Below, piece after piece: positions 1 to 48,083 of a DNA stretch of 48,083 bases. Position numbers and translations under genes: made by a program. Position 1 is the stretch's first letter; every line of letters begins with the position of its first letter. The notes below the pieces were generated by a model. It ran no database searches and had not been told where the DNA came from. It saw only the letters and a program-made list of their open reading frames with translations. Source of the stretch: Candidatus Levyibacteriota bacterium (lineage in GTDB: Bacteria > Patescibacteriota > Microgenomatia > Levybacterales > UBA12049); assembly GCA_016217835.1 (NCBI GenBank), contig JACRFQ010000014.1, forward strand, positions 1 through 48,083, read 5' to 3'.

Positions 1-456
1 AAAAGTAATCCTAAATACAATGGATTTTATATAAAAAGATTGGATGTAATTTGGGGAAAAATGTTAAAACATGGAGAAACCGGCAATATTAAACTTTTAA
101 GACTTGCCAGAAAAAAAGCAGGAGTATGGTATGGGAAGGTTCATGAACAGTGGCAAATTGACGGTAAAATATCTGAGTTAGAAAATAGCTTAATTCATTA
201 TCCGCATCAAACAATAGATGAATTTTTAAAAGAAATTAATTTTTATACTTCCATAAGGGCAAAAGAGTTATACGAAGCAGGAGTAAGGGGTTCTCTTAAG
301 GATATTATTGTTTATCCTAAGGCAAAATTTATTTTAAATTATTTTATAAGGCTAGGGTTTTTAGATGGAATTGAAGGATTTATATTTGCAATATTTATGA
401 GTTTTCATTCTTTTTTAGTAAGGGGTAAGCTTTGGTTATTATGGAAACAAAAATAA
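1..456 (+). CDS. Glycosyltransferase family 2 (LPS beta-1,4-glucosyltransferase-like), 5'-partial
   Basis: Frame is open from base 1 (KSNPKYNGFYIKRLDVIWG...). LRLARK...VHE, LIHY and YFIRLGFLDGIEGF are typical of this GT2 subfamily's C-terminus. Confidence 0.8.
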   Translation, partial: KSNPKYNGFYIKRLDVIWGKMLKHGETGNIKLLRLARKKAGVWYGKVHEQWQIDGKISELENSLIHYPHQTIDEFLKEINFYTSIRAKELYEAGVRGSLKDIIVYPKAKFILNYFIRLGFLDGIEGFIFAIFMSFHSFLVRGKLWLLWKQK

Positions 457-532
457 AGTATTTAATTTTTGTAATTTGGTCATTGTTAATTTTAGTTATT
501 TATTTTAAATACCTTTTATGCAGGGGAGGCAT

Positions 533-2110
533 ATGCTTGTAACAGCTTTAATAATAGGATTATATAGTTATTTAATTTTTTTACTAGGAATTTTAGGCCT
601 TCTTTACAAAAATATAATAATTTATTCATCGCTTATTTATTTATTTGCTGTATTTGGTATTATTTTAAAATTTAAAATTTTTAATGTAAGTTTATTAAAA
701 ATAAAATTAAATAAGCTTTCTAAATTTTTATTATCACTCATTCTTTTTCAAGCTATAGTAAATTTAATTGGTGCGTTTGGTCCTGAACTATCATTTGACG
801 CGCTTTGGTACCATTTAACAATTCCTAAAATATTTCTTGAAAACCATAAGATTTTTCATATTCCAGGAAATCTGCTTTATTATTCAGATTTACCCAAAAA
901 CATAGAAATGTTTTATATATCTGCCTTAAGTTTTTCTAATGAAATTGCGGCAAAAATAATTCATTTTGGTTTTGGATTATTATCAGTTGCCGCTTTATAT
1001 AAACTCTCCCGGAAATTTTTAAATCAAGAATTTTCTTTATTAACATGTTTAATTTTTTATTCAAATTTAGTTGTTGGTTGGCAATCTATAACTTCGTATG
1101 TGGATTTAGGAAGGACATTTTTTGAAATTTTTGCTTTATATCAATTTGTCTTATGGTTTGACAAAAGGAAATTTAGAAATTTATTATATGCAGCAATCTT
1201 AATAGGATTTTCTCTTTCAACAAAAATTTCTGCATTAAACTCAGTAGTTTTATATTCATTATTAATTTTTATAATTAATACTTATTCAAAATTGAATATT
1301 AAGGAAACCATAAAAAATATTTCTTCTTTTGTATTTTTTTCTATTTTAATTTCTTTACCATACTTTATGTTTTCATATGTAAATATAGGTAATCCTATTT
1401 ATCCAATTTTTGAAAATAATTTTCATATTACTCCGGATATCAATCCGATAAGTTTAATTAAGCTATTTTTATTTTCCTCGGATCCTATAAACCCTTTATA
1501 TTTAATTTTTTTGCCAACCATAATTATTTTTTATAAAAGGTTTGATATGAAGAATAAAATATTAGTTTATTACTCCTTATTTTCTCTGATTTTTTGGTTG
1601 TTAACTTCATCATTTGGAGGCAGCAGATTTATCCTTCCATATTTACCTGTATTTTCAATTTTGGTTGCAATATCTATTAATAATTTTAAAGACAAACATC
1701 TTAAGAATTATTTATTCGCACTAATTATTCTTGTATCTATTTCCTCAATTGGGTATAGGTTCTTGGCAAACATAAAATATATCCCTGTTGTATTGGGTAC
1801 GGAATCTAAAAATGAATTCTTAAGTAAAAATTTGAATTTCTCGTTTGGAGACTTTTACGATACAGACGGATACTTTGAAAAAAATATTAAAGTTTCAGAC
1901 AAAGTATTATTATATGGATTTCATAATTTATATTATGTAGATTTTCCCTATATAGATTCTTCTTGGGTTAAAAAAGGCGATGAATTTAATTATATAGCCG
2001 TGCAAAATAGTACTCTTCCGGAAAGGTTTTTGGATTGGAAGGAAATTTATTATAATAGTAAAACAAAGGTAAGATTATATTCAAAGGAGGGAAAAAAATG
2101 GGTTTATTAA
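533..2110 (+). CDS. Polytopic membrane protein, GT-C/glycosyltransferase 39-like
   Basis: Many TM segments; FDALWYHL loop, YVD, GNPIYP, RFILP motifs. ATG 533 follows a GGGGAGG SD (the ORF track starts at 518). Confidence 0.65.
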   Translation: MLVTALIIGLYSYLIFLLGILGLLYKNIIIYSSLIYLFAVFGIILKFKIFNVSLLKIKLNKLSKFLLSLILFQAIVNLIGAFGPELSFDALWYHLTIPKIFLENHKIFHIPGNLLYYSDLPKNIEMFYISALSFSNEIAAKIIHFGFGLLSVAALYKLSRKFLNQEFSLLTCLIFYSNLVVGWQSITSYVDLGRTFFEIFALYQFVLWFDKRKFRNLLYAAILIGFSLSTKISALNSVVLYSLLIFIINTYSKLNIKETIKNISSFVFFSILISLPYFMFSYVNIGNPIYPIFENNFHITPDINPISLIKLFLFSSDPINPLYLIFLPTIIIFYKRFDMKNKILVYYSLFSLIFWLLTSSFGGSRFILPYLPVFSILVAISINNFKDKHLKNYLFALIILVSISSIGYRFLANIKYIPVVLGTESKNEFLSKNLNFSFGDFYDTDGYFEKNIKVSDKVLLYGFHNLYYVDFPYIDSSWVKKGDEFNYIAVQNSTLPERFLDWKEIYYNSKTKVRLYSKEGKKWVY

Positions 2111-3297
2111 AACTTTTATTTTTTTTATTTTTAATTTCATTTCCAATTGCGGAAATTGGGAAAGTTCAGCTTGATAATGGCGTTTCTGTTTCCATAAACG
2201 ACGTTCTTTTACTTTTATTAGTTTCAGCTTGGATATTTATTAAAATAAGATATAAAAAACGAAAGAAATATTTTTTGCAAAAGCCGATTTTAATTTTCGT
2301 TTCTATCTGCTTAATTACCTTAATACTGAATTTTTATAATCTGACAGCTGAAACATTTTTTGTTTCATTTTTATACCTTTCCCGCTTTGTTTTTTACGCA
2401 TCTTTATATTTTATAGTAAAGGAATTTGATTTAAATACTAAAAATAATGTATCTTTTCTTCTTCTTTTTTCAGGATTTATTACAGTATTAATAGGGTATA
2501 TTCAATATTTTTTCTATCCAAACCTCGGAAATCTTTTTTATCTTGGCTGGGATGAGCATTTATACAGAATGTTTTCAAGCTTTTTAGATCCCAATTTCGC
2601 AGGAGCTTTTTTTGTATTATATTTTATTTATACCTTAACCTTTGTTAAGGATTATTTTATAAAAAGAAAAATATATAGTTTAATTAGTGTTAGTTTTTTA
2701 TCTGTTCTTACATTAATAGCAGTTTATCTTACATACTCAAGAAGCGCTTTAATTATGCTTTTTGTAAGCGCGATTACATACCTTATTTTAATTAAAAAAA
2801 AGAGATTTATAGTTATTTTGGTTTTATTTTTAATATTAATGGTTTTTGTATCACCAAAATCATTTCAGACAGAAGGGACAAACTTATTAAGGACGGTGTC
2901 AAGTGAAGCAAGAATTGTTTCCATGAAGCAGGGAATATTTATTTTCGAAAAAAACCCTGTTTTTGGAGTTGGTTTTAATGCTTACAGATATGCTCAAAAT
3001 AAATATTTAGGATTAAATAATATTATTTGGAAAACAACACATTCAGGAGCAGGGACAGATAATAGTTTTATTTTTGTTTTAGCAACAACTGGTATTGTTG
3101 GTTTTATAACCTACTTATATTTGCTTTATAAAATTTTTCTTCTTTCCGGAAATAATTTAATTAAAAATAAATACGCAATTGTTTTGTTTTCATCATTATT
3201 AGGATTAACGGCAGGTAGTATTTTTATTAACAGTCTTTTTTACGTTTTTATTTTAGAATGGGTTTTTATATTAGCGGGGCTTATTGAGAATAATTAA
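2098..3297 (+). CDS. O-antigen ligase/Wzy-like membrane protein
   Basis: Multi-TM; RMFSSFLDPNFAG, LTYSRSA, PVFGVGFN, DNSF motifs; AAGGAGG SD upstream. Confidence 0.75.
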   Translation: MGLLKLLFFLFLISFPIAEIGKVQLDNGVSVSINDVLLLLLVSAWIFIKIRYKKRKKYFLQKPILIFVSICLITLILNFYNLTAETFFVSFLYLSRFVFYASLYFIVKEFDLNTKNNVSFLLLFSGFITVLIGYIQYFFYPNLGNLFYLGWDEHLYRMFSSFLDPNFAGAFFVLYFIYTLTFVKDYFIKRKIYSLISVSFLSVLTLIAVYLTYSRSALIMLFVSAITYLILIKKKRFIVILVLFLILMVFVSPKSFQTEGTNLLRTVSSEARIVSMKQGIFIFEKNPVFGVGFNAYRYAQNKYLGLNNIIWKTTHSGAGTDNSFIFVLATTGIVGFITYLYLLYKIFLLSGNNLIKNKYAIVLFSSLLGLTAGSIFINSLFYVFILEWVFILAGLIENN

Positions 3298-3988
3298 CTT
3301 TTATTGTTTTTTCTGTTTTGTTTCCGGCCTGGTCTATTGCCACAACTTTTATTTCGTTATCTCCGTTTTGTAAAGGAAGATTATAGGAAAAATTATTATT
3401 ATCGCTTATTACAGCCCAAAATCCATTTACCGTAACATTGACTGCCGGGTCTGTTTTACCCGTAACATTTGCGGTATTTTGGTCTTTTTTAAATTGCGCT
3501 CCATCTTGGGGAGAACTTATTTCAAGACTGGGTGCTGAGTTTGTGTAAATAATATTTAGCGTATTAGAGAAGTCACTTTTTTTATTTTTAATAACTACTC
3601 TTGCTTTTATTTGACTATTACCATTTTTAAGAGTATTTTCGAAAGAAAATTCTCCTTTGTCATCGACATCAGTTTCATCTATTTTGTCATCATTTATAAA
3701 AAGCTCAATTTTGGCATCTTTTACGGATTTACCGGAAATTTTAATTTGAGCGCTGTTTGTGGCAGTTGGTAGGGGATTAAGCGTTGGCGGGGCAATATAA
3801 TTTAAAATATTTTGACCGATTATGCCTTGCTGATCTTTAGAACCTGATAAGAAAAGACTGAAATTTATTAAAAGTCCTATGCCAAATTTAAATAAAAGAT
3901 ATAAGACAATTATTATCCCAACAATATTTAAAATAATTGTTTTTCTTGTTTTTTTCTCCGAGTATTTGCTTAACCGTGATTTTCTCAT
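3281..3988 (-). CDS. Membrane-anchored protein with two bacterial Ig-like domains
   Basis: Basic N-terminus, one TM helix, then two beta-rich repeats (ISGKS...L.NG; VTGKTDP...LQNGDNEIKVVAIDQAGN). Confidence 0.65.
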   Translation of the reverse strand: MRKSRLSKYSEKKTRKTIILNIVGIIIVLYLLFKFGIGLLINFSLFLSGSKDQQGIIGQNILNYIAPPTLNPLPTATNSAQIKISGKSVKDAKIELFINDDKIDETDVDDKGEFSFENTLKNGNSQIKARVVIKNKKSDFSNTLNIIYTNSAPSLEISSPQDGAQFKKDQNTANVTGKTDPAVNVTVNGFWAVISDNNNFSYNLPLQNGDNEIKVVAIDQAGNKTEKTIKVNYSQ

Positions 3989-4004
3989 AAGTTTTGCGCT
4001 CTTG

Positions 4005-4076
4005 AGCCGTCTCTCGGGATTGAACCGAGGACCTGCTGTTTACGAAACAGCTGCTCTACCACTGAGCTAAGACGGC
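4005..4076 (-). tRNA. tRNA-Thr(CGT)
   Basis: Acceptor GCCGTCT/AGACGGC, anticodon arm GCTGT-TTCGTAA-ACAGC, GGTTCAATCC T-arm; promoter TTGCCT(4118-4113)-17-TAGAAT(4095-4090). Confidence 0.93.
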
Positions 4077-4119
4077 AGTATCATGTTATATTCTAAGGAA
4101 TTTTATTAATTAAGGCAAG

Positions 4120-4538
4120 TTATGAAGTTCTTGAATGGCTTTTATGTTTCTTTGCAATTTTTAATTGCAAAGCGGCTCTTCGAATATCATCCTGAAGCTG
4201 TTCGTATCCTAATTCTTTATCTTTTTCTTTCATTGCTTTTTCAGCGCGTTCCTTAGCTTGTTCGACCCTTGCTATTTCTATATCATTAACATGCGCTGCA
4301 TAATCAGCTAAGATGTTGACGTGATTCTTTGTAACTTCCAGGAAACCTCCCATAATCGCAAAGGGTTCAATTTTATTGTTTCTTCGGATAATCATTTCGC
4401 CACGTGTTATTTTTGTAAATAAATCTATATGACCAGGGAGTATTGAAATTTCTCCGTTAACTGTAGGAATGGTAATTTCATCTACTTCTTCTTTTAAGAT
4501 TACTTTAATAGGAGTTATTACTTCTAAGATAAGTTTCA

Positions 4539-4539
<1 letters not shown>
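4120..4539 (-). CDS. atpC: ATP synthase F1 epsilon subunit
   Basis: LEVITP, GEISILPGH, GGFLEV; last gene of the atp operon. Confidence 0.93.
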
Positions 4540-6780
<2,241 letters not shown>

Positions 6781-6781
6781 A

Positions 6782-8305
6782 TTATGAAAATGTTTTTTTA
6801 AATTCTGTAACAGTTTTTTCCATTTTTTTGATTAATTCTTCGGATGCTTTTTTGCCCTCACTTAATTCATCTATGATTTTTGGATACTTCCGGTTCATAA
6901 AATCATGATACTTGCCTTCAAATTCCAAAACTTTTTCAACAGCAATATTATCCAAAGAGCCACTTGTAACAAGCCAGATACTTAAGTATTCAAGAGCTTC
7001 CGAAAGGGGGGAGTACTGTGATTGCTTTAGGATTTCGATTGTTCTTTTGCCTCTCTCTAATTGATTAGCCGTTGCCTCATCTAATTCGCTGCCGAATTGA
7101 GCAAAAGCGGCTAAATTGCTAAATTGAGCCAATTCAAGTCTCATTTTTCCCGCAATTGATTTGATTGCCGGGGTTTGAGCAGCTCCGCCGACTCTTGAAA
7201 CAGAATTACTTGCATCAATCGCAGGTCTGTTGCCGCTATAAAAAAGATCGGTCTGGAAAAAGATTTGTCCGTCAGTAATCGAGATTACATTAGTTGGGAT
7301 ATAAGCGGATAAGTCATTTGCCTGTGTTTCAATAATCGGCAGTGCTGTTATTGATCCGCCGCCATTTTCTTTGTTCATTTTTACAGCTCTTTCCAAAAGC
7401 TTTGAGTGAAGATAAAAAATGTCTCCAGGGTATGCTTCTCTTCCTGCGGGACGTCTTAAAATAAGAGAAATTTGTCTGTATGCCCAGGCGTGCTTTGTTA
7501 AATCGTCGTATACGACTAAAACATCTTGTCCTTTTTCCATAAAATATTCAGCAATTGAAACACCTGCGTATGGAGCAAGGTATTGAAGTGAAGCAGGGTG
7601 TGAAGCAGAAGCAACAACTACGATTGTGTATTCCAAAGCTCCGGTTTCTTTAAGTTTTTCAATAACTTGAGCAACTGTTGATTGTTTTTGTCCGATTGCG
7701 ACATAAACACAGATTACTCCTTTTTGTCCTTTCTGTTTTGCGACTTGTTTTTGATTAATAATTGTGTCAATTGCAACAGCGGTTTTACCAATTCCTCTAT
7801 CTCCGATAATAAGTTCTCTTTGTCCTCTGCCGATTGGTATCATGGCATCAATGGCTTTAATACCTGTTTTTAAAGGTGTACTAACAGGTTCTCTTTGAAC
7901 AACTCCTGCGGCGATTCTTTCAAGAGGCATGGCTTTGCCTTTTTTGATTTTTGGTTTTCCGTCTAAAGGTAGCCCTAGCGGGTTAACAACTCTTCCCAAA
8001 AGTTCTTCAGAAGCCTCAATGCTCAAAAGTACTCCGGTTGTTTTTACGCTGTCTCCTTCTTTAATGTCAGTGGCTTGATCTAAAAGAATAATCGAGACAC
8101 TGTCTTCATCAAGATTTAAGATTACTCCTTTTGCGTTGTTTTCGAAAGCAACTAATTCTCCCATCATTGCTTTAGAAAGACCCGAAGCAACAATGACCCC
8201 GTCTGTGTTTTTTTGGACAACACCTACGTTTTTTAAAGATGCGTCGCTTGTAAAATTTGCCAGTCTTTTTTCTAATTGTTTAATTATATTTTCTGAATTT
8301 TGCAT
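6782..8305 (-). CDS. atpA: ATP synthase F1 alpha subunit
   Basis: GRGQRELIIGDR-GKT, GREAYPGDIFYLHS, PTNVISITDGQ. Confidence 0.98.
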   Translation of the reverse strand: MQNSENIIKQLEKRLANFTSDASLKNVGVVQKNTDGVIVASGLSKAMMGELVAFENNAKGVILNLDEDSVSIILLDQATDIKEGDSVKTTGVLLSIEASEELLGRVVNPLGLPLDGKPKIKKGKAMPLERIAAGVVQREPVSTPLKTGIKAIDAMIPIGRGQRELIIGDRGIGKTAVAIDTIINQKQVAKQKGQKGVICVYVAIGQKQSTVAQVIEKLKETGALEYTIVVVASASHPASLQYLAPYAGVSIAEYFMEKGQDVLVVYDDLTKHAWAYRQISLILRRPAGREAYPGDIFYLHSKLLERAVKMNKENGGGSITALPIIETQANDLSAYIPTNVISITDGQIFFQTDLFYSGNRPAIDASNSVSRVGGAAQTPAIKSIAGKMRLELAQFSNLAAFAQFGSELDEATANQLERGKRTIEILKQSQYSPLSEALEYLSIWLVTSGSLDNIAVEKVLEFEGKYHDFMNRKYPKIIDELSEGKKASEELIKKMEKTVTEFKKTFS

Positions 8306-8306
8306 A

Positions 8307-8657
8307 TTAGTTTTTAATAAATGAAACCATTTCGTTTAAAGAATTTTTAATATTTACATCATAGATTGTATCATTGTCGATAAGTCTTATACCGGCCACT
8401 AAAGACTTGTCTTCTTTTATAACAACATTTTTATCCGAATACATTTTTTTAATTTGTTTTACGATTTCATTTGACGCTAAAATGCTTGAAACCAAAAGCG
8501 TAACGGTTTTGCTTTGATCATAATTTTTTAAAAGTTTTATGAATAACTTTAGCTCTTGTCTTGTTAATTGTTTTGAAATCCTATTAACTCTTGCCGAATC
8601 TAAATTATTTTTTATGTAACTTGCGCTTATTAATTTTTTAATTTGTTTTTTTGTCAT
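8307..8657 (-). CDS. atpH: ATP synthase delta subunit, shortened (116 aa)
   Basis: Lies between atpF and atpA; C-terminal DKSLVAGIRL...YDVNIK matches the delta/OSCP C-terminus. Confidence 0.7.
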   Translation of the reverse strand: MTKKQIKKLISASYIKNNLDSARVNRISKQLTRQELKLFIKLLKNYDQSKTVTLLVSSILASNEIVKQIKKMYSDKNVVIKEDKSLVAGIRLIDNDTIYDVNIKNSLNEMVSFIKN

Positions 8658-8658
8658 A

Positions 8659-9162
8659 TTAATTTACTTTTTTGATTTGCTTGAAGCTCTTATTTAATAT
8701 CTGCTTTTGTTCTTTTGCGCTAAATATTCCTTCCAGCGATTTTGTTAACATCTCGGATGCTAATATACTTACTTTCTCTGAAATTTGGCTTTCAACCTCT
8801 TTTGATTCATATTCAATTTGTTGTCTGGCTTCCACGATCATTTTTTCTGTCTGTTTCTTAGCGTTTTCTTCTATTTCTTTTGCAATCTCAATTGCCTGAA
8901 GCCTTGCTTCGTCAATAATGTTTTTACCCTCATTTTGCGCTTTTAATAATATTTTCTTTTCTTCCTCAATTGTTTTTTCTAAAGTAATCTTTATTTCTTC
9001 AGCCTGTTTTAAGCTGTTAGAAATCGTATCCTGGCGTTTTTTAAGCATCTCAAAAACAGGCTTATATAAAAACCTTTTTAGTAAATAGAATATGATTAAA
9101 AAGTTTATAATTTGAGCAACCAGCATGACTGGATCAAACCCAAAGTTTTTCAATATTTCCAT
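8659..9162 (-). CDS. atpF: ATP synthase F0 b subunit
   Basis: QIINFLII...LYKPV...KR TM followed by a long coiled coil; operon position. Confidence 0.93.
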   Translation of the reverse strand: MEILKNFGFDPVMLVAQIINFLIIFYLLKRFLYKPVFEMLKKRQDTISNSLKQAEEIKITLEKTIEEEKKILLKAQNEGKNIIDEARLQAIEIAKEIEENAKKQTEKMIVEARQQIEYESKEVESQISEKVSILASEMLTKSLEGIFSAKEQKQILNKSFKQIKKVN

Positions 9163-9166
9163 ATTT

Positions 9167-9373
9167 TTATTTAATAAAAGCTAGAATCAAAGAATAAATT
9201 GCGATAGCTTCTGCAAAGGCCATTCCTAAAAGCATTGCCGGGAGAATTTTTCCGGATGCTTCAGGATTTCTTCCGATAGCTTCCATAGCCTTAGCGCCGA
9301 TTAAACCGATTGCCAAAGCTGCCATTTGTCCTCCGATTGCGATAATTAAGCCCCCTGATATACTAAACTGCAT
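9167..9373 (-). CDS. atpE: ATP synthase F0 c subunit
   Basis: GRNPEA loop; ion-binding Glu in AFAEAIAIY. Confidence 0.95.
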   Translation of the reverse strand: MQFSISGGLIIAIGGQMAALAIGLIGAKAMEAIGRNPEASGKILPAMLLGMAFAEAIAIYSLILAFIK

Positions 9374-10109
9374 GCGTACTCACCTCCTTAGCTTCTTCAT
9401 GATGCGGTGTGGTTAAAATCGCCATGAATGCCATAGTTAACATTGAAAATACCAGTGCTTGCACAAGTCCGACAACAACCTCAAGCATTAAAAAAGGAAG
9501 TGGAAATAAGAATGCAAAGATAGTTGCTACGGTACCCAAAACTATTTCTCCTGCAAATATATTGCCAAATAGACGAAAAGAGAGTGAAATTACTTTTGTG
9601 ATTTCAGAAGTTATTTCTAAAAACCCGATAAATAAATATATCGGGTTTAGTGAAAAGTATCTTGATAGATACCCCTTAATGCCGATGGTGTTAATACTCA
9701 TAATATGGGTCGCAAAAGCTGAAACCAAAGCCAGAGCAAGTGTTACATTAAAATCACTGGTAGCTGCTCTAAAAAATGGGATAAGTTTATGGTCTTCATA
9801 AAATCCAACAGCAGAAATACCAGGAATTAGTCCTGTCCAATTAGCAACCAATATGAAAATAAAAAATGAGGTAAAAAAGGGAAATATTTTGGCTGCTCTT
9901 TCTCCTGCAACCGACTGCGCCAATGAATAAAAACCCTCTGTCATAATTTCGATAATATTTTGTAAAATTCCTGGAATTTTTGACATATTTTTATTAACTG
10001 CGATAATTAATCCTATTAAAAAGGCATCAACAAGAAGTGTGTCCAAAAACGCGTTTGTTACACTAAAAAAGCCCAAACGAACAATAGGTTCTGCTGCAAA
10101 TGAAACCAT
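9363..10109 (-). CDS. atpB: ATP synthase F0 a subunit
   Basis: SLSFRLFGNIFAGE, VQALVFSML; promoter TTGACT(10147-10142)-17-TAAAAT(10124-10119). Confidence 0.95.
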   Translation of the reverse strand: MVSFAAEPIVRLGFFSVTNAFLDTLLVDAFLIGLIIAVNKNMSKIPGILQNIIEIMTEGFYSLAQSVAGERAAKIFPFFTSFFIFILVANWTGLIPGISAVGFYEDHKLIPFFRAATSDFNVTLALALVSAFATHIMSINTIGIKGYLSRYFSLNPIYLFIGFLEITSEITKVISLSFRLFGNIFAGEIVLGTVATIFAFLFPLPFLMLEVVVGLVQALVFSMLTMAFMAILTTPHHEEAKEVSTHAV

Positions 10110-10143
10110 CAATAATTAATTTTAAGGGTAAAACACTCTCAAG

Positions 10144-13100
10144 TCAAGCGGAAAAATTGCCAAAAGATTGAATCTTCTCAACAATAACAACCGGTTTATC
10201 ATTTTTCGTATCAATTTTGCCAGTTATTAATACAACACTTTCTTTTGTTAAAAGACCTTTATACTGATCAAAAATTTTGGGAAATATAACGCATTCAAGA
10301 GTAATCCCGTTCTCGTTGGCGATTAAAAGAAAAGCCATTTCTTTTCCTGATTTTTTTGTAAAAATGCGTTTAATGTTTTCAATGATCCCTCCAATTACAA
10401 CATTGGTTTGTTCTGTTTCCTCCTCTAAGGATTCAATGGTATGAGAAATTTGATCTTTTAATTTTATTAAGTTATCCATTTGGGGGTGGGCTGTTAAATA
10501 AAAACCTAAAAATTCTTTTTCAAAAGCAAGTTTTTCGTTATCTGAAAAATCGGCAAAATTACTTGCAGGATTATCTGAAAGCGGGGCGGTGGCGAATGTA
10601 TCGTCGCCAAAAAGACTTGTTTGTCCTTGAATATCTTGCTTTTTCTTTTTACTTGCTTTGTCAATAATTTGAGGATAATCAATTAAGAGTTTTGCTCTGT
10701 TTCCAAAAGTATCCATGGATCCTGCTTTTATTAAGCTTTCCATGGTTTTTTTATTTATCGTTCCAAGGTCTACGCGTTTACAGAAATTTTCAAATGATTC
10801 AAAATCACCCCTTGCTCTGTTTTCATGAATATTTTTTATTGCCGCATCGCCGACATTTTTAATTGCAGATAATCCAAATCTGATTTTAGTGTTATCTTCA
10901 ATTGTAAATACATCACCGGACTTATTAATATCAGGCGGCAAAACTTGGACATTTAATCTTTTGCATTCTGCGACAGCTTGGGCAATTTTTTCATTTTTAA
11001 TAGGTCCCGTTGTGCCCCTGGATTCGGCAGTTAAGAGCGCTGTCATAAATTCAACAGGGAAGTGGGCTTTTAAGTAGGCTGTTCTAAAGGCAATTGTTGC
11101 ATAGCACGCAGCATGAGCCTTGCCAAATCCATAGCCCGCAAAAGGTTCAAATAAAATCCATAAGTTCTGTGCTTTGTCTCTTGTCATTCCGTTGGTAACA
11201 CAGCCTTCCACAAAATGATCGTGTTCTTTTTTCATTTCAGCAGGTATTTTTTTACCAACTGCTTTTCGGAGCTTGTCTGCTTCAAGCCACGAGTATCCTG
11301 CGACTTTAATAGCGGTTAATAAAAGATCATCCTGGAAGGTAATAATTCCATACGATTCTTTTAAAACATCTTCTAATCTAATGTCTGGGTATTTAATAAG
11401 TTTTGGATTATGTTTTCTTTTGATAAATTCAGGAATATTTGCCATGGGTCCAGGCCTATATAAGGCAACCATGGCTTGTAAATCAAAAATAGTTGTAGGC
11501 TTTAACTCTTTGATGTATCTTCGCATGCCGGGTGATTCAAGCTGAAAAATTCCGGTGGTTTCACCTGACGCTAATAATTTGTATGTTTTTTCGTCTTCAA
11601 ATGAAATTTTTGAAAAATCTACGATTTTTCCCTGGTTTATTTCTATAAACTTAAGCGCTTCCTGAATAATTGTTAAGTTCCTAAGGCCTAAAAAGTCAAT
11701 TTTTAAAAGTCCTACACCGTCTTCCCCGATGCTATACATGTCATATTGGCTGATAATTTTATCTCCGTTTGCTTCTCTTTGTAGCGGTGTATATTCCGTA
11801 ATATCTTTATCTGCAATAACAACACCTGCGGCATGAACAGAAGCGTGTCTTGCAACGCCTTCTACTTTTCTTGCTAAATCAAGAATTTTTCTGGTTTCTT
11901 CTTCGGTTGAGTAGGCAATTTTCAATTCAGGACTTTGCTCTAAGGCCTTATCTAAGGTCATGCTATGTCCCTGCCAGCCGAGGGGGATTAATTTTGAAAT
12001 CCTGTCAGGAATTGAATATGGATACCCCAACACTCTGCCAATATCTCTAACCGAACCTCTTGCCTCCATAGTTCCAAAAGTAATAATTTGAGCGACTTTA
12101 TCTCTACCGTATTTTTGGGTTACATATTCAATAACCTCATCGCGTCTATTATCGGCAAAATCTAAATCAATATCAGGCGGGGAAGGACGCATGGGATTTA
12201 AAAATCTTTCAAAAGGAAGTTTAAAAAATAAAGGATCAATATCTGAAATCCCCAAAGCATAAGAAACTATTGAGCCAGCATTAGAACCTCTTCCCGGACC
12301 AACAGTAATGCCCTGGTCCTTAGCCCAATTAACAAAGTCGGCAACGATTAGGATATAAGTTTCGTAACCCTTTTTAAGAATAATAGAAAGCTCATATTCA
12401 GTTCTTTCTTTGATTTCATCTGTGATGGTCTTATAACGGTTAATAAGTCCTTCATCTACTTTAATTTTTATATATTCAGCCGGTGTGATTCCGCCCGGAA
12501 CTTCAAAAATCGGCATAATCCATTTGCCAAGAGATATTTCAAGATTACACATATCAGCAATTTTCACTGTATTTTCTATGGCCTCAGGTGTTTGGACAAA
12601 AAGACCCGTCATCTCCTCGGAGCTTTTGATATAAAAATCAGGAGATGAAATCATAGATAATTTACGGTCTTTTTGATCAAGTGTAGTTTGGGTCTGGATG
12701 CATAAAAGCGCTTCCTGCGCTCTTGCATCGTCGCTTTCTACATAATGATTATCGTTTGTGGCAACCAAAGGGAGACCTAGTTTTTTGGAAAGCTCAATTA
12801 ATTTTGTATTTAAAACTTCTTGTTCCGGAATATTAATATGTTTTTGAAGCTCTAAATAAAAATTATCTTTGCCAAATATTTCAGAGAGTTCTTTAGCTCT
12901 TTTTTCTGCAGTATCCTGTTGGTTTTTCATTAATGATTCGGAAACAAAGCCGTTTAAGCAAGCGCTTAAACAAATTAAACCTTCATGGTATTCTCTTAAA
13001 AGCTCTAAATCGGTTCTGGGTTTGTAATAGTAGCCCTCAAGCCCTGCAATTGAAATGATTTTCATTAAATTTTTATAGCCTTGAGTATTCTTGGCAAGAA

Positions 13101-13371
13101 GAATCAAATGGTTATAATCAGAGTCAATGCCTGCTTCCTTATCGTGGCGGGTGCGTTTGGTAATATAAATTTCTGCTCCGATTATTGGTTTTATGCCTTC
13201 TTCAACACAAGCCTTGTAGAAATTTATGGTGCCATACATATTGCCGTGATCTGTTATAGCAAGCGCAGGCATATTTAGTTCTTTAGCGCGCCTAACCATG
13301 TCTTTAATTTTTGAAAGACCGTCTAGAAGTGAAAATTCACTGTGATTATGAAGGTGTACAAAATCCGCCAT
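10144..13371 (-). CDS. dnaE: DNA polymerase III alpha subunit
   Basis: PHP domain HLHNHSEFSLLDG, GPGRGS, PDIDLDF, KIDFLGL, RFGLSAIKNVG. Confidence 0.97.
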   Translation of the reverse strand: MADFVHLHNHSEFSLLDGLSKIKDMVRRAKELNMPALAITDHGNMYGTINFYKACVEEGIKPIIGAEIYITKRTRHDKEAGIDSDYNHLILLAKNTQGYKNLMKIISIAGLEGYYYKPRTDLELLREYHEGLICLSACLNGFVSESLMKNQQDTAEKRAKELSEIFGKDNFYLELQKHINIPEQEVLNTKLIELSKKLGLPLVATNDNHYVESDDARAQEALLCIQTQTTLDQKDRKLSMISSPDFYIKSSEEMTGLFVQTPEAIENTVKIADMCNLEISLGKWIMPIFEVPGGITPAEYIKIKVDEGLINRYKTITDEIKERTEYELSIILKKGYETYILIVADFVNWAKDQGITVGPGRGSNAGSIVSYALGISDIDPLFFKLPFERFLNPMRPSPPDIDLDFADNRRDEVIEYVTQKYGRDKVAQIITFGTMEARGSVRDIGRVLGYPYSIPDRISKLIPLGWQGHSMTLDKALEQSPELKIAYSTEEETRKILDLARKVEGVARHASVHAAGVVIADKDITEYTPLQREANGDKIISQYDMYSIGEDGVGLLKIDFLGLRNLTIIQEALKFIEINQGKIVDFSKISFEDEKTYKLLASGETTGIFQLESPGMRRYIKELKPTTIFDLQAMVALYRPGPMANIPEFIKRKHNPKLIKYPDIRLEDVLKESYGIITFQDDLLLTAIKVAGYSWLEADKLRKAVGKKIPAEMKKEHDHFVEGCVTNGMTRDKAQNLWILFEPFAGYGFGKAHAACYATIAFRTAYLKAHFPVEFMTALLTAESRGTTGPIKNEKIAQAVAECKRLNVQVLPPDINKSGDVFTIEDNTKIRFGLSAIKNVGDAAIKNIHENRARGDFESFENFCKRVDLGTINKKTMESLIKAGSMDTFGNRAKLLIDYPQIIDKASKKKKQDIQGQTSLFGDDTFATAPLSDNPASNFADFSDNEKLAFEKEFLGFYLTAHPQMDNLIKLKDQISHTIESLEEETEQTNVVIGGIIENIKRIFTKKSGKEMAFLLIANENGITLECVIFPKIFDQYKGLLTKESVVLITGKIDTKNDKPVVIVEKIQSFGNFSA

Positions 13372-13381
13372 AAATAAAAGG

Positions 13382-14125
13382 TTAGATTATTACTGTTTTA
13401 TTTCTTCCTGTGCGTTTTGCTTCATAAAGACCCTGTTGATCTATTTTTTCAAAGAAATTTACATCATCATAGGGTTTATGAATACCGCCTCCGACACTAA
13501 CGGTTATTGGGATATGTAATCCTTGACCATCAGTTTCAACGTAGAAGGGTGATTCCCCTATTGATGTTCTGATTTCCTCTGCAACTCTCGTAAGAGCTTC
13601 TTTAGTGTGCATACCAGGCATGAGCACAACTAATTCTTCGCCACCGTATCGGTATGCTTTGTCATTTAATCCTTCAGGCCGTGTTTGTCTGACTCCCGAA
13701 TTTATGTTTTTTGATACCTCTATCAATATCCTGTCTCCGTTTGCGTGTCCATGAGTATCGTTTACATTCTTAAAATGATCGATATCAAATATTAAAAGTC
13801 CAAATGGAGCACCGCTGTTTAATAGTTCAGCGTAATCATGTGTGTATTCTCCTTTATTCCAGAGTCCTGTCATTGGGTCTTTTCTTCTTTTTTCATTCGC
13901 TCTTTCTGTAAGTTTTTCTCTAGCTACCATAGATCTGGCAATAAGGTCATCGTATTCATCCTGGGTTAAAATTCTTTTTTCTACTTTTTCTCTTTGTGTT
14001 CTTAACCAGTCTTTTGTAGCTTGAATTTGTTCAGCTGTGGAAAGCTCTCTTCTTTCAACTCCTCTTCTTTCAATAGGAGTATTTGTTTGTGTTGTTGGTT
14101 GGGGTGTTTCTTTGCCGTCTATCAT
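13382..14125 (-). CDS. Diguanylate cyclase (GGDEF domain) with a cytoplasmic helical N-terminus
   Basis: DPMTGLWN, DIDHFKNVNDTHGHANGD, RYGGEEL, LYEAKRTGRN. Confidence 0.9.
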   Translation of the reverse strand: MIDGKETPQPTTQTNTPIERRGVERRELSTAEQIQATKDWLRTQREKVEKRILTQDEYDDLIARSMVAREKLTERANEKRRKDPMTGLWNKGEYTHDYAELLNSGAPFGLLIFDIDHFKNVNDTHGHANGDRILIEVSKNINSGVRQTRPEGLNDKAYRYGGEELVVLMPGMHTKEALTRVAEEIRTSIGESPFYVETDGQGLHIPITVSVGGGIHKPYDDVNFFEKIDQQGLYEAKRTGRNKTVII

Positions 14126-15450
14126 TTTAGTTTCGCGGTTAAAACCGCCTTAATTCTTTCTGCGTCTATCTTTTCTTTAAATTGACGCATAACTCGACCT
14201 ACTAAAAACATTATAACTGTTTCTTTGCCTTTTTTGTAGTCTTGTACCGCATTTTGATTTTCATTTATTACTTTTTCAATTATTTTAGCTAATTTTTCTT
14301 CGTTAACGTCTGTTTTCTTAGTTGTTTTTATAATTTCTTCAATTAATTTTGCAGGCAAAATGATATTAATATCGATTTTTTTGTTAATTATATAATTTGC
14401 AATTTGCTTTGCAGTTAATTCGTGTTTTCTGCCGATTGTCATTGCTTCTTCGAAATAGTCTGCAAGATCTCGTGTTTTAGTTAGTATCTCGCTGTCATAT
14501 ACCGAGAGCCCATATCCGCTTTGAAATCTGAACAGTTTATAAAAAGGTAGTTCTGGTATCAAGCATTCAATTGTTGCTAAATCTTCATTAGTCCATCTTA
14601 TCGGTGGAATGTCGGGTTCCGGGAAATATCTGTAATCTGACGCTTCTTCTTTAACGCGCTGGCTTACTGTTGATGAATTTTTTTCAACAAATCCTCTGGT
14701 TTCCTGGATCGGGGTTTGCCCTTTTTCTAAAATTTCTTGCTGCCTTTTTATTTCATATTCAATTGCTTTGCCGACAAAACCAAATGAATTGATATTTTTT
14801 ACTTCAACCTTGTAGGATGGTAGTTCGGTTTTGAGTTTTGAGTTTTGAGTTTTGAGTTCGCGTAGCGATATGTTTGGTTCAAGTCTCATTTCTCCTTTTT
14901 CCATGTCTGCGTTAGAAACGCCTAAATACCTTACAATTTGTTGAAGTTTTTGTAAATATTCTTTTACTTCCTCTGCGGTTTGGAAATCCGGCTCTGTAAC
15001 AATTTCTACAAGAGGAACTCCCGAACGGTTAAAGTCAATTAGGCTTGAATTTCCTTCGTGGATAAGCTTTCCGGTATCTTCTTCCATGTGAACCCTGGTA
15101 ATGCCTATTTTTTTGCCGTTTGAAAGCTCTATAAAGCCTTTTTGACAAAAAGGCTTATCGTATTGCGATATTTGATAGCCTTTGGAAAGATCGGGATAAA
15201 AATAGTTTTTCCTGTCAAATTTTGAAAATAGGGGAATATCACAATTTAGGGCAAGTCCAATCATTACGCACCATTCGATTGCTTTTTTGTTGGGTACGGG
15301 CAAAGCTCCCGGAAGCCCCAGGCAAACAGGGCAGGTGTGCGTATTTGGCTTTTGACCAAAATAATCAGCAGAACAGCTGCAAAACATTTTACTGTTTGTT
15401 TTAAGTTCTACGTGTACTTCTAAACCAATAACCGGTGTATATTTACTCAT
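14122..15450 (-). CDS. gatB: Asp/Glu-tRNA amidotransferase subunit B
   Basis: IGLEVHVEL, DRKNYFYPD, HMEEDTGK, DYRYFPEPDIPP. Confidence 0.97.
   Translation of the reverse strand: MSKYTPVIGLEVHVELKTNSKMFCSCSADYFGQKPNTHTCPVCLGLPGALPVPNKKAIEWCVMIGLALNCDIPLFSKFDRKNYFYPDLSKGYQISQYDKPFCQKGFIELSNGKKIGITRVHMEEDTGKLIHEGNSSLIDFNRSGVPLVEIVTEPDFQTAEEVKEYLQKLQQIVRYLGVSNADMEKGEMRLEPNISLRELKTQNSKLKTELPSYKVEVKNINSFGFVGKAIEYEIKRQQEILEKGQTPIQETRGFVEKNSSTVSQRVKEEASDYRYFPEPDIPPIRWTNEDLATIECLIPELPFYKLFRFQSGYGLSVYDSEILTKTRDLADYFEEAMTIGRKHELTAKQIANYIINKKIDINIILPAKLIEEIIKTTKKTDVNEEKLAKIIEKVINENQNAVQDYKKGKETVIMFLVGRVMRQFKEKIDAERIKAVLTAKLK
14829..14856. repeat. Perfect heptamer tandem repeat (TTTTGAG)x4 inside gatB
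   Basis: Read directly; encodes LKTQNSKLK on the minus strand. Confidence 0.9.
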
Positions 15451-15486
15451 AATTTTAAATTTTCAATATTTCAATTTTAAATATGA

Positions 15487-15516
15487 TCATAAATCGTATA
15501 TCGTAAATCATAAATC
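15487..15516. repeat. Degenerate heptamer repeat TCATAAA-TCGTATA-TCGTAAA-TCATAAA
   Basis: Read directly; overlaps the gatA stop codon; a TTTTMAA-like tract lies at 15451-15481. Confidence 0.7.
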
Positions 15517-16935
15517 TGGTGTTAGTTTTCTCCAATTTTCGTTTTGTGTATTTATTTCGTATTGATGCGCGCTTGCAAGAACCAATTGTTCACTAAATTG
15601 CGGTCCGATGATTTGCATGCCGATTGGCAGTCCTGATTTAGAAAATCCAACAGGAATATTTATACCCGCTAAACCTGCAATGGATGAAGGTTCAACTAAA
15701 ACATCGGCGATTTCCCCAAACATTGAAGTATCCTTTGTCGCTCCGACGGGAAGCGCCAGGGATGGGCTGGTTGGAGCAATGATTATGTCAACTTTTTCAA
15801 ATGCTTTTTCAAAATCTTTAATAATTACGGTTCTAACTTGTTGAGCTTTGTTGTAGTATTGGTCGTAGTAACCCGAAGATAGGGCATATGTGCCAAACAT
15901 AATTCTTCTTTTTGCTTCCTCTGCGAATGACTCTCTGTCTTTTCCGTATCTGATTCCATCGTATCTTGCTAAATTTGAAGAAACCTCTGACCTTTGAATA
16001 ATTGTATAAACATCAATTGCATATTTTGGGTCAAAAAGTTTAATATTTTCAATTTTTGCGCCTAAACTTTCGAATTTTTTAATGGCTGTTTTTATTAATT
16101 CTTCAACTTCTTTATCGATACCTTTAATAAAATAATCGCTTGAAATACCAATTTTTAAATCTTTAACGTCTTTATCTAAATGTTTAGAATACTCTAAAAC
16201 TTCTTTTGGCGAGGTTGTTGCGTCTTTTTCGTCAATGCCTGCTAAAACTTCTAGAATTAAAGCGCTATCCTCAACGGTTTTGGTAATCGGACCGGGGGAA
16301 TCAAGTGAAGAACCCATGGCAATAACACCGTATCTACTTACTCTTCCGTAAGTTGGTTTTAGGCCGGTAACTCCGCACCATGACGCCGGTTGTCTGATTG
16401 AGCCTGCAGTTTCCGAACCAATTGCAGCAATGCACTGATTGGCGGCAACAGAGGCGGCGGAGCCGCCCGAAGAGCCTCCTGGTAAGTGATTTGTATCCCA
16501 TGGGTTCTTTGTCGCTCCGTAGTCGGAAGTTTCAGTAGAAGAACCATGAGCCCAGGCATCCATATTAGTTTTGCCTAAAATTACAGCACCCGCGTCTTTT
16601 AATTTTTTTACTACAGTTGCATCATATGGCGGAATATAATCGTCTAAAACCTTGCTTGACGCAGTTGTACGGATTCCTAGAGTTGAAAAATTATCTTTGA
16701 TAGCAATAGGAATTCCTAATAATGGTTTAGCTTCCAAGGCGTCGCCTTGCGAAGCTAATTCTACATCTGCCTTTCTTGCCTGTTCCAGCGCTTGGTTTTC
16801 AGTTACGGTTACAAACGCATTGAGTTTTGGTTCAGTTTTTTTCATTTGCAAAAGACAAGCTTTTGTTAAATCAACAGCAGAGAAATCCTTATTCTTTAAA
16901 CTTTCTTTAGCTTTTTGTAAGGTAAGTTTATTCAT
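15508..16935 (-). CDS. gatA: Asp/Glu-tRNA amidotransferase subunit A
   Basis: Amidase signature GGSSGGSAA, GSETAGSIRQPA, SSNLARYDG. Confidence 0.97.
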   Translation of the reverse strand: MNKLTLQKAKESLKNKDFSAVDLTKACLLQMKKTEPKLNAFVTVTENQALEQARKADVELASQGDALEAKPLLGIPIAIKDNFSTLGIRTTASSKVLDDYIPPYDATVVKKLKDAGAVILGKTNMDAWAHGSSTETSDYGATKNPWDTNHLPGGSSGGSAASVAANQCIAAIGSETAGSIRQPASWCGVTGLKPTYGRVSRYGVIAMGSSLDSPGPITKTVEDSALILEVLAGIDEKDATTSPKEVLEYSKHLDKDVKDLKIGISSDYFIKGIDKEVEELIKTAIKKFESLGAKIENIKLFDPKYAIDVYTIIQRSEVSSNLARYDGIRYGKDRESFAEEAKRRIMFGTYALSSGYYDQYYNKAQQVRTVIIKDFEKAFEKVDIIIAPTSPSLALPVGATKDTSMFGEIADVLVEPSSIAGLAGINIPVGFSKSGLPIGMQIIGPQFSEQLVLASAHQYEINTQNENWRKLTPDL

Positions 16936-17215
16936 TTTCTTTAAAAATTGCTTTTACTTTAAAAAATCCGTTATGTTTTGATTTTGTATTTGATAAAGCT
17001 TCGTTTTGCGACAGCGAGGGTTTTGCTATGTCGTCTCTTGTAATATTTTCAAGGCCTGTAACCTGACTTGTGGGTTCAATATTTTTTGTGTCTACTTGAT
17101 TAAGTTGTTCAACGTAATCAAGTGTTTCTTCAAGTTGCTTTTCGAGTTTCAATTTTTCATCCGGCAGCAAGGTAAGGTTAGCCAGTTTTGCAATATGAGA
17201 AATGTTAATTTTCAT
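16928..17215 (-). CDS. gatC: Asp/Glu-tRNA amidotransferase subunit C
   Basis: HIAKLANL, VDTKNIEPT, R-D, FFKVKAI; directly upstream of gatA. Confidence 0.92.
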   Translation of the reverse strand: MKINISHIAKLANLTLLPDEKLKLEKQLEETLDYVEQLNQVDTKNIEPTSQVTGLENITRDDIAKPSLSQNEALSNTKSKHNGFFKVKAIFKENE

Positions 17216-17223
17216 CAAGGTTA

Positions 17224-17973
17224 TTATATTGTAACTTTAAGCTTTTTAGCAATTATTAATCTTGCTTCTTTTTCATATTGATTATCAATTTTTTTAAGTT
17301 CTATTTTTGTTTTATATTTGTTTTCCAAAGCTTTTTGAATTAAAAAATCTGCTAACTTTGGGTTTTTAGGTAAAATTGGTCCGTGAAGATAAGTTCCGAT
17401 GCTGTTTTTATAAATTGCACCTTCTGTCTGATCGTTTCCGTTATTACCAAACCCTTTAATAACTTTTCCTAATGGTTTAATATTTTTTCCAAGGTATGTT
17501 TTTCCCCCGTGATTTTCAAAACCAATAAGCTTATCAAACAATTCAGAACTTGCTATTATATTGCCGATAAGTCTTGTATTTTCTAAATTTTGAGTATATA
17601 AATCAAAAATTCCAAGTCCCTTAATAATTTGTCCATCGGACTTTTTATAATAATTACCTAAAAATTGATACGCGCCGCAGACATAAAGTCCAGGTATTCC
17701 ATTTTCTATTAAATGTTTTAGATTTTCTTTTTTTGAAAATAAGTCTTTCGCAACAATTTCTTGTTGTCTGTCCTGTGCCCCTCCCATTAATAGCAGGTTG
17801 CACGTAGTAAGTAGCTTGTAGTCAAAGCCTACATTTAAATTTATAATTTTTGTTTCAATACCCCTCCATTCGCATATTTTTTGTAAGACTTTGACGTTAC
17901 CAATATCGCCATAAACATTCATAAGAGTAGGGTAGAGCCAGCCGATGGTTAATGATTTATGATTTTGTGTCAT
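17224..17973 (-). CDS. gatD: CobQ-like glutamine amidotransferase, lipid II amidation subunit
   Basis: YGDIGN, GGAQD, CGAYQFLG, GFENHGG, YLHGP; overlaps murT. Confidence 0.9.
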   Translation of the reverse strand: MTQNHKSLTIGWLYPTLMNVYGDIGNVKVLQKICEWRGIETKIINLNVGFDYKLLTTCNLLLMGGAQDRQQEIVAKDLFSKKENLKHLIENGIPGLYVCGAYQFLGNYYKKSDGQIIKGLGIFDLYTQNLENTRLIGNIIASSELFDKLIGFENHGGKTYLGKNIKPLGKVIKGFGNNGNDQTEGAIYKNSIGTYLHGPILPKNPKLADFLIQKALENKYKTKIELKKIDNQYEKEARLIIAKKLKVTI

Positions 17974-19244
17974 GATATTTTTTTGCCGATAATTAATTTT
18001 CTTACTTCAAGCATGGCAGAATAAGTAGGAAGTATGAATAATACTTCATTGTCTTTTGTATTATCAATTGCATAATTCAATGCAGTGTTTAAGTCTTCAT
18101 GGGCTTTGAATCGTAGATTTTCATACCTTAATCTTATTGCTAGGTCATAAGTTCTTTCGCCTGAAATATGAATATTTTTTATTTGTTTAAGATAATCTAA
18201 ATTCGTGTCCCAAATCCAAGAAACATCAAGGCCATCAGGAATTCTGTCGTTTAAAACAATCAGGATATTTTTAGCTTTTAAAGATTTTATCGTGGCGAGT
18301 GATTCATTAAAACTGGTTGGATTTTTTGATAAAAATATTTTTATTTTTTTGCCGTTAAATTCTAAGTCTTCCTGCCGTCCGAACGCAGGCTTAAAAGAAT
18401 TTAGCGCTTTTTGAATAATCTCATCTTTTATATTTTCCTGTTTTGCAAATAAAACTCCTGCCAAAAAATTATATTTGTTATACTCCCCTGCCAACGGATA
18501 ATAGGGGAGTGAAGTAATGCTTGTTTTGGGTTTTTCAAGTCCGCAATTTTGACATTTCCAGTTTCCCAAATGAGAAAAATATACACTTTCGTAGGTTAAA
18601 GTATTAAGGCATTTAGGACAATAAATTGAATCGGCTCCATGACTAATTTTATTATTATTTTTTTCATTTAGACCAAAATATAAAGATTTGTTTTTGGCAT
18701 TGTTAGAAAGGTATGCCACTTGCGGATCGTCTGCGTTTAATATCAATATGGTATCTTTAGAGAGATTTTTAATTGACTCTTTCCATCTTTGAATTATTGC
18801 ATCAACTTCGCCATATCTATCCAATTGATCTCTAAAAAGATTTAAAGCAATAAGATAATCAGGAGTTAAAGCTTTATTTACTTCAGGTACTGAATTTTCA
18901 TCAACTTCAAAAATTGCAAAATCATAATTTGTTTTTTTAAATAGACCGCTTGATAAAATAACAGAAGACGCAATGCCGTTTAGCAAATTTGCCCCTGATG
19001 AATTTAAAAATACTTTTTTATTATTTTCTTTTAGAATTGTTTCAATAAGTTTTGAGGTAGTTGTTTTTCCGTTTGTGCCGCAAATTACGATGATTTTTGT
19101 TTTGCTATTTAAAAAATAATCTTTTACAAAGTTTCTATTTAATTTTAATGCAATATGACCTGGCCAGGTAGAACCGTGGCCCAAGTTTAATTTTTTACTT
19201 AAAAAAGAAAAGATTTTTCCTAATAAAAGGATTATGTAATTCAT
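17970..19244 (-). CDS. murT: Mur-ligase family lipid II isoglutaminyl synthase subunit
   Basis: GTNGKTTT, NLFRDQLDRYGE, CPKC...CQNC zinc finger, KNP, DVSWIWD, TYSAM. Confidence 0.92.
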   Translation of the reverse strand: MNYIILLLGKIFSFLSKKLNLGHGSTWPGHIALKLNRNFVKDYFLNSKTKIIVICGTNGKTTTSKLIETILKENNKKVFLNSSGANLLNGIASSVILSSGLFKKTNYDFAIFEVDENSVPEVNKALTPDYLIALNLFRDQLDRYGEVDAIIQRWKESIKNLSKDTILILNADDPQVAYLSNNAKNKSLYFGLNEKNNNKISHGADSIYCPKCLNTLTYESVYFSHLGNWKCQNCGLEKPKTSITSLPYYPLAGEYNKYNFLAGVLFAKQENIKDEIIQKALNSFKPAFGRQEDLEFNGKKIKIFLSKNPTSFNESLATIKSLKAKNILIVLNDRIPDGLDVSWIWDTNLDYLKQIKNIHISGERTYDLAIRLRYENLRFKAHEDLNTALNYAIDNTKDNEVLFILPTYSAMLEVRKLIIGKKIS

Positions 19245-19245
19245 C

Positions 19246-20133
19246 TTACATCGAGCGAAGGATCCGTATTCTGTCTTCTAATGGAGGATGAGTGTTAAAT
19301 AGACCTGTAAAAAAGTTTTTTACTTTTCTATTATCAAAGGGATTTTCAATAAACAAATGAGCTGTGGCATTGCTTGCATTTTTGGGCGCAGTTTTATCTT
19401 TTGCAAGTTTTTCTAAAGCGCGAGCAAGTCCCTCGGGATATCTTGTTAAAAGCACACCCGAAGCGTCTGCCAAGTACTCTCTTTTCCGAGAAATTGCGGT
19501 TTGAATTAAGATCGCGGCAATTGGAGAAAGTATAGCAAATACAATCGCTAAAATTAAAAAAATTGTGTTTCCCTTGTTTTCTCTGGAATCGGAATAAAAC
19601 GATGCCCTGATGAAAAGATCAGAAAGAATTGCAACAAATCCGACAAGGATTGCAACAATTCCCATCACCCTAATATCGTAATTTCTAATATGCGAAAGTT
19701 CGTGTCCTATTACGCCTTCAAGTTCCGCGTCATTAAGCATATTTAAGAGTCCTGTGGTGGTGCAGACCACGGCATGCTTGGGATCTCTGCCGGTTGCAAA
19801 AGCATTTGGAGAAGCTTCATCCATTACGTAAACCTTGGGTATGGGAAGTCCAGCGGCAATACAAAGGTTTTCAACAGTCCTAAAGTACCTTGGATAATCA
19901 GATTTTTTTATTTCTTTAGCGCCCGTTGTTGCAAGAACGAGCTTATCTGAATAATAGTAGCTTCCGATACTTGTTAGTCCTGCAATTATTAAAGCAATGC
20001 CTGCATAACCGTATCCACTAAATCCGAGCGCCTTACTGAATATATAAACCATAGTTGTTATTACTAAAACAAATAACAACATGATTATCCATGTTTTATT
20101 TTTATTTGCAGAAATTGCAGAATAGATATTCAT
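19246..20133 (-). CDS. htpX: Zinc metalloprotease HtpX (M48)
   Basis: PNAFATGR, HELSH, SRKREYLAD, THPPLEDRI. Confidence 0.93.
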   Translation of the reverse strand: MNIYSAISANKNKTWIIMLLFVLVITTMVYIFSKALGFSGYGYAGIALIIAGLTSIGSYYYSDKLVLATTGAKEIKKSDYPRYFRTVENLCIAAGLPIPKVYVMDEASPNAFATGRDPKHAVVCTTTGLLNMLNDAELEGVIGHELSHIRNYDIRVMGIVAILVGFVAILSDLFIRASFYSDSRENKGNTIFLILAIVFAILSPIAAILIQTAISRKREYLADASGVLLTRYPEGLARALEKLAKDKTAPKNASNATAHLFIENPFDNRKVKNFFTGLFNTHPPLEDRIRILRSM

Positions 20134-20135
20134 AT

Positions 20136-20681
20136 TTAAAAATTAACTTTTACTTCTTTTTTTTCTGCTTCTGTTGCGCCGAAAAATTCAGCTTGCCTAA
20201 AATTTAAGAGTTTTGCAAATAAAACATTTGGGAATACTTTAAGTTTTGTATTATAGTCTAAGACTATACTGTTGTAGAACTGCCTTGCGTAAGCTACTTT
20301 ATTTTCCGTATCGGATAACTCTTCCTGAAGTTCCATAAAGTTTTGACTCGCTTTTAAGTCAGGATAGGCCTCGGCAATTGCAAATATTGATTTAAGCGTT
20401 TTGCTAAGTTCAGAATTTACTTTTGCTTTTTCTTCTACTCCCGTTGCTGATACAAGATTTGCTCTTTCTTTAGCTACTTTTTCAAAAAGTTCCTTTTCGT
20501 GTTTAGCGTATCCTTTTACGGTTTCAATTAAATTTGGAATTAGATCAGCTCTCCTTTTTAGTTGCACGTCAATTTGTGAAAGACTTTCGGAAACGCGCAT
20601 TTTTGCAACAATGATGCTGTTATACAGATACCAAAGAAAAATTATTATTGCTACTGCAAATATTAGTAATTGAAGATTCAT
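20136..20681 (-). CDS. lemA: LemA family protein
   Basis: IDVQLKRRADLIPNL, EAYPDLKA, ARQFYN, FP; GAAAGGAGGTG SD. Confidence 0.95.
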   Translation of the reverse strand: MNLQLLIFAVAIIIFLWYLYNSIIVAKMRVSESLSQIDVQLKRRADLIPNLIETVKGYAKHEKELFEKVAKERANLVSATGVEEKAKVNSELSKTLKSIFAIAEAYPDLKASQNFMELQEELSDTENKVAYARQFYNSIVLDYNTKLKVFPNVLFAKLLNFRQAEFFGATEAEKKEVKVNF

Positions 20682-20702
20682 AAGACACCTCCTTTCGTTA
20701 AT

Positions 20703-22466
20703 TTATTTATTTAACCATTCCAAGAATTCATTATACGATAAAGTGTTTAAGATGTCATTTTTTGTCGCCCAACCTCTTCTTGCCATAAATATACCGTATT
20801 TTTGTAAACCCATCTGTTCAACATCGTGACTATCTGAATTTATCACCATTTTTATATTTGATTCAACAGCCATTTTAATTATATTGTCGGGCAAATCTAA
20901 TCGTCCAGGCCAGCTGTTAATTTCTAAAGCTTTATTATTTGTTTTGCAGAATTCAAATATTTTATCCCAATCCAGTTCAAAACCAGGGCGCTCGTTTAAC
21001 ATTCTGCCTGTCGGGTGAGCGAGTATCTTTGCTTTTTTATGCGAAAGTCCGTTAATTACTCTTTTAGTCATCTCGTCCTTACTCATTGAAAAAACGCTAT
21101 GGATAGAGACAATAGCGCCATCTAAAAGATTTAAACTTTTATTATCGATTGCAAGATTGCCGTTGGGTAAGATATCTGTTTCGAGTAACTTAATTATTCG
21201 AACATCTTTCATGTTTGATTGAAGCTGATTTATGTAATTATTGCGTTTAGATAAAATTTCGTAAATTTTTTGATTAGTATGTTTAGAGACACTGGGGTTG
21301 TGTTCGGAAAATCCTAGGTAATTATAGTTTAAATCTTTTGCTTTTTTAAGCATGGTTTCCATTGTGTCCATGCCTAAATCATGGCTTGGTTCAATTGGAT
21401 AATTTGAATGAATATGCAAATCTCCCCTAAGATCGCTTAATTCAATCAGCTTAGGAAGCGTATTGTTTTCGGAAGCCTCGATTTCTCCTTTGTCTTCGCG
21501 TAATTCAGGAGGAATCCATTGTAATCCGATTGCATTATAAAACTTCTCTTCGTTACTGTATTTTTCAATTTTTCCTGATTTTATATTTTTGATACCGTAT
21601 TCGGATAAAGATAAACTCTTTTTTAACGCAAGTTCGCGTAAGGCAATATTATGATTTTTGCTGCCTGTAAAATGCTGAAGCAGCGATCCAAAGCTTTCTA
21701 ATGGTTGAATCAATAAATCGATTTGTCTTCCTCCCGATACCATAATCGAGGCTGAAATATCGCCTTTTTCAATAATTCTTTCCTTGGAAGGATAGTTTAT
21801 AAAATAGTCTATAATTTTTTTGTGGTCTTTTCCGGCAACTGCAATATCAATGTCTCCAACAGTTGAAACGCGCCGTCTAAGGCTTCCTAGAGCTTCAACT
21901 TTTTCAATTTCCGGGCATTTTCTTAAGTAAATAAGTAATTTTTCAGCTATTTCAAAAGCATATGGGAGAGGCATTCTGGTTGTTTTTCCCTTGCCTTCTT
22001 TAAATTCCTCAATGCTTCTTAATATATCTGATTGCGACTTATTGCCAAAACCCTCCATGTTAGCAATCTTTCCCGATTCTGCCAGGTTTTTTAGTTTTTC
22101 AATTACGGTTTTTGGATCGTTTAAATGAAATTCCTTTACTAATTTATAACTTTTTTTAGGTCCAAATGAGGGTATATCCATGAGCACAAATACGGATTCC
22201 GGAATATCTTTTAAAACCCATTCAAAATGTGAAACCTTGCCCTTTTTAAAAAGTTCAACCAGGTGTGATTTAAGCGTATTACCAATACCGGGGAGGTCAT
22301 TCAATTTATCTTCAAGATAGAAATCTTTTAGTTCTTGAGTAAGATTTAGAATTGTGTCGGCGGCTTTTTGATAGGCGATAATCTGAAAGCGGAATTTATT
22401 TTCATCTTTGATGATATACGAGGCTGCAACATTTTTTAAAAGTTTTGCAATTTGTTGATTACTCAT
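20703..22466 (-). CDS. polX: DNA polymerase X / PHP 3'-5' exonuclease
   Basis: MSNQQIA, HhH motifs, GSLRR-GDIDI, HFTGSKNHN, GDLHIHS, AHPTGR, SDSH. ATG 22466 preferred over the track start. Confidence 0.93.
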   Translation of the reverse strand: MSNQQIAKLLKNVAASYIIKDENKFRFQIIAYQKAADTILNLTQELKDFYLEDKLNDLPGIGNTLKSHLVELFKKGKVSHFEWVLKDIPESVFVLMDIPSFGPKKSYKLVKEFHLNDPKTVIEKLKNLAESGKIANMEGFGNKSQSDILRSIEEFKEGKGKTTRMPLPYAFEIAEKLLIYLRKCPEIEKVEALGSLRRRVSTVGDIDIAVAGKDHKKIIDYFINYPSKERIIEKGDISASIMVSGGRQIDLLIQPLESFGSLLQHFTGSKNHNIALRELALKKSLSLSEYGIKNIKSGKIEKYSNEEKFYNAIGLQWIPPELREDKGEIEASENNTLPKLIELSDLRGDLHIHSNYPIEPSHDLGMDTMETMLKKAKDLNYNYLGFSEHNPSVSKHTNQKIYEILSKRNNYINQLQSNMKDVRIIKLLETDILPNGNLAIDNKSLNLLDGAIVSIHSVFSMSKDEMTKRVINGLSHKKAKILAHPTGRMLNERPGFELDWDKIFEFCKTNNKALEINSWPGRLDLPDNIIKMAVESNIKMVINSDSHDVEQMGLQKYGIFMARRGWATKNDILNTLSYNEFLEWLNK

Positions 22467-22553
22467 AGCAAAATGAGCATAGCACTTTAGGGCTATTTTA
22501 CGCAAGAATATGATTGACTAGGGTTCAATTATTTGTTAGGATAGGAAAGCTAT

Positions 22554-22628
22554 GGGGTGGTAGCTCAGTTTGGTTAGAGCGCTTCCCTGTCACGGAAGAG
22601 GTCGCGGGTTCGAGTCCCGTTCACCCCG
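22554..22628 (+). tRNA. tRNA-Asp(GTC)
   Basis: GGGGTGG/TCACCCC acceptor, CTTCC-CTGTCAC-GGAAG anticodon arm; promoter TTGACT(22514-22519)-17-TAGGAT(22537-22542). Confidence 0.96.
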
Positions 22629-22685
22629 CACATAGCTAAAATCTTCTGCCTAAAATATATCTTCTGTCCGGAAAGGAGGATTATT

Positions 22686-23285
22686 ATGGCTAAAAAAACA
22701 AAATTGAAAAAACCTTCGGTAAGAATTGTTAAATCATCACCTAAAAAACAAGACGGTTTTTTATTTCAAATTAAATGGGGTGAGTCCTATACAAGTTTAT
22801 TTTTGGGAGCAGTAGTCGTTTTAGTTGCATTGGTATTGGTATTTTCATTTTTCAAATCTAAAAATACTCAAACAGGTTTATCATCAGATACTAATTTAAC
22901 AAACGAAACAGTATTGCCACAATCTTATACTGTAAAAGCAGGCGACGATCTATGGTCAATTGCTGAAAAAATATATGGTTCGGGTTACAACTGGATTGAT
23001 TTGGCAAAGGCTAATAAATTAGAAAATCCAAGCGTTTTGTATGTTGGAACAAAATTATCGGTTCCTGATGTTAAAGTATTGGCAAAAACAGTTGAGGTAA
23101 AAAATACTCAATCAAAAAATACAATTACAGGCAATACCTATTCGGTTGTAAAAGGAGATTATCTTTGGGATATTGCAGTTAGAGCATACGGAGACGGATA
23201 CAAATGGGTTGAAATTGCAAGAGTAAATAAACTTGTAAATCCAAATGTAATTCATTCCGGAAACGTGTTTTTACTTCCTAGATAA
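22686..23285 (+). CDS. Membrane-anchored protein with two LysM domains
   Basis: One TM helix, then YTVKAGDDLWSIA...AKAN and YSVVKGDYLWDIA...ARVN; GAAAGGAGG SD. Confidence 0.9.
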   Translation: MAKKTKLKKPSVRIVKSSPKKQDGFLFQIKWGESYTSLFLGAVVVLVALVLVFSFFKSKNTQTGLSSDTNLTNETVLPQSYTVKAGDDLWSIAEKIYGSGYNWIDLAKANKLENPSVLYVGTKLSVPDVKVLAKTVEVKNTQSKNTITGNTYSVVKGDYLWDIAVRAYGDGYKWVEIARVNKLVNPNVIHSGNVFLLPR

Positions 23286-23329
23286 TTTTATAAATAAATT
23301 TATTACTGTATAATAGCTTTAAGCTTTAT

Positions 23330-23401
23330 GCGGTAGTAGTTCAGTGGTAGAATGTCTCCTTCCCAAGGAGAAGGTCGCCGGTTCGAATCCGGTCTGCCGC
23401 T
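23330..23401 (+). tRNA. tRNA-Gly(CCC)
   Basis: GCGGTAG/CTGCCGC acceptor, TCTCC-TTCCCAA-GGAGA anticodon arm, GGTTCGAATCC. Confidence 0.96.
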
Positions 23402-23404
23402 CAT

Positions 23405-23431
23405 AAAAATACTGGGCTTTAACCCAGTATT
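23405..23431 (-). terminator. Intrinsic terminator-like hairpin
   Basis: Inverted repeat AATACTGGG-N6-CCCAGTATT; a T5 run follows the stem on the minus strand only. Confidence 0.6.
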
Positions 23432-23546
23432 CACGAAGTGTATTGGTCATATATCTCCTTCAGGGTGTTAAATTTATACCCAAATCCCCATTTTGTCAAG
23501 ATGACGATTTATATAAAAGAATATAGAAATATCACAAAATTTATAC

Positions 23547-23575
23547 TTGACCTTTGTTTTTAATTTTGATACTAT
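23547..23575 (+). promoter_or_regulatory. Sigma70 promoter of pyrG (leaderless arrangement)
   Basis: TTGACC-17-TACTAT with a TG extension; GTG start follows after 5 nt. Confidence 0.65.
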
Positions 23576-23580
23576 AAATC

Positions 23581-25251
23581 GTGCCCACCAGAAAAAAAAC
23601 TACAAAATATATCTTTGTTTCAGGCGGTGTAATTTCCGGAATCGGAAAAGGAACCACCGCTGCTTCTATCGCGCTACTTTTAAAATCTGCAGGTTATAAA
23701 ATTGCTCCCATTAAGTTTGAAAACTATTTAAATATTGACGCGGGAACAATCAATCCCATAGAACACGGTGATCCATTTTTGTGTGAAGACGGAACAGAAA
23801 CAGACATGGATATCGGCACATACGAAAAGTTTTTAAACGAAGACATGGGCGAAGATAATTTTGTCACAATCGGAAAAATTTATAAAACAGTCATAGACAG
23901 GGAAAGACGGTTTGAATATAACGGCGAAGACGTAGAGGCAATTCCTTATATTACAGATGAAATTATCGGAAGAATAGAAATTTTAGCAAAAAAGAAAAAG
24001 GCAGATATTGTAATCATTGAATTGGGAGGAACTGCCGGAGAATATCAGAATATATTTTACTATGAAGCTTCCCGCATGATGACCCTAAAAAAGCCAGAAG
24101 ACGTAATTCATATTCACGTAAGTTACGTGCCGACTCCCGGTCATTTAGGTGAGCCAAAAACAAAGCCAACACAACTGTCCGTAAGAACTCTAAATTCAAT
24201 GGGTATTCAGCCTGATTTTATAATCACCAGAGGCGAAAAATACTTAGATCAAAGAAGAAAAGACAGATTAGCGCTTTTTTGTAATATGCATGACGATGAC
24301 ATTATCTCGAGTCCGGATTTGCCTTCGGTTTATGAAATTCCGCTGGTTTTACATAAGCAAGGACTTGATAGGAAAATTTTGAAAAAATTAGGACTTAAAG
24401 TCGTAACTCCAAATTTAAAAGAATGGATAAAGTTTGTTGAGAGCACAAAAAATACCAAAAATGAAATTGAAATAGCAATTGTAGGTAAGTATTTTGATAC
24501 AGGAGAATATCAATTAAAAGATTCTTATGCGGCGCTTTTTGACGCAATTGATCATGCGTCATGGAAAAAAAGTGTGGTTGTTAAAACAAGGTGGGTTGAT
24601 GCAGAAAGAATTGAAAAAGATGGCGCTGAAAAAATTATCGGAAAACCAAACGGAATTATTGTTCCGATTGGCTGGGGAGAAAGAGGGGCAGAGGGCATGA
24701 TTAAAGCTGCTTCTTATGCAAGAGAAAATAAAGTTCCTTATTTGGGGCTTTGTTACGGTATGCAGTTGGCAGCGGTTTCTTATGCCAGGGATGTTTTAGG
24801 ATTTAAAGACGCAAATACGGTTGAAAATGACAAAAAATCAAAACATCCTGTGATTTATTTTATTCCTACTCAAAAAGAGCTTTTAGAAAAAAAAGCCTAT
24901 GGCGGCACAATGAGGCTTGGCGGATGGGATGCATTAGTTAAAAAAGGGACAAGGGCTTTCGAAATTTATAATAAATATAATGGTTTTAAAAATAAGTCAA
25001 ATAGTTTAACCAGTGAAAGACACAGACACAGATATGAATTTAATAATAAATATGCCAATGATTTTGAGAAAGCAGGATTTACAATAAGTGCTAGATCGGT
25101 TAAAGAAAATTTAGTTGAAATAATGGAGCTACCAAAAATCACACATCCGTTTTATTTGGGAACCCAGGGTCATCCTGAATATAAAAGCAGACCATTATTG
25201 CCACATCCCATATTTTTAGAATTCATTGAAGCTTGCGCATCAAAGTATTGA
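23581..25251 (+). CDS. pyrG: CTP synthase
   Basis: KYIFVSGGVISGIGKG, KTKPTQ, GLCYGMQ, ERHRHRYE, QGHPE. Confidence 0.97.
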   Translation: MPTRKKTTKYIFVSGGVISGIGKGTTAASIALLLKSAGYKIAPIKFENYLNIDAGTINPIEHGDPFLCEDGTETDMDIGTYEKFLNEDMGEDNFVTIGKIYKTVIDRERRFEYNGEDVEAIPYITDEIIGRIEILAKKKKADIVIIELGGTAGEYQNIFYYEASRMMTLKKPEDVIHIHVSYVPTPGHLGEPKTKPTQLSVRTLNSMGIQPDFIITRGEKYLDQRRKDRLALFCNMHDDDIISSPDLPSVYEIPLVLHKQGLDRKILKKLGLKVVTPNLKEWIKFVESTKNTKNEIEIAIVGKYFDTGEYQLKDSYAALFDAIDHASWKKSVVVKTRWVDAERIEKDGAEKIIGKPNGIIVPIGWGERGAEGMIKAASYARENKVPYLGLCYGMQLAAVSYARDVLGFKDANTVENDKKSKHPVIYFIPTQKELLEKKAYGGTMRLGGWDALVKKGTRAFEIYNKYNGFKNKSNSLTSERHRHRYEFNNKYANDFEKAGFTISARSVKENLVEIMELPKITHPFYLGTQGHPEYKSRPLLPHPIFLEFIEACASKY

Positions 25252-25284
25252 GTAATCTTAAAATTTAAGCTATAATACTAACTT

Positions 25285-25572
25285 ATGATTGCAAGTATTG
25301 ATTTTGTTCCAGGGGATATTTTAAAAGTCTACCAAAAAATTAAAGAAGGAGAAAAAACAAGAATTCAGATTTTTGAAGGTGTTGTTTTGGGTATTAACGG
25401 ACGAGGCGAAAATAAAATGTTTACTGTTAGAAAATTAGTCGGAGATGTTGCTGTTGAAAAGATTTTTCCGGTTTATTCACCAAATATAGAAAAAACAGTT
25501 GTTAAAGCTCATTCTAAAAATAAAGTAAATAAAGCAAAACTTTATCATCTTCGCGAGAAACATAACAATTAA
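25285..25572 (+). CDS. rplS: 50S ribosomal protein L19
   Basis: [28 protein letters not shown]; promoter TTGAGT-17-TATAAT(25271-25276). Confidence 0.95.
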
Positions 25573-25577
25573 TTTTT

Positions 25578-25943
25578 ATGTTTATTCCAAATCCGGTTGC
25601 CAGGCTTGGAGAAGAAAAAGCTTGTCGATACCTCATTAAAAACGGCTACAAAATTATTGAAAGAAATTTCCGAAAAGGCTACGGCGAAATAGATATTGTA
25701 TCGATACATCAAAATATTTTAGTTTTTGTTGAAGTTAAAACAAGAACTTCAAATTTATATGGCGGGGCAATAGATGCAATTTCACCTCAAAAAATTAAAA
25801 AGTTAGTAAGAACTGCGCAGTTTTATAAAATGCTTCATCCAAAATTACCGGATGCCTTAAGGATAGACGCAATTCTAATAGATTTAAATTCAAATAAAGA
25901 AGTATTAAATTTTAAACACGTCGAAAATATTAGTGGGTTTTAA
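25578..25943 (+). CDS. yraN: YraN/UPF0102 PD-(D/E)xK family protein
   Basis: GEEKACRYL, GEIDIV, FVEVKTR, RID. Confidence 0.9.
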   Translation: MFIPNPVARLGEEKACRYLIKNGYKIIERNFRKGYGEIDIVSIHQNILVFVEVKTRTSNLYGGAIDAISPQKIKKLVRTAQFYKMLHPKLPDALRIDAILIDLNSNKEVLNFKHVENISGF

Positions 25944-27918
25944 GAAGTTTTATCTGCTCCCGCAGTATAGTTGCCGTTTCAAAATCCAAATCTTTTGCAG
26001 CCTCCCTCATTTCTTTTGTCAGTTTTTTAATTAATTTTGCTTTATCATCGGGAAGTATGACTTCTTTTTTTGTTAATGTCAGTAAATAATTTAAATCTTG
26101 CGCTTTTTGTTCGTGTTCAATCAATTTTCCTCTGATTGTTTTAAAAATTGTTTTTGGAGTAATATTATGTTTTTTGTTGTAAGCAATTTGGATATCGCGT
26201 CTTCTGTTTACCTCATCAATTGCTGCTTTCATAGATCCTGTAACCGAATCTGCATACATAATAACTTGCGAGTCAACATTTCTGGCAGCTCTTCCCATGG
26301 TTTGAATTAGTGAAGTTTTGTTTCTCAAAAACCCTTCTTTACCGGCGTCTAAAATTACAACGAGGGCTACTTCGGGTAAATCTAACCCTTCTCTTAATAA
26401 ATTAATTCCGATTAAAACATCGTGCTCTCCGCTTCGTAATTTATCTAAAACATCCTGCCTTTTTAAAGTTTCAATGTCTGAGTGAAGGTAAGAAACCTTA
26501 ATATCCCTTTCTTCCAAATATGAAGACAGGTCTTCGGACATTCTTTTTGTAAGTGTGGTTATAAGGACTCTTTGCTTCTTTTTAACTCTTGCAGCAATTT
26601 CTTTTATTAAATCCTCAATTTGTCCTTTTGTAGGCTTAACGCTGATTTGAGGATCGATTAATCCCGTAGGTCTTATTAATTGTTCGGTAACTGCATCATT
26701 TTCCTTGGCAAGACTGATTTCATAATCATTAGGAGTTGCGCTGACATAAATTGTCTTATCAACTCTTTTCATAAATTCTTCAAATCTTAAGGGCCTGTTA
26801 TCCAGTGCCGATGGAAGTCTAAATCCGTAATCGATTAGGGTTTGTTTTCTTGATCTGTCACCGTGATACATACCTCTAATCTGGGGAACTGTAATGTGTG
26901 ATTCATCAATAATTGTTAAAAAATCATTGTTGCATTCTTTAAAATAATTTAAAAGAGTATATGGAGGTTCTCCCGGTTTTCTGCCGTCAAAGTAACTTGA
27001 ATAATTTTCAATGCCGTTTACAAACCCAACTTCGTCTATCATTTCTAAATCATAGTTTGTTTTTTGTAAGAGTCTGTGAGCTTCCAGCATTTTTCCCTGG
27101 CTTTTTAATTCATCAACGCGGATTGCAAGGTCTTTTTTAATTTTTGGAAAAATATCTTTGTAGGTTTGTGGGTTAGTCATATAATGTTTTGCAGGATAAA
27201 TTACAGAGCCCTCCAGTATTTTAATTGTGTCTCCTGTGATTGGGTCAAATTCAACTAAATTTTCTATTTTATCGTTTGAGATAGTAATTTTTATGCCATA
27301 ATCTAAATACGCCGGAAATAAATCAATGTCTTCGCCTCTGACCCTAAAAGTGCCCCGGCTGAATTCATAATCATTTCTTTCGTACTGAAGATCTGTGAGT
27401 CGTAAAATAATATCTTTTTGTGTAAGCTTAATGTCTGGTTTTAATTCCAAAACAAATTTTCCGTATTCTAAAGGCGAACCCAAATTATAAATGCAAGAAA
27501 CCGAGGCAACTACGATTACATCATTCCTCGTTAAAAGGTTAGCAGTAGCTGAAAGTCTTAATTTATCAATTTCCTCGTTTATCTGAACTTCTTTTTCAAT
27601 ATATGTGTCATTTTGCGGAATGTAAGCTTCTGGCTGATAATAATCATAATAAGAAACAAAATAACAAACTATATTATTTGGAAAAAAATCTCTAAACTCC
27701 TGATAAAGTTGAGCGGCGAGTGTTTTATTGTGTGAAATTACAAGTGTTGGCTTTTGAATTTTTTGAATAACATTTGCCATGGTAAATGTTTTACCACTGC
27801 CTGTAACGCCTAAAAGTACTTGATTTTTAAAATTACTTTTAAGTCCTTTGGCTAGCTTTTCTATAGCCTGCGGTTGGTCTCCCGTAGGTTTAAATTTTGA
27901 TTCAAGTTTAAACTGCAT
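25930..27918 (-). CDS. uvrB: Excinuclease ABC subunit B
   Basis: PTGDQP, GVTGSGKT, YYDYYQPEAY, DESH, GRAARN, C-terminal UVR domain; ATG 27918 (MQFKL). Confidence 0.97.
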   Translation of the reverse strand: MQFKLESKFKPTGDQPQAIEKLAKGLKSNFKNQVLLGVTGSGKTFTMANVIQKIQKPTLVISHNKTLAAQLYQEFRDFFPNNIVCYFVSYYDYYQPEAYIPQNDTYIEKEVQINEEIDKLRLSATANLLTRNDVIVVASVSCIYNLGSPLEYGKFVLELKPDIKLTQKDIILRLTDLQYERNDYEFSRGTFRVRGEDIDLFPAYLDYGIKITISNDKIENLVEFDPITGDTIKILEGSVIYPAKHYMTNPQTYKDIFPKIKKDLAIRVDELKSQGKMLEAHRLLQKTNYDLEMIDEVGFVNGIENYSSYFDGRKPGEPPYTLLNYFKECNNDFLTIIDESHITVPQIRGMYHGDRSRKQTLIDYGFRLPSALDNRPLRFEEFMKRVDKTIYVSATPNDYEISLAKENDAVTEQLIRPTGLIDPQISVKPTKGQIEDLIKEIAARVKKKQRVLITTLTKRMSEDLSSYLEERDIKVSYLHSDIETLKRQDVLDKLRSGEHDVLIGINLLREGLDLPEVALVVILDAGKEGFLRNKTSLIQTMGRAARNVDSQVIMYADSVTGSMKAAIDEVNRRRDIQIAYNKKHNITPKTIFKTIRGKLIEHEQKAQDLNYLLTLTKKEVILPDDKAKLIKKLTKEMREAAKDLDFETATILREQIKLLKTH

Positions 27919-27994
27919 GAGCTTAATTTTAACATAAATTGATACAGTCTGACTTCTTGACAAAGTTCTATTAATTTTCGTATAAAATATACAT
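27919..27994. promoter_or_regulatory. Divergent uvrB/lexA promoter region
   Basis: Minus strand: TGt-TAAAAT (27931-27926) 7 nt before the uvrB ATG. Plus strand: TTGACA (27957-27962) with TATAAA/TAAAAT (27981-27988) just before the lexA ATG. Confidence 0.6.
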
Positions 27995-28621
27995 ATGGCC
28001 GGAGTACTATACAAAAAAGAAAGAGAAGTTTTGGAATTTTTAGCGCAATTTCAAAAACAATATGGTTATTCACCCACATTGGCTGAAATTGCAGCCGGAA
28101 CCGGACACAGAAGCAATTCAACTGTTCATTCACTAATTAAATCGCTGGTTGAAAAGGGTTATGTTCAAAAAGTCGACGGCAATACAAGGGTATTAAAAAT
28201 TGTTGATGATAAAGTCACGCTTTCGCTTACAGGAAGTAAGCCCGCAATAGAATTACCCCTGCTTGGATTTATCGCAGCAGGGAGCCCCTTAGAGCCTCAC
28301 ACAGACCCAAATGCGTCCTTTTTCGTATCGGCATCTCTTTTGTCGGGGAAAAATACCGCTTATGTACTACAAGTTAAAGGAAATTCAATGATTGAGGATG
28401 GTATTTTAGATGGGGATTTTGTAGTTATAGAAAAAATGTCCGAAGCCGCAAACGGAGATATAGTGGTTGCAATTGTAGATGATAATTTAGCAACCCTTAA
28501 AAAGTTTTATAAAGAAAACGATAGAATTGTTTTAAAACCTGCAAATTCAGAAATGTCTCCAATTTATCCAAATCATTTAACAATTCAGGGCAAAGCTGTT
28601 GGGATCGTTAGAAAATTCTAA
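27995..28621 (+). CDS. lexA: SOS repressor LexA
   Basis: wHTH (YSPTLAEIA...LVEKGY), Ala-Gly cleavage site IAAGSP, catalytic GNSM and TLKK. Confidence 0.95.
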   Translation: MAGVLYKKEREVLEFLAQFQKQYGYSPTLAEIAAGTGHRSNSTVHSLIKSLVEKGYVQKVDGNTRVLKIVDDKVTLSLTGSKPAIELPLLGFIAAGSPLEPHTDPNASFFVSASLLSGKNTAYVLQVKGNSMIEDGILDGDFVVIEKMSEAANGDIVVAIVDDNLATLKKFYKENDRIVLKPANSEMSPIYPNHLTIQGKAVGIVRKF

Positions 28622-28634
28622 TAAGAAACAAAAG

Positions 28635-29258
28635 CTATTTTTTAAATTTGATTAATTTTAATTTGTGATTTATATACCAAAGACCAGCCAGTACCACAAA
28701 AACCAAAATAACTAATTCAAATTTTCTAAAATATCCTCCGAGTACGCTCCACTTGCTTCCAAGATAAAAACCTACATAGGAAACAACCGAAACATAGATA
28801 ATTCCACCTAAAAGCGCGCTGATAATAAATTTATAAAATTTAATTTCTGTAATTCCAGCGGCTACTGCGATAAAAGATTTTATGCCGGGGGTCATTTTGC
28901 CGATAAAAACAACAGGACTGCCGTATTTTTTCATCCAATTAGTGGCCTTAAGATAATCATGTTCGGTTAAGAGTATAATTTTTCCGTACTTTTTAATAAG
29001 AGAAAGTAATAAATTTTCTTCCAAAAAAAATCCGATTGCATAACCAATACTGGATCCTACCAAATCTCCTAAAATTCCAATAATAATTACATATAATAAA
29101 GATAGGCTTCCCTGATTCGATAGAAATCCTGCGAAGGGTAGCGTTACTTCAGACGGAATAGGAATTGCAGCGGCGTTTAAAACCATCAATAAAAATATGC
29201 CAAGATAGCCTGTGGATTGAATTAGATGTATAATAAAGCCTGTTAATTGTTCGAGCAT
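28635..29258 (-). CDS. DedA family membrane protein
   Basis: GYLGIFLLM, PIPSEVTLPFAG, KYG, AG...F, GFYLG. Confidence 0.88.
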   Translation of the reverse strand: MLEQLTGFIIHLIQSTGYLGIFLLMVLNAAAIPIPSEVTLPFAGFLSNQGSLSLLYVIIIGILGDLVGSSIGYAIGFFLEENLLLSLIKKYGKIILLTEHDYLKATNWMKKYGSPVVFIGKMTPGIKSFIAVAAGITEIKFYKFIISALLGGIIYVSVVSYVGFYLGSKWSVLGGYFRKFELVILVFVVLAGLWYINHKLKLIKFKK

Positions 29259-29957
29259 ATGGGTAATTTATACATTGTAGCAACACCGATCGGTAATTTA
29301 CAAGACATTACTTTAAGAGCAATGGATACATTGAGTTTTGTTGATTTTTTATTGTGCGAAGACGTAAGAACAACTTCAAATTTATTAAATTTCATCAATA
29401 AGAGATTAGAAAATGAAGGCAAAAAACCAAGATTAATCCCTTTATATGAAGGAAATGAAGTAAAAGTAATTTCTGAAGTAATTTTGGCGCTTAAAAATGA
29501 TTCCAATATAGCAATTGTATCTGATGCAGGTACTCCTACTATATCCGATCCAGGATTTAAGCTTGTAAGAGAATGCATAAAAGAGGGGATTAAAGTAATG
29601 TCAATTCCGGGACCAACATCTTTGATTTCAGCTTTAGTTTCTTCAGGACTTCCAACAGATAAATTTTTATTTATGGGTTTTTTACCCAAAAAACAGGGTC
29701 ATAAAAAAACAACACTTGAAAATATAAAAAAATCTTTAAAATTAATAAATTCAACTGTGATTATTTTTGAATCACCTCATAGGATAATCGCAACGCTGGA
29801 AGAAATAAAAGAAGAATTTGGCGATATAGAAATAGTTGTTGCAAGGGAACTGACAAAAATTCATGAAGAAATAAGAAAAGATTTAATAAGTAATCAAATA
29901 AGTCATTATAAAAAGGGCATCAAGGGAGAAATAGTTTTACTTTTCAATCTAAAGTGA
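29259..29957 (+). CDS. rsmI: 16S rRNA (cytidine1402-2'-O)-methyltransferase
   Basis: MGNLYIVATPIGNLQDIT, VSDAGTPTISDPG, FESPHR, RELTKIHEE. Confidence 0.95.
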   Translation: MGNLYIVATPIGNLQDITLRAMDTLSFVDFLLCEDVRTTSNLLNFINKRLENEGKKPRLIPLYEGNEVKVISEVILALKNDSNIAIVSDAGTPTISDPGFKLVRECIKEGIKVMSIPGPTSLISALVSSGLPTDKFLFMGFLPKKQGHKKTTLENIKKSLKLINSTVIIFESPHRIIATLEEIKEEFGDIEIVVARELTKIHEEIRKDLISNQISHYKKGIKGEIVLLFNLK

Positions 29958-31208
29958 TTTAATTTGTTTTTCGATTTGCAAAAGCCTGTTATATTTTGCA
30001 ACTCTTTCGCCTCTGACAGGAGCTCCGAATTTTACATAGTCGGCCGAAGCTGCAACGGCAAAATCTGCGATAAAATCGTCATTTGTTTCTTGAGAACGGT
30101 GGGAAACAATAATTTTTAAACCAGCCTGTCTTGCCATTTCAACAACTGCTAATGCTTCAATAACCGTACCGATTTGGTTAGGTTTAATAATAATTCCGGT
30201 AATAGTTTTTTTATCAAGAGCGGTTTGAAGCCTATATGGATTTGTAACTGTTAAATCGTCTCCGACGATAAGCATCTGCGCTGATAGTTGTGAGCAAAGC
30301 TTGGTCCAGCCGTCCCAATCATCTTCGGAAAGACCGTCTTCCAGGTAAAGGAGATGGAAATCTTTACCCAGTAATTCATAAAAAGAAATAATATCGTCGC
30401 TGCCAAGCCCAGCCTGCTTATCTTTTATGTGATATCTTTGATCAATATATAAACTATTTGTCGCAGCATCTAACCCCAAAAAGACATCGAATCCGATTCT
30501 TAAATTTATTGATTCTGTAGCTTGTTTAAGAAGAGTCAGGGCGTCTTGATTAGAGGCAACCGCGGGTGAAAATCCGCCTTCATCTCCAATAAGGGTCGAT
30601 AAATTATTGATTTGTAGATGCTTTTCAAGCGCAAAATAAACAGAAGTGCCGATATTAAGCGATTCTTCATAGGATTTTGATGTAGCCGGGATTAGTAAAA
30701 ATTCCTGAAAATCAATTGTTCCGCGGGCATGTTTTCCACCGTTAATAATGTTAAAAGCAGGGGTGGGGATTTTTAAAGGCATGTTTTCTTTTTTAATGTA
30801 TTCCCTTAAGTATAAAAACAAAGGTAAAACAGAGCTTTTGGCTGCAGCTTTGGCAACCGCCATTGAAACAGATAATGTTGCATTTGCACCAAGCCTGCCC
30901 TTATTATGTGTACCGTCTAAATCAATCATTTTTTTATCAATATCTTGTTGTTTTGAAGCTTCAATTCCCATAAGTGCAGGAGAGATAATTTCATTTATGT
31001 TTAAAATTGCGTTGTTTACTCCAAATCCCTGAAATCTTTTTTCTTCGTTATCTCTTATTTCTACAGCTTCGTATTTCCCCGTTGAAGTGCCTGATGGGCA
31101 AGACGCTGTGCCCGTTGATCCGTCCGTTAAGACAACAGTTGTTTCAATTGTTGGATGACCCTTTGCGTTTAATATTTCTCTTGCAAAGATTTGTTTAATT
31201 TTTGCCAT
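29949..31208 (-). CDS. eno: Enolase
   Basis: PSG-STG, GG-HA, QEF, GDEGGF, VGDDL, IKPNQIG, SHRS, AKYNRLLQIE. Confidence 0.95.
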   Translation of the reverse strand: MAKIKQIFAREILNAKGHPTIETTVVLTDGSTGTASCPSGTSTGKYEAVEIRDNEEKRFQGFGVNNAILNINEIISPALMGIEASKQQDIDKKMIDLDGTHNKGRLGANATLSVSMAVAKAAAKSSVLPLFLYLREYIKKENMPLKIPTPAFNIINGGKHARGTIDFQEFLLIPATSKSYEESLNIGTSVYFALEKHLQINNLSTLIGDEGGFSPAVASNQDALTLLKQATESINLRIGFDVFLGLDAATNSLYIDQRYHIKDKQAGLGSDDIISFYELLGKDFHLLYLEDGLSEDDWDGWTKLCSQLSAQMLIVGDDLTVTNPYRLQTALDKKTITGIIIKPNQIGTVIEALAVVEMARQAGLKIIVSHRSQETNDDFIADFAVAASADYVKFGAPVRGERVAKYNRLLQIEKQIKSL

Positions 31209-31209
31209 A

Positions 31210-33468
31210 TTATTTATTTAAAATTTCTTTTTCAGTTTGCGAAAGAAGTTTTCTGGTACTCTCAATTGCATCAGGCGATACAGATACACTGGTAGTTCCC
31301 CATTCAACCAATTTTCTAACAAGCTCGGGATAAGTAGACACTGCTTGTCCGCACATCGAGGATGTAATGCCAAATTTATGCGCTGTTTTAATTATATGTT
31401 CAAAAGCCCAAAGAGTTGATTGGTCCATTTCGTTAAACTCACTGGCAACTTCCGAGTTATCCCTGTCTGTTCCCATTGTAAGCATAGTTAAGTCATTAGA
31501 GCCAATCGAGATACCGTCAATTCCTACTTCAATAAATTTTTCAAGCAAGATCACATTCGAAGGTATTTCAACCATCATCCAAATCTTAAATGTAGATGAA
31601 CGTGAAAGCCTTGAATCATTAATAAGTTTTTTTACTTTTATCAGTTCTTCAACCGTTCTTACAAACGGAATCATGATCCATAAATTTTTATATCCCATTT
31701 TGTTTCTGACATTTTTTATTGCTTCAAGTTCCAGTTTAAACACTTCCGGATCATGAATATATCTAAAAGCTCCCCGGAATCCAAGCATTGGGTTTGACTC
31801 CTGTGGCTCGTAATCTTTTCCGCCGACCAAATTTCTGTACTCATTGGTTTTAAAATCGGAAGTTCTATAAACCACCGGTTTTTGATCAAATGCTTTGCAA
31901 AATTTAGCAATATCATTTGCCAATTTATCAATATATATATGTTTTTTACCATCATGAATCATTTTTTTAGGATGAACCCCGATATCTGCCATGATAAATT
32001 CTGCTCTTAATAAGCCGATTCCGTCGGGATTTTTTTGCGAGATTTTATCAGCCAAATCCGGTTCGGCTAAATTTACATAAAGCTTGGTGACTGTCTTAAT
32101 ATCTGAAACAGCTTCTATATGAGCGTTATTGTTTGTTAAAAATCCGCCTTTATAAATTTGACCGTTTGTGCCGTTAACCGTTATTATATTCCCAGTTTTT
32201 AATTGTTTAGTTGCAAACTCCGTACCTACAACAGCCGGAATTCCAAGTTCCCTTGAAACAATTGCTGCATGTGAAGTCCTACCACCGCTATCTGTAACTA
32301 TTGCCACTGCTTTTTTCATTGCGGGTACAAAGTCGGGATTTGTTTGAGGAGCTACTAAAATATCACCAGATAAAACCTTATCGATTTCTTTTGGTGAAAA
32401 GATTACTCTTACGGGGCCTGATGCAATCCCGGGGCTTGCAGGATCACCTTTTAATATTAGGTCGGATTCTTTAAGGACGGTATTATTTGCTTTAGTGACA
32501 TTTTTTGTAGTTGTAACAGACCTTGTTTGTACAATGTAAATATTATTTTTTTCTATTGCCCATTCAAGGTCTTGGGGAAAATAATAATGTTTTTCAATTT
32601 CTTTTCCCAGTTTTGCTAAGCTTAAAATTTCTTTTTCTGATAATTTTTGTTTTGAACCCTGCTTTTTAGAAAGTTTTATTCCTTTATTATTAACCCCTTT
32701 TTTTATCAAGCTACGGTCTTGAATAGAAGTTTTTTTGGATAAAACTTTTAATTCCTTTTTATCTACTTCGTAATGATCCGGGGTAACTGCTCCCTGAACA
32801 ATTAATTCTCCGAGTCCATATATAGCTTCTATTGTAATTTTGGATTTATCATTTGTAACGGGATCAATTGTAAACATGATTCCGGATTTATCGGATTCAA
32901 CCATTTTTTGCACAACTAAAGCAATGCCAATTTTAATATCGTCATATTTTTGTTGATGTCTGTAATAAATTGCACGGCCGTCATATAAAGAAGCCCAGCC
33001 TTCTTTGATTTTTTCTAAAAGCACAGCATCACCCTTAACATTTAAAAAAGTTTCCTGTTGACCGGCAAAAGAAGCGTTAGCCAAATCTTCTGCAGTTGCG
33101 CTGGACCGTACTGCCACTAAAGCATGACTAAAAGGACCGCTTAATTTATTATACGAAGATACAATGTCTTTAATTAATTGATTTGAAAGCGTACCGTTTT
33201 TAATAAGTTTTTTAATATGTAAAGAAACTTGTTCTAAGGATTTCGAATCTTCAAAATTTGTTGTAGATAAAAGATGTTTGATTTTAATGGTTAAATTATT
33301 TTCTCTGATAAAATCGTAGTAAGCGTTTGAGGTTATTATAAAACCCGGGGGGACGGGAAAACCCGCGCTAGTCATTTCTCCTAAGTTAGCGCCCTTGCCG
33401 CCGACTAAAGCGACATCTTCTTTTCTGATTTCTAAAAACCAAGCAATATGATGAGCAGAATATGCCAT
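31210..33468 (-). CDS. ppsA: Phosphoenolpyruvate synthase
   Basis: GGKGANLGE, RSSATAED, GGRTSHAAIVSRE phospho-His, SDFKTNEY, SIGSNDLT. Confidence 0.95.
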   Translation of the reverse strand: MAYSAHHIAWFLEIRKEDVALVGGKGANLGEMTSAGFPVPPGFIITSNAYYDFIRENNLTIKIKHLLSTTNFEDSKSLEQVSLHIKKLIKNGTLSNQLIKDIVSSYNKLSGPFSHALVAVRSSATAEDLANASFAGQQETFLNVKGDAVLLEKIKEGWASLYDGRAIYYRHQQKYDDIKIGIALVVQKMVESDKSGIMFTIDPVTNDKSKITIEAIYGLGELIVQGAVTPDHYEVDKKELKVLSKKTSIQDRSLIKKGVNNKGIKLSKKQGSKQKLSEKEILSLAKLGKEIEKHYYFPQDLEWAIEKNNIYIVQTRSVTTTKNVTKANNTVLKESDLILKGDPASPGIASGPVRVIFSPKEIDKVLSGDILVAPQTNPDFVPAMKKAVAIVTDSGGRTSHAAIVSRELGIPAVVGTEFATKQLKTGNIITVNGTNGQIYKGGFLTNNNAHIEAVSDIKTVTKLYVNLAEPDLADKISQKNPDGIGLLRAEFIMADIGVHPKKMIHDGKKHIYIDKLANDIAKFCKAFDQKPVVYRTSDFKTNEYRNLVGGKDYEPQESNPMLGFRGAFRYIHDPEVFKLELEAIKNVRNKMGYKNLWIMIPFVRTVEELIKVKKLINDSRLSRSSTFKIWMMVEIPSNVILLEKFIEVGIDGISIGSNDLTMLTMGTDRDNSEVASEFNEMDQSTLWAFEHIIKTAHKFGITSSMCGQAVSTYPELVRKLVEWGTTSVSVSPDAIESTRKLLSQTEKEILNK

Positions 33469-33508
33469 AGTATTATTATCATAGCATTTTTAAAAATATT
33501 CAAGGAGG

Positions 33509-34120
33509 TTATTTTTGTAAGGGGTATTCACTCGCATTTATAATTTTTATGTCAGGTATTTTTTTATATTTAATATTTTTAACTAACGCCGGTTTACCAT
33601 GTTCTTCAATAATATAATAACAAAAACCCTGCATTTTTCTTACGGCTTCATAATCTGCGTGTCCGGGAAATGATACAGGATTTGCTTCATCGAAGTTAAC
33701 AGGGGAGTCGTCCACGGTAGCAAAATAGGTTTTGGAAATATTTGCCACCAAGTGTCCCCATTCGGGGGGGATGTAAATATTATCTCCTGGGAAAACATGG
33801 ATTGCATAAACCTCATCGATTTCATCATCAATTGGGTTCCCGTTTTGATCAGTTGCTCTTTTTTGGACAAGAACAATTCCTTCTCCGAAAATTGGCCAAT
33901 AAGTTTCATTTAATTTACCCACATGATAGTGGCCGTATGTTTTAATATATTCTTTTCCAACAAGACCCGGTTCCCAGATTGTAATATTGCGTTGATCGCT
34001 TCCGCCTCTGACCATATGATAATGAATATCAGGACCGTGAGCCAAGGGATCCATAAGAACATCCTTCATTTTTTCATGTGTTCTTGAAGCATAATGTTTA
34101 GTGGAAAAATCTTTTTTCAT
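33509..34120 (-). CDS. Cupin-type glucose-6-phosphate isomerase family protein
   Basis: PG-VGKEYIKTYGHYH, ETY, GEG, YIPPEWGHLVAN, YEAVRKMQGFCYY. Confidence 0.75.
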   Translation of the reverse strand: MKKDFSTKHYASRTHEKMKDVLMDPLAHGPDIHYHMVRGGSDQRNITIWEPGLVGKEYIKTYGHYHVGKLNETYWPIFGEGIVLVQKRATDQNGNPIDDEIDEVYAIHVFPGDNIYIPPEWGHLVANISKTYFATVDDSPVNFDEANPVSFPGHADYEAVRKMQGFCYYIIEEHGKPALVKNIKYKKIPDIKIINASEYPLQK

Positions 34121-34554
34121 AATAATCCTCTTTCTTTTTTTCTCTGTTCTTCAGTTTCATCGGGTCTTTTATAATCATCTTCAAGTCTAAAAGTTGTACC
34201 AATTTCAGGCGTAGAAACCTCCAAAACCTCACAATCAGTTATTCCTGCAAGTCTATGTCTTTGTCCGATTTGACAACTATATCCTTTTCCACTTTCAAGT
34301 TCTGCTTCAACAAGTTCACCTAATTCATTGTCCCAGATTACTTTTGCTCTGCCGTTTAGTAAGTACCAGCTTTCTTCTTTTCTATCGTGAACCTGCAAAG
34401 AGAGTCTTTGTCCTGCATTTATGTGTAGGACTTTACCCATATATGGTTTATTTTCAGGCACCCAATGAATTTCGTAACCCCAGGGTTTATCAATTTTCTT
34501 TGCAAAAGAAGAGTTACTAAATTTTGTTTTATCAATATTTTTTAAATCGCTCAT
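34117..34554 (-). CDS. Cupin, mannose-6-phosphate isomerase type II C-terminal-like
   Basis: KPWGYE, LSLQVH--KEESW, HRL, EVSTPE, RLEDDY. Confidence 0.8.
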   Translation of the reverse strand: MSDLKNIDKTKFSNSSFAKKIDKPWGYEIHWVPENKPYMGKVLHINAGQRLSLQVHDRKEESWYLLNGRAKVIWDNELGELVEAELESGKGYSCQIGQRHRLAGITDCEVLEVSTPEIGTTFRLEDDYKRPDETEEQRKKERGLL

Positions 34555-35933
34555 TATTTTTTTGTTGCATTTATTAAACTCGTAAGCTCTTTTGTTTTTT
34601 GTTCAACCTCATCCTTATTATATCCTTCAACATTTAGTCTTAAAAGCGGTTCTGTGTTTGAAGTTCTTACGTTAAATCTCCATGAGCCATAAGCAATCGA
34701 AACGCCGTCAAGTTCCCATAACTCTCCATCTCTGTATTTATCTTTTAGTATTGAGAGAATTTCAGGTGCATTTGAAACTTTGAAATTATATTCCACGGAT
34801 TCATAGCTTCGCCTAACTTCTTCAACCAACCCAGAAAGTGTTTTATTTTCATCACTTAATACCTTAAGGATAATAAGAATTACAGGTAGGTTTGATTCAG
34901 CATTTCCATTTACTTTAAAAAACATATGCCCCGATGATTCGCCGGCAAAAATTCCACCCGTTTTATTCATAGCTTCAGTTATGTAAGCATGTCCTACTCT
35001 TACAATTTCAGATTTTCCACCGAATTCTTCAACAATTTTTTGCGGTCCCAAAACATCTCTAATGTCAAAATAAATTAATCCTTCTGGATGTTTTTTCAAA
35101 ATTTCCCGGGCAACAATTGAAGTTATCGCGGTTGCTCTAACAATTTCTCCCTTTTCGTCTATAAAATATAATCTATCTCCGTCACCGTCTGTTGCAATTC
35201 CTAAATCTGCTTTTTCATCTAAAACCCTTTGTTGTAAGCTTTTTAATGTTTCAAAATTTAAAGGATTTGGTTCGTGGACCGGAAAATTTCCGTCCAATTC
35301 AAAATTCATTCTGATTAAATTCGCAGGAACTTTTTTAAATAATGCGTCTATGTACTGAGCGCCCATTGCATTACCCGGATCTGCAACAATCTTAAACTTC
35401 TTGATAACAGGATTATTAAGAAGTTCAAGCGCTGCAGTTACTTCATCTTCTAAAATACCTTCTTTTCTTGAAATTTTACCTTGAGTTTTTGAAATAAAAT
35501 TAATTTCTTCCATTGCAAGTTTTTGCACATCATCCATTCCTGTCGGTTTACCAATTTTAACTAAACCCTTAGGAGTGCTTCTGACAAACTTCATTCCGTT
35601 CCATTCTTTTGGATTGTGTGAAGCAGTTATTTGAATTCCGCAGTCATAGCCATAATGAAAAACAGCAAAATAGAACGATGGGGTAGATAATTGACCCGCA
35701 TCAATAACATTTGCTCCCATATCAAGAAGTGTTTTTTTTGCAACTTCAAAAAGTTGTGGACCTGATAGTCTCATGTCATATGCTAATAGAATTGTCGGTT
35801 GTTCTTTTTTTATCGATTCGTAAAAAAACTTATAAATTGCCTTTATAATTTGGGATGTATTTTCTTTGTTGATCTGCGTTGGGTAGATGCCCCTGATGTC
35901 GTAAGATTTAAAAATCGAAGGATCAATTGTCAT
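34554..35933 (-). CDS. Phosphomannomutase/phosphoglucomutase
   Basis: FKSYDIRG, TASHNP, DGDGDR, GESSGH, RTSNTEPLLRLNVE. Confidence 0.93.
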   Translation of the reverse strand: MTIDPSIFKSYDIRGIYPTQINKENTSQIIKAIYKFFYESIKKEQPTILLAYDMRLSGPQLFEVAKKTLLDMGANVIDAGQLSTPSFYFAVFHYGYDCGIQITASHNPKEWNGMKFVRSTPKGLVKIGKPTGMDDVQKLAMEEINFISKTQGKISRKEGILEDEVTAALELLNNPVIKKFKIVADPGNAMGAQYIDALFKKVPANLIRMNFELDGNFPVHEPNPLNFETLKSLQQRVLDEKADLGIATDGDGDRLYFIDEKGEIVRATAITSIVAREILKKHPEGLIYFDIRDVLGPQKIVEEFGGKSEIVRVGHAYITEAMNKTGGIFAGESSGHMFFKVNGNAESNLPVILIILKVLSDENKTLSGLVEEVRRSYESVEYNFKVSNAPEILSILKDKYRDGELWELDGVSIAYGSWRFNVRTSNTEPLLRLNVEGYNKDEVEQKTKELTSLINATKK

Positions 35934-35942
35934 TAGTCTATC

Positions 35943-36635
35943 TTATAAATCAACAAGGAAAAAGTCAATTGATTTTTCTAGAGGAAAAGAAATCTTGCCG
36001 GTTTTGTGCTTTAAATCAATCTCAAAAAGTTTATTATATGAGTTCAAAAGTTTATTTTTATCATAATATGAAAGCTGCTTTTTAAATTTGGAAAGCTGCC
36101 ACGGCGCCATTCTTTTTACTTCGTCTATTGTATTATTGCTGCTATCCAGCTGACTTATTAAGAGTCTAAATTGTCTTATTATCATAAACATTACAATTTC
36201 AACTTCAATTGTTTTTAAAAGTTCATGGAAAAGAGTTATTAAATATTTTGAGTTTTGGGGTTTAATATTATCTAAAAATAAAAACAAGTTTTGAGGTAAT
36301 GAAAAATTCTTAACAGTTGCATTACTAAAAGCAGTTAGCGCCGGCTTTGAAACTTCTGCATTTTCCCAAAAAATAATATCAATGGTTTTGTTTTTATTAA
36401 TATATGACGCAATTTCTTTAAAATCAGACGAATTTGCTTTAATTTTCGAAAAAAAGTTTTCTACAATGACTGTTGTAGATTTTTCAAAAAAGTTTTTATT
36501 TTCGGACGTTTGAAAAAGCAAGTCAACGGTTACTAAATCGGGATTTATTAAAACAGTGTTATCTAATTTATTTTTTTCTTCAAAAAAATAATTTCTTGAT
36601 TTTTCAATGTCATTCCCGTGAATTATTAAAATCAT
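35943..36635 (-). CDS. holA: DNA polymerase III delta subunit-like (short)
   Basis: ILIIHG, LF-F-D, MIIRQFRLL, PWQ--K, LFEIDLKHKTG C-terminal pattern. Confidence 0.65.
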   Translation of the reverse strand: MILIIHGNDIEKSRNYFFEEKNKLDNTVLINPDLVTVDLLFQTSENKNFFEKSTTVIVENFFSKIKANSSDFKEIASYINKNKTIDIIFWENAEVSKPALTAFSNATVKNFSLPQNLFLFLDNIKPQNSKYLITLFHELLKTIEVEIVMFMIIRQFRLLISQLDSSNNTIDEVKRMAPWQLSKFKKQLSYYDKNKLLNSYNKLFEIDLKHKTGKISFPLEKSIDFFLVDL

Positions 36636-36636
36636 T

Positions 36637-37032
36637 TTATTTTATAGATAATTTTTTGTATTCGTTAAATAACGCAGTTGCGGTTTTTCCCAAATGCCTG
36701 CTCTTTGTAACATGGGGAACAAGCGCGCCTGAGAAATTTTTTGGAATATGCAATAATTCGTGAATTAAAACCTTGGATTTTTCATCGTCGTTTAATTTAT
36801 CGTAATATTTTGCTAAAACCTCAATAACATAAGCAGGTTCCAAATCGAGGGCGTGTTGAAAAATTTTTGGCATTGACCAGATTCTTGCATAAGCTCTTGA
36901 TTTTGAACCTTGAGTTCTGTAACAAAAGATTCTTTTTGCCTCAACGTGAGGCAAATCCAAGACTTTGAGTATTTTTGTTATTTCTTTTTTTACATCAGGA
37001 GCAATCTCCCATTCAAGTTTTTGATTTTTCAT
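36637..37032 (-). CDS. Putative zinc metallopeptidase
   Basis: AYARIWSMP, YVIEV, VLIHELLHIP (HExxH), G-L-PH. Confidence 0.7.
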   Translation of the reverse strand: MKNQKLEWEIAPDVKKEITKILKVLDLPHVEAKRIFCYRTQGSKSRAYARIWSMPKIFQHALDLEPAYVIEVLAKYYDKLNDDEKSKVLIHELLHIPKNFSGALVPHVTKSRHLGKTATALFNEYKKLSIK

Positions 37033-37046
37033 ATATTTAAAATTAC

Positions 37047-37078
37047 TTTTGAATTTTGACTTTTAACTTTTGAATTTT
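37047..37078. repeat. Heptamer repeat TTTTGAA-TTTTGAC-TTTTAAC-TTTTGAA
   Basis: Read directly; fills most of the intergenic spacer. Confidence 0.8.
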
Positions 37079-37079
37079 A

Positions 37080-37604
37080 TTACGTGTGTTTATCCGCAAC
37101 ATAGGATGCTGCATAAGCTTCGGGTTTAGTTTTTGCAACGAATCCGTTTCCCGTAACCATTCCGACAACTTCTTTTATCATATTTCTTGTATCTCCGTGC
37201 TCGCCGACGTCAACATGAATTTCCAAATTATAATTTGGAGAAGCGCCGTTAAGGTGTTTTTTAAATAAAGGAACAAATATTGATGCGAAAGTTAAAGAAG
37301 TAATAGTCTCGGCATATATTTTTTCTCTTAAAGAATGAATATTTTTTTGATTTTTTCTTCTCCAGAAATATTTTCCGCCAAAACCTTTTCTGTGAATTAA
37401 AATTGCAGTAACTAAATTTATCTGATGCCCGCCGTTTTTTGAATCAGAATCAATTTTTTCATGCGAGTCCGATCCGATAACAAGACTATATTCGCTGTCA
37501 GGATCTTCTTCTAAGAATTCTTTGATTTTTATTATAATTTCATCGATTTTCAAAACGCCATGCGTGTGGCTTTGAAATATCTCATCGGTTAAATCTTGAT
37601 TCAT
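37080..37604 (-). CDS. RNase H-like YkuK family (DUF458) protein
   Basis: IGSDS, GFGGKYF, LREKIYAE, LEIHVDVG, KP-AYAASYVADKH. Confidence 0.85.
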   Translation of the reverse strand: MNQDLTDEIFQSHTHGVLKIDEIIIKIKEFLEEDPDSEYSLVIGSDSHEKIDSDSKNGGHQINLVTAILIHRKGFGGKYFWRRKNQKNIHSLREKIYAETITSLTFASIFVPLFKKHLNGASPNYNLEIHVDVGEHGDTRNMIKEVVGMVTGNGFVAKTKPEAYAASYVADKHT

Positions 37605-37646
37605 ACATTTTCCTTTTGAGGCAATAGTAAATTATACCATAGCTAT

Positions 37647-38789
37647 TCAAGCTCCAAGAAGCCATTTAAAAAATGTTTTTGAAGACTTATTAATATTGTT
37701 AAGTATTGAATTAAAGTTATTTTTATTCTTGAACTCTTTTGTTTTGTAAACAAATTGCAAACCTGAAAAGTCAAAAACGTCTTTTGAAAGCAAGGGTTGT
37801 CCTCTGACTTTTAAAATGCTTTTATAAGTATTATAAATTTTAGTTTTTTGTCCGCTTTTTATAAATGAAAATTGAGCAAACGGGCCTTTATCTGCTATAA
37901 AAATGAATGGCGTAACCGCTATTACGCTTGGATCATTCCAATAACTCCTGAAAGCGTCTTGATAATAAATAGATTGCTGATCTTGTGAAATTGTGTCCGA
38001 TGTCCAACCTGTTTCGGTTATAAATACAGGTATATCTTTACCCGATAAATTGTCTGCGATATTTTTTTGATAAAAAAAACTAAATACTCCGTTTTTGGTA
38101 CTTGATGGGGGAGATGAAAACGCGGGATTTGGGTACGAATGGCTTCCGATTCCGTCAATCTTTGCAAAAATTCCAGGTACAGCATCTTCCATTTGATACA
38201 TATAGTCGTATTGATTAATATATCTATCGGTAACATTTATCGAAGCATTATCAAATCCTGCAGAAATTATAAAAAAATCTTGATTTTTATTTTTAAATTC
38301 ATCAATTGCATAATTTAAAATTTCTGCGTATTCAGCCGCGTTTGGTATCCCACCCCATTCGTCTCCTCTATTAACTTCGTTATAAACTATAATGTACCTA
38401 TTTTTAGTAGGCCAGCTTAAAGAATTTAAAAAATTAGAAAAATCTAAAATATCATAATTAGATGGTTTTGCCCACGAAATTTTATCAAAGTAATCACCAT
38501 CTGTTGCAAGTCGAATTATTGGAATAACATGATATTTTTTAGCGTTATTCATAAAAGTCTGCCATTTATCAAGGTCTCTGTCGGATGCCCTGATTGGAAT
38601 TGTTACATATCCCCAATCACCGCCAGATGAATTAATAAGAGCAGCGGCTTCGCTAATTTCTTCGGGAAACAAAATATGAATACCGAATTTATTGTTATCG
38701 ACAGAGCGGGGATCGTAAATTGCGTAAGATTTTTGAATAGAAAACAATAAAAATATAATAAATGTTATTAAAAATATTAATTTTTTCAT
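37647..38789 (-). CDS. Secreted glycoside hydrolase, clan GH-A-like
   Basis: Signal peptide; NEVN (acid/base), HSYP, ITETGW (nucleophile). Confidence 0.6.
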   Translation of the reverse strand: MKKLIFLITFIIFLLFSIQKSYAIYDPRSVDNNKFGIHILFPEEISEAAALINSSGGDWGYVTIPIRASDRDLDKWQTFMNNAKKYHVIPIIRLATDGDYFDKISWAKPSNYDILDFSNFLNSLSWPTKNRYIIVYNEVNRGDEWGGIPNAAEYAEILNYAIDEFKNKNQDFFIISAGFDNASINVTDRYINQYDYMYQMEDAVPGIFAKIDGIGSHSYPNPAFSSPPSSTKNGVFSFFYQKNIADNLSGKDIPVFITETGWTSDTISQDQQSIYYQDAFRSYWNDPSVIAVTPFIFIADKGPFAQFSFIKSGQKTKIYNTYKSILKVRGQPLLSKDVFDFSGLQFVYKTKEFKNKNNFNSILNNINKSSKTFFKWLLGA

Positions 38790-38826
38790 CAGCAAAGGAT
38801 ATTTTACATCAAAAGTAGAATATTTG

Positions 38827-39684
38827 TTAAATAAAGGAAAGCCTTGAGATAATTCCTGTTGAAAGAAGCCGTGTGCTTTCCTGCTCTAAAGCCAGTTCTC
38901 CATATTCAAGATTTCCTTTCGGAAAATAATCCTCGAACAAATTCTTAAGCATAATTGCAGAAGCTGAAACAGCGTATGCATTTGCAATTACAAATAATGG
39001 CTTATCTGATAAAAGTTTTGAGCAGTGATCGAGCAGTATTGGAAAGCTTTTATTAAAATCCCAAAGCTCGCCATTTGGACCATGTCCGTAAACAGGGGGA
39101 TCCATAATAATTCCGTCATATTTATCGCCTCTCCTTATTTCCCTGGCGCAGAATTCAATAGCGTCATCAAGTATGTATCTGATAGGTTTATCTAAAAGAT
39201 TTGATAAGGTCTGATTTTCTTTTGCCCAGGCTATAGATGGCTTAGAAGCGTCAACGTGAGTTACTTTTGCGCCATTTGCGGCTGCCACCAGGCTTGCAAT
39301 TCCTGTATAGGCAAAAAGATTTAATATGTAGGGCTTGCTATTGTTTATTGATTTTTGATTATTGATTTTTTCTTCAATAAAATCCCAATTTAAGCTTTGT
39401 TCAGGAAAAATGCCTGTGTGTTTAAAAGGAGTTAGTTTTGCCAAAAATTTTAATTCTTTATAATTAACGTGCCAATTTTGGGGAAAATCACTTTTCTTAA
39501 TCCAAGTGTCGTTTTGAAATTTTGCATCCGCTGCTTCCCATTGGCTTTTAGCTAAGCTTTGATTCCAGATAGCTTGTGGGTCGGGTTTTGAAATAACAAA
39601 CTTTCCGAATCTTTCTAATCTAAGCCCGTTGCCGCTGTCCAAAAGCCCGTAATCGCTCCAGCCTTTTGTTGAAATAACTTTCAC
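38827..39684 (-). CDS. Class I SAM-dependent methyltransferase (RlmI/RlmK-like)
   Basis: LLDSG--LERFG, HTGIFPEQ, LNLFAYTG, VDAS, MDPP. Confidence 0.85.
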   Translation of the reverse strand: MKVISTKGWSDYGLLDSGNGLRLERFGKFVISKPDPQAIWNQSLAKSQWEAADAKFQNDTWIKKSDFPQNWHVNYKELKFLAKLTPFKHTGIFPEQSLNWDFIEEKINNQKSINNSKPYILNLFAYTGIASLVAAANGAKVTHVDASKPSIAWAKENQTLSNLLDKPIRYILDDAIEFCAREIRRGDKYDGIIMDPPVYGHGPNGELWDFNKSFPILLDHCSKLLSDKPLFVIANAYAVSASAIMLKNLFEDYFPKGNLEYGELALEQESTRLLSTGIISRLSFI

Positions 39685-39720
39685 AAGATAAATTTTAGCA
39701 TAAAATGATAAAATGTATGC
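39685..39720. promoter_or_regulatory. 36-bp bidirectional extended -10 promoter region
   Basis: Minus strand TGc-TAAAAT (39697-39692), 7 nt to GTG. Plus strand TGa-TAAAAT (39709-39714), 6 nt to ATG. Confidence 0.65.
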
Positions 39721-40680
39721 ATGTTAATCGATGAAGCAAAAATTATTGTTAAAGCGGGTAAAGGCGGTAATGGCGCGTCGAGCTTTAAAAGAAATGCGCA
39801 AACCGCAAAAGGCGGACCGGACGGAGGAAACGGCGGTAATGGGGGAAATGTATATTTTTGCGGCATAAATGATATCACGGCGCTTTCCGAATTTACTTAC
39901 AAAAAAAAGATATCGGCCGAAGACGGGATAAAAGGCGGAAAGCAAAACCTTTATGGCAGGAATGGAAAAGATACAGTCGTATTTTTACCGATTGGGACAT
40001 TCGTTACAGATTTAGATACGAATAAGACTTTTGAAATTTTAAATACACAGGATAAAATTTTGATTGTAAAAGGCGGAAAAGGCGGTAGGGGAAATAATGA
40101 GTTTAAATCAGCAACACAGCAAACACCTTATTACGCGGAAAAAGGGTTACCGGGGGAAGAAAAAAAACTTTTATTAGTTCTTAAACTGATTGCAGACATA
40201 GGGCTTATCGGACTTCCGAACTCAGGCAAAAGCAGTCTTTTGAGTGTTTTAACCAGGGCTCATCCAAAAATTGGAGATTATCCGTTTACTACATTGGAGC
40301 CCAATTTAGGAGTTTTGAGTAGTATTGTAATCGCAGATATTCCAGGTCTTATTGAAGGCGCATCTGACGGCAAAGGACTGGGGATTAAGTTTTTAAAACA
40401 TATCGAAAAGACAAAAGTATTAGTTCATTGCATAGATATTCAATCACAAGATTTACCAAAAGATTATGAAATTGTTAGGAAAGAGCTAATTCAATATGAT
40501 AATAAGTTAAATGAAAAAACAGAAATTATACTTTTAACAAAGTCAGATTTATTATCAAAAAAAGAAGTTAATCAAAAATTGAAAGTAGCAAAAAAATTAA
40601 ATTATAATTCTTTTACAATGTCTATTTATAATGATAAAGAACTTTCCAGCCTCACCGAATTATTAATAAACATAAAATAG
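39721..40680 (+). CDS. obgE: GTPase Obg
   Basis: GGPDGGNGG Obg fold, GLPNSGKS, YPFTT, DIPG, TKSD. Confidence 0.96.
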   Translation: MLIDEAKIIVKAGKGGNGASSFKRNAQTAKGGPDGGNGGNGGNVYFCGINDITALSEFTYKKKISAEDGIKGGKQNLYGRNGKDTVVFLPIGTFVTDLDTNKTFEILNTQDKILIVKGGKGGRGNNEFKSATQQTPYYAEKGLPGEEKKLLLVLKLIADIGLIGLPNSGKSSLLSVLTRAHPKIGDYPFTTLEPNLGVLSSIVIADIPGLIEGASDGKGLGIKFLKHIEKTKVLVHCIDIQSQDLPKDYEIVRKELIQYDNKLNEKTEIILLTKSDLLSKKEVNQKLKVAKKLNYNSFTMSIYNDKELSSLTELLINIK

Positions 40681-40684
40681 CCGC

Positions 40685-40709
40685 AAAAAAACCCCTTGCG
40701 GGGTCTTTT
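40685..40709. terminator. Bidirectional intrinsic terminator
   Basis: A-run, CCCC-TTGC-GGGG, then TCTTTT; T7 follows the hairpin on the minus strand. Confidence 0.8.
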
Positions 40710-40765
40710 CGGGGCATACTCTTGCGAGTATTTCCTGCCTTTTTGATACTTGCGTATCTGAAGGT
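40685..40765 (-). ncRNA. Candidate small RNA with three GCAA-tetraloop hairpins (unassigned family)
   Basis: Promoter TTGACA(40801-40796)-17-TAAAAT(40778-40773); hairpins GATAC-GCAA-GTATC, ATACTC-GCAA-GAGTAT, ACCCC-GCAA-GGGGT followed by a U-tract. Confidence 0.6.
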
Positions 40766-40868
40766 AAGAAGCATTTTATATTATATTTCAGCTTCTGTCA
40801 ATAGGGTAAAAATAGGTCAAAAGGAGTCAATATTGGCATATATGTACTTTAAGCACGTAACAGCATGA

Positions 40869-41138
40869 CTAATTGTAAACTTCATCATGAGTCCCTATTT
40901 TGATAAAATAAGCTTTGTCTTCGCTTAATAATTTGTATACCATTCGTATACTCATTATGATTGAAATACTCCACAAATTATTCATACTCGAATTAAGTTT
41001 ATGTGTACGTAAAGACGGATGTTTGAGATTTATGCTAAATAAATATAGTTGCTTTTGGATTCTTGAAGATAGTTTTACATTTTTTTGTTTTATCTTTTTG
41101 AGGTCTTTTACTACTTCCGGAGAAAGTTTAATATGCAT
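40869..41138 (-). CDS. RelE/YafQ-like type II toxin
   Basis: 89 aa, basic; HPSLRTHKL, WSISI---RMVY, IGTHDEVY. Confidence 0.82.
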   Translation of the reverse strand: MHIKLSPEVVKDLKKIKQKNVKLSSRIQKQLYLFSINLKHPSLRTHKLNSSMNNLWSISIIMSIRMVYKLLSEDKAYFIKIGTHDEVYN

Positions 41139-41140
41139 GA

Positions 41141-41398
41141 TTATAAATTTTTGAAAAATTCGTTAACGTTATCAATATCAATAGCTTCATCAATATGCTC
41201 CATTGCTTCTCTTGCGGCCTTTTCCGTGACAGTAGATGCTTTAAAAATAGGATATTCTTCATCTTTAACCTCGTCTATAATAAGATGTTTCACTAATTGA
41301 GTTATAGGAACACCCAGACGTTCAGCTTTAGATTTTAGTAAATCACCTAATTGTTGGGAAATGCTTACTCTGATTTGTATTTGTCCGCTATCTATCAT
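41141..41398 (-). CDS. Probable antitoxin (ribbon-helix-helix-like N-terminus)
   Basis: QIRVSIS...LKSKAERLGVPITQLVKHLI, acidic C-terminus ending NVNEFFKNL; 2 bp upstream of the toxin; AGGTGG SD. Confidence 0.72.
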   Translation of the reverse strand: MIDSGQIQIRVSISQQLGDLLKSKAERLGVPITQLVKHLIIDEVKDEEYPIFKASTVTEKAAREAMEHIDEAIDIDNVNEFFKNL

Positions 41399-41422
41399 AT
41401 TTTACCACCTTTTTACACTTAA

Positions 41423-41450
41423 ATTATACTACTTTTTGACGTTTTGTCAA
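41423..41450 (-). promoter_or_regulatory. TA operon promoter with an overlapping inverted repeat
   Basis: TTGACA(41450-41445)-16-TATAAT(41428-41423); TTGAC-N5-GTCAA at 41436-41450. Confidence 0.6.
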
Positions 41451-41526
41451 TAGATAAATCATTACGTGTTTAAAATACATATAAGCCTCAAAATTAAAAT
41501 TATGCCGCTTCAATAAGAAATGCTAA

Positions 41527-41832
41527 CTAACCGGCGTAAGGGAAAATACCTTCATGAATTGTTTGAAATGTCTTATCGGGTTTTTGAGTTATATGATAAC
41601 TAATTTCTAATTTATTACCTTGAAGAGGAATCCGTATTCTTCCTTGTTCAAATCCGCTTTTTTTACTTACTCCATAATAATCAAAAATAATTCTGCTACC
41701 CTGACCATATACGGGTACGTTTTCTTCGTTGCCATTTCTAATATTTTGAACATAAGACTCCCAAGTAGCTGATGGAGGTGGGGGAACTATATTGTCATGG
41801 ACAACTCTTTCAATTACTTCTTTAATGTTCAT
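41527..41832 (-). CDS. Hypothetical protein
   Basis: 101-aa ORF; TATAAT 6 nt before ATG; no motif recognised. Confidence 0.55.
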   Translation of the reverse strand: MNIKEVIERVVHDNIVPPPPSATWESYVQNIRNGNEENVPVYGQGSRIIFDYYGVSKKSGFEQGRIRIPLQGNKLEISYHITQKPDKTFQTIHEGIFPYAG

Positions 41833-42021
41833 CAGTTAATTATACTATAAGTTAACACGAAAACAAAATCAGGCTTAAGCACTCGAAATAAGTATTTGAA
41901 ATGTTTATAACTTTCCACCCGGGAGACGACTAGATAGAAAACAGCGACATTGGTATTCTATTAAAGAATAATAATAATTACTTAACATACTTACTCAAAA
42001 GAATGATATTATTGTTTAACT

Positions 42022-42579
42022 ATGGAAGAAGTATGTCCTAAATGCGGATCGCCACTTGCACCTATTACAGAAACTTCTACGGGAAGAAAGCTGCAGCGTT
42101 GTTCAACAGGTTCCTGGAATAAAGATACAAGGCAAAATGAAGGCTGCGATTACGTAAAATGGATTCAAGCTGAACCCGAAACATTGGATGAAAAATGTCC
42201 AAAATGCGGTTCGCCTTTGGTAATGCAATTTATAAGATTTGGCAAAAAAATGAAAAAATGCAGCGCCGGCAGTTGGGATAAAAATACAAAAAAAACTGTT
42301 GGTTGTGATTATGTAGAGTGGATTAACGGCACAACTGAAAAACTTGATGAAATGTGTCCTGAATGCGGTAGCCCACTTGTTTTATTTACTACCAATGCCG
42401 GTAAAAAGATGAAAAAATGCTCAACCGCAGGCTGGGATAGCGCTAAAAGAGTAGCAACGGGATGCACATATGTAGAATGGCTTAAATTTGATGCTAAAAA
42501 ATCCGAGCAGGACGAAAGCGGCGGCGAAGAATTTTTACCCCCGGAACCTCAATCAGACGGAAAAGACGTAGAAATATAA
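42022..42579 (+). CDS. Stand-alone protein of three topoisomerase I C4 zinc-ribbon-like repeats
   Basis: Three 53-54 aa repeats CPxCGSPL...CSxxxW...GCxYVxW plus an acidic tail. Confidence 0.8.
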   Translation: MEEVCPKCGSPLAPITETSTGRKLQRCSTGSWNKDTRQNEGCDYVKWIQAEPETLDEKCPKCGSPLVMQFIRFGKKMKKCSAGSWDKNTKKTVGCDYVEWINGTTEKLDEMCPECGSPLVLFTTNAGKKMKKCSTAGWDSAKRVATGCTYVEWLKFDAKKSEQDESGGEEFLPPEPQSDGKDVEI

Positions 42580-42745
42580 TATTAATTTTTTAATATTTCA
42601 TAATTAGAATTAGATTCGTGCCTGTTTACAGCAATGGAAGCAAATTCTTACGCCTACTCCTATTATCCGCTGCCTCTTACTACCATTGGTTATTAGAACC
42701 AAGTATGTGTTGACAAAACTCAACAGAATTATTTACACTAGTTAC

Positions 42746-43378
42746 ATGCAACCATCTTATCCTGAAGGTGAACAACCAAAAATATCCTTACCTCAAATTA
42801 CAAACGAAACAAGAGATAGATTAAAAGAAGAAGCTCCAGATAAATATGATGTCTTTCGTGGGGGTAGAAGATTTGCGAAAGATGTTTTCGGAAGTTTAGT
42901 TTCATCTAATAGGAGTCTTGTTGAAGGTATTTACAGGGAGCTTCATAGAGTAAAACCAGGATACGACAATCAGCATAGTATTGATGATTATGCAATCGGT
43001 ATGGCTGTTGTGCTTAGGGCATTTGATATCAATTCGGACTTTCGTTTGATGGAAAAATTCAAAGAATTAACAAATGAAGATGTAGAAAAAGGGGTCTGAG
43101 TTGTAAAAGAAACGATGGATGAAGAAGAATCAGCTAAATCTATATTTGCCTCCGTCTTAAGAGCTCCAATGATTCCTGAACACCAGATAAATTTACGGAG
43201 TGCTTTGCATGATTTTGAAATGGGTTCTGGTATGTCACAAACTGAATTGGGAGGACAAATGATGTATAAGATATTGGAAGACTTATGGCCTAAATTACAA
43301 ACTAATAACAATCATGGAGGGGAAAGTCTACCAGTACCCCCACCTAATCAACCACCTTTTTTCCCATCACAGGAATAG
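42746..43378 (+). pseudogene. 210-codon hypothetical ORF split by one in-frame TGA (43097-43099)
   Basis: The two track ORFs share a frame (GGG GTC TGA GTT GTA AAA GAA ACG ATG); promoter TTGACA(42710-42715)-18-TACACT(42734-42739) 6 nt before ATG 42746. Confidence 0.6.
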
Positions 43379-43419
43379 AGATTATTCTGTCATATCAATC
43401 TAAACTCATCGCCAATTTG

Positions 43420-43493
43420 TACCGCGGAGGGGATTCGAACCCCTGATAACCTGGCTGAAAACCAAGTGTCCTAGGCCACTAGACGACCGCGGC
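43420..43493 (-). tRNA. tRNA-Glu(TTC)
   Basis: GCCGCGG/CCGCGGT acceptor, CTTGG-TTTTCAG-CCAGG anticodon arm; promoter TTGCCC-17-TATAAT(43508-43503). Confidence 0.92.
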
Positions 43494-43533
43494 GAGGAAT
43501 TAATTATAGCCTAAAACTAAATTTAGGGCAATA

Positions 43534-44208
43534 TTAAATCCTGCTAAACTTTTTCTTTACTTCTTCGACAACGTCTTTAGCAGCGCCCTGTCCTCCAAGT
43601 CCGAATGCAATCCCGCCTGCAATAGCAAGCATTGCAACCAAACCTGTAAACAGAATTTTAATTAAATCAGATGCAACTCCGAGCTGGTTTAATACTGCAA
43701 GCAGTACGAAAACATTTACAGCCCATCTTACAACAGATGCAATTGCCGCTGCGGTTTGTTCATCGACACCTTTTGCCGATGCTAAAACAACATCATGCGA
43801 AAGCCTTGCTAAAACAAAGCCAACCATAGCAATAACTGCTGCCACAAAAACATTTGGTAAATAGTTAAGGAAATCGTTTAAGACTGTTATTATTCTTTGT
43901 AGTCCCCAAACATCTGCTGTCGGGATTAGAAATACGATAATAACAAACCATCGAACAATTTCCGATAACATATTTGCCCAGGAAAATTGATCTTTTGCCT
44001 CCGGCACTCCGTATCTTTTAAGAATTTCTTCAAGTTTTAATGTTTTAAATAAACTTAAAACAACTTGCTTTAATATGGACGCAACAATTACGCCAATTAA
44101 AAAAATTATTGCCCCTGCTAAAAATTTTGGGATAAAGCTTACGACACCGTAGAAGGCACTATTAAAGGAGGCAGTTAAGGTTAATCCAATGTCCGGCATT
44201 TTATTCAC
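43534..44208 (-). CDS. TM-helix repeat protein (CmpX / MscS-associated family)
   Basis: Two FIPKFLAG / YLPNVFVA repeats and AIAGGIAFGLGG; GAAAGGAG adjacent to GTG start (ATG 44199 is an alternative). Confidence 0.8.
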   Translation of the reverse strand: MNKMPDIGLTLTASFNSAFYGVVSFIPKFLAGAIIFLIGVIVASILKQVVLSLFKTLKLEEILKRYGVPEAKDQFSWANMLSEIVRWFVIIVFLIPTADVWGLQRIITVLNDFLNYLPNVFVAAVIAMVGFVLARLSHDVVLASAKGVDEQTAAAIASVVRWAVNVFVLLAVLNQLGVASDLIKILFTGLVAMLAIAGGIAFGLGGQGAAKDVVEEVKKKFSRI

Positions 44209-44290
44209 CTCCTTTCATTGATATGTTAAATTTAGTCTAATCCTAGTTTAATTGTCTTGTCAATAAGGAATTAGGTTGATATAATCAAAT

Positions 44291-44325
44291 TCTAGTATCT
44301 AGTTTCTATTATCTAGCTTTTAGTT
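44291..44325. repeat. Heptamer repeat TCTAGTA-TCTAGTT-TCTATTA-TCTAGCT-TTTAGTT
   Basis: Read directly, between TATAAT (44280-44285) and tRNA-Lys. Confidence 0.78.
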
Positions 44326-44327
44326 AT

Positions 44328-44399
44328 GGGCCGGTAGCTCAGCGGTAGAGCAGGAGCCTTTTAAGCTCTTGGTCACAGGTTCGAATCCTGTCCGGCTCA
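44328..44399 (+). tRNA. tRNA-Lys(TTT)
   Basis: GGGCCGG/CCGGCTC acceptor, GGAGC-CTTTTAA-GCTCT anticodon arm, GGTTCGAATCC. Confidence 0.96.
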
Positions 44400-44500
44400 C
44401 ATTTCGGCAAGCTCAGTGTAAACACATTGAGATTGCTAAAGTTAAGACAGGATGAGAAGTTTATGCTGAACGTAGTTGAAGAAAATCCTGTCCGGTTCAC
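44384..44500. repeat. 17-bp direct repeat of the tRNA-Lys 3' end enclosing an imperfect inverted repeat
   Basis: AATCCTGTCCGGCTCAC (44384-44400) and AATCCTGTCCGGTTCAC (44484-44500), 16/17 identical and 100 bp apart. Confidence 0.85.
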
Positions 44501-44505
44501 TGGGT

Positions 44506-45576
44506 TTAGAAAGTTTCTACGTCGTGAGCGTGACTTTCTTTAAGACCCGCAGAAGTAATTTGGACAAATTTTGCTCTTTTATGTAACTCGGGAATATTTA
44601 ATGCTCCCGAATAAGAAAGACCAGACCGTATACCGGCTGACAAACTTTCTACAACGCCTTTAACTGGACCCTTGTATTTAACCATTGCTTCAACGCCCTC
44701 AACATGAAACTCAAAGGTGGGTTTAATTCCATTCCGGTCTTTCTTAACCTGTTTGTGTTTCTGAAAATTCGAAGTAGAACCATCATAAAATTTATATCTT
44801 TGACCGTTCTTTTCTATAATTTCTCCGGGTGCTTCATCTGTTCCTGCAAAAAGAGAACCGCACATGTAGGCATCAGCGCCTGCTGCAAGTCCCTTAACAA
44901 TATCGCCGGACTTAGAAGCTCCTCCATCTCCCAAAACAAATTTATTTTTAAACTTATTTCTTGCTCTATTTGCTTCTATAATTGCTGTAATTTGAGGTAC
45001 TCCGCTTCCTGCAACTATTCTTGTTGTGCATATTGTACCTGCGCCAATTCCGACTCTAACAGTATCGGCTCCTGCTTTAAATAAATCATAGGCGCCCTCA
45101 TAGGTCGCAATTGTTCCCGCGATCATGGGGACAGATTTAAATTTATTTTTAAATTCAGATACGGCCCTAAGAGCATTAGTCGTATGCGCGTGCGCAATAT
45201 CCAATGTTATTCCGTCCGCACCTGCTTTTATTAACATAACTGCTCTTTCTAGATAATTATCCCTAAGCCCAATTGCCGCCACAACTCTTTGACCCGCGTT
45301 TTTAACTTTAGAAACTTTTTCTGCTTGTATATTTGGTAAGTCAAATCTTGGCATACAACCTATCGCGCCCAACCTAGACATTTCAATCGCCATATCAACA
45401 CCGGTGACAGTATCCATGCTTAAACTAATCAAGGGAATTTCAAGTTTTAAACCAGGAGCTATAAAAGTAGATAAATCAATTTGCATTCTTGATGCTATGT
45501 CTGATTTTTGTGGAACAAGTAAAACATCATCAAATGTCAAAGCAATAGGAAAGCTTGGATAATTTTGATCAGACAT
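44506..45576 (-). CDS. IMP dehydrogenase/GMP reductase family protein without CBS domains (GMP reductase-like)
   Basis: LTFDDVLLVP, MDTVT, DIAHAH, GIGAGTICTTR, DGG, GSLFAG, HVEG; ATG 45576. Confidence 0.85.
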   Translation of the reverse strand: MSDQNYPSFPIALTFDDVLLVPQKSDIASRMQIDLSTFIAPGLKLEIPLISLSMDTVTGVDMAIEMSRLGAIGCMPRFDLPNIQAEKVSKVKNAGQRVVAAIGLRDNYLERAVMLIKAGADGITLDIAHAHTTNALRAVSEFKNKFKSVPMIAGTIATYEGAYDLFKAGADTVRVGIGAGTICTTRIVAGSGVPQITAIIEANRARNKFKNKFVLGDGGASKSGDIVKGLAAGADAYMCGSLFAGTDEAPGEIIEKNGQRYKFYDGSTSNFQKHKQVKKDRNGIKPTFEFHVEGVEAMVKYKGPVKGVVESLSAGIRSGLSYSGALNIPELHKRAKFVQITSAGLKESHAHDVETF

Positions 45577-45635
45577 AGTATAAAGCCAAAAATTATAATA
45601 AACAAAAGTAATAATCTTTGTCAAGATACAGTCAA

Positions 45636-45664
45636 TTGCCATAGCTTGAAACTTGAACTATAAT
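45636..45664 (+). promoter_or_regulatory. uvrA promoter
   Basis: TTGCCA-17-TATAAT, 16 nt before ATG. Confidence 0.6.
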
Positions 45665-45680
45665 AGGTAGTCAATCAATT

Positions 45681-48083
45681 ATGGATAAGATAATCATCAA
45701 AGGCGCTAGGGAACATAATTTAAAAAATATCGACTTGGAAATTCCTAAAAACAAATTAGTCGTTTTTACAGGTCTTTCGGGAAGCGGTAAGTCATCGCTT
45801 GCATTTGATACTATTTACGCCGAAGGACAAAGACGATATGTAGAAAGCCTATCTTCTTACGCCAGGCAATTTTTAGGAATTATGAAAAAGCCGGATGTTG
45901 ATTTAATCGAAGGGTTATCTCCTGCAATATCGATTGATCAAAAATCCACTTCGCACAATCCAAGGTCAACAGTTGGAACAGTCACGGAAATTTATGATTA
46001 TTTAAGGCTTTTGTTTGCAAGAATTGGTCATCCTCATTGTTCTAAATGCGGACGGGAAATTTCAAGGATGAGTAAAGAACAAATTGTTAACAGTGTATTT
46101 GAATTATTAGATAAAAAAGTTTCTAAAAATTTAAGGATTATGATTCTTTCCCCAATTGTAAAAGACAGAAAAGGCGAGTATTTGGAATTATTTAATGATC
46201 TTAAAAAACGCGGATACAAAAAAGTCAGAATTGATGGGCACATTTTTAATATTAGTGATGATTTTGTCTTAATAAAAACAAACAAGCATACCATTGAAGT
46301 AGTGATTGACAGTATCTCTTTATCTAAAACAACCGACAGAGGAAGAATTGCCTCTGATGTCGAGCAAGGATTGATTCTTGGGAACGGAGAATTAATTGTT
46401 TGCGAAATTAAAGACGCAGGATTTGAAATTCCAGAAAAACCAAAAAAAATGGAAGACGAACTTTTCTCTGAAAAATTTGCCTGTCCAGTTGATAATATAT
46501 TTTTACCCGAAGTTGAACCAAGAATTTTTTCGTTTAATACTCCTCATGGAGCTTGTGCGGTATGTAATGGGTTAGGGACAATGTTAACGGTGGATAAAGA
46601 CTTAATTTTTAATGATAACTTAACTATTGGTGAAGGCGGAATTATGCCATTTTCAACCACACTTTCTCACGACACATGGTTTACAAGAACTTTTAAAACA
46701 TTTTGTAAGGAAAATAACATCCCTTTAAATATTAGGCTTAAAGATATTTCAAAAGGGATGAAAGAGCTTTTGCTTAACGGCACAGGAGAAAGAGTTTATA
46801 GTGTAGAAGGAGAGAACAGATGGGGTAAAGACACGGAAATCAGGGAAACATTTAAAGGAGTGCTTAACGATTTAAAACAAAAGTATCAATCGACTGAATC
46901 AACATTTTTAAGATCTCAAATTGAAAAATACATGCGTTATGAAGTCTGCACTGGCTGCGATGGAGCAAGGCTTAAAAAAGAAGCATTAAATGTAACTATA
47001 AATAGTAAATCAATTGTTGAGGTTTCGGATATGTCGATTCAAAATTCGTATGAATTTTTTCAACTCGTTTCTAGTCAAATTTCCGAGAGAGAAAAAGAAA
47101 TCAGTAAGTTAATTTTAAAAGAAGTTAAACAAAGGCTTTCATTTCTATTAGACGTTGGACTTGATTATTTAACTTTATCGAGAGGAGCTCAGACACTTGC
47201 AGGCGGAGAAGCGCAAAGAATAAGGCTTGCTTCTCAAATCGGTTCCGGGCTTACAGGAGTTTTATACGTATTGGATGAACCTTCAATCGGGCTTCATCAA
47301 CGAGATAATCAAAAACTTATTGATACTTTAAAAAAATTGCGTGATTTAGGAAATACTGTTTTAGTTGTAGAACACGACGAAGAAACCATGAAACAATCCG
47401 ATTACATTGTTGATTTTGGTCCTGGAGCTGGACTAGCAGGCGGTAAAATTGTTTCTAAGGGGATAATCCAAGATATTAAAAAAGACCCTAATTCATTAAC
47501 GGGACAATATTTGTCTTTAAAAAGAAAAATTAAAGTTGCAAATCCAAAACAGGAAGATTTAGTTGAAAAGATAAAAAATTCTAAAACTTTAAGAATAGAG
47601 GGCGCTACAGAACATAATCTTAAAAATATCGATGTTGATTTTCCTCTTAATAATTTAATTGTAATAACAGGAGTCTCCGGAAGCGGAAAGTCGACACTTA
47701 TAAATGATATTTTGTATCATGCTTTAATGCAAAAAAATAATCCGTACCATAGGCAAAAACCGGGTAAATATCGCTCGTTAAATGGCTTTGAAAATATTAA
47801 AGATGTCTACATGATTGATCAGTCTCCGATCGGCAGGACCCCAAGAAGCAATCCTGCAACTTACATTGGTGCATTTTCTTATATCAGAGATTTATTTGCT
47901 AAAACTAAAGCCGCAAAAATGAAAGGATATGGTCCCGGAAGATTCTCATTTAATGTAAGAGGTGGAAGGTGCGAGGCGTGTGAAGGAGAAGGAAGAATAA
48001 AAATTGAAATGCAATTTTTACCTGACGTTTATGTAACTTGCGAAGTTTGTAATGGGTCACAATACAATAAAGAAGCGCTTGAG
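45681..48083 (+). CDS. uvrA: Excinuclease ABC subunit A, 3'-partial (not in the ORF track)
   Basis: MDKIIIKGAREHNLKNID, GLSGSGKSSLAFDT, LAGGEAQRIRLA, LDEPSIGLH, second GVSGSGKST; runs off the window end. Confidence 0.97.
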   Translation, partial: MDKIIIKGAREHNLKNIDLEIPKNKLVVFTGLSGSGKSSLAFDTIYAEGQRRYVESLSSYARQFLGIMKKPDVDLIEGLSPAISIDQKSTSHNPRSTVGTVTEIYDYLRLLFARIGHPHCSKCGREISRMSKEQIVNSVFELLDKKVSKNLRIMILSPIVKDRKGEYLELFNDLKKRGYKKVRIDGHIFNISDDFVLIKTNKHTIEVVIDSISLSKTTDRGRIASDVEQGLILGNGELIVCEIKDAGFEIPEKPKKMEDELFSEKFACPVDNIFLPEVEPRIFSFNTPHGACAVCNGLGTMLTVDKDLIFNDNLTIGEGGIMPFSTTLSHDTWFTRTFKTFCKENNIPLNIRLKDISKGMKELLLNGTGERVYSVEGENRWGKDTEIRETFKGVLNDLKQKYQSTESTFLRSQIEKYMRYEVCTGCDGARLKKEALNVTINSKSIVEVSDMSIQNSYEFFQLVSSQISEREKEISKLILKEVKQRLSFLLDVGLDYLTLSRGAQTLAGGEAQRIRLASQIGSGLTGVLYVLDEPSIGLHQRDNQKLIDTLKKLRDLGNTVLVVEHDEETMKQSDYIVDFGPGAGLAGGKIVSKGIIQDIKKDPNSLTGQYLSLKRKIKVANPKQEDLVEKIKNSKTLRIEGATEHNLKNIDVDFPLNNLIVITGVSGSGKSTLINDILYHALMQKNNPYHRQKPGKYRSLNGFENIKDVYMIDQSPIGRTPRSNPATYIGAFSYIRDLFAKTKAAKMKGYGPGRFSFNVRGGRCEACEGEGRIKIEMQFLPDVYVTCEVCNGSQYNKEALE

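Follow-up and report, generated by a model that had tools for sequence, protein, structure and literature searches.

A predicted free-standing three-hairpin RNA of Levybacteria and their class, with promoter repeats found also at DNA-maintenance genes

The RNAI of ColE1 is a short stand-alone transcript of three stem-loops, the last of which is a terminator, and the protein-sponge RNAs CsrB, RsmY and RsmZ consist of a string of hairpins followed by a terminator. The nucleoid RNA naRNA4 of E. coli, which is derived from REP325, is about 77–80 nt long and has two hairpins; as reported, these two hairpins, and not the sequence, are needed with HU, and the complement of naRNA4 also worked; the RNA originates in an array of six REP units, possibly by processing of a transcript that starts upstream (PMC4550694). 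The 6S RNA (RF00013) and Ms1/CoRP are free-standing structured RNAs that bind RNA polymerase (PMC11077062), and the RNA described here would likewise act through a protein.

The gene considered here lies on the minus strand of a 48,083-nt stretch of DNA (the window) of a Candidatus Levyibacteriota bacterium, whose assembly (G000) comprises 707 kb and is 90% complete. Its letters on that strand are exactly those quoted in an earlier note made from the sequence, which had read there a promoter, three hairpins and a U tract. The predicted sigma-70-type promoter is formed by the -35 hexamer TTGACA (40796..40801, minus strand) and the -10 hexamer TAAAAT (40773..40778, minus strand), and TTGACA-17-TAAAAT as a whole (40801..40773) agrees with the consensus at 11 of 12 positions. 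The predicted 81-nt RNA (40685..40765, minus strand), to which the family models R1 and R2 apply, begins with an A 7 nt after the -10 and runs to the end of the U tract. It would fold into P1 (40738..40764; 4 + 5 bp with an internal loop and a GCAA cap), in which the 5' end is paired, P2 (40712..40735; 2 + 6 bp, GCAA cap), which follows P1 after 0–2 nt, and the intrinsic terminator hairpin P3 (40685..40710; 11 bp, GCAA cap, U7), all on the minus strand; a terminator-like hairpin is called at 40711..40684 (minus strand). On the upstream side of the -35, and abutting it, is a candidate operator or activator site of three phased ~11-bp repeat units, TTG(A/G)YMYA-like (40802..40832, minus strand). 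A 91-nt stretch of the locus folds with -40.5 kcal/mol (z = -6.9), and none of 200 shuffles was equally stable. A TTGACA-like promoter followed by three stable-tetraloop hairpins occurs at this one locus across G000, where the RNA is single-copy and, of 24 perfect GCAA hairpins with at least 5 bp in the stem, contributes three. The RNA contains one ATG and no SD-led ORF, as the note had stated. With Rfam 15 there was no match to the locus at gathering score, the only matches in the window being five tRNAs; below threshold, three chance matches (E 3–9.7) fell near the RNA, and a search of 12 homologue loci gave four tRNAs and no family for the RNA.

The RNA is similar to naRNA4 in size and in having at least two hairpins, and its structure, too, is kept over its sequence (PMC4550694). 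In contrast to naRNA4, it is present in one or two copies with its own promoter and terminator and is not REP-like, and HU binding by it is hypothetical. It is less than half as long as 6S RNA (62–92 nt versus ~150–190 nt) and has neither the long 5'/3' closing duplex nor the central bubble, and RF00013 has no match in G000. With CsrB, RsmY and RsmZ it has the hairpin string and the terminator in common, and its longer relatives have 5–7 hairpins; however, there is no GGA in its loops, each RNA has 0–2 GGA (counting the 21 copies without GGCAGGA), and CsrA was found in 0/6 carrier genomes. Unlike Y RNA, the core family has no closing 5'/3' stem, and TROVE (Ro60) was found in 0/5 genomes, three of them carriers. 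In case of SRP RNA, both RF00169 and Ffh (PF02978) are without match in G000, which is 90% complete. An own conserved promoter, an intrinsic terminator, a covarying structure and the lack of a conserved ORF are all found in the predicted gene, so that it probably belongs to the stand-alone bacterial sRNAs, with a probable tie to a DNA-maintenance regulon.

By BLASTN, copies at E <= 1e-7 were found in 10 of 60 relatives, and covariance models were then built from 11 sequences (R1) and from 41 sequences (R2). At E <= 1e-4, R2 gave 43 matches in 40 of the 151 genomes of the order (Levybacteria-type), many of which match by construction, having helped to build the model; the other 111 genomes lack the RNA at this threshold. 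Its presence is clustered by genus (for example 5/5, 3/3 and 3/3 versus 0/6 and 0/3), with related genomes that are not independent samples. A strict pattern searched in 185,579 species genomes matched 31 times, and the titles of the matched records name Levybacteria or Levyibacteriota (16), Patescibacteria (6), 'uncultured Gammaproteobacteria' (8: L086, L093, L095, L097, L098, L100, L101 and L105) and a 'bacterium' (1). Five of the eight 'Gammaproteobacteria' matches share their coordinates with order-level CPR entries, and therefore these titles look wrong. In a class sample of 142 genomes outside the order, 13 of 23 inspected matches had the promoter, the hairpins and the terminator, four of them laid out differently, two as long arrays and two as closed three-way folds. 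Outside the class, a phylum sample of 151 genomes gave seven weak matches, all of them bare terminators without promoter. A metagenome pattern returned 17 loci, namely 16 clear members and one chance match, and three exact patterns, a kind that misses divergent copies, had 0 matches in viral contigs. The obgE flanks of 21 RNA-negative genomes held no hidden copy (best E 0.35), and a promoter-to-terminator pattern, which catches only 41 of 66 known members, found 27 sites in 71 genomes, none of them a hairpin unit. A full scan of the 1.04-Mb genome G079 did not find the RNA; this negative is imperfect, since a block that includes rpsB- and recR-like genes is missing from G079, and the genes that flank the G037 RNA on one side have no match there. 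Separately, obgE, which is usually considered essential, was not found with the query used in 9 of 30 genomes of at least 95% completeness. No description of the RNA was found in literature listings and the opening parts of abstracts, and supplements may hold the family; a term search of bioRxiv 10.64898/2026.10.21.760802 found one unrelated Patescibacteriota passage. Taken together, this is in all probability a real, uncatalogued, class-restricted gene for a structured small RNA.

There are one or two copies per genome. Several genomes have two, and the two are divergent in L052 (G078), L093, L070/L077 (G065) and L069/L074 (G117); in G078 and L093 they flank a single accessory gene within 0.8–1.4 kb, and G117 has a two-hairpin 57-nt form. 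Two loci (L122:1347-1590 in G168 and L117:370-510 in G224) are promoter-to-terminator units of seven and four perfect 8–10-bp hairpins, with GCAA, GAAA, CUCG and CUUG caps, spacers of 3–6 nt such as ACCAA and no Rfam match, which are possibly a long array form of the family or a separate sponge-like RNA. In two others (L118:1501-1589 in G166 and L123:1501-1595 in G291) a three-way junction is closed by pairing of the 5' end with the strand that precedes the terminator; their promoters have strong upstream repeats, and their neighbour is the secreted-protein gene of the core family. Two copies in several genomes, together with the GTAG before P2 in subtype B (see below) and the RAYT-like genes among 50 candidates from a gene subtraction, are what a REP- or MITE-like palindrome moved by a Y1 (RAYT-like) transposase would explain. 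REP/RAYT systems are expected to show many copies with a GTAG/GGAG guide and a RAYT; in contrast, the RNA has one or two copies per genome (one in G000), its own promoter and a genus-wise distribution, GTAG is not conserved, and a Y1/RAYT-like transposase is present in 8 of 16 RNA-positive versus 9 of 16 RNA-negative genomes and so does not track the RNA. A mobile palindrome is thus a very remote explanation, and the REP family, named in the note as a possible match, hardly accounts for the locus.

Altogether 66 loci were parsed and 59 were kept as core; the seven left out are the two arrays and the two closed folds, a two-hairpin form, a 57-nt outlier and a copy cut off by the end of its contig. 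The promoter is absent from the models, yet in 57 of the 66 loci a site with at least 10 of 12 consensus bases lies upstream at constant spacing, a count somewhat favoured by picking the best site inside a narrow window, and the predicted first base is A in 61/66 (pyrimidine-purine start rule). The predicted promoter and terminator of the note are thus kept in the same places in homologues. The core copies are 62–92 nt long with three hairpins. In the alignment of 60 sequences 21 of the 22 modelled pairs change on both sides, including 8/8 in P1 and 6/6 in P2, and 95.5% of cells pair, compared with 75.7% in shuffles (0/500 reach the observed value) and 41–56% in slid controls; since relatives are compared and the structure shaped both alignments, these figures are not probabilities. 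In a smaller alignment of 32 sequences, 14 of the 22 pairs change on both sides. The terminator helix P3, with 99.6% paired, is the most conserved part. The homologues and the covariation that the note had asked for are therefore at hand, and its claim of a structured, independently transcribed RNA of no catalogued family is borne out at the level of prediction. The structure to which it had ascribed selection does covary across the family; however, the C(GCAA)G loop is not invariant, being replaced by GAAA, GUAA, UA(GCAA)UA and occasionally a non-GNRA cap, so that selection for GCAA itself is unsupported. GNRA caps are found on P1 in 57/59, on P2 in 56/59 and on P3 in 59/59 core copies, the P1/P2 junction has 0–2 nt in 57/59, and the 5' arms measure 10–12 nt in P1 (54/59), 9–11 nt in P2 (46) and 11–12 nt in P3 (53), these lengths, about one helical turn, being kept while the sequence turns over. 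Two subtypes can be told apart. Subtype A (31 copies, including the locus under study) is marked by an internal loop within P1 and by GGCAGGA where P1 and P2 meet, and subtype B (7 copies) has a perfect 11-bp P1, GTAG before P2 and GGCAGGA before P3. The competition between CCTT/AAGG and GGC/GCC extensions proposed in the note is not conserved, CCUU/AAGG being the conserved outer part of P1, and no conserved switch between helices was seen in the family, for in none of the 59 core copies can the terminator be broken for less than 7.1 kcal/mol (median 13.3).

A base-pairing sRNA, RNAI-like or trans-acting, which would open an mRNA via its loops or the GGCAGGA junction, is suggested by the short three-stem-loop layout ending in a terminator that the RNA shares with ColE1 RNAI, and by the place of GGCAGGA in the two subtypes. 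But the RNA has no open kissing loops, no 5' tail and no overlapping target or replicon, and it is chromosomal and without Rfam match. Its loops are closed 4-nt GNRA caps, and in 56/59 copies no mostly-unpaired run is longer than a 4-nt loop. Furthermore, there is no universal sequence word, GGCAGGA being present in 38/59 and absent from 21/59, no gene constantly overlaps the RNA, and G000 has no second complementary site beyond chance (best E 0.3, outside the RNA). These points make a pairing RNA rather improbable. CAGGA opens for only ~2.4 kcal/mol in 31 copies, and a small sequence-read site is on that account possible. As an arm of ~11 bp with a tetraloop is near the minimal RNase III substrate, and RNase III is found in 148/151 genomes, the RNA might also serve RNase III, or another double-strand RNA nuclease, as a decoy or as a substrate that tunes it; against this, both copies of G065 are short versions with 6-bp P1 and P2, the P1 of subtype A is interrupted by the internal loop, and the presence of the enzyme does not discriminate carriers. 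We consider such a decoy improbable.

The surroundings of the gene vary. At the locus under study the RNA converges with obgE, a GTPase gene (39721..40680, plus strand; PF01018) whose stop is at 40680, and the A-rich 5' arm of P3 likely lets this hairpin terminate the obgE mRNA too. On the other side is a RelE/StbE-type toxin gene with a small antitoxin gene and their own promoter (40869..41398, minus strand; TIGR02385 over cut-off), the toxin stop being at 40869. In the window, the toxin-antitoxin (TA) pair and a 101-aa orphan (40855-41890) separate the RNA promoter from a zinc-ribbon gene, which adjoins it in G075, G086 and G095; an 8-bp word near both ends of this segment suggests that it may be a small inserted island. 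Among the 66 loci, the neighbourhood up to 1.5 kb holds the gene of a secreted protein with no Pfam match (18 loci), obgE (13) and the gene of a zinc-ribbon protein (8), besides scattered transposases, methylases and orphans, and the TA pair (2). From these counts, the nearness of obgE, whose linkage the note had wished to see weighed against that of the TA pair, appears to be synteny in one subclade, and the suggested link with the RelE-type pair falls away. An RNA antitoxin or accessory of that pair would fit the position in the source genome, where the RNA follows the toxin on its strand at a distance of 107 nt; it is scarcely credible with the pair at 2/66 loci and with the pair having a protein antitoxin and a promoter of its own that lacks the repeats. 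The downstream gene is convergent at 36 loci, co-directional at 28 and undetermined at 2. A cis leader or attenuator of the downstream gene could apply to the 28 co-directional cases (28/64), one of which is presumably recA, but 36/64 downstream genes converge, at the locus under study as well, they belong to unrelated families, and the cost of disrupting the terminator speaks against an alternative antiterminator fold, so a leader is highly unlikely. The orientation of the downstream genes and the rarity of the TA pair together indicate that the RNA is neither a leader nor part of a TA module.

The repeats upstream of the -35 connect the RNA promoter with other genes. Upstream of the -35, TTG recurs near -29, -19 and -8, and two phased TTG are present in 31 of 51 order-level RNA promoters versus 4 of 104 TTGAC-type sites of G000, one of which is the RNA's own. 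Conservation is 0.56 bits in the proximal 10 bp and 0.30 and 0.24 in the distal units, compared with 0.18 in the -35/-10 spacer and 0.06 far upstream. A matrix trained without G000 and the genus of G037 gave the top rank to the RNA among 541 sites in G000, with nrdR in third place; among 615 sites in G037, nrdR came out on top, followed directly by the RNA. Moreover, six nrdR and lexA promoters of three genomes were in the top 1% of 466 sites, and the RNA-trained matrix placed nrdR promoters in the top 5% of 375 background sites in 18 of 20 genomes (28 nrdR genes were found and 20 upstream regions fetched). In the reverse direction, with a matrix trained on nrdR and 374 background sites, 29 of 42 RNA promoters were within the top 5%, the locus under study at 1.3%, and 13 of 42 missed the cut; the top background matches of this matrix were three nrdR, two lexA and two sugar-nucleotide genes, with one dnaA lower. 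These backgrounds are drawn from three genomes. In case of recA, 27 of 30 genomes had a pickable promoter; the proximal unit was in the top 10% in 19/27 and the full score in 13/27, carriers and non-carriers alike. The obgE control, a weak one with a pickable promoter at 3 of 21 loci, had 0/3 in the top 5%, and the promoter of the RelE-type pair is ordinary, without repeats. LexA is named by Pfam; nrdR, recA, dnaA, galU and ugd are labels that we take from our own recognition of the sequences. Across the order, the repeat is seen ahead of the -35 in nrdR, lexA and recA promoters and in those of some sugar-nucleotide genes, for example at L358-L377, L328-L357, G000:C23:7040(-) and window ~27950(+). 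On this sequence evidence the RNA is probably co-regulated with the nrdR/lexA/recA set. Because it is missing in most genomes while the repeat stays at nrdR and recA in both groups, the RNA is dispensable to the regulon; and as the repeat also precedes sugar-nucleotide genes, it may be a mark of strong promoters generally. No description of the phased repeat as a DNA-maintenance regulatory site in Microgenomates was found in the literature.

Two known boxes were compared with the repeat. It is not the DnaA box: the dnaA promoters of three genomes have a canonical DnaA box, which differs from the unit, and the unit does not cluster at dnaA. It is apparently not the LexA box either; the lexA spacers show, by eye, a separate NTTC-N7-TTTC repeat, which the RNA promoter of G000 lacks. 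That repeat in the window's lexA promoter spacer is also found in G037 and G079 and is a candidate direct-repeat LexA box, while the recA spacers have differing, lineage-specific words. G000 has two LexA paralogues (window 27995-28618, plus strand, and G000:C30:3122-3694, minus strand). As to the regulator of the repeats, a WYL protein was not found in five genomes. G000 has a single OmpR-type winged-helix domain, placed C-terminally in a 450-aa protein (G000:C4:16089-17438; L154:382-1731), whose N-terminus resembles, by eye, a degenerate ATPase, and this protein is a candidate. In addition, a TrpR-like gene (G000:C25:32383-32853, minus strand) lies between identical ~26-bp palindromic sequences directly before a repeat-bearing galU-like promoter.

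The number of repeat units also bears on an explanation at the level of DNA and transcription, in which a strong promoter with a two-way terminator insulates neighbours or titrates a shared activator and RNA polymerase, the RNA being a by-product. The RNA promoter has up to three units and nrdR and recA have fewer, as titration of an activator would have it, and insulation agrees with the convergent downstream genes, which often end 6–30 nt from the U tract, and with P3 being the most conserved part. However, insulation needs P3 only, yet all 14 modelled pairs of P1 and P2 covary and the arm lengths are kept; moreover, in 53/59 copies the strand read from the promoter has a more stable fold than the opposite one, and this strand bias and the GNRA caps point to the transcript. 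The by-product explanation is accordingly judged unlikely.

The account that we prefer is that of a free-standing ~80-nt three-hairpin RNA which serves as a shape-read protein decoy or scaffold and is made when the regulator of nrdR, lexA and recA is active, and its probability as a whole is put at about 0.45. That a protein reads the RNA through its shape is, taken by itself, slightly favoured by the modelled fold, since the first base is paired, the stable caps are interchangeable, the helix lengths outlast the sequence and there is no seed. RNA polymerase would start at the A that opens P1 and stop at P3. With the 5' end paired at once and a terminator as 3' end, exonucleases and single-strand nucleases would have no entry and the RNA could accumulate. 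Stacked on each other, P1 and P2 (~11 and 9–10 bp, 0–2 nt apart) would make up a nicked duplex with capped ends, to which P3 would add a third arm, and the overall shape would be read by a partner, likeliest a general duplex- or junction-binding protein of DNA metabolism, which the RNA would titrate or bridge while DNA is being replicated or is under stress. By analogy with naRNA4, HU is our lead guess for this partner, a doubtful one. Among complete genomes, HU is in 2/2 with the RNA and in 2/2 without it, and a search of G000, 90% complete, did not find it. If the partner is ubiquitous, as HU or RNase III would be, its presence would show nothing, and thus tracking tests neither confirm nor exclude it. 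Among other candidates, a 2H phosphoesterase does not track the RNA (11/24 RNA-positive versus 10/24 RNA-negative genomes), and the cold-shock domain has no link with it. Subtracting G079 from G000 plus G037 left 50 genes and the reverse 29, a result blurred by the gap in G079. Since no partner gene travels with the RNA, the 'undescribed system' of the earlier note is reduced to a single RNA gene and is not a multi-gene system.

A wider and rather speculative idea, which we think unlikely, is an undescribed master regulon of Microgenomates (nrdR, lexA, recA and possibly dnaA and cell-wall sugar genes) acting via the phased 11-bp repeats, whose RNA effector would be a seedless 'hairpin-bead' class of 2 to 7 capped one-turn helices that mimic duplex or branched nucleic acid, and so sequester or bridge a nucleoid or transcription protein as the episymbionts pass into or out of replication. 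The ultra-small CPR bacteria retain few regulatory RNAs in their genomes, and G000 is without recognisable 6S RNA, SRP RNA, Ffh and CsrA. Against this poverty, a clade-wide covarying RNA with a near-consensus promoter suggests a rare function that was retained or invented. As the RNA is small, easily synthesised and without a pairing seed, its partner is open to a direct pull-down search. The repeat common to the RNA, nrdR, lexA and recA would be a first handle on a DNA-maintenance regulator of Microgenomates, and through it one could test whether a non-coding RNA is linked to growth or stress in an uncultured episymbiont.
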